From a bacterium (lineage in GTDB: Bacteria; Zhuqueibacterota; Zhuqueibacteria; Residuimicrobiales; Krinioviventaceae): a stretch of 64,000 nucleotides of DNA. The notes below the pieces were generated by a model. That model saw only the letters and a program-made list of their open reading frames with translations, was not told where the DNA came from and did no database searches. The DNA is taken from positions 1,120,001 through 1,184,000 of the forward strand of contig CAXXMD010000003.1 in NCBI GenBank assembly GCA_963675755.2, given 5' to 3'. A program made the translations under genes and the position numbers. Below, piece after piece: positions 1-64,000 of the stretch; position 1 is the stretch's first letter; every line of letters begins with the position of its first letter.

Positions 1-1
1 T

Positions 2-2416
2 GCCCTGGTACATCCTGCCGGTACCTCTTCACTCATCCACAATTTTGTATTCGGATGGGCTATTGAATGGGTATTTTTCCTGGGCGAGATCACCGCGTTA
101 CTGATCTATTATTACCAGTTTCACAAACTGGAAAGAAAACCCCGACTCATTCTGGCATTCTTTTATGCCTTGTTTGCCTGGCTGAGCCTGTTTATCATTA
201 ACGGCATTTTATCATTCATGCTTACTCCCGGCAAATGGATCGACACCATGTCTTTCTGGCATGGATTTCTGAACCCAACGTTTTTTCCGTCACTTTTTTT
301 CCGTTCATTTTATGCTGCAATGATTGCAGGATTGTTTGGATATGTTACCGCTGTGTTTATCAAAGACAAATCCTTTCGCAATAAAATGATAGACTATTGC
401 AGCAAATGGCTCTGGATTCCCCTGCCCGGCCTGGTTCTTTCCGGGTTATGGTACTATTTTGCGGTTCCTGAAAATATCAGACAGGTAACTTTTGGACTCA
501 ATCCGCAATCAGGACCTTTCATAATTGTATTTGCTCTAAGCACCATTCTGATCTATATTTTAGCTCAAATCTATTCCTTTAAATCATACAATTGGGTACA
601 AAAAACATTGGCATTTGTGCTGGTAATCATTGGATTAACCTGGTATGGCGGATTTGAATATTTGCGCGAAATCTCACGCAAGCCCTGGGTGATCGGGAAA
701 TACATGTACTCGACCTCGATTAAAGCATCTGACACTGCCAAGCTCAACAAGGAAGGATTACTGACCCACGCAAAATGGACGACTGTTAAAGAAATCAATG
801 ACAGTAATCGTATGCAGGCAGGTAAAGAGCTGTTCAACATCCAGTGTTTACCCTGTCATACGGTAAACGGTCTTCGGAATCCGCTTGCACCTAAAACCGA
901 ATCTTTTTCTCGTTTGGGTGTCATGTCTGCACTCACCGGACAAGGAAAAATCCAAACCTATATGCCGCAATTTGTTGGCACCAAACAGGAAATGGCTGCA
1001 TTGGCGGATTATATTTACAGCGGCATCAATGGAAATCCACTTCAAGATACATCAAAACCGATGAACATAAAGAAAACAAGCACAGACGTACCCTCCTTTG
1101 ATCGCAAAAAAGATGAATATGTGCTTCTCGTATGGAACGATCTGGGTATGCATTGCATTTCCGATAACGATCCCTGGTTTGTAATATTACCGCCCGCCAA
1201 CACACTTGAAGCTCAGCTCATAAAAAGAGGCGAGCTGCCCCAGCTTATCACGGATGGTGTTGAGCTGCGCTACAAAGTGGAACCCGGTTTTGAAGATCCT
1301 GCTTCCCAGGTTAAATTCTGGGATTATGCGGAAAAGAATTTTGGAGCAAAGCCGGAAAAAAATATTGGATTACACGGCAATGGTCTAACGGGTGTGTTTA
1401 AATATAACGAGGAACGTTCCGGTTATATTGTAGAAACCATACCGGTAGTCCCCTACAAGGCAGATGGGTCCTTTAATCCGTATCCCACATTTACAGTACA
1501 GGCCGTTGACACAGAAACCGATAAAGTATTGATCGAAACCAAGGTTGTGGCGCCCACATCCACAGAAATGGGCTGCCGGAACTGCCACGGCGGAGACTGG
1601 CGAACTGAAAACGGTGCCGGCATTGCAGATGAAACCTCGATCAACATTCTCAAAGCACATGACCGGCTCAATGGAACAACGCTTTTCAAAGACGCACAAA
1701 ACGGGAATCCCAAACTTTGTCAGAGCTGTCATGCGGATCCCGCGCTTGGCGCAAAAGGCAAGCCGGAACACATGAACCTCTCAGCCGCAATGCATGGCTG
1801 GCATGCCAATTATATGCCGTCTGAAGGTGCAGAAGCTTGTGCGCTGTGTCATCCGGCAAATCCAAAAGGATTTACCCGCTGCAGCAGAGGCTTTCATGCA
1901 GAGTTTGGACTGGATTGTGTGAATTGCCATGGCACACTGAGCGACCATGCTACCGGCCTGTTACAGGCACAAGCAGACAAACCCAGCCAGAAACGTGTTA
2001 TTGCGTCAATTGTGCCTAACCAGGCAAAATCTGTTGCAGATGTAAAGCCCAGAATGCCCTGGCTGCAGGAGCCCGACTGTCTGACCTGCCACGTGGATTT
2101 TGAACAACCGGATATAGATGCACTGGCCTTTAATCACTGGAACGATGATTTCAGCGAGCTGTATCGTATCCGTACTGACAATGCAGGGGTGCGCTGTGAA
2201 GCGTGTCACGGATCTACGCATGCGGTTTATCCCGCGGTAAATCCCTATCAACCGGAACGGGATGTATTGCAGCCCATGCAATACAGTGGTAATCCTTTCC
2301 CCATTGGTTCCAATATGGATTGTGCCGTATGCCACACCACCAAAATGCAGGATCCCATTCACCATGAAAATATGCTGCGCATGTTTAGAAACAGCGACCT
2401 CGTGTCAATAAAATAA
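2..2416 (+). CDS. Cytochrome bd subunit I (CydA)-like membrane protein fused to a multiheme cytochrome c domain (5' end lies outside the window)
   Basis: The frame is open from base 2 (ALVHPAGTSSLIHNFVFGWAIEWVFFLGE...). Hydrophobic helices and E..RE..RKPW.I resemble the CydA E.GRQPW motif. Eight CxxCH motifs: CLPCH, CRNCH, CQSCH, CALCH, CVNCH, CLTCH, CEACH, CAVCH. NDLGMHC motif present. Confidence 0.75.
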   Translation, partial: ALVHPAGTSSLIHNFVFGWAIEWVFFLGEITALLIYYYQFHKLERKPRLILAFFYALFAWLSLFIINGILSFMLTPGKWIDTMSFWHGFLNPTFFPSLFFRSFYAAMIAGLFGYVTAVFIKDKSFRNKMIDYCSKWLWIPLPGLVLSGLWYYFAVPENIRQVTFGLNPQSGPFIIVFALSTILIYILAQIYSFKSYNWVQKTLAFVLVIIGLTWYGGFEYLREISRKPWVIGKYMYSTSIKASDTAKLNKEGLLTHAKWTTVKEINDSNRMQAGKELFNIQCLPCHTVNGLRNPLAPKTESFSRLGVMSALTGQGKIQTYMPQFVGTKQEMAALADYIYSGINGNPLQDTSKPMNIKKTSTDVPSFDRKKDEYVLLVWNDLGMHCISDNDPWFVILPPANTLEAQLIKRGELPQLITDGVELRYKVEPGFEDPASQVKFWDYAEKNFGAKPEKNIGLHGNGLTGVFKYNEERSGYIVETIPVVPYKADGSFNPYPTFTVQAVDTETDKVLIETKVVAPTSTEMGCRNCHGGDWRTENGAGIADETSINILKAHDRLNGTTLFKDAQNGNPKLCQSCHADPALGAKGKPEHMNLSAAMHGWHANYMPSEGAEACALCHPANPKGFTRCSRGFHAEFGLDCVNCHGTLSDHATGLLQAQADKPSQKRVIASIVPNQAKSVADVKPRMPWLQEPDCLTCHVDFEQPDIDALAFNHWNDDFSELYRIRTDNAGVRCEACHGSTHAVYPAVNPYQPERDVLQPMQYSGNPFPIGSNMDCAVCHTTKMQDPIHHENMLRMFRNSDLVSIK

Positions 2417-2424
2417 TGCATTAA

Positions 2425-2452
2425 AGCTCCCCGGAAATCATTTCGGGGAGCT
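2425..2452 (+). terminator. Stem-loop after the cytochrome gene, probable terminator
   Basis: agctccccggaa-atca-tttcggggagct just after the stop codon; weak U-tail. Confidence 0.6.
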
Positions 2453-2549
2453 CTCTCCGAAAAAATTCTTTATTAAAACCAAGTAATCATCATATAGACC
2501 AGAATTGAGGTCCTTTAGTTAATTGGCGGGTGTGCCTCAGCTTTTAACA

Positions 2550-2615
2550 GCCCGGTTCCTGAGTTCGAGCGAGTCCGCCTTTTAGCGGACGAGCAAGAGT
2601 ATCGAAGGACCGGGC
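2550..2615. repeat. GC-rich REP-like nested hairpin
   Basis: Outer stem gcccggttcct...aggaccgggc, inner stem gtccgc-cttta-gcggac. The cctgag...tcgaagg core resembles intergenic REP-like elements of FCB bacteria. Confidence 0.55.
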
Positions 2616-2616
2616 G

Positions 2617-2647
2617 GTAATAAACAAACCACAGAACACGCGGAATG
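2617..2647 (+). repeat. Direct-repeat copy 1 (accacagaacacgcggaatg family)
   Basis: gtaataaacaaaccacagaacacgcggaatg closely matches 4684-4714. Confidence 0.6.
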
Positions 2648-2910
2648 AATAGAAAGAACTTTATTTCGTTTGTTCGTCGCAGACGCACATATTGTAATCT
2701 ATTAATAATGTTCCATTGAAACATCACTACCCACTTCTGGATTGATTATCTCGACTAATTTTTTTATATAATCGTTTTGGTATATACTTTTCTTGACTTT
2801 TTAAAAACTATTTGATTTATTATAAAAGAAACTTTAGGGAAGGGGCTCTCTTGTTTAAAAATAATTACTATTATTTTTGCTAATAGAAATAACATCAAAA
2901 GAGGAATTCT

Positions 2911-4641
2911 ATGATGGTAAAGTCTATCAAGATTTTTATGGGTGTAGTTTGTTGTTATGTTATTGCATTTGGCCAATGGTCAAAAGATATTTCCGAGAAT
3001 ACAGTTGTTTCATATTTCACACAGAATCCCATAGTTGTATCTGATATGGAAAATGGAGCTATCATTATTTCTCAAACTGAAATGTACGCTCCACTTATGC
3101 TCGGAAATCGAATTAATCTTGAGGGGGAAAAAGTGTGGGAAGATGATATATTAAATATGGGGGTAGTAATTACGAGAAAGTCTGGTGAACAATGGTTAGT
3201 GGATCGATGGTCACCGGAAAAACAATTTGTGATGTCAGATGGAAAAGGTGGTTGTTACATTGTATATCAAATTGGTATCTATGCCGGTACAACCGGAGGC
3301 GTTGAGCCCTGGCCTATATATGATGAGCATCTACATTTACAACATTTAGATGCAGATGGAAACAGATTGTTTGGAGATGATGGTTTTGAGTTAATGCCCG
3401 AGACTGTGGATAGTTCAGAAATACAGCATAAAATGCGATTCTGGTGCGCAGACGGTGAAGGCGGACTCTATGTAATTTGGTATAGATGGAACAAATGGGA
3501 TGGTGGTAACGGAATATATCTGGCAAGGATTTCACCACAAGGGAGTTATATTTGGGGACCGAAACGAATTGAACCTGATGGAAGCCATAGTTATATACTT
3601 AATGTGGATCAAAATTTAAATTTGAAACTTTTACGTGATGGAGATAGAGATAAAGCGTTTCGGGATACTCTCTACACAATTGACAAGTTGACTGGTAATA
3701 CCCTTGATAAAAAAGTTGTTGAATTGGGCGTTGGAGAACACGGGTTTTCACAAGCATTTATGAAAAGTGAACCATCTGATAATAATTCTACTATAGCAGT
3801 GTATCGAGATTTTAGAACAGATACATTGCGAGCTTTGAAAATGGATGACTCAGGTAATAACTTATGGGGAGAGGGACCAATTTTTATTACAACTAACATG
3901 TTTGGTTATGTTGGATTTGAAATAGAGAGTGATAAATTGGGAGGCATGTATATATTATATCAAACAGAGGATAAAGATTCATTAAAGCTTGTTCATATAA
4001 ACAATATAGGCGAAATAAATTGGGAATATAATCGTCTAAAAAGTAATGAATCAATAGCTACATATAATACAAATTTATCCGCAGGTGAAGATGGTTCTAT
4101 ATTTTTATTATCTGAACGTGTCAAGTATTTAACAAAAATTGATAAAGATGGCGAGTTTCAGTGGAAAACACAAGTAACAAGCAGAGATAGTGTTGTAAAT
4201 AGATTTACTTATTACACTTTATTAGCTGATGATATTGGTGGATGTATTGTTGTCTGGTATGAATCGGGTGATTTCTATGGTCTAAGAGCACAACGAATCA
4301 ATAAAAATGGAAAGTTGGGTACGCTTACTTCTATCCCGATACAAAGACAGAATAATGATAGAGAATTAGTAAAATTTAATGGGACCTATCCGAATCCATC
4401 AAATTCTACTGTTAAAGTATCATTCGAATTATTAAAACCTCAATATGTTGAATTAAAAGTGTACAATATCTTGGGAATGGAGGTAAAAACATTAATTGCA
4501 GAAAATCTGAGTTCGGGACAACATGTAAAAAGCTGGCATGGTCTGGATAATAATAATTTACCAGTATCATCCGGGATTTATTTTGCAATACTTGAATCCG
4601 GAGAATATAAAAAAGTACAAAAAATACTAATAACAAAGTAA
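2911..4641 (+). CDS. Secreted beta-rich (propeller-like) protein with C-terminal T9SS/FlgD-Ig sorting domain
   Basis: Signal peptide; repeated D..GG.Y..W and G...WG motifs; C-terminal YPNPSNS...YNILG...WHG.D...SGIYF; AT-rich. Confidence 0.75.
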   Translation: MMVKSIKIFMGVVCCYVIAFGQWSKDISENTVVSYFTQNPIVVSDMENGAIIISQTEMYAPLMLGNRINLEGEKVWEDDILNMGVVITRKSGEQWLVDRWSPEKQFVMSDGKGGCYIVYQIGIYAGTTGGVEPWPIYDEHLHLQHLDADGNRLFGDDGFELMPETVDSSEIQHKMRFWCADGEGGLYVIWYRWNKWDGGNGIYLARISPQGSYIWGPKRIEPDGSHSYILNVDQNLNLKLLRDGDRDKAFRDTLYTIDKLTGNTLDKKVVELGVGEHGFSQAFMKSEPSDNNSTIAVYRDFRTDTLRALKMDDSGNNLWGEGPIFITTNMFGYVGFEIESDKLGGMYILYQTEDKDSLKLVHINNIGEINWEYNRLKSNESIATYNTNLSAGEDGSIFLLSERVKYLTKIDKDGEFQWKTQVTSRDSVVNRFTYYTLLADDIGGCIVVWYESGDFYGLRAQRINKNGKLGTLTSIPIQRQNNDRELVKFNGTYPNPSNSTVKVSFELLKPQYVELKVYNILGMEVKTLIAENLSSGQHVKSWHGLDNNNLPVSSGIYFAILESGEYKKVQKILITK

Positions 4642-4683
4642 AATAATCCATCATTAGAGTGGTCTATAGCTCTCATGTGAGAT

Positions 4684-4714
4684 GTAAATAACAGACCACA
4701 GAACTCGCAGAATG
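4684..4714 (+). repeat. Direct-repeat copy 2
   Basis: gtaaataacagaccacagaactcgcagaatg matches 2617-2647. Confidence 0.6.
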
Positions 4715-4921
4715 GCACAAAGTTTCAGATTTAAAAAGCCTAAACAATCTCTCCTATTTATGAAAACAAATATCGTTTGATTCTTTCATGATTTTTCTAT
4801 TTTATTCGTTTGAATATTATTACTCCTTCAAAACAACAGCGCAAAAAAAACTAACACTTTATTAAAAAAAATTATATATTTACAAACACACCTGACAAGA
4901 ATCAACCCGGAGATTTGACGG

Positions 4922-7660
4922 ATGAAAACCCGATTTACGATTACCCTATTATTTCTGATGCTGGTCAACTGTTTGTATGCAGGCTTGTCCATATCAGACT
5001 TGACCTGCGAATACAAGACCAATCCCCTTGGCATGGACGAAACCAACCCCAGACTTGGCTGGATTTTAAATGCCACAGAAATAAATACCATGCAGACCGC
5101 ATACCAGGTTCAGGTTTCTCTTGATCCGAAAACGTTCAAGACAGAACCGGTATGGGATTCCGGCAAAACCGACTCTGATCAATCTTTCCAGATTGTATAT
5201 AATGGAACAGACCTGCAAAGCGCTACCCGATACTATTGGCGCGTCAAGGTGTGGGACAATCACAACAACGAATCAGAATGGAGCGCACCGGCTTTTTGGG
5301 AAATGGGACTCTTGTCCCCCAAAGACTGGAAAGCCACCTGGATCCGTCCCGATCTTGAAGAAAATCTTGCAGAGCTTAATCCTGCGCCCATGCTGCGCAA
5401 AGAATTCCACCTTGAAGCCAAAGTCAAATCCGCCCGGGCTTATATCACCTCATTGGGATTATACGAGTTCCAGTTAAACGGGAAACGGGTTGGCGAACAG
5501 GTGCTGACACCGGGATGGACCACTTTTCTACATCGCATTCAATACCAGACCTATGATGTGACCAACTTGCTCAAAACTGGTGATAATGCAGTGGGCGTTA
5601 CACTGGGAGACGGCTGGTATCGCGGTACCCTGGCATGGGGAGACAAGAGCTTGCCACGTGACCGCACCCTGAAACTGCTAATGCAAATAGAAATCACCTA
5701 TACCAATGGTAAAACCGAAACCATTGTAACAGACAATACATGGAAAAGTAATACGGGTCCCATTCTCATGTCTGATCTGTTTATGGGAGAAACCTATGAC
5801 GCACGCCTTGAATATGTTAACTGGACAAAATCCGGTTTTGACGACAGTGAATGGCACCGGGTCATTGTATCCGCGGATCCCGGCATCGAGATCAAAGCAC
5901 CCGATGGCCCACCCGTTCTGAAAATTCAGGAATTAAAACCCGTTGGCAAATCTGTTACACCAGAAGGAGACATTGTTTTCGACATGGGTCAGAATATGGT
6001 TGGCTGGCTCCGATTCAAAGTCAAAGGTCCCAAAGGCACAACCATTGAAATACGTCACGCCGAAGTGCTGGACAAAGACGGCAATTTCTATACAGAGAAT
6101 TTGCGTCGTGCAAAACAGACCATCACCTATACTCTCAAAGGAGATGGTGTTGAAGTGTTTGAGCCCCATTTTACCTGGCAGGGATTTCAATATTTTGCTG
6201 TCAAGGGCTGGCCCGGAGAACCTTCTCTGGAAGATTTTACAGGAGTGGTTGTTCATTCCGATATCACTCCAACCATGGAATTCAGTTGTTCGAATCCCAT
6301 GCTGAACCAGTTGCAGCACAATATCCAATGGGGACAAAAAGGCAACTTTGTAGATGTACCTACCGACTGCCCTCAGCGTGATGAACGCATGGGCTGGACC
6401 GGCGACGCACAGGTTTTTGCAACAACTGCATGTTTCAATGCCGATGTTGCAGGCTTTTATACCAAATGGCTCAAAGATATGATCTATGATCAAAAAGAAA
6501 GCGGAGCCATTCCCGACGTGGTTCCCAATATCCGCTGGAGTCTTGATCCTGTTCAGCGCTGCGGTGCAAGCGGCTGGTCAGACGCGGTTGTAGTGATACC
6601 CTGGACGGTTTACCAGTATTACAACGACACCCGTATCCTCAGTGTCATGTATGACAGCATGGTCAAATGGATAAAATTTATGCAAACCAATGCGGGTGAT
6701 GATTATATCTGGTCCGAAAGTAACCAACTGGGTGACTGGCTGTCATTCAACTCGCAAAGCTCATCGTATCCCGGAGCTTATACAGACAAAGAATTTATTG
6801 CAACGGCCTATTTTGCCTATTCAACCGGTTTGGTTGCTAAAACAGCTGCAATACTGGGTAAAGATGAAGATGCAAAAGCATTTACAGATTTGAGAGAGAA
6901 AATAAAAAGCGCATTCATTCAGGAATTTATGACACCAGACGGCAGACTTTCTCCCAATACCCAAACCGCTTATTCTCTTGCGCTTTCATTTGATCTGATA
7001 CCAGAGTCATTAAAAGCCAAAACTGCTTCAAGACTTGCCGCAAATGTAAACGAGTTTGGACATATCACAACCGGATTTCTCGGTACACCACTCATCAGCC
7101 TTTGCCTGAGTAATAATGGTTACCTGGACGAAGCGTATATGCTGCTAAATCGCCAAAGGTATCCCTCCTGGCTCTATCCCATAACCCGTGGGGCCACTAC
7201 AATCTGGGAACGCTGGGACGGAATTAAACCAGACAGTACGTTTCAGACACCGTCTATGAATTCATATAACCATTATGCCTATGGCGCAATTGGCAACTGG
7301 ATGTACCGGACCATAACCGGTATCAACAACGATCCTGCGCAGCCGGGATTTAAACACATTAATATCGAACCTCAACCCGGTGGTGATCTGAACTGGGCAA
7401 AAGCAGAATACAACTCGCTTTATGGGCCAATACGTTCATCATGGAAAATCACTGATGGTACTTATACACTGACGCTGGATATTCCGGTGAATACATCTGC
7501 AACAATTCAGTTACCCAATGCAGAGATTGCCAATATCAAAGTAAACGATAAATCGCTGACCGAAACCGCTGTTTTGTCAAATATTCATCAGCAGGGAAAC
7601 AATGTTTTGCTCCAATCCGGATCAGGGCATTATAGCTTTGAATATAAATTGAAAGAATAG
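4922..7660 (+). CDS. Alpha-L-rhamnosidase, GH78
   Basis: Signal peptide; PTDCPQRDERMGWTGD, DMGQNMVGW, GATTIWERW and SYNHYAYG motifs. Confidence 0.93.
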   Translation: MKTRFTITLLFLMLVNCLYAGLSISDLTCEYKTNPLGMDETNPRLGWILNATEINTMQTAYQVQVSLDPKTFKTEPVWDSGKTDSDQSFQIVYNGTDLQSATRYYWRVKVWDNHNNESEWSAPAFWEMGLLSPKDWKATWIRPDLEENLAELNPAPMLRKEFHLEAKVKSARAYITSLGLYEFQLNGKRVGEQVLTPGWTTFLHRIQYQTYDVTNLLKTGDNAVGVTLGDGWYRGTLAWGDKSLPRDRTLKLLMQIEITYTNGKTETIVTDNTWKSNTGPILMSDLFMGETYDARLEYVNWTKSGFDDSEWHRVIVSADPGIEIKAPDGPPVLKIQELKPVGKSVTPEGDIVFDMGQNMVGWLRFKVKGPKGTTIEIRHAEVLDKDGNFYTENLRRAKQTITYTLKGDGVEVFEPHFTWQGFQYFAVKGWPGEPSLEDFTGVVVHSDITPTMEFSCSNPMLNQLQHNIQWGQKGNFVDVPTDCPQRDERMGWTGDAQVFATTACFNADVAGFYTKWLKDMIYDQKESGAIPDVVPNIRWSLDPVQRCGASGWSDAVVVIPWTVYQYYNDTRILSVMYDSMVKWIKFMQTNAGDDYIWSESNQLGDWLSFNSQSSSYPGAYTDKEFIATAYFAYSTGLVAKTAAILGKDEDAKAFTDLREKIKSAFIQEFMTPDGRLSPNTQTAYSLALSFDLIPESLKAKTASRLAANVNEFGHITTGFLGTPLISLCLSNNGYLDEAYMLLNRQRYPSWLYPITRGATTIWERWDGIKPDSTFQTPSMNSYNHYAYGAIGNWMYRTITGINNDPAQPGFKHINIEPQPGGDLNWAKAEYNSLYGPIRSSWKITDGTYTLTLDIPVNTSATIQLPNAEIANIKVNDKSLTETAVLSNIHQQGNNVLLQSGSGHYSFEYKLKE

Positions 7661-7701
7661 TAATTCTATATCATAATCAATCAAATCAGGAGGTAGGAAA
7701 C

Positions 7702-10443
7702 ATGAAAAGACCTTTATGGGTTGCAGTACTGTTGTTGAGTGTTTTTGTATTAATGAATCCGATATATGCAAAGACCTCTCTCACAAACCTGACATGCGAG
7801 TACAAAACCAATCCCGTTGGGATTGATGCAGAAAATCCACGCATGGGCTGGATCATTGAATCCTCTGACCGCGGATACATGCAATCTGCGTATCAGGTAC
7901 AGGTAGCGAAAGATAAAAAATCCTTTAAAAATCCTGTATGGGATTCAGGTAAAATCAAAAGCGACGAATCCATTCATGTCGTTTATGATGGCCCTGCTCT
8001 TGAAAGCGGCACCCGCTATTACTGGCGCGCTAAAGTATGGGACGCCAAAGACAAATCCACCTCCTGGAGCGATGAAGCATACTGGGAAATGGGATTATTA
8101 AACACAGCAGATTGGAAAGCAGAGTGGATACATCCCACTGTTAAAGAAGACTTGAAAAAAACCAGTCCTTCTCCTGTTTTACGTAAAGACTTTGTACTGA
8201 AAAACAAAGTGGCTTCAGCCCGCGCATATGTTACCAGCAAGGGATTGTATGAGCTTTACATCAATGGCAATAAAGTTGGTGACCAGGTGCTCACCCCGGG
8301 TTGGACCAGCTACAACACCCAAACCCAGTACCAAACATACGATGTTACTGACCTGCTTGAAAAAGGTGATAATGCTATCGGCGCACAACTGGGCGATGGC
8401 TGGTATCGCGGCTTTTTAGCATGGCAGGACCAGCGAAATGTTTACGGTGAAAAGCTGGGACTGATTGCTCAGATTAAAGTCGTATACAAAGACGGCTCAA
8501 CAGAAACCATTATCACGGATGGCTCCTGGAAATCTACTACCGGACCCATCCTTGCGTCTGATCTTTATATGGGCGAAACCTATGACGCACGAAAAGAAAT
8601 GCCGGGCTGGTGCAAAGCAGGTTATAACGACGCAAGTTGGGGTGGCGTAACTGTAGGTAATCACACAAAATCCATTCTGGTTGCCCCTGCTGGTCCAGCT
8701 ATCCGCAAAGTTGAAGAGCTCAAACCCATTGAAAAGATCATCACCCCCGAAGGCGATGTCGTTTTTGATATGGGTCAGAATATGGTAGGCTGGATACGAT
8801 TCAAAGTCCAGGGTCCTGCCGGCACCACAATCAAAATCCGTCATGCAGAAGTTTTAGATAAAGAAGGCAACTTTTACACAGAGAACCTTCGCCGTGCTAC
8901 CCAGTTGATCCAATACACCCTCAAAGGTGACGGCGTTGAAGTGTTTGAACCGCACTTTACCTTTCAGGGATTCCGTTACATTGATGTAGACGGTTGGCCG
9001 GGTGAACCTACACTCGAAGATTTTACCGGTGTTGTAGTTCACTCTGACTATGAAATGACTGGTGGATTTGAATGTTCTAATCCCTTGTTAAACCAGTTAC
9101 AGCACAATATCATTTGGGGTCAGCATGGTAACTTTGTTGACGTTCCTACTGATTGTCCGCAACGTGATGAACGTTTGGGATGGACTGGTGACGCTCAGGT
9201 TTTTGCTCCTACTGCTTGTTACAATTCAAATGTAGCCGGTTTCTATACCAAATGGATGGATGATTTCAATGCAGATCAAAAATCAGGCGGCTCCATTCCT
9301 CATGTTATTCCCAACGTTTTGAATCGTACAGATCCCATTCGTGACGCAGGTGCTTGCGGCTGGGCTGATGCGGCAGTTATCGTACCCTGGACCGTTTACC
9401 AGTATTACGATGACACCCGTATCCTTGAACAGCAATATGAAAGCATGAAAAAATGGATCGGTTATATGGAAGACAAGGCCGGAGATACATTTCTCTATAA
9501 CACAGGTCAGCATTTTGGTGACTGGTTGTCATACAACACCACCAGTTCCGACTATCCCGGCGCCTATACCGATAAAGACTTTTTGGCTACCGCGTATTTT
9601 GCCCATTCAACTGAATTAATGTCTAAAATTGCAAAAATTCTGGGTAAAGATCAGGATGCTCAAAAATATCAAGCACTGCTGCAAAACATTAAAAAAGCTT
9701 TTGTTAAAGAATTCATCACTCCCGAAGCACGTTTGTCTCCAAACACACAAACTGCCTACGCTGTTGCGTTTGATTTTGGTCTCATCCCCGATGATATGAA
9801 AGAACAAGCAGCTGAACGTCTGGCAGATGATATTAAAAAATTCGGCCACATTACCACCGGCTTTTTGGGCGCTTCTCCCATCACCCATGTTTTGAGTGAT
9901 AATGGTGACATTGATCTGGCATACATGCTGCTGAATCGTAAAAAATATCCGTCATGGCTCTATCCGGTAACCAAAGGCGCAACCACCATTTGGGAACGCT
10001 GGGATGGCATCAAACCGGATGGCTCGTTCCAAAATAAAGGTATGAATTCCTTTAATCACTATGCCTATGGCGCTATTGGTAACTGGATGTACCGGGTTAT
10101 TACCGGTGTAAATATTGACCCCCAAAATCCCGGTTACAAACACATCATCATCAAACCCAGACCGGGTGGAGAATTGACCTCTGCAAAAACATGGCATAAA
10201 TCTCTGTATGGTATGATCAAATCCGGTTGGGAAATTTCCGGAAACGCCATTACGGTTAACATTGAAATTCCAGCCAATACAACCGCAGACGTTTGCCTGC
10301 CAGGCGCAGAGCTTGCTGGTGTAATGGAAAGCGGTAAACCACTGGAAAAAGCCAAAGGCATTTTGGAAACAAAACAAATGGATGGTAACGGAAAACTGGT
10401 ACTGGGTTCAGGCAGTTATTCCTTTACATACACAATGAAATAA
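7702..10443 (+). CDS. Alpha-L-rhamnosidase, GH78 (tandem paralog)
   Basis: PTDCPQRDERLGWTGD, GATTIWERW, SFNHYAYG; RBS aggaggt. Confidence 0.93.
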   Translation: MKRPLWVAVLLLSVFVLMNPIYAKTSLTNLTCEYKTNPVGIDAENPRMGWIIESSDRGYMQSAYQVQVAKDKKSFKNPVWDSGKIKSDESIHVVYDGPALESGTRYYWRAKVWDAKDKSTSWSDEAYWEMGLLNTADWKAEWIHPTVKEDLKKTSPSPVLRKDFVLKNKVASARAYVTSKGLYELYINGNKVGDQVLTPGWTSYNTQTQYQTYDVTDLLEKGDNAIGAQLGDGWYRGFLAWQDQRNVYGEKLGLIAQIKVVYKDGSTETIITDGSWKSTTGPILASDLYMGETYDARKEMPGWCKAGYNDASWGGVTVGNHTKSILVAPAGPAIRKVEELKPIEKIITPEGDVVFDMGQNMVGWIRFKVQGPAGTTIKIRHAEVLDKEGNFYTENLRRATQLIQYTLKGDGVEVFEPHFTFQGFRYIDVDGWPGEPTLEDFTGVVVHSDYEMTGGFECSNPLLNQLQHNIIWGQHGNFVDVPTDCPQRDERLGWTGDAQVFAPTACYNSNVAGFYTKWMDDFNADQKSGGSIPHVIPNVLNRTDPIRDAGACGWADAAVIVPWTVYQYYDDTRILEQQYESMKKWIGYMEDKAGDTFLYNTGQHFGDWLSYNTTSSDYPGAYTDKDFLATAYFAHSTELMSKIAKILGKDQDAQKYQALLQNIKKAFVKEFITPEARLSPNTQTAYAVAFDFGLIPDDMKEQAAERLADDIKKFGHITTGFLGASPITHVLSDNGDIDLAYMLLNRKKYPSWLYPVTKGATTIWERWDGIKPDGSFQNKGMNSFNHYAYGAIGNWMYRVITGVNIDPQNPGYKHIIIKPRPGGELTSAKTWHKSLYGMIKSGWEISGNAITVNIEIPANTTADVCLPGAELAGVMESGKPLEKAKGILETKQMDGNGKLVLGSGSYSFTYTMK

Positions 10444-10458
10444 ACAACAGGTAGTATT

Positions 10459-11808
10459 ATGGACAGACGATCTTTTATAAAATCGGCTGTCGCTGTATCG
10501 TCATTCATGATTGTACCCCGGCACGTATTGGGCGGGCCGGGGCACACTTCTCCCAGCGACAAGCTCAACATTGCAGCAATTGGAGCAGGCGGCAGAGGTA
10601 ATGCAGTTTTAAAAACCATGGAAACCGAAAACATTGTAGCGCTTTGTGATGTGGACTGGAAACAGGCCGCAGAAAGGTTTGAAAAGCACCCCAAGGCAAA
10701 ACGCTACAAAGATTTTCGAGTCATGCTTGACAAGCAAAAAGATATCGATGCCGTTCTTATCGCCACTCCTGACCATACCCATGCCGTAGCCACAATGGCT
10801 GCTATCAAAGCCGGCAAACATGTTTATACAGAAAAACCTCTCACATATACAATTTATGAAGCTCGTGAACTTGCCAAAGCCGCTCGTGAAGCCGGTGTAG
10901 CCACTCAAATGGGCACCCAGGGCCATGCCATGGAAGAAGCCCGGTTACTCTGCGAATGGGTACAGGACGGATCTATTGGTGAAATTCGCGAAATACATGC
11001 ATGGACTCCGCATCCGGTATGGCCGCAGGGTCAAAAACGTCCTGTCGACACGCCACTGGTTCCTGATTATCTGGATTGGGATTTGTGGATCGGGCCTGCA
11101 CCTTTTCGCCCCTATCACCCCGCTTATCATCCCATGATGTGGCGTGGTTGGTGGGATTTTGGTACCGGCGGTTTGGGAGATATGGGCTGCCATATCTTTG
11201 ATCCTATCAAATGGGCACTGAAAATTGATCAACCCACAAGCGTTGAAGCCAGCCACTCTTACGAGATTGATTTGGGTAACTCGCTAAACTGGGACAAAGA
11301 GAAAAATACCGAAAGCTATCCACATGGCAGCATTGTAAGATTCAATTTCCCGGCACGGGGAGATATGCCTCCGGTAAAACTGACCTGGTATGATGGCGGT
11401 TTGATGCCGGAAACCCCGGAAGAATTGGAACCCGGAAGAAAAATGGGTGACCAGTTTGGCGGCGTGCTATATGTTGGCAGTAAAGGCAAAATCCTTACCG
11501 GCTCTCACGGTGCACGAGGCATTCGTATCATTCCTGAAACCAAAATGCAGGAATATGAACGACCGGAAAAATCCATACCCCGCTCGCCTGGCCATAGTGA
11601 GGAATGGATTAATGCCTGCAAGGGCGGTCCTCCCGCATTGGTTAATTTCGACTATGCCGCACCTCTAACCCAGATGGTTCTTTTGGGTAACATTGCGCTT
11701 CGTACCGGCAAAAAGATATATTGGGATTATGATGCCATGCGAATCACCAACGATGAAGACGCAAACCAGTTCCTGCACAGAGAATATCGCAAAGGTTGGT
11801 CACTGTAA
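10459..11808 (+). CDS. Tat-exported Gfo/Idh/MocA NAD(P)-dependent oxidoreductase
   Basis: DRRSFIK Tat motif; IGAGGRG; ATPDHTH; EKP; DMGCH. Confidence 0.9.
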   Translation: MDRRSFIKSAVAVSSFMIVPRHVLGGPGHTSPSDKLNIAAIGAGGRGNAVLKTMETENIVALCDVDWKQAAERFEKHPKAKRYKDFRVMLDKQKDIDAVLIATPDHTHAVATMAAIKAGKHVYTEKPLTYTIYEARELAKAAREAGVATQMGTQGHAMEEARLLCEWVQDGSIGEIREIHAWTPHPVWPQGQKRPVDTPLVPDYLDWDLWIGPAPFRPYHPAYHPMMWRGWWDFGTGGLGDMGCHIFDPIKWALKIDQPTSVEASHSYEIDLGNSLNWDKEKNTESYPHGSIVRFNFPARGDMPPVKLTWYDGGLMPETPEELEPGRKMGDQFGGVLYVGSKGKILTGSHGARGIRIIPETKMQEYERPEKSIPRSPGHSEEWINACKGGPPALVNFDYAAPLTQMVLLGNIALRTGKKIYWDYDAMRITNDEDANQFLHREYRKGWSL

Positions 11809-11810
11809 AT

Positions 11811-11842
11811 AAAAAGGCCGCTTAATCAAGCGGCTTTTTTTT
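11811..11842 (+). terminator. Intrinsic terminator
   Basis: aaaaaggccgctt-aatc-aagcggc-tttttttt. Confidence 0.85.
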
Positions 11843-11939
11843 ATCTGTCGTAATTTCCACACCCATCTTCCCTTTTTTTAAAATCAGGTTTGCGCATCCC
11901 GGGAATTATCCTAAATTTGGAAAACAAAAAAGGATAAAT

Positions 11940-13163
11940 ATGCATACACGAATTTTAATCATTTTGAACATATTATTTTCAATTTCCGTTTCTTCAGCCG
12001 AAATCCTTTCACAATGGCGGGGTCCTGATCGAGACGGGAAATATACGGACACAGGTCTTTTAAAATCATGGCCGGATAACGGGCCTGAAATGTTGTGGAG
12101 TTTTGAAGGCCTGGGCGCGGGGCATGGCTCGGTCGCAATTGCACATGAACGCATTTATGTTACGGGAATGCAGGATTCCAGCGGATATCTGTATTGCTTT
12201 GACATGAATGGAAAGCTGTTATGGGAAAAATTGTACGGCCCTGAATGGACTAAAAGTTATCCCGGTGCCCGCACTTCACCTACCATAGTTGATGATTTAT
12301 TGTATCTTGAAAGCGGACAAGGTGTGGTTTTCTGCTTTAACGCAATAACCGGCAATCTGGTATGGTCTGTAGATTTGTTGAAAACCTTTAACGCTGAAAA
12401 TATACGCTGGGGCATGACCGAATCCCTGCTTATTGACGGTGACCGGGTTATATGTACTCCCGGCGGCCCAAAACACAATGTGGCCGCTCTTGACCGGTTC
12501 ACAGGCAAAACCATCTGGACGAGTCCGGGGAATGGAGACCCCGCAGCTTATTGCTCACCCATTCTTGTGGAATACCAGGGCACACGTCTTATCGTTACCA
12601 TGACATCCGAATCAATTATTGGTTTAGATGCAGAAACTGGTAAATTTTACTGGGCAGTACCTCAACACCAGACCAATAAAATACACGCAAACACTCCGGT
12701 TTATGATAACGGAAAAATCGTATGTGCCAGTGCAACTTCCAAAGATGATCTGGATGGTATCGTTCAACTTGAACTGTTAAACAAGGGAGAAACTGTAAAA
12801 GTAGTATGGCGAAACACAGACTTTCCCAATCTTATGGGTGGTGTAATCCTTCATGATGGATACCTGTATGGCGCTGAATATAGAAAATCGAAATGGTATT
12901 GTTTCAACGGGGATACGGGTAATATTCAATATATTGATGAATCTTTTGGTGGAGGTGTGATCACCTGGGCTGACGGACTGTTTTATTGCTATGCTGAAAA
13001 AGGAAATATAGGGCTTGTTAAAGCATCACCTGAATCCTTCACAGTGATTAGCCAATTTCCTGTCACCCTGGGAACAGATCAGCATTGGGCGCACCCTGTC
13101 ATTCATAATGGCAGGTTATATATCAGACACGGCAATGCCCTTTTAGTATACAGGATTAAATAA
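11940..13163 (+). CDS. PQQ-like beta-propeller repeat protein
   Basis: Signal peptide; QWRGP.RDG; repeated D..TG...W; WAHPVI..GRLYIR. Confidence 0.85.
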   Translation: MHTRILIILNILFSISVSSAEILSQWRGPDRDGKYTDTGLLKSWPDNGPEMLWSFEGLGAGHGSVAIAHERIYVTGMQDSSGYLYCFDMNGKLLWEKLYGPEWTKSYPGARTSPTIVDDLLYLESGQGVVFCFNAITGNLVWSVDLLKTFNAENIRWGMTESLLIDGDRVICTPGGPKHNVAALDRFTGKTIWTSPGNGDPAAYCSPILVEYQGTRLIVTMTSESIIGLDAETGKFYWAVPQHQTNKIHANTPVYDNGKIVCASATSKDDLDGIVQLELLNKGETVKVVWRNTDFPNLMGGVILHDGYLYGAEYRKSKWYCFNGDTGNIQYIDESFGGGVITWADGLFYCYAEKGNIGLVKASPESFTVISQFPVTLGTDQHWAHPVIHNGRLYIRHGNALLVYRIK

Positions 13164-16100
13164 CTATTTATTGTCAAATTGAGGTGAAAATTCAACAAGA
13201 AATTCTGCACCCGCATTATGATTTATAGTCAAAGTTCCATCAAGTTGCCGGGTAAGCGCATTAACAAGTTCATGCCCCAAAGATCCTTTAAATTTTGATT
13301 TAAAATTATCCGGCAATCCTTTACCGTCATCTGCTACCCTTAACAACATGTTTCCATTCTTTTTCAACTTGACCTCTACCCAAACATTTCCATTTTCCTT
13401 ATCGGTAAAAGCATGTTTAAATACATTGGTAAGCAATTCATTTACAATCAATCCACAGGGAATTGCCAATTCTATATTCAACAGGGATTCATGAATGGAA
13501 ATATGATATTGTATTTTTTTATTCGTTTCAAAAGAAGAAATTAACTGATCAAGCAGAAAATCAATATACTCTTTAAAATCAATCTGCGAAAAATCATCCG
13601 ATTGATATAATTTTTCATGAACAAGAGCCATAGAATAAATACGTTGTCTGCTTTCCATGAATGCTTTTTGCACATTGGGATCATGCTGCAGCTTTTTAGC
13701 CTGCATATTCAGCAAACTGATTATAATCTGCATATTGTTTTTGACACGATGATGGATCTCTTTGAGCAATATTTCTTTTTCATCAAGAGATCTCTTTAAC
13801 AACTCTTCGTTCAACTTGCGAGTGGTTATATCTTCAATCATTGCCAGATATAAAAAGGGCTCATTATTTTCACCACGAATACGGCTGAAATACAAATTTC
13901 CCCATTTTAATTCACCATTTTTATGGATGTACCGTTTTTCAAATTGATACGACTCTATATCTCCATTCAATACCTGGGTAAATAATTCTATATCTTTTTC
14001 GTAATCATCAGGATGTGAGCAGGATTTAAAGATATCTGAATCCATTTTATCTGATTCAAGCCCGACAAAATCCTGAAAAGCTTTGTTTGTTGTAACTTCC
14101 TGAGTAATTGTTTCCGGATCAGAGACTACAATCCCGATAGGAGCATGATCAAAAATTGCCCGAAATCTTGTTTCACTTTGTCGAATGGCAGATTCTGCTC
14201 GTTTTTGTTCTGTAATATCATACAACACACCAAAAACAGCATTTTTCTGCTTATCATATTGAGCTACTGATCGGATATCAATAATCTCATTATCCGTAGG
14301 CCTCACAATTTGAAATTCCACATCATAGGGTTTATTATATTTAATTAAATCAGACATTGCTTTATCAAGCATTTCCCGATATTCCGGCAAAGGAAATTTT
14401 TGAACCGCGGAAATAGTCATCGTATCTTTTATAGCATCCAATCCATAAACAATATAAGCACCATTTGAAGCAATGACTTGATTACTATCAAGATGAAACT
14501 CCCAATGCCCAATCCTTGCGATTTCTTCTGCACGCTCTAATCTTTTTTGGTTTTTTTCAATCTTTAATTCATACTCTCGTTGTTTTGTTAAATCCCTGCA
14601 GGTGGTTAACCGGACCTTTTTACCCTTGTATTGAAATTCCCTGCCATGTACCAATATTGGAAACCGGGTACCATCTTTTCTTAAAGCAATCGTTTCATAT
14701 GGTTCTTCCACATTGCTGATCATAAATCCTTCAACTTTATCCCGAAATTCAGGCGCAACAACATTGGGAGAATATAATCCAATAAATTCATCATAAGAAT
14801 ATCCAAACATACGGGTTGCCGCTTCATTTGCATCCGTACAGATTCCATTTTCAGAAAGAAAAATAGCTTCATGCGTAGCATTAGCCAACACCTGGTAACG
14901 CTCTTCACTCTCTTTTAAAATTTCTTCCGCTTTTTGCTGTTGAGTAATATCTCTCGCAATTGCAAGTGTATAATAGTCACCATCATATTCAATAAAGCCA
15001 ACATTTATTTCAACCGGTATTTCAGTGCCATCTTTTTTAATTTGAAAACTATTAAAAATAGAGGATTCTCCAAAAGGCACTCCTTTCCAAAGCTTTTCAA
15101 GGATTTCAGAATCTGGTATATTTTTATCAATATCCATAACTGTTTTATTCAAAAGCTCTTCACGTGTATACCCCAGGCTTTTGCAAGCCTGTTTGTTTAC
15201 ATCTATCATTCGCCCCTGAGAATTAGTTACAAAAATAGCGTCTGATGCGTGCTCAAAAAGAGTGCGAAATCGCTTGTTACTTTCTATCAAAGCGATTTCA
15301 GCCAACTTTAACTTGGTTATATCATAAGATAAAATTTGAATTTCTGGTAAATGTCCCTCTTGTATAATGGGTTGATAAATGGATAAAAACCACATGTCTC
15401 CTGTTGGTGTTTCAATTTTCTTTTCAAATGATTTGCTTTTACCACTTTTCAAAACAATATCAATTCGTTCTTTAACAGTTTCCGAATGCTCCTCATCCAC
15501 AAACTCGTAATAATATCTTCCAGTTATCTGTTCCGGAGAATCCCCCAAATGAAAAGCCAACGCTTTATTTAGAAAAAGGATCTTTCCTTGTGTATCAAGT
15601 ACTATGATTGGGGTATTATTGTTTTCAACAAGTTTTCTATATTTTTCTTCACTTGTTCTTAAAGCTTGTTCTGCCTGCTTTTGCGCACTCAGATCCCTGA
15701 TAATTCCAACAAAATTTTGAGGTGTTCCGTTTTCATCTTTGATCAAACTTGTTGATATTGCCGCAGGTATAGCAGTACCGTCTTTTTTTACAAGGGTAAA
15801 CTCTACATTTCTTATACTTCCATCGATTATTGTTTTTACAGCCGAACGCAAACCCCGAATATAGCATTGACGTTCAACCATTTCTCTTATATTTCTACCA
15901 ACAATCTCGGTTTTGTCTTCATAGCCATAAAGCGATGCAGTAACTGGGTTGCAATCCAGAATGTCCCCCTTAAGATCCGTAAAAATTATTGAATTGGGAG
16001 AAGATTCAAAGATGCGCTCTATTTGTTTTTCATTATTAGATAAAATTCGTTTAATTGTTTTTACTTCGGTTATATCCTGAAATACACCATCAAATCCGCA

Positions 16101-16523
16101 AAAGTCCCCTCTATCATCAAGGATAACTTCTGCCTGTGTTAATCCCCATCTTTCACGTTTGTCTACAGTAACAAATCGAAATTCTACTTTAAAATCACTT
16201 TTTTCTTTAATAGCAGTGTCTTTTACATTTTTAACCAGGTCTTTATCTTTAGGATGGATATGTGACAAAAACAATTCATGCGAAGGTGTTACCTCATTTC
16301 TTTTATAACCCAACAATTCAAAGTGATTATCTGACCAAAACAAATGCTCCTGAGCCAGGTACCAATAACCTACGTTTGCTAGTTTTTGGACTTTTTTAAA
16401 ACCCCTGACATAGTTCTGGTTTAATTGTTGAATCTGCTTTTCTTTTGTCTCTAGCAGTTTTTCAAGCTCTTCCACCCTTTCCAATAATTCAATACTATCA
16501 ATCCCCGATACGTCTTTGTTCAT
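13164..16523 (-). CDS. Cytoplasmic multi-PAS sensor histidine kinase, HisKA_2 type
   Basis: About 7 PAS/PAC repeats (KKDGT, RDIT); H-box EIHHRVKNNMQ; NELLTN; DDGKG. Confidence 0.9.
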   Translation of the reverse strand: MNKDVSGIDSIELLERVEELEKLLETKEKQIQQLNQNYVRGFKKVQKLANVGYWYLAQEHLFWSDNHFELLGYKRNEVTPSHELFLSHIHPKDKDLVKNVKDTAIKEKSDFKVEFRFVTVDKRERWGLTQAEVILDDRGDFCGFDGVFQDITEVKTIKRILSNNEKQIERIFESSPNSIIFTDLKGDILDCNPVTASLYGYEDKTEIVGRNIREMVERQCYIRGLRSAVKTIIDGSIRNVEFTLVKKDGTAIPAAISTSLIKDENGTPQNFVGIIRDLSAQKQAEQALRTSEEKYRKLVENNNTPIIVLDTQGKILFLNKALAFHLGDSPEQITGRYYYEFVDEEHSETVKERIDIVLKSGKSKSFEKKIETPTGDMWFLSIYQPIIQEGHLPEIQILSYDITKLKLAEIALIESNKRFRTLFEHASDAIFVTNSQGRMIDVNKQACKSLGYTREELLNKTVMDIDKNIPDSEILEKLWKGVPFGESSIFNSFQIKKDGTEIPVEINVGFIEYDGDYYTLAIARDITQQQKAEEILKESEERYQVLANATHEAIFLSENGICTDANEAATRMFGYSYDEFIGLYSPNVVAPEFRDKVEGFMISNVEEPYETIALRKDGTRFPILVHGREFQYKGKKVRLTTCRDLTKQREYELKIEKNQKRLERAEEIARIGHWEFHLDSNQVIASNGAYIVYGLDAIKDTMTISAVQKFPLPEYREMLDKAMSDLIKYNKPYDVEFQIVRPTDNEIIDIRSVAQYDKQKNAVFGVLYDITEQKRAESAIRQSETRFRAIFDHAPIGIVVSDPETITQEVTTNKAFQDFVGLESDKMDSDIFKSCSHPDDYEKDIELFTQVLNGDIESYQFEKRYIHKNGELKWGNLYFSRIRGENNEPFLYLAMIEDITTRKLNEELLKRSLDEKEILLKEIHHRVKNNMQIIISLLNMQAKKLQHDPNVQKAFMESRQRIYSMALVHEKLYQSDDFSQIDFKEYIDFLLDQLISSFETNKKIQYHISIHESLLNIELAIPCGLIVNELLTNVFKHAFTDKENGNVWVEVKLKKNGNMLLRVADDGKGLPDNFKSKFKGSLGHELVNALTRQLDGTLTINHNAGAEFLVEFSPQFDNK

Positions 16524-16620
16524 ATTCTACCCTGACACTACAATTTTACATAAAACATAGTTCTACACAATTATAATTTAGCAATAATCAGGCCTTTATG
16601 ATTTATTTTTTGTCTCTGTA

Positions 16621-16680
16621 TTGACAATGCCGCAATTTCTTCTTATAATGGAATAGCAACAGATGTATTAAATTACATCT
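16621..16680 (+). promoter_or_regulatory. Consensus sigma70 promoter with a downstream palindrome
   Basis: TTGACA 16621-16626, 17-nt spacer, TATAAT 16644-16649; agatgta-ttaaat-tacatct at 16661-16680. Confidence 0.75.
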
Positions 16681-16720
16681 CCCAATCTATATAAATCCCT
16701 AAAACAAACAGGTAAGAATC

Positions 16721-18172
16721 ATGAATGTTTATCAGGGTCTGCAATCTCCGTTAGCAATGATAATATTTTCTCTTACTCTGCTTTTGCCCATATTGATCGG
16801 ATTTTTCACTCTCAAAAAAACAAAAAACCAGTCCGATTATCTGTTGGGTGGCAGGTCTATGAATAAATTTGTAGTTGCGCTTTCTGCCGTTTCTTCGGGA
16901 AGGTCTTCATGGCTGGTTCTCGGACTTAGCGGAATGGCCTATTCTATGGGCACTGGGGCGTTATGGGCCGCTGTCGGGTACATTGTTGTTGAACTATTTC
17001 AGTTTATATATATTGGCAAGAAATTACGCGAGGACACGCAAACATTCCAATCCATTACTTTACTGGATTACCTCGAATCCCGCCATAACGACAGCAAACA
17101 CATTATCCGTATCACCGGAGCAATTATCATCGGCGTGTTTATCACGGCCTATGTTGCCGCACAACTCAATGCCGGGGCAAAAGCTTTGAGCACAGCTCTG
17201 GATTTGCAATTTATACCTGCACTTTTGGTATCGGTATTGTTAATTCTGGTCTACATGATTATGGGCGGATTTATAGCAGTTGCTTATAATGATGTGGTTC
17301 GTGCGGTAATTATGATCTTTGGACTGGTCTTTTTTCCCCTGGTTGTTTTAATAAAAACCGGAGGCTTGAATCACCTGTTTACAATGCTTGCGTCTATTGA
17401 TATTAAAACCATCGATCCCTTTTCTATCGGTGTAGGAGCGATGATCGGATTTATAGGTATTGGTTTGGGTTCTCCCGGGCAACCGCACATATTGGTCAGA
17501 TACATGTCAGTCAAAGACCCTGCCCAGTTGCGATATTCTGCCATTGTGGGCACCATCTGGAACATCCTCATGGCTTGGGGAGCGCTCTTTATCGGATTAC
17601 TGGGGCGCATGTTGTTCCCGCTTGCGCAACAACTCCCGGACTCGAATCCGGAAATGATATATCTGGTATTGTCTTCCCAATACTTTGGCCCTGTTATCTA
17701 TGGCTTGCTGATCGGAGGAATTTTTGCAGCCATTTTATCCACTGCTGACTCTCAGCTCTTAGTCGTTGCATCGACAATTGTAAGAGACATTTATGAAAAA
17801 ATATGGTTCAAGCATGTGAAACTGGATGAATCTTTCAAACTTAAAATCAGTCGAATTGTAGTGCTATTATCCGGTTTGCTCGCGGTTGTTTTGGCCTACC
17901 TGGCACAGGATCTTATCTTCTGGCTGGTTCTGTTTGCCTGGAGCGGACTGGGTGCATCTATAGGACCAGCAATCATTTTATCATTATACTGGAAGCGAAC
18001 AACCATTGCCGGTGTTACTGCCGGTATGATCACCGGCTCTGTTGTAACCATCATTTGGAAACTCTTTCTGAAAACCAGTACAGGATTATACGAACTGATT
18101 CCTGCCTTTTTTCTGGCATTTTTCATGATATGGGCTGTCAGTCTTTTAACTGCTAAAAATATTAATGAATAA
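16721..18172 (+). CDS. putP: Sodium:proline/solute symporter (SSS family)
   Basis: About 13 TM helices; LGGRS; SG.SSW; GQPHIL.RYM; AAILSTADSQL. Confidence 0.8.
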   Translation: MNVYQGLQSPLAMIIFSLTLLLPILIGFFTLKKTKNQSDYLLGGRSMNKFVVALSAVSSGRSSWLVLGLSGMAYSMGTGALWAAVGYIVVELFQFIYIGKKLREDTQTFQSITLLDYLESRHNDSKHIIRITGAIIIGVFITAYVAAQLNAGAKALSTALDLQFIPALLVSVLLILVYMIMGGFIAVAYNDVVRAVIMIFGLVFFPLVVLIKTGGLNHLFTMLASIDIKTIDPFSIGVGAMIGFIGIGLGSPGQPHILVRYMSVKDPAQLRYSAIVGTIWNILMAWGALFIGLLGRMLFPLAQQLPDSNPEMIYLVLSSQYFGPVIYGLLIGGIFAAILSTADSQLLVVASTIVRDIYEKIWFKHVKLDESFKLKISRIVVLLSGLLAVVLAYLAQDLIFWLVLFAWSGLGASIGPAIILSLYWKRTTIAGVTAGMITGSVVTIIWKLFLKTSTGLYELIPAFFLAFFMIWAVSLLTAKNINE

Positions 18173-18196
18173 TATAAACGAAAAGGATAAACGGAT

Positions 18197-19105
18197 ATGA
18201 AAAAATTTATACTCTTATTGGGATTGTCAGTAATCCTGATATTTTCATGTACATCACAAAACAAAGAAATCAACAATGTTAATGATTTGATTGCTGACAA
18301 TGCCAAACTGGCAAAGCTGGCAGACGGATTTATCTTTACCGAAGGTCCTGCACCTGATAGTCAAGGTAATGTCTATTTCACTGATCAGCCCAATGACAGA
18401 ATCCTCAAATGGTCTGTTGAGGGTGAGTTGTCTGTTTTTCATGATAATCCTGAGCGCTCTAACGGTTTGTTTTTTGACAGTAACGGGGATCTGTTGGCCT
18501 GCGCTGATATGTACAACAAACTGGTGTCTATCAATATGCAGGACAAAAGCCTACACCTGCTGGTTGACAACTATGAGGGGTATCCACTTAACGGTCCCAA
18601 TGACCTCTGGCCGGACCCCAAAGGCGGTATCTATTTTACAGATCCTTATTACAAACGCGATTACTGGGAACGCACTGAAAAAGATATGGATGTTCACGGT
18701 GTTTATTACCTGAAACCGGACCGCAAAACACTCATTCGTGTTGATGAGGAATTTGGCAATCCCAATGGCATCATTGGTACTCCGGATGGCAGCACGCTCT
18801 ATGTCTCTGATCGCACTAAAAAGGTGACCTGGGCTTATGATATTAATGAGGATGGAACGCTCTCGAACAAGACTAAATTCAACGATGAAGGTTCAGACGG
18901 CATGACAGTTGACAATATGGGAAATGTTTATTTAACAACCTCCGGTGTATCAGTATACAAAGCGGACGGTACCCATCTTGGTATTTTAGAAATACCGGAG
19001 CAACCTTCAAACGTCTGCTTTGGCGGCACGGATATGAAAACCCTGTTCGTCACTGCTCGCACGTCTTTATATGCTATCAAAATGAAAGTAAATGGATTTC
19101 ACTAG
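18197..19105 (+). CDS. SMP-30/gluconolactonase family lipoprotein
   Basis: Lipobox IFSC; FTEGP; NGPND; PNGI; SDGMTVD; SNVCFGG. Confidence 0.9.
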   Translation: MKKFILLLGLSVILIFSCTSQNKEINNVNDLIADNAKLAKLADGFIFTEGPAPDSQGNVYFTDQPNDRILKWSVEGELSVFHDNPERSNGLFFDSNGDLLACADMYNKLVSINMQDKSLHLLVDNYEGYPLNGPNDLWPDPKGGIYFTDPYYKRDYWERTEKDMDVHGVYYLKPDRKTLIRVDEEFGNPNGIIGTPDGSTLYVSDRTKKVTWAYDINEDGTLSNKTKFNDEGSDGMTVDNMGNVYLTTSGVSVYKADGTHLGILEIPEQPSNVCFGGTDMKTLFVTARTSLYAIKMKVNGFH

Positions 19106-19107
19106 AC

Positions 19108-19139
19108 AAAAAAAAAGGGAGCAAATGCTCCCTTTTTTT
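19108..19139. terminator. Bidirectional intrinsic terminator
   Basis: aaaaaaaaagggagc-aaat-gctcccttttttt between convergent genes. Confidence 0.9.
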
Positions 19140-19142
19140 ATT

Positions 19143-21296
19143 CTATTGTATCACTTTATAATATCTCGCCATCCAGTATGGCAGCAGGTATTCATCCCCT
19201 GCCAGTCTGCTGTGCTGACCACCTCCCATATCCAACGCAAAAGGATTAGCATTATGGCGGTGCATTTCCCGCTCTCCCGGGTATAACAGGATTTTTGTGG
19301 TCTGTCCTCTAAAATTCTCCGGCAAAAACTCGAGATCCTTACGATGAGAATTACGGGTGGTATATCGATCCAGGTCCACATTAAACTCATGTAAATGCCA
19401 CAATGTCGATTCCAGATCAATATCACCACTGGTACCATAGGCAACCATGTTCCACAATGCGTTGCGTTCCGGCAACTCGATCTGCCAGTGATCACGGATA
19501 ACCTCTACATACTTTTGCTTTAAATCGTTATTAAACGGATATTGATACAATACCCAGTAGGTCAAAAATGACATTTCATCATCCGAGTGGTTCCATACAT
19601 TACCCATGACATCACCCATGTGCACAAATTCCAGCGTCTTTTTCATGGTGCTCATGGGTATCATGATATTGTCCAGGTAGCCGTATTCATCCATCATTTT
19701 ATATGCTTCTGATTTATAGATCTCTTTGCCGGTCAACGCATACGCCAACTGTAAACCAGCAATCAGATGCACACTGTTCAATTTGCGGTCCGAGACATAA
19801 GGTGCATACCAGTTTACATATTCCGGGTTCCAGCGGCCCCAGCGAGTGGGTTTGCCATCATAGTCCACAAAATAATAATCATTTTCAATGATATGGGTCA
19901 TAATTGCATCTATAAAATTTGCCACACGCTGCTTTTCTTCCGGATTCTGAACGATAAACTTGTCCATAACAGAAGCAACAAACAGATAAGCAATATATTC
20001 ATCCGTACTGGTTGTACCTTTCCAGTCCCAGTCTTTTTCCTGCGAGTGTCTCCAGGCATGGTGCCATTGAATGATTCCCCTGCGCTCGAATGTTCGTGAT
20101 GGAAAACCCTTGAGCGGATTCACCGTCAACAGACGTTCAAAAGCCTCAAAGGATTCCCAGACATAACGTCTGGCATCAGCGTCACCGGTTGCTGCATATC
20201 GAAACGCCTGACTGCCTAAATAGATCGAAGTCCACAAGCCGTCATTATCATTATCTGTGGTAATAGCAGTTCTCATATCTCCCGGAACACCATAAACGAC
20301 CTCGCATACAAATCCAAAACGCAAATGATACCTGCGGATATCATCCTGTATCTTTTGAGTCTTGTCCGCCAGTGTCTGAACAAGATATTCCACCTTGTTC
20401 AAGCCTGTAGGCGTCAGGAAAAACATATTGCCCTGTTGGTCACAGGCCATATCAATGATCGCATTGTTGTCAAGCCATCGGCGTCCCGCAAAATAACGGT
20501 ATCGGTCTGGTTCCTGTAAATACGCTCCATCCGCAGATGCGAACCATAATTCAGATCCAACCAGCAGCACATCAGTAATTGCCGGAACAGGCAGCTTTGC
20601 GTCAATCTCTGAAATCTGGTTTCCATTATAACGATCAAGACGATAATACCCGGTATCCGTACCGACAACCATTTCGTTGGGTGAAAAGGTAACAGCGGTC
20701 AGTGACTCACCCTTGTGCAGAGCCGTCCACTTTTTACCATCCAGGCGATAGATGGTATTTTCTGTCAAATAATAAAAGGATTCATCATAAACATAGGCAT
20801 TGATGCATTTGCCTTGCGGCAGATCAACATCCTGCATTTTTTTAGTCTTTTCATACAACGTACCGGATTTTTCTCCAATCAAGAATATCACATCATCAGC
20901 ATTCACCAGAATACGCTGATAGGGTTTATTGATATCAGCAAGAATGGTCCCTGCATGCGCGTTGCTGAGAAATTGGTCTTGATAGAGATAAAACAAAAAA
21001 TCGGTTTTTTCCTGTATGGTAATATCTACAGGGTTCTTGTCTGATAATGGACGGTAAAACAAATCCCGGGAGATTTCATTTTCTCCATAATCCCTGTACA
21101 GTCCCTTATCGGTCAATACATAAACAATATTGTTATAATCCACAACGGTTTTGATCATTTGGGCATCTTGTAGTTCCTGAGGTATATCATATTTAACAGA
21201 TACTGCCTGTTTAAAGGGCACATCCAAAACCTGTGCACCTGAATAGCCAATACATAACATTAACAACACAAAAACATATCTCAAGTGATTCATCAA
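19143..21296 (-). CDS. Secreted protein: N-terminal beta-propeller-like region plus C-terminal helical glycosidase-like region
   Basis: Signal peptide; DNDGLWT, WKGTTSTDE, NHSDDEM and YLLPYWMARY motifs; function not assignable. Confidence 0.6.
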   Translation of the reverse strand: MMNHLRYVFVLLMLCIGYSGAQVLDVPFKQAVSVKYDIPQELQDAQMIKTVVDYNNIVYVLTDKGLYRDYGENEISRDLFYRPLSDKNPVDITIQEKTDFLFYLYQDQFLSNAHAGTILADINKPYQRILVNADDVIFLIGEKSGTLYEKTKKMQDVDLPQGKCINAYVYDESFYYLTENTIYRLDGKKWTALHKGESLTAVTFSPNEMVVGTDTGYYRLDRYNGNQISEIDAKLPVPAITDVLLVGSELWFASADGAYLQEPDRYRYFAGRRWLDNNAIIDMACDQQGNMFFLTPTGLNKVEYLVQTLADKTQKIQDDIRRYHLRFGFVCEVVYGVPGDMRTAITTDNDNDGLWTSIYLGSQAFRYAATGDADARRYVWESFEAFERLLTVNPLKGFPSRTFERRGIIQWHHAWRHSQEKDWDWKGTTSTDEYIAYLFVASVMDKFIVQNPEEKQRVANFIDAIMTHIIENDYYFVDYDGKPTRWGRWNPEYVNWYAPYVSDRKLNSVHLIAGLQLAYALTGKEIYKSEAYKMMDEYGYLDNIMIPMSTMKKTLEFVHMGDVMGNVWNHSDDEMSFLTYWVLYQYPFNNDLKQKYVEVIRDHWQIELPERNALWNMVAYGTSGDIDLESTLWHLHEFNVDLDRYTTRNSHRKDLEFLPENFRGQTTKILLYPGEREMHRHNANPFALDMGGGQHSRLAGDEYLLPYWMARYYKVIQ

Positions 21297-21325
21297 AACT
21301 CCTTTTATTATGATATTATATTTTA

Positions 21326-22723
21326 TTATTCAGTCAACAGTGCAGATTCCGGAAGTTTAATCCCCAATTCATCCGTCAACTCGAGCACCTTGGAAAGTAT
21401 TCTGGATTCTATATCAGCAGTCCAGGTAGATGGCAGGTCATACACAATCTGTGACTGGGCACCTTCATACCCGCCTTCACGTAAAATCTGAACAGTTGGA
21501 ATGTACGCCATCACATCGTTACAATATCCCATCACAATCGTATTCTCACCAAACATTCGTTTTAACTGGATGGCATAATCCACAACCACCTCACCGCCTA
21601 GCGCGATAAGGGTCTGCTCTCCCATTTGCCAGATCTGAACGGGATAAGGATAGGATTGGGGAATGGGTTGACCTGCATCCAGCTTTTGCACCATTGATTG
21701 TGCCCATCGGCGTTCAAATCCTTTTGTGGAATCCGCGGCCAATTTTTCAAGCAGTTTGCGGTCCGGAAGAGTCGCAAAATCCAGATCAACATATCCAAAG
21801 GTACATTGCAGTTTGGGAGAAATCTCTGCTGCTGGATTTTCGATTACATCCTTGACTGTTGACGCCAATGCTTTACCATACTTTTCGGCAAGCGATACCT
21901 TGCGTCTTGGAAGCGGATTCTGGTCCGCACCACAGCCCTGAAAAAACATGGCAGTGGTTCCGGGAAACATATTCTCCACTTCGATCTGGGCAAACCCCGG
22001 ATAATCTCCGCACCAGTCATATCCGTTCAAAACCGTTGCATGACAGGCATAGCCAAAAACGGTAGCCCGCATATTATCGGGATTATGTATCTGTATAACC
22101 GGTACGGTGTAATCATAGGGGCCTTTCTGATCTTTCTTTTTTGGCAGTTTTTTACCGGACCTGTTGTTCCGGCGGTTAACCGCAAAATCTACAGTGCCCT
22201 GGGAAGAGTGTATGGTAACCGGATTCATATCTTTTAAAGCCCGGCCAATCAATTGTACAATTTGGTCTTCCAGGTGGCGGGAATATTCATCAATTTGCTG
22301 AACATGTTCAAGAGTTGTAGGGTATACTTTATCCAGACTGCTACGGAGTGCCGGTCCGGAATGGGTATGTGAACTGCTCAGTATAATTCGTGATCGGTCC
22401 AACCCATAAAAGATTTCACATTCCTCAAATATCTTGTCCGACATGTTTTTGGGCAAGCCCAGTATATCAATAGTAACAATTACACCCAGATTTCCGGCCT
22501 CATCCTGAACTGCCAGCGCTTTTGCCCACAAGGGATGCAAAGCACCAGTAGCTTCATGCACTCTTGACGAGTATCCTGCCATCCACATTGGGTGCTCGGG
22601 TGTAATATCAATTTTTGCTACTCCAGCCTGCCAACCCAAACTGTCATTAGTTTCTGAAGCCTGAATGCTGAAAGCTAAAAGTGTTAAACAAATTATTGAA
22701 ATTTTGAACATTTGTATTTTCAT
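21326..22723 (-). CDS. Neutral/alkaline ceramidase-like hydrolase
   Basis: GVAKIDITP; SHTHSGP; YACHAT; GDYPG; QGCGADQNP; GGYE. Confidence 0.8.
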   Translation of the reverse strand: MKIQMFKISIICLTLLAFSIQASETNDSLGWQAGVAKIDITPEHPMWMAGYSSRVHEATGALHPLWAKALAVQDEAGNLGVIVTIDILGLPKNMSDKIFEECEIFYGLDRSRIILSSSHTHSGPALRSSLDKVYPTTLEHVQQIDEYSRHLEDQIVQLIGRALKDMNPVTIHSSQGTVDFAVNRRNNRSGKKLPKKKDQKGPYDYTVPVIQIHNPDNMRATVFGYACHATVLNGYDWCGDYPGFAQIEVENMFPGTTAMFFQGCGADQNPLPRRKVSLAEKYGKALASTVKDVIENPAAEISPKLQCTFGYVDLDFATLPDRKLLEKLAADSTKGFERRWAQSMVQKLDAGQPIPQSYPYPVQIWQMGEQTLIALGGEVVVDYAIQLKRMFGENTIVMGYCNDVMAYIPTVQILREGGYEGAQSQIVYDLPSTWTADIESRILSKVLELTDELGIKLPESALLTE

Positions 22724-22771
22724 TTATATACCTGGTGTATAATGATTCTTTTGTTGGTGGCTTTAAAAACA

Positions 22772-22808
22772 ATTGGTGTAAATTTGTGTCATTCGTTTTT
22801 TTCGTGTT
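22772..22808. repeat. Degenerate 9-10-nt periodic repeat relic
   Basis: attggtgta-aatttgtgtc-attcgttttt-ttcgtgtt resembles the (ttcgtg)n arms at 28.8-30.2 kb. Confidence 0.35.
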
Positions 22809-22869
22809 CTATCACTTAGTATCTTAAAACTAACATTTACCCAAACTTTTCAACCAGGATCTCTTCTAT

Positions 22870-23856
22870 TTACTGTATTGGTACATGCTTTTCAAAAAAC
22901 TTTTGCATATAATACAGACAATAATCATTGACCGGTTTGGCAAGATCCATGGTATGCGGCCACCATTTTAAACGATGGTACTCATTTTCTACACCGGCTT
23001 CTTCCAGTTTTTCCTGCAACATATCTGCCTGGCGTATAGGTACCAGTTCATCTTTGGTACCGTGGAACGTCAAGGTTGGTGGATCATCCGGGGTGATATA
23101 GCTAATGGGAGATGCTTTTTTGTATGCATCGGGATTTTCCTCCCATGTCTGTCCAATGAAATTCACTGTTAATTTATGAGTATGCGCGTATTCGGTGGTC
23201 AGGTCTACAGGACCATAAAGGTTAACAATGGCCTGAGGTTTACTGCTGATAGAATCCATATCACAATCAATATCAAAATCAGGAACATCAGATGAATACC
23301 CTACCATCATGGACAAATGCCCACCGGCAGAGCCGCCAATTACCGCAATCTTGTTCGGATCGATCGAGTATTCTGCAGCATGGGCTCGAATCCAGCGGAC
23401 TGCGCATTTTACATCCTCAACCGCAGCAGGAAATGGTGTTTTTAATCGATAAGATATTGTTGCGGTAATATAACCCTGTTGCGCAAAATGGAGTAAATAG
23501 TACAGATAATCTTCTTTTTTACCTTTTCGCCAACCGCCACCATGAATAAAAATCAAAACCGGCTTTGGGCTTTCCAATTTTGCGGGTTGATAAATATCGA
23601 GCCCGAGTGTATCGTCATTAATGGTTTTATAAACAATATCTTTAATCTCGGTAATCTCGTCAGGTACCTGGGGTTCAGTGTTAACCAGTTTCAGCATACC
23701 GGTTGCATACGCGGCTTTTAACATCCACATTGCAGGGTAGCCCTTGGGCTGTTTGGGAGCATCATTGTCATCATCAGAAAAGGCAATTCCAAACATCAAA
23801 AAAATGATCAAAATGGTAACAGTAAAAACTTTTCCCCAAAGATTATTTTGTCTCAA
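22870..23856 (-). CDS. Secreted alpha/beta hydrolase (esterase)
   Basis: HGGGW oxyanion loop; GGSAGG nucleophile; HGTKD; TTG start with GGAGG RBS. Confidence 0.88.
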   Translation of the reverse strand: MRQNNLWGKVFTVTILIIFLMFGIAFSDDDNDAPKQPKGYPAMWMLKAAYATGMLKLVNTEPQVPDEITEIKDIVYKTINDDTLGLDIYQPAKLESPKPVLIFIHGGGWRKGKKEDYLYYLLHFAQQGYITATISYRLKTPFPAAVEDVKCAVRWIRAHAAEYSIDPNKIAVIGGSAGGHLSMMVGYSSDVPDFDIDCDMDSISSKPQAIVNLYGPVDLTTEYAHTHKLTVNFIGQTWEENPDAYKKASPISYITPDDPPTLTFHGTKDELVPIRQADMLQEKLEEAGVENEYHRLKWWPHTMDLAKPVNDYCLYYMQKFFEKHVPIQ

Positions 23857-24011
23857 TTTTCCTCCATATCAGCGATTGGAATATAATGTTGTCAGGTTAA
23901 TAATCTAACCAGAATATCTCTATTTCACAATACAAAAGGGAGACCTGGATCAATAATAGAGAAAATTTGCTTTTTGTAAAAAGAGAGGAATATGAGAATA
24001 TAAAACACAAA

Positions 24012-24048
24012 GGACTATTATATGCAGTAATTATACATATAATAGTCC
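24012..24048 (-). terminator. Stem-loop downstream of the lipoprotein gene
   Basis: ggactattatatg ... catataatagtcc, 13-bp stem. Confidence 0.6.
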
Positions 24049-24073
24049 CAATAGGTATAAAGATTATTAAATA

Positions 24074-25993
24074 TTAATAAATTGCTTTTCTTTTATGGGT
24101 ATATACCAGCTTATCATTGTGATCAAAACACTTGTTCAATGACCTATCAATATATTTTGCACGCATACGATAACCGGGTATTACATTAAATAAATAATCC
24201 GATTCACTAAAATAAATATCTTGTAGCTGCTGATAAGTATCTATCTGAAAATAATCCGTAATTTCAGCAAGCTGTAGTTCAAAGTCACTTACATTAACAT
24301 TTACCAGGTATTCAGAAACCTTTGAAGAAAAAGTCGGAAGTTGATATGTATTCAAATCCGATGGTCCATATACATCCCAATAAATATATGCATCCATTCC
24401 AATATCATATTCTAACCATGTTGAAAAAATTTCATCAAATGAACCACTGGTTTGAATACTGAAATTCTCTGGTGTTGTATTGATATAAGCAAAATCTGCA
24501 TTAATTTGCTCGAAAAATTCAGGAATATCACCAAATGTAGTTTGCCGCCAATAATTATAATTATCCGATATATCATATTCATAAATACTGGTGCAAAAAT
24601 CAGTAAACCTGTCCGACGGATAAACAAGATCAATCTCTTGCGCGGAGATACCAATCAATGACTGACGATCCACACAATACGAGCCCTGATACCGGTCGCC
24701 GGCAATAGGATAACCATACAACCAGCCACGAATACCATTTGTTTCAGAAGGATAAGTAATAGTCGCTGTTTGTGGGTCTTGCAGATTGTTCATGTCTACA
24801 GAATATTCTCCTGGTGATGCGTTATTTAACCATAAATATTTTGGATTGGAATTGTTGATGTCGATTTTAACATACACATCTACCGGACTTTTATATATTT
24901 CATAAATGTATGGATTATATATCTCTCTTGACGTTGACGTCTGATAATTCCACAAAGAAGATACAACAAAGCCTGTATGTTCAGGTACATTACTAAAATT
25001 CATTGTAACATCGCCCTGATAACTTGATTGTTGATCTTCAGGATACACTTTGTATGTCCATGTACTCCCAATGGGATTCTTTAGATTGGTTTCAATATGA
25101 ATATTATCACCTTTAACAACAGTTGTTACAGAAATATACTCAGGATATAACATAAACTCTGATGGAATATCAAAAGTGACTGTTTGCGTACTGGATGTTA
25201 TTTCGGATTCTCCCCATACATTGCCGTTTAAATCGGAAATATAAATAAAGGCCTTTTCCCAGGAATCTATCCATCCGTTTTGAAAATTGGCTTTAAATAA
25301 ATACGTAGGGGTTGTAACCGTTTGTACACTACTGCCATAACCAAGGCCCTCGGTATCCACTACCCATAATACATAATAATACGTATTACCGGGGGTAACA
25401 TTTTCATCAGTAAAGGTTACAGTTGACTGTGAAGAAATGTCCGTATAACTATGGTCATTGATATCATGACTAATATTGGAAGTTGTACGGGTGATGCGAT
25501 AAAAACCAAAATCCGTTGCGGTACTGGCGCTCCAACTCAAGGTCACAGAAGAACCACTATATCCGGAAATTTGGAGTGCTACCGGATCGGGATAAATACC
25601 GGACAACTGAATGTTGACTTGCTCTTCAGCCTGGCTTATATCTTGTGTTGTAGAACCGGAATACTGAACAATATCCGCTGCATCTAAGGCTTCTATTTGA
25701 AATTTACGGGAATTGCCCATGGGCACACTGAGTGTGCCGGTAAAAGTATCTTCTGAACGAGTCATTTCTTTTGTCAATGTGGTCATATCTGATGCGGATA
25801 CCGTAACCACAACCGATGTAATCTCCATGGATTTTGACAGGGAGCGAATTCCGGATAATGACTGCATATTGTCATGAAACAGTATCTGAAAAGAGACTGT
25901 ACTGCTGCCATCATTGACAGACAAGGGTGTCTTTCGGCTGCATGATAATAACGCTAAAGAGATGAATACAATTATAATAAAAATTCTTTTCAT
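24074..25993 (-). CDS. Lipoprotein with a fibronectin type III domain
   Basis: Lipobox LLSC; VTLSW...Y.I.R...FTD..V.PGNTYYY. Confidence 0.7.
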   Translation of the reverse strand: MKRIFIIIVFISLALLSCSRKTPLSVNDGSSTVSFQILFHDNMQSLSGIRSLSKSMEITSVVVTVSASDMTTLTKEMTRSEDTFTGTLSVPMGNSRKFQIEALDAADIVQYSGSTTQDISQAEEQVNIQLSGIYPDPVALQISGYSGSSVTLSWSASTATDFGFYRITRTTSNISHDINDHSYTDISSQSTVTFTDENVTPGNTYYYVLWVVDTEGLGYGSSVQTVTTPTYLFKANFQNGWIDSWEKAFIYISDLNGNVWGESEITSSTQTVTFDIPSEFMLYPEYISVTTVVKGDNIHIETNLKNPIGSTWTYKVYPEDQQSSYQGDVTMNFSNVPEHTGFVVSSLWNYQTSTSREIYNPYIYEIYKSPVDVYVKIDINNSNPKYLWLNNASPGEYSVDMNNLQDPQTATITYPSETNGIRGWLYGYPIAGDRYQGSYCVDRQSLIGISAQEIDLVYPSDRFTDFCTSIYEYDISDNYNYWRQTTFGDIPEFFEQINADFAYINTTPENFSIQTSGSFDEIFSTWLEYDIGMDAYIYWDVYGPSDLNTYQLPTFSSKVSEYLVNVNVSDFELQLAEITDYFQIDTYQQLQDIYFSESDYLFNVIPGYRMRAKYIDRSLNKCFDHNDKLVYTHKRKAIY

Positions 25994-26011
25994 AATTTCC
26001 CCGCTAAATCC

Positions 26012-26905
26012 TCAAGGCAGTGTGGTTATTATGGTTACATTAGAGTTTGTTGTATTATTTTCCGGATCCTCGTCTTTGTTCGAATTCAACAAAAATACGG
26101 TGCCCGCGGCAACAGCAGCCCCGCCAATAACCCAAAGCAGCATTTTACTGCCCTTTTTACTTTCCTCTTTTGCCTGTTTTTCAACCGATGTACCTTTTTC
26201 AAGATATACATCAATATGGTTTTCGCCAGAAACAATCTCTACCTGCTGCTGCCAGTCAGCATACCCATCCATACTGGCGGTAATTGAATGACTTCCTCTT
26301 GACATATTGATGGTTAGCGGCGTAACTCCTGTTTCGTTACCATCAATTGAAATGGATGCACCATACGGATCGGAGTAAATGTTTACAGTTTCTTCAAATT
26401 GCTGTTGAAACCGCTCATTTATCCTTTGTGCAAGATCTTTAACCATAGCTCGCAATTCGGTCTCGTCCTTACAACTTGCATTCTCTGCCATCAATGCTTC
26501 ACCGCTTTCCGCATCCACCAGGCGAATATCCGTTTCAATGAGAAAACTGAATTTTGCCACCGTTCCAAAAACCAAAATGTCTACACCCAGTATTTCGCCT
26601 ATACGCTTTGCGGTCTGTGAGTTTACAGCGCCTGAATACTGGAAAGCCATTTCCTGCATCATGCGGTCAATTTCATTTCGTTCAACAACCTGAAATATAT
26701 TATTGTTGATCAGTTCTGTCATCAACATGCCCGAAACCACCTCACCATATCCCTGCTCTCTTGCAGAGGTATTTGTATTGGTAAAAGGAACAATGGCAAT
26801 GCGCACGTGATCATCCTCCTGCGCAAAAACAATGGCATATTCTCCCAGAACAAATGTAAAAACAAATGATATCAGAATGGTCAGCGACAAGAGTCGTCTG
26901 TTCAT
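26012..26905 (-). CDS. CsgG/FlgO/TolB-N-like domain plus PEGA domain protein
   Basis: IAIVPF; FQVVER..I..; G.ILGVD..V.G.V; PEGA motif S.P.GA.I.IDG..G.TP; C-terminal hydrophobic segment. Confidence 0.75.
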   Translation of the reverse strand: MNRRLLSLTILISFVFTFVLGEYAIVFAQEDDHVRIAIVPFTNTNTSAREQGYGEVVSGMLMTELINNNIFQVVERNEIDRMMQEMAFQYSGAVNSQTAKRIGEILGVDILVFGTVAKFSFLIETDIRLVDAESGEALMAENASCKDETELRAMVKDLAQRINERFQQQFEETVNIYSDPYGASISIDGNETGVTPLTINMSRGSHSITASMDGYADWQQQVEIVSGENHIDVYLEKGTSVEKQAKEESKKGSKMLLWVIGGAAVAAGTVFLLNSNKDEDPENNTTNSNVTIITTLP

Positions 26906-27027
26906 TATAAACCCCTTAATTATTCAAGAAAAGACATATCGTAACCCGGTGATTGTCTTAACATGTTATCAAATTTTTCAGAGCAAGTCAAGAGGAAATT
27001 GAATTTTTCTATCCTAATCGGATTCTG

Positions 27028-28671
27028 CTATTTTTCAGAACGCAGAATATCTTCCAGTGGAATACGCTGAAAAACAAGATCCGCGTGACTACTTTCATAC
27101 AAAATCCCAATGGTCTTTTCATCAACAGAGGTTATGCAGGAATAGCCCCTGCCCCGCCCTTCATCCAGCAGCAGCCAGTGTTCTTTGGGCCAGGTTTCAC
27201 AATCATCAAAACTGACTTTGAGGGTAATATGGTGCCTGCTGTTTCGGTCACTGGGATTCGAAAATAATAACAACTGCTTCTTTTCACCGTTTTCCATATA
27301 GATATGTTTGTGCAGACTTGCCATACATGCCGGTTCAATTAACGCGTTCCGTGATGTTGGGTGCTCAGTCCAGGTTTCACCCAAGTCCTTACTTACAGAT
27401 ACCACACGTCCATTATCTTTACCCATATTACCGCGGTTTCCAGGATATCGCATATTCGACATGATGGAGCCATCGGCCAATTGTACTACCATATTCTCAT
27501 TGGTTTGCGTTCCGGCGAAATTGCTGCTTTTCCAGGTCTTTCCACCATCTTTACTATATGCAATATTTGAAAACGCAGCCCCGCTCTCATCCCGCCCTTC
27601 TCCCGGGAAAACCAAAGTTCCATCATCCAGGGTAATACCGTGACCGGGAGCAACAGTCCATAGCCACCAATCTTTATCTTTGACCATGCGTGTCAGATTG
27701 CGTGACTTGCTCCAGCTCTGTCCGTCATCCGTACTTGTCGTCATTAACAACTGTGCGGTTTGCTTTATATTCCATCCCGGTTGACTGCCTTTACGCCTCC
27801 ACTGGTGCTCCCATGCTGTACTGCTTTCATCCAGACCCTTGATCCATTTCCCGGTTGTATCCAGCACTCCATACATCCATAAGCCGGCTACAAAAATTTT
27901 ATCCGAATTTTTATCCACCAAAATACAGGCATCACTGACGCCGTTATATTTTTGCGGCAGACCACCCCATTCACCCATATCCAAAACTACACGCATGGGC
28001 TCCCAAGTCTGGCCATTATCCGTACTGCGGCTGAGACCGATATCAATATCTCCCTGCAAATCCCGACTGCTCCCACGACGCGCATCATAAATTGCCAGCA
28101 ATGTGCCGCTATTGGTGGTCTCTAATCCGGGAATGCGATAGGTATGCACATTATCATCCATATGGTCACGTACGGAAACACCCAGTCGATGTTTAATTGC
28201 AACCGGATTTGAGTTCTTCCATATGGAACCATCAGCGAATTCAATCTTTTCACAAATGACATAAAAGGTTTGATGCAGATCTGTTTCAGGGTCTAGATCC
28301 ACACAAAGCAGCAGCGTATTGCTGCCGGATTGCAAGGCCAGTTCTCCGTTCATACTCACAGATCCATCAGGATTTGAAATCTCTGCAAACACTCGTGGAT
28401 TTTCAACATCTTCTAACAAGGTATCCGTGCCCAGATACCAGAGCCGGGCGGCTTGGATTTCTTTTCCCTGAATCGAAAATCGCACCGATTTTACTTTCGC
28501 TTCGGTATTAGTCTCAGGCTTAATCAATTGTATCCGGTACACCGGATTATCAGATTTATTGATCAGCACAGGCACCTGCAAAGACCTGGCGAAAACTGTA
28601 ATATCTGTATTAATAGACTGGCAGGATAATGTCAACAGCAGGATTAATAAAAGGGGGAAATACTTTTTCAT
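27028..28671 (-). CDS. Exo-alpha-sialidase, GH33 (lipoprotein)
   Basis: YRIP motif; Asp-boxes S.DNGQTW, STDDGQSW, SKDGGKTW, SKDLGETW; start moved to MKKYF (28671) with RBS. Confidence 0.92.
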   Translation of the reverse strand: MKKYFPLLLILLLTLSCQSINTDITVFARSLQVPVLINKSDNPVYRIQLIKPETNTEAKVKSVRFSIQGKEIQAARLWYLGTDTLLEDVENPRVFAEISNPDGSVSMNGELALQSGSNTLLLCVDLDPETDLHQTFYVICEKIEFADGSIWKNSNPVAIKHRLGVSVRDHMDDNVHTYRIPGLETTNSGTLLAIYDARRGSSRDLQGDIDIGLSRSTDNGQTWEPMRVVLDMGEWGGLPQKYNGVSDACILVDKNSDKIFVAGLWMYGVLDTTGKWIKGLDESSTAWEHQWRRKGSQPGWNIKQTAQLLMTTSTDDGQSWSKSRNLTRMVKDKDWWLWTVAPGHGITLDDGTLVFPGEGRDESGAAFSNIAYSKDGGKTWKSSNFAGTQTNENMVVQLADGSIMSNMRYPGNRGNMGKDNGRVVSVSKDLGETWTEHPTSRNALIEPACMASLHKHIYMENGEKKQLLLFSNPSDRNSRHHITLKVSFDDCETWPKEHWLLLDEGRGRGYSCITSVDEKTIGILYESSHADLVFQRIPLEDILRSEK

Positions 28672-28689
28672 AGAATCCTCAATATTTAA

Positions 28690-28870
28690 ACATATAACAA
28701 GCACAAAGAAAAACAAAATCTTTTTATTTATAAATCAGTTTAATCAACTTTTGTTTAAATACGTTTTTCACATGATTTGAAAAAATGACAACCATGAAAT
28801 CATTATTAGAAATCAAACACCCAACCTGACTTTTTCTTTCTCTTCGTATCCTTCGTGACCTCTAGTTGTT
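28690..28870. mobile_element. Empty (ORF-less) degenerate repeat-bounded element, copy A
   Basis: Shares agaaaaacaaa, tcagtttaatcaact (15/15) and ccaacc.ga.ttt(t)ctttctcttc.t...ctt.gtg.cctcta with 30975-31107; ends in a (cttcgtg)n arm. Confidence 0.5.
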
Positions 28871-28889
28871 TTTTTCTCAACCAAATCCA

Positions 28890-28918
28890 AACCACAAAGA
28901 ACACGAAAGACACGAAGA
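28890..28918 (+). repeat. Left arm of the GxxExxY element
   Basis: accacaaagaacacgaaagacacgaag, 9-nt period. Confidence 0.85.
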
Positions 28919-28924
28919 AAAAAA

Positions 28925-29296
28925 TTATAGAACATATCTCTTAATTCCATCTTTGAGCAGTTCTACATTAAAATTTATCAACAAACCCGTAGAAATCTTG
29001 GCAAGCTTCATATACGTTAAAAGTTGAGCTTGATGAATAGGCTTTATAAAATCAACCGATTTCAATTCTATAATTAACTTATTTTTTACCAATAAATCAA
29101 TTCTAAATCCACAATCCAATTTTACACCTTTATAAATAATTGGTATGGATTTCTGAACCTCAAATGGAATTTCCGCCAGGGCAAATTCTCTGGCTAAACA
29201 TTGTTCATAGGCAGATTCAAGCAATCCCGGACCCAATGTTTTATGTACATTTATAGCACAACCAATAACCTTGTTTGACAATGAATCAAAATTCAT
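28925..29296 (-). CDS. GxxExxY protein (PD-(D/E)xK nuclease fold)
   Basis: LGPGLLESAYE; RIDLLV...IIELKS; AQLLTYMKL; GLLINF. Confidence 0.95.
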   Translation of the reverse strand: MNFDSLSNKVIGCAINVHKTLGPGLLESAYEQCLAREFALAEIPFEVQKSIPIIYKGVKLDCGFRIDLLVKNKLIIELKSVDFIKPIHQAQLLTYMKLAKISTGLLINFNVELLKDGIKRYVL

Positions 29297-29358
29297 AAAC
29301 TCCCCCTCTGAGTAATTATATTATACGATAGAAATCAAGTCTGATTGTTTTGCTTTTC

Positions 29359-29386
29359 CTTCGTGTTCTTCGTGAACTTTGTGGTT
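29359..29386 (-). repeat. Right arm of the GxxExxY element
   Basis: cttcgtgttcttcgtgaactttgtggtt; 24/28 match to the reverse complement of the left arm. Confidence 0.85.
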
Positions 29387-29405
29387 CTATAAACATTTAA
29401 TAATT

Positions 29406-29433
29406 GACCACGAAGGACACGAAAGTCACGAAG
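29406..29433 (+). repeat. Left arm of the second (cargo) element
   Basis: gaccacgaaggacacgaaagtcacgaag. Confidence 0.85.
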
Positions 29434-29440
29434 AATTCTT

Positions 29441-30121
29441 TTAAATAATTATATCAGATATGTCATAATTATAATCTTTAATCTTTATAAGATTTAAATT
29501 CCAAATAATAAATAAAACATCAAACTCAACTTTATTCCTTTTTAGTAATGTAAATAATTGTTCCATTCCTATCCTTATATCAATTGGAACGACAGGAACA
29601 TTACTATATATCAACAACCAATTGTATGTAAACAAATTATAATTCTTAAATTTTTCAGTCTTATTTATTATAGTTTCATGAATACACTTTGCCCAATCAA
29701 TTTCCGGTTGTATACCACATGAAGGCAAACCTATTAATCTTTTTTGGCTTGAATCCAAAGATTTGATTATCTCATCATTCTTTTTCGAATTATTTTTGTT
29801 ATTTAATGTAGGTTCCAAAATTCCTTGTGGATGCCTTTTCTTCAATATAGACAAAGCTCTTTTATATTGCTCTGTACTTGCTTCAGTAAATTCAATTCCA
29901 ATTGAATATCCATTAAACCTTATTTCAAAATCTGATTTGTCGTGATGAACAATTTCAAAAGGATAATTTATTATTGGACACTTTATTATATTTGCTAATA
30001 GACGTACTAATGCCCATTTTTCTACATCTTTCTTTTTGTTACCATTCTCATGGTTATGAATAAGTTTATATTTTTGAATAAATATATTCAAATCTTTATT
30101 ATTTATTAAATTGTATTCCAT
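29441..30121 (-). CDS. Very AT-rich hypothetical protein, possible PD-(D/E)xK-like fold
   Basis: 226-aa ORF; DKSDF...IGIEFTE motif; lies between repeat arms. Confidence 0.6.
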   Translation of the reverse strand: MEYNLINNKDLNIFIQKYKLIHNHENGNKKKDVEKWALVRLLANIIKCPIINYPFEIVHHDKSDFEIRFNGYSIGIEFTEASTEQYKRALSILKKRHPQGILEPTLNNKNNSKKNDEIIKSLDSSQKRLIGLPSCGIQPEIDWAKCIHETIINKTEKFKNYNLFTYNWLLIYSNVPVVPIDIRIGMEQLFTLLKRNKVEFDVLFIIWNLNLIKIKDYNYDISDIII

Positions 30122-30166
30122 TTTTAAATATATAATTTTTTATCCATAAACATTGAAAAATATTTC

Positions 30167-30194
30167 CTTCGTGGTCTTCGTGACCTCTGTGGTT
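30167..30194 (-). repeat. Right arm of the second element
   Basis: cttcgtggtcttcgtgacctctgtggtt. Confidence 0.85.
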
Positions 30195-30234
30195 ATCTTT
30201 GTTTTTTATAAAATCAAAATTTAAGCTGGAATTC

Positions 30235-30831
30235 CTATATCGAAAACACCAAACCTGTTTTGATTTTCAGAGTTGACTTTTTTTCATAATCATCTATATC
30301 ACGAACACCATATTCGGTATGAATACGAAATCCAATCGAATATTTGGAGACTTGCTTTTGAATGAGCATTGATCCCGAAATAAACCAAAAGGCTTCACCC
30401 CAATAACCATGTTCATCACTCCCGCATTTCTCTTGTGAATAGCCTAGTCCAACCTGTGGTAATCCGGTAATATCACCACTGACCGAAAATTGTTTCCCAA
30501 CCAATAATTCGTTTACATTATATGTATACAAGTAATCAACATCCCTGGTATAGTATAACTTTCCTTTCGCGTAATAATTCATAGTCGAAGCATCATGATA
30601 TGCTTTTTCTACACGGAAATGTACATCCAAGTGAGGAATATATACAGGGACTGAAAATCCGAACAAGAATGCACTGGAACCTACATCAAGCTCACAACCA
30701 GGATAAACGGTTATTGTAGGATTGGGTAAATAGCTCATTCCCATTTCAATATTTACAATTTCTGCCTTTAACGGTGAGATTAGAAATAACACAACAAAAC
30801 AACATACAACCAAAACTTTTTTTGAATACAT
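30235..30831 (-). CDS. Putative small outer-membrane beta-barrel protein
   Basis: Signal peptide (A/EIVN); amphipathic strands; C-terminal GLVFSI; paralog of 31176-31772. Confidence 0.6.
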   Translation of the reverse strand: MYSKKVLVVCCFVVLFLISPLKAEIVNIEMGMSYLPNPTITVYPGCELDVGSSAFLFGFSVPVYIPHLDVHFRVEKAYHDASTMNYYAKGKLYYTRDVDYLYTYNVNELLVGKQFSVSGDITGLPQVGLGYSQEKCGSDEHGYWGEAFWFISGSMLIQKQVSKYSIGFRIHTEYGVRDIDDYEKKSTLKIKTGLVFSI

Positions 30832-30974
30832 AACTCCCTCCTGTTTGTACTGCTTTACAATAAAGACTTAAAATTTGGTATAACAATCCCCAAGTTTTAC
30901 TATTTACTAAATATATTATATAAACGGAATGAAACCAATAAATTTTTCAAAATATCTTAAAAAGTAAATTACTT

Positions 30975-31107
30975 TTACAAAGGATACGAAAGGCATACAG
31001 AAAAACAAACTCCATTTCTTGTCTGTCAGTTTAATCAACTACTAATTAACTTTTAAGCATCCAACCAGATTTTCTTTCTCTTCATGGTCTTTGTGTCCTC
31101 TATGGTT
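30975..31107. mobile_element. Empty degenerate repeat-bounded element, copy B
   Basis: Left arm acaaaggatacgaaaggcatacagaa; right arm cttcatggtctttgtgtcctctatggtt; internal matches to copy A. Confidence 0.5.
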
Positions 31108-31113
31108 AGAAAT

Positions 31114-31156
31114 AAAAAAAGCCACAGCACTCAATTTTTAGAATACTGTGGCTTTT
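31114..31156 (-). terminator. Intrinsic terminator
   Basis: aaaaaaagccacag...ctgtggctttt. Confidence 0.75.
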
Positions 31157-31175
31157 AACGACGCTTAAAACCATA

Positions 31176-31772
31176 CTAAAACCCAAACACCAGTCCTGTT
31201 TGAACTTTGAATGTATATTCCCAATCCACATAATCCACATCTATCGCGCCCACTTGCAAATGTACTCGCAATCCTGCTGAAACAGCGCCTATTGGGACTT
31301 TATACAATAACGATCCGGAAACAAACCAATAATTCTCCTTAAAATATCCATCAGCTTCATTACCGCACTGCTCCATACTGTAACCGATACCCAACTGCGG
31401 CAGTGTTTTGATCTTTTCAAACAACATAAAAGGTCTTCCCATCAAAAGCTCTATTGCGTCATATTTAGAATTATAATCCACATCCATTTCTTTATATACG
31501 CTACCCCGGGACAGATAATCTTTTTGATAGGATTTATGAATACCCCGCTGCATCCGAATATGCGTATTAAAATAAGGAACGGGTAAAGGCACACTCAAAC
31601 CTAAAAGTATTCCACTGGACTCAATATGTACACCTCGCGTCTCTTTGAACAAACCATTGGTATTGGGCATGGTGCTCAAACCTGCTTCAAAATTGACAAT
31701 CTCTGCCTGTATGTGGGTTACGAGTGAAAAGAATATAACCGAACAGATAACGGCCGCTTTCCGTAATGTCAT
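31176..31772 (-). CDS. Putative small outer-membrane beta-barrel protein (paralog)
   Basis: Start MTLRK with aggagg RBS; shares AEIVN.E.G.S..PN, LPQ.G.GYS.E.CG, WF.SGS.L and TGLVF with 30235-30831; terminal Phe. Confidence 0.65.
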   Translation of the reverse strand: MTLRKAAVICSVIFFSLVTHIQAEIVNFEAGLSTMPNTNGLFKETRGVHIESSGILLGLSVPLPVPYFNTHIRMQRGIHKSYQKDYLSRGSVYKEMDVDYNSKYDAIELLMGRPFMLFEKIKTLPQLGIGYSMEQCGNEADGYFKENYWFVSGSLLYKVPIGAVSAGLRVHLQVGAIDVDYVDWEYTFKVQTGLVFGF

Positions 31773-31905
31773 GTTTCCTCCTGCCTTGTCTGTAATCAAA
31801 TCCGATTGGGAGCACAAAAAATGGCTCCCAATCACTCTCTCATAAATGATATATAAAATTTAGACAAGGCAAAGCGGCTATTGCTTCCCCCGGTATTAGA
31901 AAAGA

Positions 31906-33357
31906 TTAACCATTTACAACCTGATCTGCGGCTTTTACGATCCGATCCCATGCTGCTTGAACGTGTTTTTCTTCGGTATTTGACTGCCCTATGCTCATAC
32001 GTAATACATATTGACCATTCAGGGTCGTGTGACTGAAAAACATTTTCCCGGATGCGTTCACAATTTCCAACAGCTTTTTGTTCACATCATCCCCGCCAAC
32101 ATGTCGAAAACAGACAAGATTCAGCGGCACCGGCGCCATCAGCTCAAAGTCTGGTGAATCTTCAATCCATTTTTTAAATTGTTGTGTCAAATCAACATGT
32201 TTGCGCACATGAAACTGTAATCCCTCAATACCATAATGCCGCAGTACAAACCACAGCTTTAATGACCTGAACCGTCTACCCAGAGGAATCTGCCAGTCGC
32301 GGTAATCGATCACAGCGCCCGATTCCGTGGCCTTGTTGCGCAGGTATTCGGGGAGTATACTCAGGGTATTGATCAGCGAAGCTTTATCTTTAACAAAAAA
32401 ACAATCACAATCAAAATTGGTGAACAGCCATTTGTGCGGATTAAAAGCATAACTGTCAGCCAGCTCTAATCCATCCAGATACTGACGGAACTCGGGGCAT
32501 ACCGCAGCACTACCTGACATGGCGCCATCCACATGCATCCACAACTTTTCCCGGTTTGCAATCTCGCCAATTTTCCGTAACGGATCCATAGCGTTAGACG
32601 ACGTGGTTCCCACCGTCGCACAAACAAAGCAAGGCTGCAATCCATTTTCGCGATCCAAAGCAATCTGTTCTTCCAGTTTTTCAGGTATCATGGCAAAATT
32701 TTCATCCACCTCTATTTTACGCAGATTATCCGTTCCAAAGCCGGCAATTCTCACTGCTTTTTCAAGCGATGAATGGGTCTGGGTGGAAACATATGCAACC
32801 AAACCACCCTTGTATCCCTGTGTATTGCATTGAAAATCCGCGGCTTTTTCCCGTGAGGTCAACAGAGCGGTCAGACAGGCGCTTGATGCGGAATCCTGTA
32901 TCACGCCTCCACCGCTGTTTGTGGATTTGAATGCCTGAGGTAATCCCATCATATCTACTATCCAGTCCATAACATGGGTTTCCAGTTCCGTACAGGCAGG
33001 ACTCGTTACCCAACTCATACCCTGTACACCCAGACCCGCGGACAATAACTCGCCCAGAATTGACGGACCCGAGGTATTGGAAGGGAAATATGCAAAAAAA
33101 TCAGGACTCTGCCAGTGAGTAATACCCGGCATGATTATGTCATCCACATCTTTTAATATCTTTTCAAAATCTTCACCACTTAAAGGAGGCGCATCCGGAA
33201 GTTTTGCGCGTACCTCTCCCGGTTCCACATCAGATAATACCGGGTATTTATCTACATTTTCATAATAATCTGCAATCCAGTCTACAATCTTTTTTCCCCA
33301 ATGTCTAAAATCGTCCGGGCTCATGTGAAAGCTTGAATCAGTCTTCATAGTATCCAT
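31906..33357 (-). CDS. PLP-dependent aromatic-L-amino-acid decarboxylase (group II)
   Basis: PGITHWQSP; SPACTELE; HVDGA; NPHKW; LGRRFRSLKLW. Confidence 0.92.
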   Translation of the reverse strand: MDTMKTDSSFHMSPDDFRHWGKKIVDWIADYYENVDKYPVLSDVEPGEVRAKLPDAPPLSGEDFEKILKDVDDIIMPGITHWQSPDFFAYFPSNTSGPSILGELLSAGLGVQGMSWVTSPACTELETHVMDWIVDMMGLPQAFKSTNSGGGVIQDSASSACLTALLTSREKAADFQCNTQGYKGGLVAYVSTQTHSSLEKAVRIAGFGTDNLRKIEVDENFAMIPEKLEEQIALDRENGLQPCFVCATVGTTSSNAMDPLRKIGEIANREKLWMHVDGAMSGSAAVCPEFRQYLDGLELADSYAFNPHKWLFTNFDCDCFFVKDKASLINTLSILPEYLRNKATESGAVIDYRDWQIPLGRRFRSLKLWFVLRHYGIEGLQFHVRKHVDLTQQFKKWIEDSPDFELMAPVPLNLVCFRHVGGDDVNKKLLEIVNASGKMFFSHTTLNGQYVLRMSIGQSNTEEKHVQAAWDRIVKAADQVVNG

Positions 33358-33382
33358 CCTGTGTGCTTTTATTGTTTTGTAT

Positions 33383-34348
33383 TTAGGGTTGATAAGGTGA
33401 CCAGGGGCCTGTCATTTCTTTTAAAGCTTCCAGCCACCAACGTATTCCGGGTTTATCTTTTGATCCACTACCACCGGAATTCGCATTGGGGCCATGGGGA
33501 GAAACACATTGCAGCCAGGTAGATGCCATCATGTATCCATACCCCTTTTCGAAATGCGCTTTTGTGGACTGGATCTGGTCTATTTTCATTGAATCGGTAT
33601 AAACACCAATATTGATATAATTATACACATCCGGGTGTTTGCTATAAGTCCCCCAATATCTGCCCGGTGCATTTTTAGGCGTTGCTTCTGTTTCTATATA
33701 TGGTTTTTCCGGTACCGGGGTGCAAAAATGAATCCCCAAATCTGCTTCCGGTGGTGGTACGTCTTTAATATTTGCAGCTATGAGTATTGTCGAATCCGCT
33801 TTTTTGCCATTTACAATCATTTCCTGAACATTAAAACCCATTGCTCTTCTGGCCATACCTTCATTATCGGGGTCCACAAATACATTACGAAAATCATTAT
33901 CTGAAAGCCACTGCACAGTATTATAAACCACGGAATTGGCATCAGCTTGAGTCCAGTCCGTGTATTTGGCAGTTGATGTACCCCAATAGAGACACCCCAC
34001 CAGGACGACCATCCCCCTGTCATCTGCGGCTTTAATAATTTTCGCCATACGTTTTGAATAAACCGGATTCAAAGATCCATCCTTATTATAACCCTTGACA
34101 TCACCAAACCGGGATCCCATAAAATATATACTGATAGTATTTACACCATAACTTTTATATTCATCCAGATGATTTATCAAATCGTTTACTATTTCATCCG
34201 AAATTAACGCATTTGAGCAACGTAAACCCGCAACCAAAAATTCATTTCCGTTCAAAAAAGTTTTGTTTCCATTTACAGTCAATGTATTGGTGCCACCCCA
34301 TAGGGTACTCCATACGAATAAAAGGATTATAACAAGACTTTTCTTCAT
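33383..34348 (-). CDS. Secreted putative glycoside hydrolase (clan A-like TIM barrel)
   Basis: Signal peptide; G.NT; A..RGMVV; NE acid/base-like motif; PYIETE. Confidence 0.5.
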   Translation of the reverse strand: MKKSLVIILLFVWSTLWGGTNTLTVNGNKTFLNGNEFLVAGLRCSNALISDEIVNDLINHLDEYKSYGVNTISIYFMGSRFGDVKGYNKDGSLNPVYSKRMAKIIKAADDRGMVVLVGCLYWGTSTAKYTDWTQADANSVVYNTVQWLSDNDFRNVFVDPDNEGMARRAMGFNVQEMIVNGKKADSTILIAANIKDVPPPEADLGIHFCTPVPEKPYIETEATPKNAPGRYWGTYSKHPDVYNYINIGVYTDSMKIDQIQSTKAHFEKGYGYMMASTWLQCVSPHGPNANSGGSGSKDKPGIRWWLEALKEMTGPWSPYQP

Positions 34349-34359
34349 ACTTGTTCCTG

Positions 34360-34956
34360 TCAGGCTTTTTGTGCTACCAGTTGAATCACATTACCAGTAC
34401 CATTGTGAAACCTGCCGGCATTCAACTGAATATCTTTTTGCTCAAGGGATATAATTTTCATATTTTCAAAATCTGTTTTCAGATCATTCATACTATACAG
34501 CATTTCAATATTCCTGGGCCCACCGGTTCCATTTTGCAGCTGCTCTTTGCTAAAACTCTCCAAAACCAGGTACCCACCGGACTTTAAACAGTTGATCAAA
34601 TTTCGATGCACCTGCCTACGGTCCTTTTCATGCAGGTGTGAATAAACAATCCCGATGGCATCGTAACTGTTTTCCTCGATTGAAAAGGACGTTAAATCCT
34701 GAATCCAATACTCAATCTCTACTCCCCGCTCCGCAGCCAGTTTTAATGCTTTTTCACGCCCTACCGTACTGGTATCAAAGGCATGGGCTACCCATCCTTT
34801 TGATGCCGCATAAACAGCATTACGGCCTTCACCTTCTGCCGGTAACAGTATTTTACCTGCTGACCGATTATCTATAAATGATTTAAAAAATGCATTGGGT
34901 TCGGTACCATATCCATAATCAGGTGTATTATATCTTTCATCCCACATATTCTTCAT
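34360..34956 (-). CDS. Class I SAM-dependent methyltransferase (TehB-like)
   Basis: WDERY; YGTEPN; AEGEGRNA; LKSGG. Confidence 0.88.
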   Translation of the reverse strand: MKNMWDERYNTPDYGYGTEPNAFFKSFIDNRSAGKILLPAEGEGRNAVYAASKGWVAHAFDTSTVGREKALKLAAERGVEIEYWIQDLTSFSIEENSYDAIGIVYSHLHEKDRRQVHRNLINCLKSGGYLVLESFSKEQLQNGTGGPRNIEMLYSMNDLKTDFENMKIISLEQKDIQLNAGRFHNGTGNVIQLVAQKA

Positions 34957-34967
34957 ATTATATAATC

Positions 34968-35609
34968 CTATTTTTCAAACATACTTTTCATCTCGCTGAC
35001 TTTAGCTTCCATCCCGGTTTTAATAGGGCAGCCACTGTCTGCTGTAATATTTATATGCTTCGGGTCTCCGGTTTCAAGAAACGCTTTCATACCATCTGTA
35101 TTTAACCAGTAATATACACCCCAGTTCCAAAAGTCCCATTTCTGTGAGAACGGATTAATTTCATAATCAATATACATCAACTGATTTTGTTCAGTGATAA
35201 CAAAATTCAGGGGGAAATAATCAAGGTTCCACTCTGCCGATCTTGCTTTGTAAAATGCACGTACCAACTGCTCAAAAGCAGAAATGTCAATTTTACCTTT
35301 TGCAACCAAATTCCCGGCGACCGTACCATCAACATATGCCTTTAGCAAGAGTTGCTTTTCGCTATCATAATCTATCAGCTCCGGTACCGGAACGTCAATA
35401 GCTTTCAGGATCTTGTATGCATCAAGCTCGTGATCAAGCTTACTCCCATTGAATGTATAGTAGGTACAAGGTTCATTATGGATTATTTTAAGTACAAATA
35501 ATTCATTGCCACACTCTACCAGCCACGAATATCCGGACTTGCCCTTTCCCAGCAAAGTTTTCAAAAGTAATTGCCGGTGATTAAACCTTATTATTTTTCC
35601 AGGTTTCAT
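34968..35609 (-). CDS. Small atypical protein-kinase-like protein
   Basis: LGKGKSGYS Gly-loop; VLK; NLDYFPLNF catalytic loop; IDYE; start uncertain (35609 or 35630). Confidence 0.6.
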   Translation of the reverse strand: MKPGKIIRFNHRQLLLKTLLGKGKSGYSWLVECGNELFVLKIIHNEPCTYYTFNGSKLDHELDAYKILKAIDVPVPELIDYDSEKQLLLKAYVDGTVAGNLVAKGKIDISAFEQLVRAFYKARSAEWNLDYFPLNFVITEQNQLMYIDYEINPFSQKWDFWNWGVYYWLNTDGMKAFLETGDPKHINITADSGCPIKTGMEAKVSEMKSMFEK

Positions 35610-35670
35610 ATTAAAAAAATAACATTTCAAAAGCGGGAAAACAAGAATTTTGTTTTGAGGAAACAGGGGT

Positions 35671-35710
35671 AAAACATTGCTTTAAAGACAGTGCTCTAAA
35701 GCAATGTTTT
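35671..35710 (-). terminator. Stem-loop after the aldo/keto reductase gene
   Basis: aaaacattgcttta...taaagcaatgtttt. Confidence 0.65.
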
Positions 35711-35716
35711 TATAAA

Positions 35717-36583
35717 TTATGCGGAAATGCTCATTTTAGGTATACGCTCTACCAGATCCATCATCTCTTTTTCATTTTCCTGACCAATGGTAAACGCATC
35801 CACATATTCCTGATTGAGGATGAATTTCAAACACTCGTCCGGTTGTGACTTTAACTTGCCGCCTCCAAAGATTTTCATGCCCAGCACAGCTTTGCCTCTT
35901 TCATGCATCTTTTGTAAAACAGGGACTACTTTATCTACAGTGTCATCCATACGCTCGCCTTTTGGATTAATTCGTGCCAGGTCCACTTGCACCCAATCGG
36001 TTTCTGATGCGGTTTTCAACGCATCCAGCGTATGGCAGGAAACACCATGCGCCCTAACCAGACCTTCATCCCGCATTTTGCTCAACTCTTCCATGGCACC
36101 AGCTTTTAATTCCGGCCAGTTGGCTTCCGTCATCAGGTGTAGTAATACAATATCCAGATAATCCGTATCCATTTCCCGCAAAAATCGTTCTACATCCGAT
36201 CTCATTTCTTTTGCTGTTGTAGCGTGACTTTTGGTCAAAATCACAACCTTTTCCCTGGGTACCAGCTTTAAACCAGCATTCAAATGCGGATGCGTACCAT
36301 ACTGGTCCGCAGAGTCCCAAAAATTTATGCCCTGCTCATATGCTGCCGCCAGTAATTTGGCCACACCCTGAATGCCAAGCTGCCGGGTCTGATTTGAGCT
36401 CTTGTTTACACCATGTGTTCCTGTTCCCATGGCTAACCGGGATGCTTTTATACCCGTATCGCCCAGGGTTACAATATCACTGGCATATTTCTTTTGCTGT
36501 CCGGCGTATAGGAGAGGAGAAAAAGGCAAGAGTGCCGCACCCGTAGATGCAATATTTAAAAATTTTCGTCTATTTATATTCAT
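35717..36583 (-). CDS. Tat-exported aldo/keto reductase
   Basis: NRRKFL; S.L.MGT; DSADQYG; TK; DYLDIVLLH; GVS.H; start set at MNINRR. Confidence 0.88.
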   Translation of the reverse strand: MNINRRKFLNIASTGAALLPFSPLLYAGQQKKYASDIVTLGDTGIKASRLAMGTGTHGVNKSSNQTRQLGIQGVAKLLAAAYEQGINFWDSADQYGTHPHLNAGLKLVPREKVVILTKSHATTAKEMRSDVERFLREMDTDYLDIVLLHLMTEANWPELKAGAMEELSKMRDEGLVRAHGVSCHTLDALKTASETDWVQVDLARINPKGERMDDTVDKVVPVLQKMHERGKAVLGMKIFGGGKLKSQPDECLKFILNQEYVDAFTIGQENEKEMMDLVERIPKMSISA

Positions 36584-36654
36584 ACAATTACTCCCATTCA
36601 TTATACATAGAAAGGTTAACAAAGAAGCAATTGTAGAAAATTCCCCATGTTATG

Positions 36655-37593
36655 TCATAACCAGAATCGTTTTCTAAAATAGGTTTTACTGTTTTTGTAA
36701 ATCCTTTCAACCTTTTTGGAGCTTGTCAATTCTGTTATATATTTAATCACATGATTCGGATGTAAACTCAAACAAGTGGATATTTCTTCCAGTGTACATG
36801 GCCTTCTTTCAAGCAAGGTCAACACATCCTGAAGCGTATGTCGCTGCTCATCAGTCATTTTTTTAGATGAAAAAAAACCAATAACCTCAACATTACCTGG
36901 GAAAAGAGCAGCAAGCGCGTTTAATTGGTCAGTATCAACAGCCAGAGCAAAGGATTCTGCTGCCGGCCTTGTGGCGGTATTGATCTGTATTTTAGAGTAT
37001 TTCACTTTTTTACAAATAGCTGCAATTTTTTCAACTTTTTCAGGTATTGCAGATACACCCTCCAACAATAAAACTTCCAACCAGAGCGAATGTGTAAACT
37101 CGGTTGAAAATTCCAAAAGCCCCTCTACCAGTTGATCAAAGCTAAAGTCAGAACAGGGTCTGTTAACAAATTGAAACAGATCGTCATCACCCGCATCCAA
37201 AGATGGTATTACAAGATCTGCATCCATCAACTCGGCGCGAACCTGTTTATCCCACAACAATGAACCATTTGTAATCACTGCAACAGGAATGGCTGTCAAT
37301 TTTTTAATTCCGGCAATCATTTCTGCAATACCGGTATTCAGGGTTGGTTCTCCTGAACCGGACAAGGTAATATAGTCTATATTTTTCTTTTGTTTTAAAA
37401 CAGATTTCAATTCTTCAAGAATGGAAGAAATAGGTACATATGCTTTTCTCTCCATTGTCTTTTGAGTGGTACGACCCAATTGACAATAAATACAATCAAA
37501 TGAACAGATCTTATAGGGTACCATATCAATACCCAAAGATTTCCCCAATCTTCTGGAAGGCACAGGACCAAATATGTGTGATTTCGTATTCAT
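36655..37593 (-). CDS. Radical SAM protein with C-terminal HTH-like tail
   Basis: FGPVPSRRLGKSLG; CSFDCIYC; SGSGEPT; TNGSL. Confidence 0.9.
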   Translation of the reverse strand: MNTKSHIFGPVPSRRLGKSLGIDMVPYKICSFDCIYCQLGRTTQKTMERKAYVPISSILEELKSVLKQKKNIDYITLSGSGEPTLNTGIAEMIAGIKKLTAIPVAVITNGSLLWDKQVRAELMDADLVIPSLDAGDDDLFQFVNRPCSDFSFDQLVEGLLEFSTEFTHSLWLEVLLLEGVSAIPEKVEKIAAICKKVKYSKIQINTATRPAAESFALAVDTDQLNALAALFPGNVEVIGFFSSKKMTDEQRHTLQDVLTLLERRPCTLEEISTCLSLHPNHVIKYITELTSSKKVERIYKNSKTYFRKRFWL

Positions 37594-37612
37594 AAAAATT
37601 TCCAGAAAAACA

Positions 37613-37647
37613 TCTCTGTCGGTAAAAAATTGTTTTACCGACAGAGA
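37613..37647 (-). terminator. Intra-operon stem-loop or terminator
   Basis: tctctgtcggtaaaa...ttttaccgacagaga 15-bp stem, followed by a U-rich tract on the minus strand. Confidence 0.7.
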
Positions 37648-37657
37648 CGGATCATAC

Positions 37658-38017
37658 TTAATCCTGTTTGTTTTCTTTTAACTCGCTAATACGCTTGTTA
37701 ATACTTTTTAGCGTTTTTTCAAGAGAGGCTGTCTGGCTTGTCAACATCTCTAGCTCAATATCAGGATCCATTTTCTCTGGTGCGGCCTGAGCATTCTCAA
37801 CCTCGGGATTAAAGCCGGTTCGCTGCCAGCCGGTTTGACCGGTTGCAAAATACATGTTTCGATGACCCCGGCCACCTCCACGTTTCATGCCCATACCTCC
37901 GCCTCGTCTTCCACCGGAATTCGAATAACCGGGAGAAGCAAATCCGGAACAATAGCCGGCCCCTCTGCCAGTCATCGGTCCCATTCCGACAGGTCCTGTT
38001 TTATCACCAAAAGGCAT
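37658..38017 (-). CDS. DUF5320-family Gly/Arg-rich protein
   Basis: MP.GD.TGP.GMGPMTGRGAGYC.G; GRG-rich middle; C-terminal coiled coil. Confidence 0.85.
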   Translation of the reverse strand: MPFGDKTGPVGMGPMTGRGAGYCSGFASPGYSNSGGRRGGGMGMKRGGGRGHRNMYFATGQTGWQRTGFNPEVENAQAAPEKMDPDIELEMLTSQTASLEKTLKSINKRISELKENKQD

Positions 38018-38051
38018 ATCATTAACCTCCTTTCAATTATTGGGTTTTATT

Positions 38052-38070
38052 AAAAATGGTAATCATTATC
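38052..38070. promoter_or_regulatory. Fur box upstream of DUF5320
   Basis: aaaaatggtaatcattatc vs GATAATGATAATCATTATC (16/19). Confidence 0.65.
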
Positions 38071-38089
38071 AATAATGGTAAAAATTTTT

Positions 38090-38551
38090 TTATGCTGCTC
38101 CTTTACAATCCTTACAAATCCCATAAAAATGTATGATATGATGAAATATATCAAAGTTGTGCTTTTGCGACAAGCTCTGCTCTGTTTTGTCCATCAACTC
38201 TTGTTCTTCATGAACAAAGTCACTATAATCAATAATATTTCTGCATTTTACACAAACAAGATGATGATGATGTTCTTTTTTATTCGGATTGCTTATCAAT
38301 TCGTAACGGGCTTTACCATCACCAAAATCAAAGCGTTGAACAACTCCTATCTGGCAAAACAAATCCAAAGTACGGTATACCGTGGTTAATCCGATAGATG
38401 GATTCATGTTTACCGCTTTTAGATAGATATCTTCAGCGCTTAAATGTTCCATTGTCTGTCTCAATATATCCATAATCACTTTACGGGGCATTGTTGAACG
38501 AAAGCCAAAATCATCTAATCTTTTTTGCCACAAGGGTCCTCTATTTCTCAT
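38090..38551 (-). CDS. fur: Fur-family metalloregulator
   Basis: H.SAEDIY; TVYRTL; HHHHLVCVKC; C-terminal CKDC. Confidence 0.9.
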   Translation of the reverse strand: MRNRGPLWQKRLDDFGFRSTMPRKVIMDILRQTMEHLSAEDIYLKAVNMNPSIGLTTVYRTLDLFCQIGVVQRFDFGDGKARYELISNPNKKEHHHHLVCVKCRNIIDYSDFVHEEQELMDKTEQSLSQKHNFDIFHHIIHFYGICKDCKGAA

Positions 38552-38579
38552 TAAATCACCTTAAAGTTTAAACCTTATT

Positions 38580-38627
38580 GAAAATGATTTTCATTATCAA
38601 TATAACACATTTTTCATCACCTGTCAA
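38580..38627 (-). promoter_or_regulatory. fur promoter with an overlapping Fur box (autoregulation)
   Basis: Minus strand: TTGACA (38627-38622), 17 nt, TATATT (38604-38599). Box gaaaatgattttcattatc at 38580-38598 (16/19). Confidence 0.75.
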
Positions 38628-38656
38628 CTAAAAAACTAATTTTCACGCATTTTTAC

Positions 38657-38685
38657 TTGCTTTGTAATCACTTCTTTTTTATCAT
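38657..38685 (+). promoter_or_regulatory. Putative sigma70 promoter of the peroxiredoxin gene
   Basis: TTGCTT-17 nt-TATCAT. Confidence 0.5.
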
Positions 38686-38707
38686 TAAATAGACAAAAAT
38701 ATCTCTT

Positions 38708-38725
38708 TGTATTGGATGTGGTAAT
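38708..38725 (+). repeat. Inverted repeat, left arm (5' UTR of the peroxiredoxin gene)
   Basis: tgtattggatgtggtaat is the exact reverse complement of 39463-39480. Confidence 0.9.
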
Positions 38726-38743
38726 CTTGAAAGGAGCTATACA

Positions 38744-39457
38744 ATGTCAGAAAAACAAGCAGGCTGTGCCAGACCAACCGGCGCATCTGTTGGCGAGCCG
38801 GCAAGTGAAACGAAAACAGAAACAATAATTGAAAAGGAGTCAACAATGGTTACTGCCAAAGTGGGCGCCAAAGCCCCCGATTTTGAGGCACCAGCATATT
38901 ATCGCGGCGAGTTTACGACTGTAAAATTGTCCGATTTTTTAGGTAAATGGGTAATGGTTTGTTTTTACCCGGGTGATTTCACCTTTGTTTGAGCGACTGA
39001 AGTGTCAGCGGTCGCTGCCAATTATGATAAATTACAAGAATTAGGTGTTGAAGTTATATCAGTAAGTGTAGACAGCCAGTTTGTACATAAAGTTTGGAAT
39101 GATCAAGAACTTTCAAAAATGGCTGGAAGAGATGTACCCTTTCATATGGCCTCTGATGGCCCCGGCAACGTAGGAACCGTTTATGGTGTCTACGATCCGG
39201 TAGCTGGTGTTGAATTACGGGGACGTTTCATTATTGATCCGGATGGTGTGATTCAGGCAATGGAAGTACTTACACCACCGGTTGGCCGACAACTTTCTGA
39301 AACTATCAGACAAATTCAAGCTTATCAACATGTTCGTTCAACCAAGGGTGCTGAAGTTTGCCCGGCAGGTTGGACCCCAGGTAAAAAAGTTTTAAAACCA
39401 GGTCCAGCTTTGGTAGGCAATGTCTGGAAAGAATGGAATCCTTTAAAAGACCATTAA
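38744..39457 (+). CDS. prxU: Selenocysteine-containing AhpC/Prx1-type peroxiredoxin
   Basis: ORFs 38744-38992 and 39002-39457 are in frame. TGA at 38990-38992 occupies the peroxidatic position ([13 protein letters not shown]). Resolving motif VCPAGW. Hairpin immediately after the UGA. Confidence 0.9.
38993..39015 (+). promoter_or_regulatory. Candidate bacterial SECIS element
   Basis: gcgac-tga-agtg-tca-gcg-gtcgc stem-loop directly 3' of the UGA, with G in the apical loop. Confidence 0.7.
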
Positions 39458-39462
39458 AATTC

Positions 39463-39480
39463 ATTACCACATCCAATACA
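39463..39480 (-). repeat. Inverted repeat, right arm (3' UTR of the peroxiredoxin gene)
   Basis: attaccacatccaataca, starting 6 nt after the stop codon. Confidence 0.9.
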
Positions 39481-39840
39481 CCTAATATCGAGTAAATGAA
39501 GCATTTTTCAAAAATCGTTCACATTTATATTTTGCTTATCATACAGCAACGCGCGCACCCCTCACAATGAACGTAAATAATAATTCTTTCTGCTCAATCA
39601 AACATGGCGCGACTTTTTTCATTTACTCCTACAGTTAAAATGCCCTGTAACCAGATAAAATTATCGCGATTAAAGACGCTCAAGGGGAATTCCCATAAAA
39701 AGATAGTATAAAACTGGAATCCTCATACTGAACTGTTTCTCCTGGCGAACCAATAATTGCTTCAACCGACGATTTGTACTACTGCTTTTGAAAAAGGTCA
39801 ACAGAAATATTAACAATCATTATTCTCAAGTGGGGCAATT

Positions 39841-40539
39841 TTGAACAAACATCCATCACTCAAAAACATTGAAATATCTCAAGACATTATTGAGCGCTGG
39901 CAAAGCATTGTTGACATACTTGCTGAAATTCTAGACATCCCCGCTGCACTGGTTATGAGAATTGTTGGAAAAGACCTTGAAGTATTCATGTCCAGCAAGA
40001 GTAAAAACAATCCTTACGAACCGGGTGAAAGAGAACCGCTTGAAGGCTCAGGACTGTATTGCGAAACCGTGATCAAAAGCAGAAACAAACTGCTTATCCC
40101 CAACGCTCTTTTAGATGAAAAGTGGAAAAACAATCCGGATATTAAACACAACATGATCTCCTACCTTGGCTTTCCTGTGCGCTGGCCCAATGGTATGATT
40201 TTCGGAACACTGTGCGTTTTGGATAATAAAGCCAACTCGTATTCTGATACATTTGAACAATTGATGATCAAGTTCAGAGAAATACTTGAAAACAATCTAT
40301 TACTACTATTCATGAACCACGAATTGGGTGTAAAAAACAAAAACCTTTCTGATTACCTGGCCGAAATTAAATCACTTAGAGAAATTACCCCCATCTGCTC
40401 ATACTGCAAAAAAATCAAAGACGATAAAGGCTATTGGGAAACCGTAGAAGCCTATTTTTCCAAACATACCGACACTAAATTCAGCCATGGATTATGCCCC
40501 GAATGTCTTGAAAAACATTACAAAGATATAATCAAATAA
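39841..40539 (+). CDS. GAF-domain protein with C-terminal Cys-rich zinc-finger-like domain
   Basis: GLYCETV; SYLGFP..WPNG..FGTLCVLD; PICSYCKKI.D..GYW...E.Y; SHGLCPEC. Confidence 0.85.
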   Translation: MNKHPSLKNIEISQDIIERWQSIVDILAEILDIPAALVMRIVGKDLEVFMSSKSKNNPYEPGEREPLEGSGLYCETVIKSRNKLLIPNALLDEKWKNNPDIKHNMISYLGFPVRWPNGMIFGTLCVLDNKANSYSDTFEQLMIKFREILENNLLLLFMNHELGVKNKNLSDYLAEIKSLREITPICSYCKKIKDDKGYWETVEAYFSKHTDTKFSHGLCPECLEKHYKDIIK

Positions 40540-40590
40540 TCTCAAATTTCGACACTAAAGCGTACAATGCTTATTCATACAATTATTTAC

Positions 40591-40619
40591 TTGCATATCT
40601 ATTGAATCATGAATATAAT
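40591..40619 (+). promoter_or_regulatory. Putative sigma70 promoter
   Basis: TTGCAT-17 nt-TATAAT. Confidence 0.6.
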
Positions 40620-40726
40620 TTATAAGGACCATCCCCTAGACACATCCCTGTAGATACTTGTTCCTGGTCCTGAATTATTTTTTTTGATCAAATTAAATCA
40701 ATTCATATACAATCAGGGAGATAGCC

Positions 40727-42274
40727 ATGTGTTGTGAATGCAATCAATTTAAAATCAATCGTCGTGATTTTATGGGACTTTCAGCAATGGGTTTAGCCGC
40801 AGCCGGCATGATAGCACCATCGTTGTCCGCAGGCAGTACGCTCCAAGAGTGGGATCCTGAAAAACCATTTAAAGTAAACGCTCAAAAATTACGTGTACAG
40901 CCGGTTTTACTCTACTCTATTCCTACCCGAAAACCTCAGGTATCATGGCGTCCCTGGGGAGGATTACATACAGAAAAAGATGTAGCAATTGAAGCTACAC
41001 GAATCATCAAAGAACTCAATGAGCTAGAAAAAAAATCAGATGCTCTTGAAATTCTTCCATTGGTCAAAGTCAACTCGCTTGAAAAAGCTGTAGCTTTTGA
41101 AAAATCAAAGGACTATGATGTTCCTATTGTATATGCTGCTGCAGGAGATACAGGGATGCTTGAAGCCATTGTTTCTGACAAACGCAATAACCTTATATTT
41201 CTCCGACATCGTTCAGGTCCTGTTTATCTCTGGTACGAGATCATCCACAATCGGTTCTTACGCAAGGGTGGAAAAGAATTTGAACTGGACGAATACCGAA
41301 ATCCCGCGGGTATGAATATTCATGATATAATAGTAGATGACTATGATGAATTGTTATATAAACTCCGTGGATTATATGCTGTTAAAAATTTTATGGGACA
41401 AAAAGTTGTTGCCCTGGGTGGTAGCGGTGGCTGGTGCTGTCCCCTGGCTCCTTCTGTATCTCAGGATAAATTTAATTTCAACATTCAAACCGTAGAATAC
41501 GATGACCTGGCAAAACGGATTCAATCAGCCAGAGCGAATACAGCCTTAAAAGCCAAAGCTGAAAAATGGACAAACACATATCTCTCCATGCTGGATACAA
41601 CCCTGCACACAGAAAGACAGTTTGTTGTTAATGCCTTTATTTTGTACAGTATATTTAAAGACCTGCTGAATGAGCACAATGCAAACGCATTTACAATAAA
41701 AAGCTGCATGGGCACAGTCATACCCATGGCAGAGACAACAGCATGTCTACCGCTCAGCCTGCTTAACGACGAAGGCGCAATGGCATTCTGCGAATCGGAT
41801 TTTAATGTAATACCCTCCGGTGTTTTGTTGTATTATCTGGCTGGCAAACCGGTCTTTTTAAATGATCCCACTTATCCGCATCATGGTATGGTCACTGCAG
41901 CACATTGCACCGCCCCCAGACGCATGGATGGAAAAAATTATGCATTGGCAAAAGTAGTTACTCATTTCGAATCCGATTATGGTGCGACACCCAAGGTAGA
42001 ATTACCTATCGGTACACCGATAACCATGGTTTGCCCTGACAGCGGACAAAAAGAGTGGTTGGGATTTACAGGAACAATTGAAGAAAATCCGTTTTATGAT
42101 ATTTGCCGCTCACAATATGACATAAAAATTGATGGTAACTGGAAAAAGTTATTAGCTGACCACCGTGGTTTTCATTGGATGATGGCATGCGGTGACTATA
42201 CACGTGAAATGGAATATGCATGCGGTAAAATCAATGTCAATTGGAAAAATATTTCTGATGTTTATTCAGTTTAA
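40727..42274 (+). CDS. Tat-exported L-fucose/L-arabinose isomerase-like protein
   Basis: NRRDFM; C-terminal TIKSCM, CLPLSLLND, CESD, AHCTAP, THFESDYG, CRSQ, GFHW. Confidence 0.65.
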   Translation: MCCECNQFKINRRDFMGLSAMGLAAAGMIAPSLSAGSTLQEWDPEKPFKVNAQKLRVQPVLLYSIPTRKPQVSWRPWGGLHTEKDVAIEATRIIKELNELEKKSDALEILPLVKVNSLEKAVAFEKSKDYDVPIVYAAAGDTGMLEAIVSDKRNNLIFLRHRSGPVYLWYEIIHNRFLRKGGKEFELDEYRNPAGMNIHDIIVDDYDELLYKLRGLYAVKNFMGQKVVALGGSGGWCCPLAPSVSQDKFNFNIQTVEYDDLAKRIQSARANTALKAKAEKWTNTYLSMLDTTLHTERQFVVNAFILYSIFKDLLNEHNANAFTIKSCMGTVIPMAETTACLPLSLLNDEGAMAFCESDFNVIPSGVLLYYLAGKPVFLNDPTYPHHGMVTAAHCTAPRRMDGKNYALAKVVTHFESDYGATPKVELPIGTPITMVCPDSGQKEWLGFTGTIEENPFYDICRSQYDIKIDGNWKKLLADHRGFHWMMACGDYTREMEYACGKINVNWKNISDVYSV

Positions 42275-42390
42275 AATATTTTCTCTGTTATTTCGTTTAT
42301 AATCATCTTAAATGTAAATTGTTGAAATAAATGAATTAAAGTATTGTTGTATGACATAGACTCTTTTTACAACAGGAACAAATCATTCAA

Positions 42391-44292
42391 ATGTTTAAAA
42401 ATATCAACATTGGTTTACGTATTGGCTTGGGATTTTTAATAATCCTGCTTTTGTTTATTTTTGTCTATTTTTTTACAGTCCATCAAATGGGTGTATTGTC
42501 CAATCTTACCAGTCTCATGTACAAACACCCATTAACTGTCAGCAATGCCGTTCTTAGGATTGAATACAACATTACCCGTATTCATCGTTCAATGAAAGAT
42601 GTGGCCTTGTCGCAAAATCAGACAGAAATTGATCAGGCTGTTAACCTGGTGAACCAATATGAATCTATGGTTTATAAAGATTTTGAAATCATTCAGGAAC
42701 GTTTTCTAGGCGACAGTACAATGTATTTACATGCCCGTGACCTGTTTTCCCAATGGAAACCTATCCGTGACTCGGTAATCACTTTGATGGACCAGGGTGA
42801 AAATCAACAAGCCGCCATGATTACCAAACATAAAGGTGCCCAACACGTCTTAAAACTGGAATCGGCCATGCAGGTTCTGAATGATTTTGCTCAAAACAAA
42901 GCATTTTCATTTTATAATGAAGCGCTGGTGAGAAGATCTCATTCATTAAGTATTACCTATACACTGGCAATACTGGTTTTACTTGTTGGCTCTCTTTTCA
43001 TTGTGCTGCTCACATTTAGCATAACCCAGCCATTAACCACCCTCATGAATGCGGTTATGGAGATCAGTTCCGGCAACCTGACAAAAAGAATAAACATTCA
43101 ATCCAAAGATGAAACCGGATTGCTGGCAACAGCCTTTAACCAGATGACAGAAAAATTGCAGGCGTCGCATAAAGATCTTGAAGACAAAATATTTCACCGC
43201 ACTATTGAATTGGAAAAAGCCAATTCCGATTTAAAACAGAAAATACACGAATTGCACTTGGCCCAGGAGGACCTGCTTCTCCATACACAAGCGTTAGATA
43301 ATATGCTTGAAGGTGTACATATCATCAAAACTCTGGACAACTCTTTTTTATATATGAATACTGCATCTGAAAAAATGTTTGGGTATCAAAAATCTGAACT
43401 TTTTGAAAAAAAATTATGTACAATCATCTCTCCTGACACTGATAAAACGCCAAAAGAGATTGCACAAGAAATTAACCAAAAATTACTCTCAGAAGGTGAT
43501 TGGGAAGATGTATTACTTTGCGTAAGAAAAGATGGCTCACAATTCTGGGCACAAACCAAAATATCCGCATTCAAACATTCCCTTCATGGTATAATTGGCA
43601 TTATTGTTCAGGAAGACATAACCGAACGAAAACAAGCCGAAGAACAGATAAAATCTGCATTAAAAGAAAAAGAGACCCTGTTACGCGAACTCTATCATCG
43701 CACTAAAAACAACATGCAGGTTATTCGCTCTATCATTTCTTTACAAAGGGCTTATTCTCAAAACGAAGAACTGGAATCCATCTTTCAGGATACTGAAAAT
43801 AAAATACAGGCAATGGCACTGGTACATCAAAAGTTGTATCAGTCCAAAGACCTGTCAAAAATCAATCTGGCAGAATATTTTCAGGAACTCACTGATCTCA
43901 TTGTCCAAAGTTTTCATTCACCTCATATAAATATCCAATTGGATTTACAATTGGAGGACGTTATTGTATTGATCGATACTGCTATCCCCTGCGGATTGAT
44001 TGTGAATGAACTTGTATCTAACACATTAAAACATGCCTTTCCGGATCAATCCACAGGTACCATTACCATTAAACTGTTTATAAACGATGATGGTGATGTT
44101 GAATTGTATTTCATGGACAACGGAATAGGTGTACCGCAGGATTTCAATTTTAGAACTCAAAAATCTTTGGGTTTACAAACCATAATTACGATTACTGAAC
44201 ACCAGCTAAAAGGCAAAATACAATTCAGTTCGGACAATGGAACAACCTGTCATATTATATTCAGTGATGAAAAAAATATAGAGAGGATATAA
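42391..44292 (+). CDS. Membrane sensor kinase: 4-helix-bundle sensor, HAMP, PAS, HisKA_2
   Basis: 2 TM helices; I..PL...G.L...DE.G.LA.AFN.M HAMP; ELYHRTKNNMQ; DNGIG. Confidence 0.9.
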   Translation: MFKNINIGLRIGLGFLIILLLFIFVYFFTVHQMGVLSNLTSLMYKHPLTVSNAVLRIEYNITRIHRSMKDVALSQNQTEIDQAVNLVNQYESMVYKDFEIIQERFLGDSTMYLHARDLFSQWKPIRDSVITLMDQGENQQAAMITKHKGAQHVLKLESAMQVLNDFAQNKAFSFYNEALVRRSHSLSITYTLAILVLLVGSLFIVLLTFSITQPLTTLMNAVMEISSGNLTKRINIQSKDETGLLATAFNQMTEKLQASHKDLEDKIFHRTIELEKANSDLKQKIHELHLAQEDLLLHTQALDNMLEGVHIIKTLDNSFLYMNTASEKMFGYQKSELFEKKLCTIISPDTDKTPKEIAQEINQKLLSEGDWEDVLLCVRKDGSQFWAQTKISAFKHSLHGIIGIIVQEDITERKQAEEQIKSALKEKETLLRELYHRTKNNMQVIRSIISLQRAYSQNEELESIFQDTENKIQAMALVHQKLYQSKDLSKINLAEYFQELTDLIVQSFHSPHINIQLDLQLEDVIVLIDTAIPCGLIVNELVSNTLKHAFPDQSTGTITIKLFINDDGDVELYFMDNGIGVPQDFNFRTQKSLGLQTIITITEHQLKGKIQFSSDNGTTCHIIFSDEKNIERI

Positions 44293-44293
44293 T

Positions 44294-44662
44294 ATGAATC
44301 ATGTTCCTGAAATCCTGATTGTTGAAGATGAGGCATTTACCGCAATGAGCCTGCGCCTGGAACTTGAAAGAGCCGGATACAATGTATGCAGCATCCTTTC
44401 AACCGGAGAACAGGCTGTATCTTTTACTAAAGACAACAAACCTGATTATATCCTGATGGATATTCGCCTGGGTGGTGAAATAGATGGTATAGAAGCCGCA
44501 GAACAAATCAAGTCATCCCAAAATCTACCCATTATTTTCATGTCAGGATACGATGACAAATCATCAAGACAGCGCGCGCAAAAACTGAACCCGCTCAGCT
44601 ACCTGGTAAAACCCATCACCCTTGGGGACTTGACAGATGTATTAGAATCTGTTGACAAATAA
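44294..44662 (+). CDS. Single-domain response regulator
   Basis: ILIVEDE; LMDI; DGIE; KP. Confidence 0.92.
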   Translation: MNHVPEILIVEDEAFTAMSLRLELERAGYNVCSILSTGEQAVSFTKDNKPDYILMDIRLGGEIDGIEAAEQIKSSQNLPIIFMSGYDDKSSRQRAQKLNPLSYLVKPITLGDLTDVLESVDK

Positions 44663-44714
44663 AATTATTATTTCTACATTTTCTTATATATTTTTAAACA
44701 ATTGGAGGGGGGTC

Positions 44715-45635
44715 ATGAGAAAATCATTTCTTTTAATCCTGATTGCGTCTTTACCCACAATTGCTCAAGTGCCTGACTCTGTACTGGCCTATTATCCATT
44801 ACATACCGGCAACTATTGGGAGTATACGGAATTTGCCAGTGAGTGGGATTATCTCTATTGGCAGCGTTATTTTTGCCTCGAGGTGACCGGCGATACACTG
44901 ATGGAAAACGGCAAGAGCTACAAAATCCTGCAAAAACAATACATCCCGGATACGTTAGAGACAACATACTATTTCGAACGGGTGGATACGTTAACAGGTA
45001 ACATCTTTCGATATTGCAACAAATATGATTTCATAGATAACGAATACAAAATCGACAGTCTGAACATTCAATTGGGGGATACGGTTGCTGCCTCTCGCAA
45101 TTATCCATCGGATGCAAACGAAAATGAAATATTATGTCAATATTTAATCTCTGACACCCTGTTTAATCAATCTTTTCAAACAAAATATTTTGCTTGCATT
45201 AGCTTTATCCCCGGATTTAGTTACCGTTTGGCAAAAGGTATAGGTTTGGTTCGCTTTACTTTCGGCGGTGAAATCGCGCAAACATATCAAACATTAAAAT
45301 ATGCCAGAATCAATAATGTTGAATATGGAAACAAACTGCCAACCTATGTACAAAACGAGTCCTCAGAACCTGGTAGCTTTTCATTGAACCAGAACTATCC
45401 CAATCCATTCAATCCTTCAACCAAGATCAGTTACAATCTGGATCGGGCTGCTCAAGTATCCCTCATCATATATGACACGCTGGGACGCCAGGTACGTTCA
45501 CTCGTCAATAAACATCAGGATTCAGGGCACCATACAATCAATGTCAATTTTAATGACATTGCTGCGGGTGTCTATTTTTATCAATTAAAATCCAGAGATC
45601 AAATCCAGACAAGGAAAATGCTGCTGTTACGTTAA
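44715..45635 (+). CDS. Secreted protein with T9SS-type C-terminal domain
   Basis: Start MRKS with ggagg RBS; YYPL..GN.W.Y; LAKGIGLV; QNYPNPFNP...KMLLLR. Confidence 0.8.
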   Translation: MRKSFLLILIASLPTIAQVPDSVLAYYPLHTGNYWEYTEFASEWDYLYWQRYFCLEVTGDTLMENGKSYKILQKQYIPDTLETTYYFERVDTLTGNIFRYCNKYDFIDNEYKIDSLNIQLGDTVAASRNYPSDANENEILCQYLISDTLFNQSFQTKYFACISFIPGFSYRLAKGIGLVRFTFGGEIAQTYQTLKYARINNVEYGNKLPTYVQNESSEPGSFSLNQNYPNPFNPSTKISYNLDRAAQVSLIIYDTLGRQVRSLVNKHQDSGHHTINVNFNDIAAGVYFYQLKSRDQIQTRKMLLLR

Positions 45636-45675
45636 GGTTCCCCAATGATACTTGCCTATAGATGTATTTATAACA

Positions 45676-45704
45676 ATCGTGACAGAGATAAACTCTGTCA
45701 CGAT
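45676..45704. terminator. Stem-loop between convergent genes
   Basis: atcgtgacagag-ataaa-ctctgtcacgat. Confidence 0.75.
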
Positions 45705-45714
45705 CTAAATTGTC

Positions 45715-46836
45715 CTATTTCACCAGTACAAACTTGCGGGTTTGCGTAAACGAATCTGTTTGTAATTGATAGAAATAAATCCCGCTGGCAAGGCTGCCGG
45801 CCAGAAACGTGACATGATGGTTTCCACTGCTCATGCGCTCATCCATCAGGGTTTGCACAAGCTGCCCCTGTGGATTATAAACATTTAATGTAACATGCTC
45901 TGATACAGGCAGACTAAATTTAATATTCGTAATCGGATTAAAAGGATTGGGATACGCGGCTTTAAGCTGATACGCTTCCGGAATACTTGCATCATTTACC
46001 GCAGATGGTCCGTAATAACCTTCCAGATTGTAATATGTATACAATACATCACTCACCACATGAAAGCCAATTCCATCCAGTTCGTGCTCCAAGGTCTGCC
46101 ATCCTGCACCAGGCATGAATACCGAAACCCGGTCATCCCGCGGCAGAGACGAAAACTCGTTCGGTTCCGCATAGAGCAACAACCCGGCGGTTTCTGACAA
46201 GGCGAGTGAATCGTTTGTGAATTGCGGTAATCCAAAAGCATCCAGTACCGTCAGTTTGTGAAAACCATACAGATCAGATTCAACAATCCCTACCGGGGCA
46301 AATTCAGCACTGAGCCGTTGCAGCTCAATATAAACAGAATCCATTTCCGGCAAGGCGGCTCCGGTCAGGTACAGTTTGCTTTCCTGGCCTCCGGCAACAA
46401 TGGTTACCGTATCATCATCCGAATGGACCCATGCGCCGCTATGGTCACCATATCCACCTGTTCGGAATTCGTAAGTCCAACTGTTGAATCCACCGGTCAT
46501 ATTAGAGATACGGGTAAATCCCGCTCCCTCCAGATATGCCGAAGCAGCCGCGCTTCGACCACCGGATTTACAGTATACAATTATGTCTATATCTTTGGGC
46601 AACAATTCTTTATGATTTTCAAGCACGCCACTTGACCACGGCATGTTTGCAGGAGTCAGAACCGGCATACCATCGGGTTCTGCAATATGTCCGCTGATAT
46701 ATTCGCTCACTTCACGCACATCCAAAAGTAACAAAGAATCCCTTTCTGCAAGACGGGTATGCACTTGTTCCGGAGTCAGGTTGGTATAGGCAAAGGAAAC
46801 AGAAACGGAAATCAACAACAGAATAAAAGATCGCAT
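45715..46836 (-). CDS. Secreted rhodanese-domain protein with T9SS-type C-terminal domain
   Basis: Signal peptide; LDVRE..EY..GHI; active loop YCKSGGRS; GGF.SW; YPNPFNP tail. Confidence 0.85.
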   Translation of the reverse strand: MRSFILLLISVSVSFAYTNLTPEQVHTRLAERDSLLLLDVREVSEYISGHIAEPDGMPVLTPANMPWSSGVLENHKELLPKDIDIIVYCKSGGRSAAASAYLEGAGFTRISNMTGGFNSWTYEFRTGGYGDHSGAWVHSDDDTVTIVAGGQESKLYLTGAALPEMDSVYIELQRLSAEFAPVGIVESDLYGFHKLTVLDAFGLPQFTNDSLALSETAGLLLYAEPNEFSSLPRDDRVSVFMPGAGWQTLEHELDGIGFHVVSDVLYTYYNLEGYYGPSAVNDASIPEAYQLKAAYPNPFNPITNIKFSLPVSEHVTLNVYNPQGQLVQTLMDERMSSGNHHVTFLAGSLASGIYFYQLQTDSFTQTRKFVLVK

Positions 46837-47132
46837 TCAAAACTCCCCAATCATATGAAAATTTTAGTTTTAAAAACAATAAATCCATTATAGATAAAAA
46901 AAAGGGGAATTACAATAACATTCTAATTAAGAAGAGTAAAATCCAAGCCTATATCTAACAGCCGGGTGATATTACTCTCTTTATGATGTATTGTTGAAAA
47001 AACAAAAAGTCTTCTAGTCCCGAACAATTTTCAGACTCTCTATTCTCTTGATTCTGGAAAGAGTATTTACTACATTTGATTATAACAGGGATTTCAATAA
47101 ATTCAATTCAATAAAACAGGGGCCAACCACCA

Positions 47133-50100
47133 ATGAAAAAAAAACTGATACTATTATGCCTTATTGCGTCTATAGCTTTTTCAGAAACTGTGATTAATCA
47201 AGGCCCTGTAAGCGGGTTCTGGACGCGTGAAAATTCACCTTACATCATTCAGGGAGATATTGAAATCCCCCAAAACGATTCCCTGTTAATTGGCCCCGGT
47301 GTGCAAGTCTTATTCAACGGACATTATTCTCTTACAGCATATGGACTGTTTAAAGCACAGGGTACAGAACAGGATAGTATTCTCATCAGTTCAACTCACG
47401 CAGATACGTTGTGGAATGGATTAAAATTTATTAGAAACTTTTCTATTTTTGATTATTGTAAAATTACAAGATGTTATGCAAATAATGATACGGCTAAATT
47501 GGGTGGAACAATACTATCAAATGATGCAGATTTAAACATCACACATAGTCATATACATCATAATTCTGTTAAATTCAAAACATACTATTATGCTGCCGGT
47601 GCAATTATAGCTCATGATGCGAATGTTGATATTTCAAATAATATAATATCTTTTAATACGATTACTTCAAGAGGTGGTGGAGCCGGCGCAGTATGTATCA
47701 AAGGGGGGAAGGCAAATTTATGTTATAACAAATTTGATCATAATGATAGTGAGGGTTATTGGAGTCATGAGGGTGCTGGTGCAATTGAAATTTACAACGC
47801 TAATGCTTCTATAAAATTCAATTTAATCTATGAAAACTTTGGTGCATCATGTGAATCAATTCATGCACGAAATAGTTATACCAGATTAGTAAACAATACA
47901 ATAGTATTTAATAAAACAATATATGATAATTGGAATACAATCAGGATAGAGGGTGAAGGATTAGCAGTAAACAATATTATTTATAATAAAGCAAATACAT
48001 ATTTTTATGAATTAGGCAATAAAGTTGAATATAATTGCTTATATAATATTGATACAAACCCATTGAATAATAATAACTTTGATCAAAAACCATTATTTGT
48101 TGATGAAGACAACTATGACTTTCACCTTTCATCCAACTCTCCTTGCATAGATGCCGGACATCCGGATTCATCTTTTATTGATGAACCTGAATATAATGGG
48201 GGCAGAATTAACCTGGGATGTTATGGAAATACAGCCGAAGCAACCGTTTCCAATCCACAGTTATTACTTTTAACATCTGAATTAAACTTTGATAAAGTGA
48301 TAATTTATGAGCCAAAAACATTGACAATTACAATGACAAACGAAGGAGAAACTAGACTCAATATAAATTTATCTTTAAATTCTAATAATTTAAACAATCC
48401 ATTCACCTGTAAAGATTCAACATTTTCAGTATTAGCAGGAGATACATTAAATGTACCTATTGCATATAAACCATCACATGCTAGTAAAGACACTTTGCTA
48501 CTTTTTATTTCCACAAATGATAAACATCAAATCAATGTACCTGTAATGTTAACCGGAGAAGGAATTCTTGGCAGTAGTTTTTCCGGAACATTTGAAAAAC
48601 AATATTCACCATATATTTTGAAACAAGACTTGACAATCCAATCAGGTAAGCAATTAATTATTGAACCCGGCACAACTGTTTTAGCTGATTCTGGTGTATC
48701 CATTATAATTAATGGGTCTCTGATAACAGAGGGAACAGAACAAGACCCAATAATTTTTACTTCCTTAAATCCAAATGAACACTGGGATGGTCTTGTTATC
48801 AATCATACAAATTTACGTAACCCGGAATCTTTAAATTATTGTCACATATCTAACGCAAATATTGGTATACTATTAAGGGACTCTTCAAACTTTTTAAATT
48901 GCTCAATTACCAATTGCGATTCAATTGGTATACTATCATTGGACCATGCAAATATTTTGAATTGCACAATTACAAACTGCAAATCAACAGCAATCTCTAT
49001 AGATTACAAAAGACCAGCAATATATAATGATTCTTTGTTGATTATCAATAATAAAATAGAAAATACATTTAAAGCTTTAAAACTTGAGGGAGATAATTTT
49101 ATTATCAAAAATAATAGAATTGAAAATGTTTATATGACAGCAAATATTTCCGGAAGCAGTGTTTTTATAAATAATACAGTTACAAATGCTGATATAGGAA
49201 TTTATACAAAAGGACCAAGTTTGATCCTGGAAGGAAATACTCTAATAGGGCGTGGAAAACCTTTTAATATTCAAAAAAGAGTATTTTATTTATCTTATGA
49301 TGAAGAAAATAATTATATAGAAGGCTTGAATGCTAAAGATGGTTTAATAACTCCTGGCAGTGAAAAGGCAGATGCATATCTAACATTTGATAGTAAAATA
49401 AGTACGGGTGAAAGAAATGCCATCTATTCAACTACTTTAGATTATAAATTAGTAAAAAAAGTTCCCACAGACGGATTTAAAACAAATGACCTTTTACATA
49501 GGTACAAAACGTATATTATTAAAACTTTAGATGGTGGGCATTTCAAATTTATCTTGGATACTTATACTGTCATAACCGGAAAGTATAAAAGAGGAATAAA
49601 ATGTATAATTGGAACATATATTCCAAAAGGCGTTACTGAATTCCCGGTTATTTCAAATATCAAAGAATGTATTCCCAATGATGGTATACATATTAATAAC
49701 GGAACAGTAAATATTTATGAAAATGGTATTCAATACATAACGCAATTAAACTCATTACTTTGTATCAATTTAACTATGAAGAACAATATAATCGCCAACT
49801 TTACAAACAGAGGTGTTGCAACATATAATACAATTGTTACTCAGTTTACAAATAATAAAATATGGGGAAATGGTGATGCTGGTTTCTTGTATCATTCTCC
49901 TGTTTTCTATAATACACAAAATAATAACTTTTATTCTCCCAAAACAATTAAGGAAAACAATGAAATTTTTAACAACAATGGTTACCAATTTTTAAATTGT
50001 ACTAATGAATCAATTAATCTTCCCTACACCTATTGGGGACCCGAAGATTCTACATCCGTAGATAATATGATCCTCGATCAATCCGAAAACAGCTCACTCG

Positions 50101-50459
50101 GCAAAGTAAATTTTATTCCGTTCCTGGATGCATACAACAATCCGTTAACAGATATAGAGAGTACCGATTCCAAACCGCCCCTCTCCTTTAACCTGCTGGG
50201 CATGTACCCCAATCCCGCCAATCCCTCAGTCAATATTTCATTCGAACTGAGCAAAACCGACCGGGTAGAGATCAACATCTATAATGTTTTGGGTCAGCAT
50301 ATCAAATCCTTGTGTAATACCCGTTACACCGCAGGACAGCACAACCTGACCTGGTATGGACTCAATGAACAGGGTGTCACTTCTCCAAGTGGAGTTTATA
50401 TCGTTTCCATCAAATGCGGGGATGTAAGTATAAACAAGCGTATGGCATTAGTAAGATAG
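47133..50459 (+). CDS. Large secreted parallel beta-helix / Ig-domain protein with T9SS/FlgD-type tail
   Basis: SPYII.GD..I...L.I.PG motif occurs twice; Asn-rich beta-helix repeats; F.L...SPCIDAG; YPNPANP tail. Confidence 0.8.
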   Translation: MKKKLILLCLIASIAFSETVINQGPVSGFWTRENSPYIIQGDIEIPQNDSLLIGPGVQVLFNGHYSLTAYGLFKAQGTEQDSILISSTHADTLWNGLKFIRNFSIFDYCKITRCYANNDTAKLGGTILSNDADLNITHSHIHHNSVKFKTYYYAAGAIIAHDANVDISNNIISFNTITSRGGGAGAVCIKGGKANLCYNKFDHNDSEGYWSHEGAGAIEIYNANASIKFNLIYENFGASCESIHARNSYTRLVNNTIVFNKTIYDNWNTIRIEGEGLAVNNIIYNKANTYFYELGNKVEYNCLYNIDTNPLNNNNFDQKPLFVDEDNYDFHLSSNSPCIDAGHPDSSFIDEPEYNGGRINLGCYGNTAEATVSNPQLLLLTSELNFDKVIIYEPKTLTITMTNEGETRLNINLSLNSNNLNNPFTCKDSTFSVLAGDTLNVPIAYKPSHASKDTLLLFISTNDKHQINVPVMLTGEGILGSSFSGTFEKQYSPYILKQDLTIQSGKQLIIEPGTTVLADSGVSIIINGSLITEGTEQDPIIFTSLNPNEHWDGLVINHTNLRNPESLNYCHISNANIGILLRDSSNFLNCSITNCDSIGILSLDHANILNCTITNCKSTAISIDYKRPAIYNDSLLIINNKIENTFKALKLEGDNFIIKNNRIENVYMTANISGSSVFINNTVTNADIGIYTKGPSLILEGNTLIGRGKPFNIQKRVFYLSYDEENNYIEGLNAKDGLITPGSEKADAYLTFDSKISTGERNAIYSTTLDYKLVKKVPTDGFKTNDLLHRYKTYIIKTLDGGHFKFILDTYTVITGKYKRGIKCIIGTYIPKGVTEFPVISNIKECIPNDGIHINNGTVNIYENGIQYITQLNSLLCINLTMKNNIIANFTNRGVATYNTIVTQFTNNKIWGNGDAGFLYHSPVFYNTQNNNFYSPKTIKENNEIFNNNGYQFLNCTNESINLPYTYWGPEDSTSVDNMILDQSENSSLGKVNFIPFLDAYNNPLTDIESTDSKPPLSFNLLGMYPNPANPSVNISFELSKTDRVEINIYNVLGQHIKSLCNTRYTAGQHNLTWYGLNEQGVTSPSGVYIVSIKCGDVSINKRMALVR

Positions 50460-50466
50460 GTTTTTA

Positions 50467-50513
50467 TTGACAACATTGAAAAAAATAGCTATATTACTTG
50501 TACAATTGTACAA
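50467..50513 (+). promoter_or_regulatory. TA promoter and operator palindrome
   Basis: TTGACA (50467)-17 nt-TATATT; perfect palindrome ttgtacaattgtacaa at 50498-50513 (TGTACA cores, as in Phd/YefM operators). Confidence 0.8.
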
Positions 50514-50525
50514 AAGGAGATTTGT

Positions 50526-50918
50526 TTGCTAATAACTATTGATACCTCTGTAATCATTGCGATTTTGATAAATGAACCGGAAAAACATGCTATTATTAAT
50601 CAAACTATAGGAGCAGACTTGTGTTCTCCTTTATCACTAAAATGGGAAATTGGAAACGCTTTTTCTGCAATGTTTAAAAGAAACAGAATTTCAAAAGAAA
50701 AGGCTAATAATGCGATGGATCAATTCAAAACAATTCCCATTCGTCTTATTGATATTGACTTAAAAGATTCTCTTGAATTGGCACATTCTTTAAATATATA
50801 TGCTTACGATGCATACATGATTGCCTGTGCAATAAAATGTAACACTCCACTACTAACTCTCGACACAAGGTTGGCAGAAAAAGCAATATCAGTTGGTATA
50901 AAAACAATAGAGGTATAA
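50526..50918 (+). CDS. vapC: VapC/PIN-domain toxin
   Basis: IDTSVIIA; E; YAYDA; LLTLD. Confidence 0.88.
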   Translation: MLITIDTSVIIAILINEPEKHAIINQTIGADLCSPLSLKWEIGNAFSAMFKRNRISKEKANNAMDQFKTIPIRLIDIDLKDSLELAHSLNIYAYDAYMIACAIKCNTPLLTLDTRLAEKAISVGIKTIEV

Positions 50919-50919
50919 T

Positions 50920-51138
50920 ATGAAAATATATACATATTCCGAAGCACGTCAAAAGCTGTCCTCTGTTTTAGAAGAAGCTGAAATTTATGGCAAGGTTATG
51001 ATAAAACGAAGAAATGGAACTGTTTTTACTATTACGAAAACAGAATCTCAAAATTCCCCTCTCGATGTACCGGGTGTGGACACAGACATCAAACGGGACG
51101 AAATTGTTGATATCATTCGGGAAATCCGGGAACGTTAA
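50920..51138 (+). CDS. Phd/YefM-family antitoxin
   Basis: YSEARQKLSSVLE.A...V.I.RRNG. Confidence 0.85.
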   Translation: MKIYTYSEARQKLSSVLEEAEIYGKVMIKRRNGTVFTITKTESQNSPLDVPGVDTDIKRDEIVDIIREIRER

Positions 51139-51208
51139 ATTCCCTTAAAATCAAATTCTATCTACTCTTTGAAAAGCACCATTCCAAACCCTCTGGTAAT
51201 TTTTCCAA

Positions 51209-51237
51209 TTGACATTTTCAGCAAATTTGTTTATGAT
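51209..51237 (+). promoter_or_regulatory. Putative sigma70 promoter of nagA
   Basis: TTGACA-17 nt-TATGAT. Confidence 0.6.
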
Positions 51238-51287
51238 ACAATATCAATTTTCTTTATATGCTCTCGTATTGAATTTCGGAGGTATTC

Positions 51288-52517
51288 ATGCTGAACCGTA
51301 TAATTCTTGTTGTTGCTTTATTGTGTATTACCATTCAACCCTTAACAGCCAAGGACGCAAAGGGAATGACCGTAGAAGGCCTGTTTTATATGGATATGTC
51401 ACCCGTCGATATCACTTTCAAAGACGGTGTGATAACAAATATTACCCGCAAAGAAAAACTAGACGGTCCCGCAAATGTCTACATTGCACCCGGACTTTTT
51501 GACAATCAAATCAACGGATACGCCGGTGTATCTTTTGCATTTGCCGGGGGTGAGCTGACACTGGATGGTATCCGCAAAGCTACCAAAGCCTTGTGGAAAG
51601 ATGGTGTAACCACTTATATGCCCACCGTAACCACAAACAGCGATGAGGTTTTCATGGCAAATCTTCCTGTTATTGCCGACGCTGTTAATGATCCTGAACA
51701 TTATGGTACTATTCCCGGCATCCATGTGGAAGGTCCTTATATCTCTCCCATTGACGGATTCCGTGGCGCCCATCCAAAACAATTTGTACGCCTTCCTGAT
51801 TGGGATGAATTCTCCAAATACCAAAAAGCTGCAAAAGGAACCATCATGCAAGTTACAGTTGCACCCGAGATTGACGGTGCAATGGATTTTATTAAACAGT
51901 GCAGCATGAACAACATTCTGGTTGCACTGGGACACCATAATGGAAATGCCGATCAGGTTAAACAAGCCGCAGATCTTGGCGCCGCAACCTGTACTCACCT
52001 GGGCAACGGCTGCGCCAACATGATCAATCGCCACAATAATCCCCTTTGGCCGCAATTGGCTGACGACCGTTTAATGATCAGCATCATCTGTGACGGATTT
52101 CATCTGCGTCCCGAAGAGATTAAAACCTTTTGGAGAGCCAAAGGCACCAATGGCACAATGATCACATCAGACGTTACCAGCTATGCTGCACTGCCGCCGG
52201 GTGAATATAAAACTCCTCATGGCGAAACCATTGAACTCACCCCTGAAGGCTTGCTGCATTACCCTGCACAAAAAGTGCTTTACGGTTCTGCCTCTCCCAT
52301 CACTAAAGGAGTAGGTCACATTATGAAAGTAACCGGCTGCAGCCTTCAGGAAGCAATTCAAATGGCAAGCACCAATCAGGCCAACTTGTACGGACTGGAT
52401 GACCGTGGTGTTTTGGAATCCGGTAAACGTGCGGATATCATCTTGTTCACCATTGATGATTTTAAAGTAAATATTAAAAAGACCATAGTAAATGGCCATG
52501 TGGTCTATGAACAATAA
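51288..52517 (+). CDS. nagA: N-acetylglucosamine-6-phosphate deacetylase-like amidohydrolase with a signal peptide
   Basis: PGLFD.QING; H.EGPYI; GAHP; APE; LGH; THLGN; DG.H; GKRAD. Confidence 0.8.
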   Translation: MLNRIILVVALLCITIQPLTAKDAKGMTVEGLFYMDMSPVDITFKDGVITNITRKEKLDGPANVYIAPGLFDNQINGYAGVSFAFAGGELTLDGIRKATKALWKDGVTTYMPTVTTNSDEVFMANLPVIADAVNDPEHYGTIPGIHVEGPYISPIDGFRGAHPKQFVRLPDWDEFSKYQKAAKGTIMQVTVAPEIDGAMDFIKQCSMNNILVALGHHNGNADQVKQAADLGAATCTHLGNGCANMINRHNNPLWPQLADDRLMISIICDGFHLRPEEIKTFWRAKGTNGTMITSDVTSYAALPPGEYKTPHGETIELTPEGLLHYPAQKVLYGSASPITKGVGHIMKVTGCSLQEAIQMASTNQANLYGLDDRGVLESGKRADIILFTIDDFKVNIKKTIVNGHVVYEQ

Positions 52518-52541
52518 ACTCTGAACAGGAGATCGAACAGA

Positions 52542-53312
52542 ATGTCACAAAAACCTGACAAATCCATAACAGTTGAAAAACTGAATGTGGAAATTTATAA
52601 CGATACCAAAATAATGGGCCAGGCCGCCGCAGATCAAGTAACTGAGGTATTAAAAGCTGCAATAGCAGAAAAAGGTCATGCAACCCTGATCCTGGCAACC
52701 GGCGCTTCTCAGTTTTCATTCATTGAAGCGTTCAAAGATAAAGAACTCGATTGGCCAAAAATTACGGTATTCCATCTTGATGAATATGTAGGCATGTCTG
52801 ATCAGCATCCTGCCAGCTTTGTAAAATACCTGAAAGAACGGATACTCGATCATGTTTCTCCCAAAGCAATCCATTTTCTCAATGGAGACGCCCCGGACGC
52901 TGACGCTGAAGCCCAGCGTTACGAAGACCTTCTCAAACAACACGAGGTAGACTGTGCCTGTATTGGTATTGGTGAAAACGGGCATATAGCGTTTAATGAC
53001 CCACCTGTTGCGGATTTTGATGATCCCAAGCTGGTCAAAGTTGTAGAATTGGATGACGACTGTCGCAAGCAGCAGTTGGGCGAAGGCTGGTTCCCCACAT
53101 TTGAGGATGTACCAACACACGCACTCAGCCAGACCATCCCGGCAATGATGCGCTGCAAATACATTAGCTGCGTAGTTCCGGATGAACGCAAAGCAACTGC
53201 CGTTAAAAACACACTCAATGCGCCTATCGGTACTGCTTGTCCCGCAACAATTCTAAGAACTCACCCTAACACTGTTCTGTATCTGGATGCGGCATCAGCT
53301 TCAAAATTATAA
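52542..53312 (+). CDS. nagB: Glucosamine-6-phosphate deaminase
   Basis: LATGAS; HLDEY; GIGENGHIAFNDP. Confidence 0.88.
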   Translation: MSQKPDKSITVEKLNVEIYNDTKIMGQAAADQVTEVLKAAIAEKGHATLILATGASQFSFIEAFKDKELDWPKITVFHLDEYVGMSDQHPASFVKYLKERILDHVSPKAIHFLNGDAPDADAEAQRYEDLLKQHEVDCACIGIGENGHIAFNDPPVADFDDPKLVKVVELDDDCRKQQLGEGWFPTFEDVPTHALSQTIPAMMRCKYISCVVPDERKATAVKNTLNAPIGTACPATILRTHPNTVLYLDAASASKL

Positions 53313-53318
53313 GCTGGC

Positions 53319-53972
53319 ATGAAACATTCTCTTCTATTTTTATTATTGTGTATTATCGGGTCCGTCACTGCCAATGACAGCAGTGACTGGACCTTTTTAT
53401 TTGATGGTACTTCAATTGAACAATGGCAAGCTATAAAACACCAGGAATCTTTTACACTCGAAAACGGTATATTAAAAGCCAATAGCAAAAAAGGAATGGA
53501 CCATCTGATCTATATTGGCTCTCGTCCTGATTCTCTGCCCCAATTTAAAAATTTCGAGTTGGTAGTTATCTGCAAAGGAAAAATCAACTCCAATTCCGGA
53601 ATCTTTATTCACACAAACAGGGATCTGAATTGGTGGACCCTTTTAAAGAATGGATATGAAATTCAGTTAAACAATACCCCCAAAGATAAACGCAAAACCG
53701 GCAGCCTTTATGATGTTTTGGATATTGAAAGCTGTCCTGTCGATGATACGCAATGGTTCAAGATGCACATAACGGTTAATGACAAACGGATAACGGTCAA
53801 GCTCGACAGCTCAACGGTTGTTGATTATACAGAGCCCTTACATCCCAAACGATCATGGAAAAGAAAAAACCGTCTTCTTGATACCGCGGGAGGAACCATT
53901 GCAATTCAGGCACACGATCCCAATAGCACATGGTACTTTAAAGAAATACGCATCAGAACACTGAACGAGTAA
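53319..53972 (+). CDS. DUF1080 (3-keto-disaccharide hydrolase family) protein
   Basis: LFDG; NSGIF; YEIQL; TGSLY; G.IAIQAHD. Confidence 0.88.
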   Translation: MKHSLLFLLLCIIGSVTANDSSDWTFLFDGTSIEQWQAIKHQESFTLENGILKANSKKGMDHLIYIGSRPDSLPQFKNFELVVICKGKINSNSGIFIHTNRDLNWWTLLKNGYEIQLNNTPKDKRKTGSLYDVLDIESCPVDDTQWFKMHITVNDKRITVKLDSSTVVDYTEPLHPKRSWKRKNRLLDTAGGTIAIQAHDPNSTWYFKEIRIRTLNE

Positions 53973-53974
53973 AA

Positions 53975-54823
53975 TTATTGATATAAAAATACCGGTTTCT
54001 TTTCTGTTTTCAACAAATGCTTTGCCAAGCTGCCCAACCTGAAATCAAACAAATTGCTTTTTGAATGTGTTCCCGCAATGATAAAATCCGTCTTTTCTAT
54101 GTATTTACTGTCAATCGATTCTATAATATCTTCCTCTGTCCATATCATCTCAACATTTTTATATCCATGACAGCTTAAAAACGCTTCAACCTGGTCAAGC
54201 AGGTATTTGGCTTCTTTTTCCACATCATGTAAAAAAAGAACCGTAATATTGAAAAAATCGTTCATCTCTAATTGTGCAAAACGATGTAAACCGCGCGATG
54301 CGGGATGGCTTCCGTCATAAGCGATGAGAACATTAAACTTTTCCTTGTTCAAGGATGCCAGATCCAATTCAATGGGCACTGTATAAACCGGTGTAACCAT
54401 ATGATTTAAAACTTTTTCAACAGATTCTCCATGCTTTGCCTTTGTACCAAATTGATAATAGGTTTTCATACCCATAATAATGGCATCATAAAAAAAGGAT
54501 TCATGAATAATTCTCTCAACAGGGCTCCCTTGTGTCTCCTCTTTTCGAAAACGGACCTTGTTGTGAATACATTTTTCCTCAAATCGGGCAAGCAACTCAT
54601 CAATATGATCTTCTGCTTCACGAATTTTCAATTTTTCAATTTTTTCAGCGTAATGAATAGCCCCCATAGGCACAGGACCAATGGACCGCTCAATACCGGG
54701 TAGGTCGAGAATGACTAACCCTGTCAATTCAGCATCCAATTTGCGGGCAATTATGCTCCCCAGCTCGATTGCATTGTCCGCATACTGTGAATCATCCAAA
54801 GGTAAAAGTATACGTTTAATCAT
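53975..54823 (-). CDS. Universal stress protein (tandem Usp domains)
   Basis: KRILLPLDDS; IAYDGS; G.HS...LGS....LL. Confidence 0.85.
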   Translation of the reverse strand: MIKRILLPLDDSQYADNAIELGSIIARKLDAELTGLVILDLPGIERSIGPVPMGAIHYAEKIEKLKIREAEDHIDELLARFEEKCIHNKVRFRKEETQGSPVERIIHESFFYDAIIMGMKTYYQFGTKAKHGESVEKVLNHMVTPVYTVPIELDLASLNKEKFNVLIAYDGSHPASRGLHRFAQLEMNDFFNITVLFLHDVEKEAKYLLDQVEAFLSCHGYKNVEMIWTEEDIIESIDSKYIEKTDFIIAGTHSKSNLFDFRLGSLAKHLLKTEKKPVFLYQ

Positions 54824-54990
54824 AACACACCTCGAACTTTATTTCATAACAATTTCCCTTTTTACAAAAATTCCGACAATCCAATCCTGCAAAACAAATA
54901 AATTCATTTTATGGCTTGCATATTATCCAGAAAAGCGTTTAATTACGAATTATTAAAGTGGTGATTTACTTTTTTTGGAGAAGCGTTGAA

Positions 54991-56169
54991 ATGAAAAGAG
55001 CCGTATTATTTTTCCTGATCGCTATTACTGTTCAAACAGTTTATTCCTTCCCCCCCGAAAAAGAACCCGAATCCATGTTATGCCAGGGAGCTTATTTCAC
55101 TGAAAGCGAAGCAAAAGCCAAGCTAGAAGAATGGAAATCACTTTACACCACTTTGACTCAATGGAAATTTCGTGCGGGCATTATCAAACAAGGCATACTC
55201 GATGGTACCGGGTTAGACCCCATGCCCAAGAAAACCCCATTAAATCCCATTTACTCCAATCCACGCGAATATGATGGATATACCGTTGTTAATGTAGCAA
55301 TAGAAAGTAGACCCGGTGTTTTTGTAACCGGCAGTCTGTACAAACCTTCCGAATATAAAGGCAAACTTGCCGGAATTATTTGTCCTCATGGTCACTGGGG
55401 GGATGAAGACAATTATGGCCGCTATCGTCCCGACATGCAGTATCGTTGCGCAACCCTGGCAAAAATGGGTGCCGTGGTTATGTCAATTGATATGGTAGGT
55501 TATGGTGAAATGCAAAAATATGGCTGGGTTCACAAAAGCCCTGAAACGCTTAAACTCCAGTTATGGAACAGTATCCGCGTTCTCGATTACTTATTAACTC
55601 TCGATGAAGTTGATCCTGAACGAATTGGTGTAACTGGGGCATCAGGCGGCGGCACACAAACATTCCTGCTTACCGCAATAGATGACCGCGTAGCGGTTTC
55701 TGCTCCCATAGTAATGGTCTCTGCATATTTCTTTGGCGGCTGTGTATGTGAAAGTGGAATGCCCATTCATAAAAGCACCTGCCACGAAACAAATAATGTT
55801 GAAATTGCAGCACTGGCCGCACCCAGGCCTTTGCTTCTGGTTTCTGATGGTGAAGACTGGACCAAAAACACGCCTGATGTAGAATATCCTTTCATTCGTG
55901 ATATTTATTCACTCTACAATGCTAAAGACCGCGTACATCACACACACATTCCGAATGAAGGGCATGATTACGGCTTTTCAAAACGCAAACCCATGTATCA
56001 TTTTATGGCAAAATATCTGAATCTGGATATTAATAAAGTGCATAATGCCAAGGGTGAAATTGATGAAAGTAATGTAACCATTGAAAAAAATGAAAACATG
56101 CATGTCTTTACAAAGGATGTGCCGCTTCCCGCACATGCACTTAGACCCAATGATGCAATCAAGTGGTAA
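54991..56169 (+). CDS. Acetylxylan esterase-like alpha/beta hydrolase
   Basis: PHGH; TGASGGG; APRP; HDY; start MKRAV. Confidence 0.82.
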   Translation: MKRAVLFFLIAITVQTVYSFPPEKEPESMLCQGAYFTESEAKAKLEEWKSLYTTLTQWKFRAGIIKQGILDGTGLDPMPKKTPLNPIYSNPREYDGYTVVNVAIESRPGVFVTGSLYKPSEYKGKLAGIICPHGHWGDEDNYGRYRPDMQYRCATLAKMGAVVMSIDMVGYGEMQKYGWVHKSPETLKLQLWNSIRVLDYLLTLDEVDPERIGVTGASGGGTQTFLLTAIDDRVAVSAPIVMVSAYFFGGCVCESGMPIHKSTCHETNNVEIAALAAPRPLLLVSDGEDWTKNTPDVEYPFIRDIYSLYNAKDRVHHTHIPNEGHDYGFSKRKPMYHFMAKYLNLDINKVHNAKGEIDESNVTIEKNENMHVFTKDVPLPAHALRPNDAIKW

Positions 56170-56255
56170 CAAGTTTTTCACTATTTACATTATTCAAAAA
56201 CTTTTGAAAATATTTGAATACACCAGACCAGTTTGTATATATAATAGAATAACAG

Positions 56256-58385
56256 ATGGATCATTTTTTTAACAAAACCATTAATTTTTCTCTGGTATTG
56301 ATAGCACTACTCGCACTCCCTTTCACCTCGCTAGCCAATCAAGATCCGGACATATTATTCCTAAACTCGTACTATCTGGGATACGAATGGTCTGACAATA
56401 TTGTAAAAAGTTTTCAATACGAAATAAACAATGCTTTCCAAAATCCCATTATATCTATAGAATATATGGATAGTAAACAATTCAAGAGTGATGAATATTA
56501 TCAATCTCTTGCTGATCTCTATTATTATAAATATCACGACAATAAACCAGATGTTATTGTATGCTCAGATGATAATGCATTCCAGTTCGTCATGAATTAT
56601 TATAATGACCTGTTCAAAGATATACCTTTTGTTTTTTGTGGAGTTGGCAAGATTGATCAAAAGTATATTGAAAATCACAAAAATTTCACCGGCATTATTG
56701 AACATCTCGATATTCAGGCAACAATAAATCTAATTAACAAGTTCCATCCCGATCTTGAGAATCTCTATATTATCACAGAAAACACAATCACAGGTGTATC
56801 CCAAAAAGAGGCCACTGAAAGTCAGGAACAGCAATTCCCGGATATCAATTTCAGGTACTTTGATGGTAGATATCTAACTACATATCAGCTGCTTGACAAA
56901 ATTAAACAATTGCCTGAGCATTCTGCCCTGTTACCATTAACCTGGATGCGTGATGCTTCCGGAGAGGTTTTTGATAATGAAATCATATATCCTCTCATTA
57001 TTAACAGCAGCAATGTTCCCGTTTACAGTACCGGTGAAATTATGATGGGGATGGGAGTTATAGGAGGTATGCTAAACAGTGGTTTTAATCAAGGTGAGTT
57101 GGCAGCAATGTTAACATTAAAAATCTTGAATGGAGAAAAACCCGAAAACATACCCATTGTTGTAGATACACATAATCCATGCATGCTGGATTATCAAATG
57201 ATAAAAAAATATAAAATCGATACAAACCTTATTCCTGCCAATAGTATAATTATCAACAAACCCATATCTCTTTATGAAAAACATAAAAGCGTAATCTGGA
57301 TTGCGATTTCAATAAATTCAATACTGGCTTTTATTATAGCAATTTTGATCATAAATATAATTTCCCGTCATAAAACTGAAAAAGCATTAAGACAGAGCCG
57401 AATGCAATACAAAACGCTTGTTGAAACCGCTCCGGAATCTGTCATTATGCTGGATTTTGAAGGAACTATTCTTTTTGCGTCAGATCATACCTGGTCTATG
57501 TTCAATCTGCCTGCTGATCAAGCTTTGGAAAATAAAAAAGTAACAGCCTTTATTGACAAGAAAAATTTAGACGAGATAAACAATTTTAATTTACAGCTTA
57601 AAAATTTAAAAACAGTTCGAAATAAAGAAATCATCTTTAAAAGAGCAGACAACTCTCGTTTCATCGGAGAAATAAACGCAAGCTATATACTGGGTATAGA
57701 TTCTATACCTAATGCGATAATCGCTACTGTAAGGGATATTTCAGGGCGCAAAGAATATGAAGATATGATTAAAAAATCTCTACTTGAAAAAGAAATTCTC
57801 TTGAAGGAAATTCATCATAGAGTTAAAAACAATATGCAGGTAATTTGCAGTCTGCTTAGTCTTCAGGAAAAATATATACCTGATCCAGAATCTCTCAAAG
57901 TTTTTCAGGAAACCAAAAGTCGTGTAATGTCTATGGCACTCATACATGAAAGAATGTATCGATCAGAAGATCTGGCAGAAATCAATTTCAAAGAATATAT
58001 TCAAAACCTTATTGTAGATTTGGGCCATACTTATAATACAGACAATAAATTATTTTCTTTCGACATCAAAGGCCCTGATATCTTTTTAGACTTGAACAGA
58101 GCAATACCCTGCGGGCTGATTTTAAATGAATTGGTAACAAATGCAATAAAATATGCGTTTCCGGACAACCAACCCGGTACGATTAATATAAAACTAGACA
58201 CTTCAAGCAACCGTTTTTCCATACTCGTAAAAGATGATGGTATTGGTATCCCTCAAGGCTTTAATCCTGAAACATCAACTACATTTGGTTATAAAATGAT
58301 CCATGCACTAATAAGTCAGATAGAAGGTGAGTTAATTGTACAGCGGAATAATGGTACCATTGTACAATTTTCATTTAACAGTTAA
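56256..58385 (+). CDS. Membrane sensor kinase: periplasmic binding-protein-like domain, PAS, HisKA_2
   Basis: LNSY..GY.W; EYMD.K; SDD.A; P.VFCG; EIHHRVKNNMQ; NELVTNA.K; DDGIG. Confidence 0.9.
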   Translation: MDHFFNKTINFSLVLIALLALPFTSLANQDPDILFLNSYYLGYEWSDNIVKSFQYEINNAFQNPIISIEYMDSKQFKSDEYYQSLADLYYYKYHDNKPDVIVCSDDNAFQFVMNYYNDLFKDIPFVFCGVGKIDQKYIENHKNFTGIIEHLDIQATINLINKFHPDLENLYIITENTITGVSQKEATESQEQQFPDINFRYFDGRYLTTYQLLDKIKQLPEHSALLPLTWMRDASGEVFDNEIIYPLIINSSNVPVYSTGEIMMGMGVIGGMLNSGFNQGELAAMLTLKILNGEKPENIPIVVDTHNPCMLDYQMIKKYKIDTNLIPANSIIINKPISLYEKHKSVIWIAISINSILAFIIAILIINIISRHKTEKALRQSRMQYKTLVETAPESVIMLDFEGTILFASDHTWSMFNLPADQALENKKVTAFIDKKNLDEINNFNLQLKNLKTVRNKEIIFKRADNSRFIGEINASYILGIDSIPNAIIATVRDISGRKEYEDMIKKSLLEKEILLKEIHHRVKNNMQVICSLLSLQEKYIPDPESLKVFQETKSRVMSMALIHERMYRSEDLAEINFKEYIQNLIVDLGHTYNTDNKLFSFDIKGPDIFLDLNRAIPCGLILNELVTNAIKYAFPDNQPGTINIKLDTSSNRFSILVKDDGIGIPQGFNPETSTTFGYKMIHALISQIEGELIVQRNNGTIVQFSFNS

Positions 58386-58429
58386 AATTACAAATAATTT
58401 ATGACAAATACCCAAGGCGGCAATAGAGC

Positions 58430-60529
58430 GTGATTCGCAAGATAATACACATTTACCTTTATTCCCTTTTGCTTGTTTTACCAAGCTTTGCCTCTGTTGA
58501 TTTAAACAAAACAAACGTCTTGTTGTTAAACTCTTATCACCAGGGTTATCAATGGACTGATAATATAACCAAAGCTATTGAAAAAGAATTATTAAAAAGT
58601 TTGCCTAATACACGTCTATATATTGAATACATGGACACCAAAAGACACATTGCACCAGAATATTATACAAAACTGGAAAATATATTTAGTATAAAATATG
58701 AAAATATTAAACTGGCAGCAATAATATGCTCCGATGATAATGCATTCAACTTTGTAAAAAAAAACAACAACCTATTTAACAATGCACCAATAGTCTTTTG
58801 TGGTGTTGCAGCAATTGATTCGAATGAATTTAAAAATCATATCAACTTTACCGGGATTCTTGAGACTTTTGATGTTAAATCAAATATAGATCTGGTTTTA
58901 AATCTACACCCTGACACACGTAACATCTATTATATTGTAGAAAACACTTTAACCGGCAGAGAACATAGAAAGGTATTTGAAAAATACCGGCCACTTTATC
59001 CCCAATTAAATTTTTTCTTTCTTGATGGTAAAGATCTATCAACTCAACAACTGCTTGACACACTAAAAGTTTTACTCCCCAAATCCATTGTTTTTCCAAT
59101 ACATTGGTCAAAAGATAAAAACAATCATTTCCAGGATACAAAAAAAATGTATCCTCTTATTTGTCAAACAAGCAGTGCACCCACATATGGTTTAACCGAT
59201 GTCATGACCTGGGATGGCGTTATAGGTGGTAAAATGCGAAAAGGAGATATGATAGGTCAACAATCGGTAGATTTATTGATACAAATTCTGGAGGGAAAGA
59301 AACCTCAAGACATCCCAATTATTCCAGAAACACCTACAGAATATGTTTTTGATTATAATCAGTTAGTTAAACACAACATTCCCTTAAAACTCATTCCACC
59401 TACAAGTCAAATTATGAATCAACCGTTTTCTTTTTATCAGTTTCACAAAAGTGTTATCTGGTTTTCCATATCGGTTGTTTCATTCTTACTTTTTATTATT
59501 TTTATTTTATACTTGATAATCATTAACCGTAGAAAAACAGAACATGAACTATTAACCAGCCAGCAGCATTACAAAAAACTGATTGAAACATCTCCCGATG
59601 CCGTTCTGCTTTTAAATTTGGATGGGAAAATACAATTCACATCAGAACATTCAAAACTGCTGTTTTGTAAAAACAACTCTATTTCTCTTGAAGACAAAAC
59701 AATATATGACTTTGTACAGGAATCATTCAAAGATACCCTTTATGAAATCATTTGTTCAATTGAAACAAAAAAATCATTAAAAAAAATAGAGCTCGAATTT
59801 GTTCGCTGTGACGGAACATCCTTTACAGGTGAAACCAATTTCAGCTATTTTTTCAATCCTCAACACAGCAATTTTATTATTATTGCGGCAATCCGTGATA
59901 TTACATTGATGAAAGAAAACGAAAAACAACTGGATAAATCATTAAAAGAAAAAGAGATATTATTAAAAGAAATTCACCATCGTGTCAAAAACAACATGCA
60001 GATCATTCACAGCTTGTTGAATCTACAGGGAAGTTATACATTTAAACCCAGTTCAGATAACATTTTCAACAACACAAAAAACCTGATAATGTCGATATTT
60101 CTTGTCCATGCAAAAATTTATAACACTGAAAAGCCTGACGAAATTGAATTTTCAGATTATATTTCAAGTATTATACAGCATATTGAACTCGGGCAAAAAA
60201 ACAAACCCCAAATACATATGAATATCAGTACCGTATCTATTGATCTGGATCGAGCAATTCCATGCGGTTTGTTGATAACTGAATTAATCAATAATGTATA
60301 TTCCCTTGAAAATCTAAACATATCTGATAGTATAACCATCAACTTGAAAAAACAAGATAACCATTACTTTTTATCTGTTTCTTATTCCTTCCAGGATGAA
60401 AAAACAAAAAATAGTTTTTCTCCCTCCCAATCGAGTAATCAAATTATTACTGCAATGGTATCACAATTGAATGGCAAATTATCATTCGAACAAAAAAAGG
60501 ATATAAGCTATCAAATTCTCTTTGATTGA
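58430..60529 (+). CDS. Paralogous sensor with intact H-box but degenerate HATPase (pseudokinase-like)
   Basis: Same architecture as the upstream gene; EIHHRVKNNMQ retained; DxGxG replaced by SYSFQD. Confidence 0.8.
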   Translation: MIRKIIHIYLYSLLLVLPSFASVDLNKTNVLLLNSYHQGYQWTDNITKAIEKELLKSLPNTRLYIEYMDTKRHIAPEYYTKLENIFSIKYENIKLAAIICSDDNAFNFVKKNNNLFNNAPIVFCGVAAIDSNEFKNHINFTGILETFDVKSNIDLVLNLHPDTRNIYYIVENTLTGREHRKVFEKYRPLYPQLNFFFLDGKDLSTQQLLDTLKVLLPKSIVFPIHWSKDKNNHFQDTKKMYPLICQTSSAPTYGLTDVMTWDGVIGGKMRKGDMIGQQSVDLLIQILEGKKPQDIPIIPETPTEYVFDYNQLVKHNIPLKLIPPTSQIMNQPFSFYQFHKSVIWFSISVVSFLLFIIFILYLIIINRRKTEHELLTSQQHYKKLIETSPDAVLLLNLDGKIQFTSEHSKLLFCKNNSISLEDKTIYDFVQESFKDTLYEIICSIETKKSLKKIELEFVRCDGTSFTGETNFSYFFNPQHSNFIIIAAIRDITLMKENEKQLDKSLKEKEILLKEIHHRVKNNMQIIHSLLNLQGSYTFKPSSDNIFNNTKNLIMSIFLVHAKIYNTEKPDEIEFSDYISSIIQHIELGQKNKPQIHMNISTVSIDLDRAIPCGLLITELINNVYSLENLNISDSITINLKKQDNHYFLSVSYSFQDEKTKNSFSPSQSSNQIITAMVSQLNGKLSFEQKKDISYQILFD

Positions 60530-60594
60530 ATCTCGAAAAATAATATATTAATTAAACACCTGTAAATCCACATACACAAACCTGGGATATTTCA

Positions 60595-62898
60595 ATGAAG
60601 AAAACTTGCATTGTAATTATGAGTTTTTGCTTATTATTAACAATTTCTTGTTTTAATAAAAGCAGCCAAGAATTGGTTTTAAAATACGATAAAAGCGCAG
60701 AACAATGGGAAGAAGCGCTTCCAATTGGTAATGGCAGGATTGGCGCCATGATCTTTGCCGGAACTGAAACAGATCGTATCCAGTTTAATGAAGAGACCCT
60801 TTGGAACGGAGAACCCCACGAATATCAAAATCCTGAAGCAGCAAAATATTTGTCCCGTATACGCAAATTATTGTTCGAAGGAAAGCAGAGACAGGCTGAA
60901 GATTTGGCAATGATACATTTCATGAGCAGTCCTCTGCGTCAAAAAGCATATCAATCCTTTGGTGATTTGTATCTGGAATTTAAAGGTCATGAAAATCCTA
61001 CCCAATATTCAAGAAAGCTTGATCTCAATACAGCCGTAGCCAGTGTTGATTACCAGATCAATGATGTTCAATATCATCGTGAATATATTGCATCAAATCC
61101 TGACCAGGTTATTGCCATTCATCTTTCTGCCAACAAAAAAGGCAAAATCTCTTTCTCCCTGAGCATGGATAGCATTCACCAGCAAAAGCAGATGCAGCCG
61201 GTTTCTGAGAATGAATATATACTCAATGTCAAAGTGGCTGATGGTGTTCTCAAAGGCCAGGCAAGACTCTGGATCCAAAACAATGGTGGTACGCTTTCTA
61301 GCGATAATTCAAAAATCACCGTTGCAAATGCTAATGATGTAACCCTGTATATGGCCATGTATACATCATATAAAAACTATAAAGATGTTTCAAATGATCC
61401 CGAAGCTCTGACTACCAACACTATCAATTCCATAAAAAATACATCCTATTCTACATTAAAATCTGCCCACATCAAGGATTATACAGAATTGTTTAACCGG
61501 GTCACTTTGGATCTTGGTAAAAATGAATCAATGGCATTAACAACAGATCAACGATTAAAACAGTTCAATACTACCTTTGATCCTCAATTGATGACACTCT
61601 ATTTTCAATATGGCCGCTATCTGATGATCTCCAGCAGCAGACCCGGCACCCAACCCGCAAATCTGCAGGGAATCTGGAACTATGAAAACGATCCGTCGTG
61701 GGATAGTAAATGGACAGTGAACATTAATACCGAAATGAATTTCTGGCCGGTTGAAGTTACCGCATTGTCAGAATGTCATGAAGCACTGTTTGAAATGATA
61801 GAAGATCTTGTAGAATCAGGCAGTAAAACTGCCAAAGCCCATTATAACTGCCGGGGCTGGGTATTACATCACAATACCGATATCTGGCGCGGTACTGCTC
61901 CCATCAACCATTCCAATCATGGCATTTGGGTGTCTGGTGGCGCATGGCTTTCTACACACATGTGGGAACATTATCTCTATACTCTCGACAAGCAATTTTT
62001 AAAAGACCGGGCGTATCCGGTAATGAAAGGTGCTGCTACCTTTTTTGTCGATTTTTTGGTCAAAGACCCTGAAACCGGCTGGCTGATCAGCACTCCATCC
62101 AATTCGCCCGAAAACGGGGGACTGGTTGCGGGTCCTACAATGGATCATCAGATCATTCGCTCATTATTTGGCGCGGTTATTCAGGCATCAGAAATTCTAG
62201 AAACCGACAAAGCTTTTGCAGATACATTAAAAACCATGCGCGAACAAATTGCCCCTAACCAAATTGGCAAACATGGTCAATTGCAGGAATGGCTGCAGGA
62301 CATAGATTATCCTGAAAACCACCATCGTCATGTTTCACATCTGTGGGGTGTACATCCCGGCAACGATATCAACGAGTCTACTCCTGAGCTGATGAAAGCG
62401 GCAAAACAATCATTGCTCTTTCGTGGAGATGAGGGTACCGGCTGGAGCCTGGCATGGAAAATCAATTTCTGGGCACGGTTCAAAGACGGCAACCATGCAA
62501 TGTTGTTAATTCGCAGACAACTCACTCCGGAAGCAGATGCCAGAAAGAAAAACGAACGTGGCGGCAGTTATGCCAATCTTTTTGATGCACACCCGCCATT
62601 CCAGATTGACGGAAACTTTGGTTTTACAGCGGGTATTGCAGAGATGCTTATGCAAAGCCATCAGAACAAAATCGATTTATTACCAGCCCTGCCAGATTTA
62701 TTGCCAAACGGTTCAGTGTCCGGATTACGTGCACGCGGAGGCTTTATCGTCAACATGGAATGGAATGCTAACAGATTAAAATCTGTCACGATAGAATCTC
62801 TTCAGGGACAACCCTGTACCGTGAGCTATGGAGATATTTCTACAACACTTGATCTTGAAAAAGGTGAAAAAATTAAACTCGATGCTAATTTACAATAA
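60595..62898 (+). CDS. Alpha-L-fucosidase, GH95 (lipoprotein)
   Basis: LPIGNG.IGAM; YGRYL.ISSSR; NLQGIW; NINTEMN; HRHVSHL; [14 protein letters not shown]. Confidence 0.93.
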
Positions 62899-62915
62899 CC
62901 ATTCAAAGGACTATT

Positions 62916-64000
62916 ATGTTTAAAAAATTTATTTTGGTTTTGCTGCTTTCCGTGCTTGGGTGCAGCAATATAAACAATACTAAAAAACCTGTAGATTATG
63001 TAAATCCGTTTGTTGACTCTCACAAATCCCGCTGGTTCTTTTTCTCATCAGCAACACGTCCTTTTGGCATGGTAAACCTGAGTCCGGATACTCAGACAGA
63101 AGGCAGTTGGAATTCAGGATACCTCTATGACAGCACCCGTGTACGCTGTTTCAGTCATATTCATGCATGGCAGCTTTCTGGCGTTGCGGTCATGCCGACT
63201 ACCGGTGAATTTAAAGGCCACCTGGGAATGGATGCATATCAATCTTCTTTTTCTCACGATACCGAAATCGCAAAACCCGGTTACCACAAAATCGTATTGG
63301 ATGATTACAACATAACCGCTGAACTGACAGCAACCCAACGCGTAGGGTTCCACAAATACCTGTTCCCGGAATCTGACCAGAGTTATATACTCTTTGATAC
63401 CGGAGCCTACCTTGCTCACAGCCCTACAAGAAAATCTTATGTAGAAAAAATAAGTGATACCGAAATTGAGGGCTGGGCCTTGATGGGCCCAACCCGCCGC
63501 AGACCCAAAGCCACGTTTGTTTATTTTGTCGCAAAAACCAATCAACCCATGCAGGAATTTGGTGGCTGGGAACAAGGTGTTGTTGTAGAAGGCGAGACCA
63601 CTTCTATAGCAGGCCCCAATGCTGGTGCCTTTATGCGCTTTAATACCGAAAAAAATAAACCTGTGCTTCTCAAAGTAGCTATTTCTTATACCAGCATTGA
63701 TGGCGCAAGAAATAATATGAATGCCGAGCTGGACCATTGGGACTTTGACCTTGTGAAATCAGATGCAATAAACGAATGGAACGACTGGCTCAGCCGCATT
63801 GAGGTCAAGGGTGGCACTGAAACCCAAAAGATCAAACTCTATACCGACTTGTGGCATGCCATTCAGGGTCGCAGAATCATCAGCGATGTGGATGGCAAGT
63901 ATTGCGACATGACTGGTGAAAATCCGGTTGTTAAACAAATCCCGTTAAATAGTCAGGGCATTCCCCAACACAATCACTACAATTTTGATGGTTGGTGGGG
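62916..64000 (+). CDS. GH92 alpha-mannosidase-family lipoprotein (runs off the window; absent from the ORF track)
   Basis: aagga RBS; MFKKFILVLLLSVLGC...DYVNPF...PFGMVNLSPDT...SGY...FSHIH. Confidence 0.85.
   Translation, partial: MFKKFILVLLLSVLGCSNINNTKKPVDYVNPFVDSHKSRWFFFSSATRPFGMVNLSPDTQTEGSWNSGYLYDSTRVRCFSHIHAWQLSGVAVMPTTGEFKGHLGMDAYQSSFSHDTEIAKPGYHKIVLDDYNITAELTATQRVGFHKYLFPESDQSYILFDTGAYLAHSPTRKSYVEKISDTEIEGWALMGPTRRRPKATFVYFVAKTNQPMQEFGGWEQGVVVEGETTSIAGPNAGAFMRFNTEKNKPVLLKVAISYTSIDGARNNMNAELDHWDFDLVKSDAINEWNDWLSRIEVKGGTETQKIKLYTDLWHAIQGRRIISDVDGKYCDMTGENPVVKQIPLNSQGIPQHNHYNFDGWW

Follow-up and report, generated by a model that had tools for sequence, protein, structure and literature searches.

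The window, by which we mean the whole 64-kb stretch of DNA analyzed, contains at positions 28690–31107 a locus of four elements bounded by inverted arms, each arm made of three 9-nt units with the core CACGAAG. One element lies around a GxxExxY (PF13366) gene and another around an AT-rich orphan ORF, and the remaining two are ORF-less (Table 1). Scanning the window for the arm pattern CACGAAGNNCACGAAR with at most two mismatches gave 10 matches, all within 28842–31095, against an expectation of 0.43, and none of 100 shuffles reached 10 matches. The repeat finder and the pattern scan thus confirmed the periodic inverted arms that a sequence-only reading had noticed around the GxxExxY gene and the AT-rich ORF. 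The arms listed in that reading were all recovered, and a degenerate left arm at 28692–28728 (family D4) that it had overlooked was added. The pairing of L1 with R1 held as well, but the figure of 24/28 did not, the two being complementary at 28 of 33 positions (85%; inverted repeat I1) and enclosing the GxxExxY ORF. Both of its ORF-less copies exist, but the second does not adjoin the other elements, as a conserved gene at 30235–30831 sits between E2 and E3. The spacing of about 20 nt was measured as gaps of 22 and 20 nt between neighboring elements. The reported lack of an integrase was also upheld: the 64-kb window contains no PF00589 gene, the closest one being over 500 kb distant.

Table 1. 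Features of the arm-bounded locus (window positions)
Feature	Positions	Strand	Description
ORF-less element E0	28692–28870		Degenerate left arm 28692–28728, conserved interior, right arm 28832–28867; families D1, D4, D12
Left arm L1 of E1	28890–28922		AACCAC, then three 9-nt units, then A run; inverted repeat I1
GxxExxY gene (123 aa)	28925–29296	-	PF13366 and TIGR04256; GC 31%
GxxExxY gene leader	29297–29353	-	Purine-rich ribosome-binding stretch directly ahead of ATG
Right arm R1 of E1	29354–29386		Inverted repeat I1; 5′ arm in the gene's sense
Spacer E1/E2	29387–29406		20 nt
Left arm L2 of cargo element E2	29407–29435		Family D2, inverted repeat I6, pattern matches
Cargo ORF (226 aa)	29441–30121	-	AT-rich orphan; without a match in Pfam or NCBIfam
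Right arm R2 of E2	30158–30194		Inverted repeats I2, I6
ORF-less element E3	30974–31107		Degenerate left arm 30974–31002, interior, right arm 31070–31107; families D1, D2, D12

In the sense of the GxxExxY gene, L1 is the 3′ arm and begins 2 nt past the stop codon. It is conserved in the sister genome, as is R2, which there closes an ORF-less element. The 29-nt core of R1 is identical to genome arms at C3:40197 and C3:42749. Around the cargo ORF, L2 and R2 are 78% complementary over 27 nt (29407–29433 and 30167–30193; I6), and R1, the spacer and L2 can also be folded together as a hairpin (inverted repeat I5; 78%, 21 nt between arms). The right arms of the ORF-less elements form a direct-repeat family, D1, with copies at 28832–28864 and 31070–31102. 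Within 28400–31400, no Rfam family reached its gathering score; the sole matches were sub-threshold ones to microRNA precursors, which the hairpin shape explains. A scan for intrinsic terminators did not call the arms and made a single call at 31117–31156, and a promoter scan returned 18 promoter-like sites against 16.2 expected.

The GxxExxY protein matches PF13366 with an E value of 5.1e-43 (146.6 bits; cut-off 22) and the TIGR04256 GxxExxY family with an E value of 2.8e-45 (153.4 bits; cut-off 35). Residues G24, E27, Y30, D67 and K79 were invariant among 33 sequences, E77, Q91 and Y95 were conserved in at least 90% of them, and the protein has an E...D...ExK motif plus a Q-x3-Y motif. The AlphaFold2 model (pLDDT 95.5) has an alpha-beta nuclease core, for which the top Foldseek matches were Cas4 SSO0001 (4ic1, E value 8.3e-4) and Pcal_0546 (4r5q), with TM-scores of about 0.5, followed by alkaline and lambda exonucleases and then by AdnAB/AddAB nuclease domains. 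A sequence search of solved structures gave no match for the protein, and the score of 0.00 in a dimer prediction counts neither for nor against a dimer. From motif and model, the protein is predicted to be a minimal PD-(D/E)xK nuclease of the Cas4/RecB/lambda-exonuclease type with an intact catalytic motif; it has the fold and motif in common with these enzymes but differs in its length of 123 residues and in lacking an Fe-S cluster region or extra domains. In the literature on PDDEXK_3/PF13366/TIGR04256, a table row of PMC3424549 lists the function as "Unknown."

Element E0, in which no ORF of at least 60 aa was found, is homologous to E3 and to two copies in the sister genome (alignment A2), and E3 occurs in both sister species. 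In the same alignment, the ORF-less copies have both arms and the arm-adjacent part of the leader in common with the GxxExxY cassette. The right arm of E0 ends in ctagtt and not in gtggtt, and the degenerate left arm of E3 belongs to family D2 at 69%. The cargo ORF has a GC content of 24.7%, compared with 41–45% in the flanking genes, and is missing from the corresponding locus of the sister genome. Among the 151 genomes searched, it gave weak matches alone, in two other genomes, and its look-alikes in the ESM Atlas are unnamed hypothetical proteins. The proposal that the system captures foreign genes is based solely on this ORF being GC-poor and an orphan.

As RNA, L1 and R1 are predicted to form a duplex of −40.7 kcal/mol (−14.9 ± 3.4 in 300 shuffles) and L2 and R2 one of −35.2 kcal/mol (−16.4 ± 3.1 for shuffles), and the minimum-energy fold of the whole element pairs its arms. 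Arm duplexes across elements are comparable, at −30.5 (R1/L2) and −35.1 kcal/mol, and energy therefore cannot separate arms that enclose an ORF from a hairpin between ORFs. In 25 GxxExxY elements, the nonperiodic arm positions were complementary at 162 of 218 sites (74%). In the period-10 family of this genome, the complementarity of spacers between partner arms was 0.23–0.29 versus 0.35 for random pairs, and in the window arms 4 of 12 spacer bases pair, so that pairing in these two sets comes from the repeated word alone.

To locate arms across the genome, we used word-specific patterns in place of a generic periodicity-plus-partner scan, which was too noisy in an AT-rich genome (38 of 833 segments with a partner); a loose three-unit pattern was likewise discarded (262 matches versus 159 in a shuffle). 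The word-specific patterns identified 182 arms belonging to four word families, compared with 14 after block shuffling of the genome, and 164 of the 182 lay outside ORFs of at least 100 aa, though such ORFs cover approximately 91% of the genome. At least six different words coexist in this one genome. Arms were found 11–87 nt from seven of the eight GxxExxY genes and 28 nt from one of the two S23p genes, and at C3:33484–33912 an S23p gene is wrapped by period-7 arms. Isolated cassettes bear one arm per side. Many arms directly follow stop codons where at least 12 paralogous permease genes form an array, and ordinary secreted or lipoprotein genes are also flanked by arms. None of the four PF00589 tyrosine recombinase genes in the genome has an arm within 5 kb; the same is true of three of the four PF01797 Y1-transposase genes, and the nearest arm to the fourth is 4.5 kb away. 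Co-orientation with both neighbors (26 of 32, compared with a genome baseline of 67%; p = 0.09) was not significant and was set aside as support for read-through transcription.

When the sister species are compared, the arms remain where they are, and the interior is swapped, lost or tandemly duplicated. At the window locus, the sister genome retains the outer arms around 125 nt without an ORF, and the indel thus ends at the inner arm edges and not at the aaccac/gtggtt ends, where presence and absence had been expected to alternate. Six of the eight GxxExxY loci differ between the two species and two are stably common to both. At C3:1442663–1443391, the same arms enclose a GxxExxY gene in the first species but a lipoprotein-like ORF in its sister; at C3:3601608, the matching site in the other species is occupied by a different GxxExxY gene that cannot be aligned at the DNA level; and two more loci have arm remnants or fewer cassettes. 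At C3:39225–42819, whole ORF-plus-junction units differ. Three metagenome runs of one study contain the stretch, two of them in full and perhaps as the source sample, and no RNA run is listed among those containing it. None of the contig joints in these runs was an excision or circle junction of the window locus. One joint led from 29433 to 30167 and contained 12 other letters, a second returned from 29433 to 29359 and contained 6, and there were two more. Their sides measured only 20–27 nt at 85% likeness, and they were assigned to arm hairpins of other loci or organisms.

The association between arms and protein was then followed in a phylum sample of 151 genomes, with PF13366 in 138 and PF05635 in 130. 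Flanking inverted arms (score of at least 12) were present at 21 of 29 GxxExxY loci and at none of 47 displaced controls. Protein lineage and arm word are passed on together across genomes. The GxxExxY protein tree groups by arm word with 8 changes, where 300 shuffles of the labels averaged 18.4 and never fell below 13, a statistic that overstates the effect since the genomes are related and not independent; the arm-word labels were set by eye. The CACGAAG clade, comprising the window gene and genes from four other genomes, has an SH-aLRT support of 97. The arm period is also specific to the protein family, with period 9 in eight of nine periodic GxxExxY arms and period 7 in 18 of 21 periodic S23p arms. 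The count of strict three-unit arms grows with GxxExxY copy number (Spearman 0.50, n = 151), with kinship inflating this correlation; at the extremes, one genome has 51 strict arms and no GxxExxY match and another has 18 GxxExxY genes and two strict arms. We conclude that the GxxExxY mini-nuclease is the founding cargo and that the same arms are found on copies that lack an ORF or enclose a foreign one.

On balance, we consider it somewhat probable that the locus is a small cluster of selfish gene cassettes resembling rRNA intervening sequences (IVSs), with the protein matched to the arms. Each cassette is short and promoter-poor. Its 5′ arm is followed by a leader containing a ribosome-binding site and then by a single ORF, and the 3′ arm begins within a few bases past the stop; both arms are built from one 7-base word, present three times at 9-nt spacing, and are inverted relative to each other. 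In a read-through transcript, the arms would pair as a stem of approximately 30 bp and loop the ORF out. By the precedent of the S23p-carrying 23S rRNA IVS, the stem may be a substrate of RNase III, and such processing would allow a cassette to reside between host transcription units or within them. In a further step, on DNA, the arms would act as handles for cassette exchange and copying, and the encoded protein would recognize its own word array. We propose that GxxExxY may cut the arms as hairpins or as single strands and that repair templated by an occupied copy would spread the cassette in a homing-like manner, with ORF-less and cargo copies being nonautonomous derivatives. S23p has the same architecture yet is no nuclease, and a nuclease therefore cannot be the general engine. 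A broader reading, which we put forward tentatively and regard as possible but doubtful, is that GxxExxY proteins (period 9) and S23p four-helix-bundle proteins (period 7) would each read their own word array and, together with the arms, form one very large unrecognized class of protein-plus-hairpin selfish elements. The protein would then be a maintenance or copying factor, the ORF-less hairpins would be nonautonomous progeny and the 23S IVS would be a special case residing in rRNA.

Overall, these results partly support the interpretation offered by the sequence-only reading. Nuclease and periodic arms do form a recurring unit, both among the genome's own copies (seven of eight) and in other genomes (21 of 29 loci); arm-only and cargo-carrying copies of one arm family exist, and sister species differ through turnover of the unit. 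The REP/RAYT-like logic that it invoked is favored by the protein clade following the arm word, and the integron-like logic is disfavored by the distance between arms and tyrosine recombinase genes. The alternative it had added, of arms pairing in RNA in the manner of an rRNA intervening sequence, gained most, with the Coxiella 23S IVS matching in anatomy as described in PMC4990558.

The competing explanations differ in the role given to the arms. In a pure REP/RAYT-like DNA system, GxxExxY would mobilize the arms, which would merely be recognition sites, and RNA pairing would be incidental. Inverted copies of an intergenically dispersed repeat flanking the gene, the co-inheritance of protein clade and arm word, the growth of arm count with gene copy number and a complementarity that stems from the repeated word and not from the spacers in the period-10 family and window arms would all fit. 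We nevertheless judge this system unlikely, and we know of no strand-transfer chemistry for a 123-aa Cas4-like nuclease. Against it also stand S23p, which is no such enzyme and has the same architecture, the genomes with many arms and no gene, the 74% complementarity of variable arm positions in 25 elements, which argues for real pairing, and the closest characterized relative, the 23S IVS, which is described as working as RNA (PMC4990558). The arms could instead serve the host as intergenic hairpins, be it as REP-like RNA stabilizers, processing sites or global-regulator sites, with the small genes as passengers functionally untied to them. That many arms follow the stop codons of permease genes, that others stand beside ordinary secreted or lipoprotein genes, that 164 of 182 are intergenic and that paired tandem octa- and heptanucleotide sites are listed as predicted regulator sites in PMC2700814 speaks for such a role. 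We hold it to be decidedly improbable, as at least six words occur in one genome, the word is tied to the lineage of the protein it encloses and not to the host, the period follows the protein family and six of eight GxxExxY loci differ between sister species.

If the elements were an ordinary terminal-inverted-repeat transposon or MITE on which an unlinked transposase acts in trans, they would have inverted ends, ORF-less copies and a patchy presence between species, all of which we observed. We consider this origin very improbable given that reading the flanks by eye revealed no direct repeat outside the arms that could be a target-site duplication, that indels end inside the arms and not outside and that no transposase gene of the families covered (PF01797 and PF00589) lies near the arms. 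An internal word array is, moreover, atypical of the ends of such elements. We give hardly any credence to integron-like capture, in which arms or arm-to-arm junctions would be attC-like sites for a tyrosine recombinase building arrays at a hotspot. The co-oriented array of promoter-poor ORFs with hairpin-forming junctions of 13–35 nt, the foreign-looking cargo ORF and the whole-unit differences at C3:39225–42819 resemble such a system, but the genome has only four PF00589 genes, none within 500 kb of the window or with an arm within 5 kb, single cassettes are armed on both sides and not with one attC, and the many arm families are each tied to a protein clade.

Gene-carrying hairpin cassettes that vary between sister species point to a widespread, largely undescribed kind of selfish DNA. 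The evidence for a gene-plus-arm unit lies in the word tracking the protein clade, the period tracking the protein family and the turnover between sister species. For PF13366 and PF05635, both large families with many copies and no known function, this unit would provide a concrete, testable substrate, namely their own arms. It would also account for a common class of intergenic hairpin repeats and set the rRNA intervening sequence inside a much wider family of elements; in annotation, many short spurious ORFs and "regulator sites" would be flagged as element parts.

Several known systems share traits with the cassettes, and our search of the literature on GxxExxY/PDDEXK_3, IVSs and octa- and nonanucleotide repeats found no description of arms around GxxExxY genes. 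Integron attC arrays similarly consist of co-oriented, promoter-poor ORFs, between which lie imperfect inverted repeats able to form hairpins, and their cassette content varies among relatives, but the window elements have no integrase or attI, their single cassettes are armed on both sides and their many arm families are each tied to a protein clade. The arrays described in Geobacter (PMC2700814) and the GGGNATC arrays of Xanthomonas and Nostoc (PMC4692102) consist of four to five tandem 7- to 8-nt words in opposite-strand pairs at variable distance, located between genes and near stop codons. They differ in having been read as regulator sites, with the paired tandem octa- and heptanucleotide sites of Geobacter taken as predicted binding sites of a global regulator, or as G-quadruplexes, and in the text concerned no enclosed gene family is linked to them. 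A G-quadruplex reading of the window arms (PMC4692102) was ruled out, as the arms are without G tracts.

REP/REPIN-RAYT systems, as presented in PMC3733652, come closer: a short repeat occurs at many intergenic sites, for the most part downstream of ORFs, neighbors in opposite orientation can co-fold, several repeat families exist per genome and inverted repeat copies flank the gene of a protein believed to act on them. A REP unit is, however, a 20- to 40-bp palindrome with a GTAG or CGTC tag (PMC3733652), whereas the arms of the cassettes are direct arrays of a 7-base word (three 9-nt units with an AACCAC start) and complementarity exists only between the arms of a pair. The enclosed gene is also PF13366 and not a Y1 (HUH) transposase like RAYT, and cargo ORFs are found between arms.

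The ORF-bearing 23S IVSs of Coxiella and Leptospira, which encode S23p (PF05635), resemble the cassettes in having a small ORF looped by an inverted-repeat stem and tandem short words in the arm. In Coxiella, a 28-bp terminal inverted-repeat stem carries the S23p ORF in its loop, and the arm contains three tandem GACAGAT heptamers (PMC4990558). The same source calls the 23S IVS a selfish element of unknown origin, and its discussion treats the source of ORF-carrying rRNA IVSs as a question standing since the 1990s. The window elements differ in lying between protein-coding genes and not in 23S rRNA (helix 25 or 45), in having as ORFs a PD-(D/E)xK nuclease (PF13366) and an orphan and not S23p (PF05635), in a word period of 9 and not 7 and in forming tandem clusters that include ORF-less copies. 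The Coxiella IVS is cut in its stem by RNase III and excised as RNA (PMC4990558); this excision is a feature of Coxiella, and by analogy the stem of the window elements is a candidate substrate for the same enzyme.

The inverted arms that the sequence-only reading had placed around the window's ORFs were confirmed by sequence reading and a repeat finder. Each arm consists of AACCAC and then three 9-nt units that share the core CAC(G/A)AAG. A two-unit pattern with at most two mismatches matched 10 times in the 64 kb, all within 28842-31095, compared with an expectation of 0.43, and none of 100 shuffles reached that number. Profile searches assigned the ORF within the first arm pair (L1/R1) to GxxExxY (PF13366/TIGR04256), and the ORF within the second pair (L2/R2) had no family match among the Pfam and NCBIfam profiles. 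The GC content of this orphan ORF is 24.7% versus 45% in the flanking sialidase and decarboxylase genes, and the low GC of the two window cassettes suggests that they are incomers.

Features of the window (coordinates without prefix) and of the source-genome contigs C2 and C3, with the state in the sister species; L, left arm; R, right arm; junction, R-spacer-L
Location	Source genome	Sister genome
28890-28922 and 29354-29386	L1 and R1, 33 nt, 85% complementary, around the GxxExxY ORF 28925-29296(-)	L1 retained
29407-29433 and 30167-30193	L2 and R2, 78% complementary, around the orphan ORF 29441-30121(-)	R2 retained
ends near 28867 and 31107	Further right-arm copies	
30974-31002 and 28692-28728	Degenerate left arms, the latter missing from the sequence-only reading	
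28923-30162	GxxExxY gene, R1, spacer, L2, orphan ORF	Absent
30235-30831	Conserved gene between the second ORF-less copy (30974-31107) and the other elements	Kept
31176-31835	ORF paralogous to 30235-30831; both ~200 aa with signal-peptide-like N-termini, similar C-terminal ends and no family match	Kept
31117-31156(-)	Sole intrinsic-terminator-like site in 28600-31250, directly following the ORF that ends at 31176 and immediately preceding the second ORF-less copy	
C3:1442663-1443391	GxxExxY gene and degenerate arm, spacer, second left arm, gene remnant	Same arms around an intact lipoprotein-like ORF, ~130 aa
C3:3601608-3602150		Different GxxExxY gene, unalignable by blastn; flanks 90% identical
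C3:2627949-2628423		Only a two-unit arm remnant
C3:39225-42819	Second CACGAAG cluster, flanking two ORFs of secreted or lipoprotein-like type; three junctions, two extra ORFs	One degenerate junction
C2:2202318 and C2:2206603		Both genes missing from the orthologous place
C3:1063300 and C3:1577667	Colinear	Colinear
C3:477-32583	At least 12 co-oriented paralogous genes, ~780-810 aa, FtsX-like permease N-terminus; most with a period-7 word hairpin (ACTGAnn or AGCTnnn) a few bases past the stop codon	
C3:33484-33912	S23p gene in AGCT arms, at the end of the permease array	
C2:2200530-2200856 and C3:3595783-3596065	~300-bp repeat unrelated to the arms, MITE-like in look	At least 10 copies, 72-94% identity
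C3:741214-743727; C3:110824-111063, 112955-113146, 115499-115684	Two more intergenic repeat families: spurious ORFs with recurring peptide strings, adjoining period-10 arms	
C3:2696789-2696877, C2:1861783-1861843, C3:3442858-3442927	Microsatellite-like expansions of single arm-type heptamers, ~9-12 tandem units	

As sense-strand RNA, the arm duplexes reached -40.7 kcal/mol in the GxxExxY cassette (E1) and -35.2 kcal/mol in the orphan-ORF cassette (E2), compared with -14.9 ± 3.4 and -16.4 ± 3.1, respectively, for 300 shuffles of one arm, and when each element was folded whole, its two arms paired in the minimum-energy structure. The junction pairs were likewise stable (-30.5 and -35.1 kcal/mol), and energy is therefore undecisive between arms wrapping a gene and arms pairing across a junction. 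We favour the wrapping parse from the isolated cassettes with one arm per side (e.g. C3:1063200/1063684) and the empty L-loop-R hairpins. The evidence is mixed on whether the arms are true inverted repeats or mere arrays of the same word. Nonperiodic positions were complementary at 162 of 218 sites (74%) in 25 GxxExxY elements and at 58 of 107 (54%) in 22 elements of S23p (PF05635), the protein of ORF-bearing 23S rRNA intervening sequences (IVSs), both figures being slightly inflated by local alignment. The spacers of partner arms in the source genome's period-10 family matched at only 0.23-0.29 versus 0.35 for random pairs, and a hand count from the sequence found 4 of 12 spacer bases to pair in the window's own arms.

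The source genome (6.48 Mb in three contigs) contains eight PF13366 and two PF05635 genes, and inverted arms flank most of them. The word varies from copy to copy and includes CACGAAG, CACGAAT, CACAGAG, CGCAGAG and CACAGAT (period 10), as well as AGCTnnn (period 7) at one S23p gene. Word-specific patterns found 182 arms, compared with 14 in a block-shuffled genome, and divided them into families of period 10 (95 arms), period 9 (37), period 7 with ACTGA (38) and period 7 with AGCT (12). Although ORFs of at least 100 aa make up ~91% of the genome, 164 of the 182 arms lie outside them. Seven of the eight GxxExxY genes have an arm 11-87 nt away, while the eighth has CACAGAG/CACGGAG arms overlooked by the strict pattern. 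Arms also occur as short ORF-free L-loop-R hairpins, in junctions with the two arms 13-35 nt apart, and directly after stop codons in the permease array (at least 12 paralogs of ~800 aa). The heptamer expansions suggest that slippage acts on the arm words.

PF13366 had matches in 138 of 151 genomes of the phylum sample, a tally including the two unpublished genomes G105 and G148, while locus-level claims rest on the other genomes. Among 29 GxxExxY loci of other genomes, the best-scoring matches and thus a nonrandom draw, 21 had a flanking inverted-repeat score of at least 12, compared with none of 47 displaced control positions (maximum 11.5), and several of the remaining eight still carried the word at a lower score. 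Many of the loci have the form hairpin-gene-hairpin rather than one wrapping arm pair. Closely related CACAGAG-armed cassettes in three other genomes (loci L040, L041 and L044) occupy the same place, with a membrane-fusion-like gene's stop codon on one side and an RND-pump-like gene's start on the other. Their hairpins abut both genes, and they appear to be insertions inside an operon. Two of the remaining eight loci (L036 and L039, in two other genomes) have no arms; there the GxxExxY gene shares a 4-nt overlap with each neighbour in what seems to be a fixed operon, and not every member of the family is therefore a cassette.

Arm words follow protein clades, and arm periods follow protein families. 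In a tree of 34 proteins, from which L036, L039 and a gene with an internal stop codon (L031) were dropped, a five-class label of the arm word required 8 changes, whereas 300 shuffles needed 18.4 on average and never fewer than 13; the labels were assigned by eye and related genomes are nonindependent. The window protein grouped with four CACGAAG-armed genes of four other genomes (SH-aLRT support 97), while its seven paralogs were placed elsewhere, with arm words of their own. Across the 151 genomes, the number of strict three-unit period-9 arms increased with GxxExxY copy number (Spearman 0.50; 0.49 without the unpublished genomes), the medians being 4, 3, 14, 22 and 26 arms at 0, 1, 2-4, 5-9 and at least 10 copies; exceptions include a genome that has 51 arms but lacks the gene and a genome that has 2 arms and 18 genes. 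PF05635 had matches in 130 of the 151 genomes, and 29 S23p loci from other genomes were analyzed with the same method as the 29 GxxExxY loci. A score of at least 12 was reached by 22 of the S23p loci, 21 of them clearly periodic (period 7 in 18, 8 in two, 11 in one), while among the 21 such GxxExxY loci nine were clearly periodic (period 9 in eight, 11 in one). Words are diverse inside each set, yet the period is maintained. The S23p period fits the period-7 arms at an S23p gene in the source genome and the Coxiella IVS arm, which is described as containing three GACAGAT heptamers (PMC4990558).

The gene and its arms form a discrete heritable unit, of which ORF-less and cargo-bearing derivatives exist. 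Across 33 aligned GxxExxY sequences, E27, D67 and K79 were invariant and E77, Q91 and Y95 at least 90% conserved. The confident AlphaFold2 model of the window protein (pLDDT 95.5) matched best Cas4 among PDB structures (4ic1, E 8.3e-4; 4r5q), followed by alkaline and lambda exonucleases and by the nuclease domains of AdnAB/AddAB, with Holliday-junction resolvases lower and TM-scores of ~0.5. From the conserved residues and the model matches, the protein is predicted to be a RecB/Cas4-type nuclease of minimal size whose active site is intact.

The sister genome belongs to the same genus, consists of one contig and has ~90% identical flanks. The sequence-only reading had proposed a check for presence or absence at the aaccac/gtggtt ends, and at the window locus this check fails: the L1 and R2 orthologs are retained and only the content between them differs, so that the difference between the species stops where the arms face inwards. 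In the sister genome, this content is ~125 nt without an ORF and homologous to what lies inside the window's ORF-less copies. Six of the eight GxxExxY loci differ between the genomes, with gain and loss indistinguishable from two genomes. Arms tend to stay while content changes: turnover is rapid, and the arms are its fixed points.

In the transcript, the arms may pair into a stem with the ORF in its loop, and RNase III may cut this stem. By analogy with an IVS studied by experiment, for which a 28-bp stem, cuts mapped within the stem and an ORF in the loop are reported (PMC4990558), we consider the chances of such processing evenly balanced. The encoded protein might also bind its own word array and, in the case of the nuclease, a cut in an arm hairpin or a single-stranded arm would trigger repair templated by an occupied copy, causing cassettes to spread or swap; we regard this recognition and cutting as conceivable but less likely than not. 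Tandem forms in the source genome read L-gene-R-spacer-L-...-R where the sister genome has L-...-R, the outcome that a gene-R-spacer-L segment integrating at a resident left arm would yield. Deletion between repeated junctions would produce the same picture in reverse.

Earlier reports already describe rRNA IVSs with S23p ORFs and heptamer repeats (PMC4990558), tandem-word "regulator sites" that occur in pairs in Geobacter (PMC2700814) and heptamer arrays near stop codons (PMC4692102). Our literature search, which for Geobacter covered text passages and legends, found no paper linking such arms to GxxExxY genes or noting a family-specific period. The integron-like reading proposed from the sequence was rejected: genome-wide, no integrase is near any arm, the four tyrosine-recombinase genes having none within 4 kb, and single cassettes carry arms on both sides. 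By the REP/RAYT features given in PMC3733652, a strict REP/RAYT identity was rejected as well, the units being nonpalindromic and without a GTAG/CGTC tag or Y1 transposase (the four Y1-transposase genes of the genome likewise have no arm within 4 kb), as was strict membership among rRNA IVSs, the cassettes not being in rRNA and the window ORFs not being S23p. Of these systems, REP/RAYT is the closest to the window cassettes in logic and the rRNA IVS the most alike in working.
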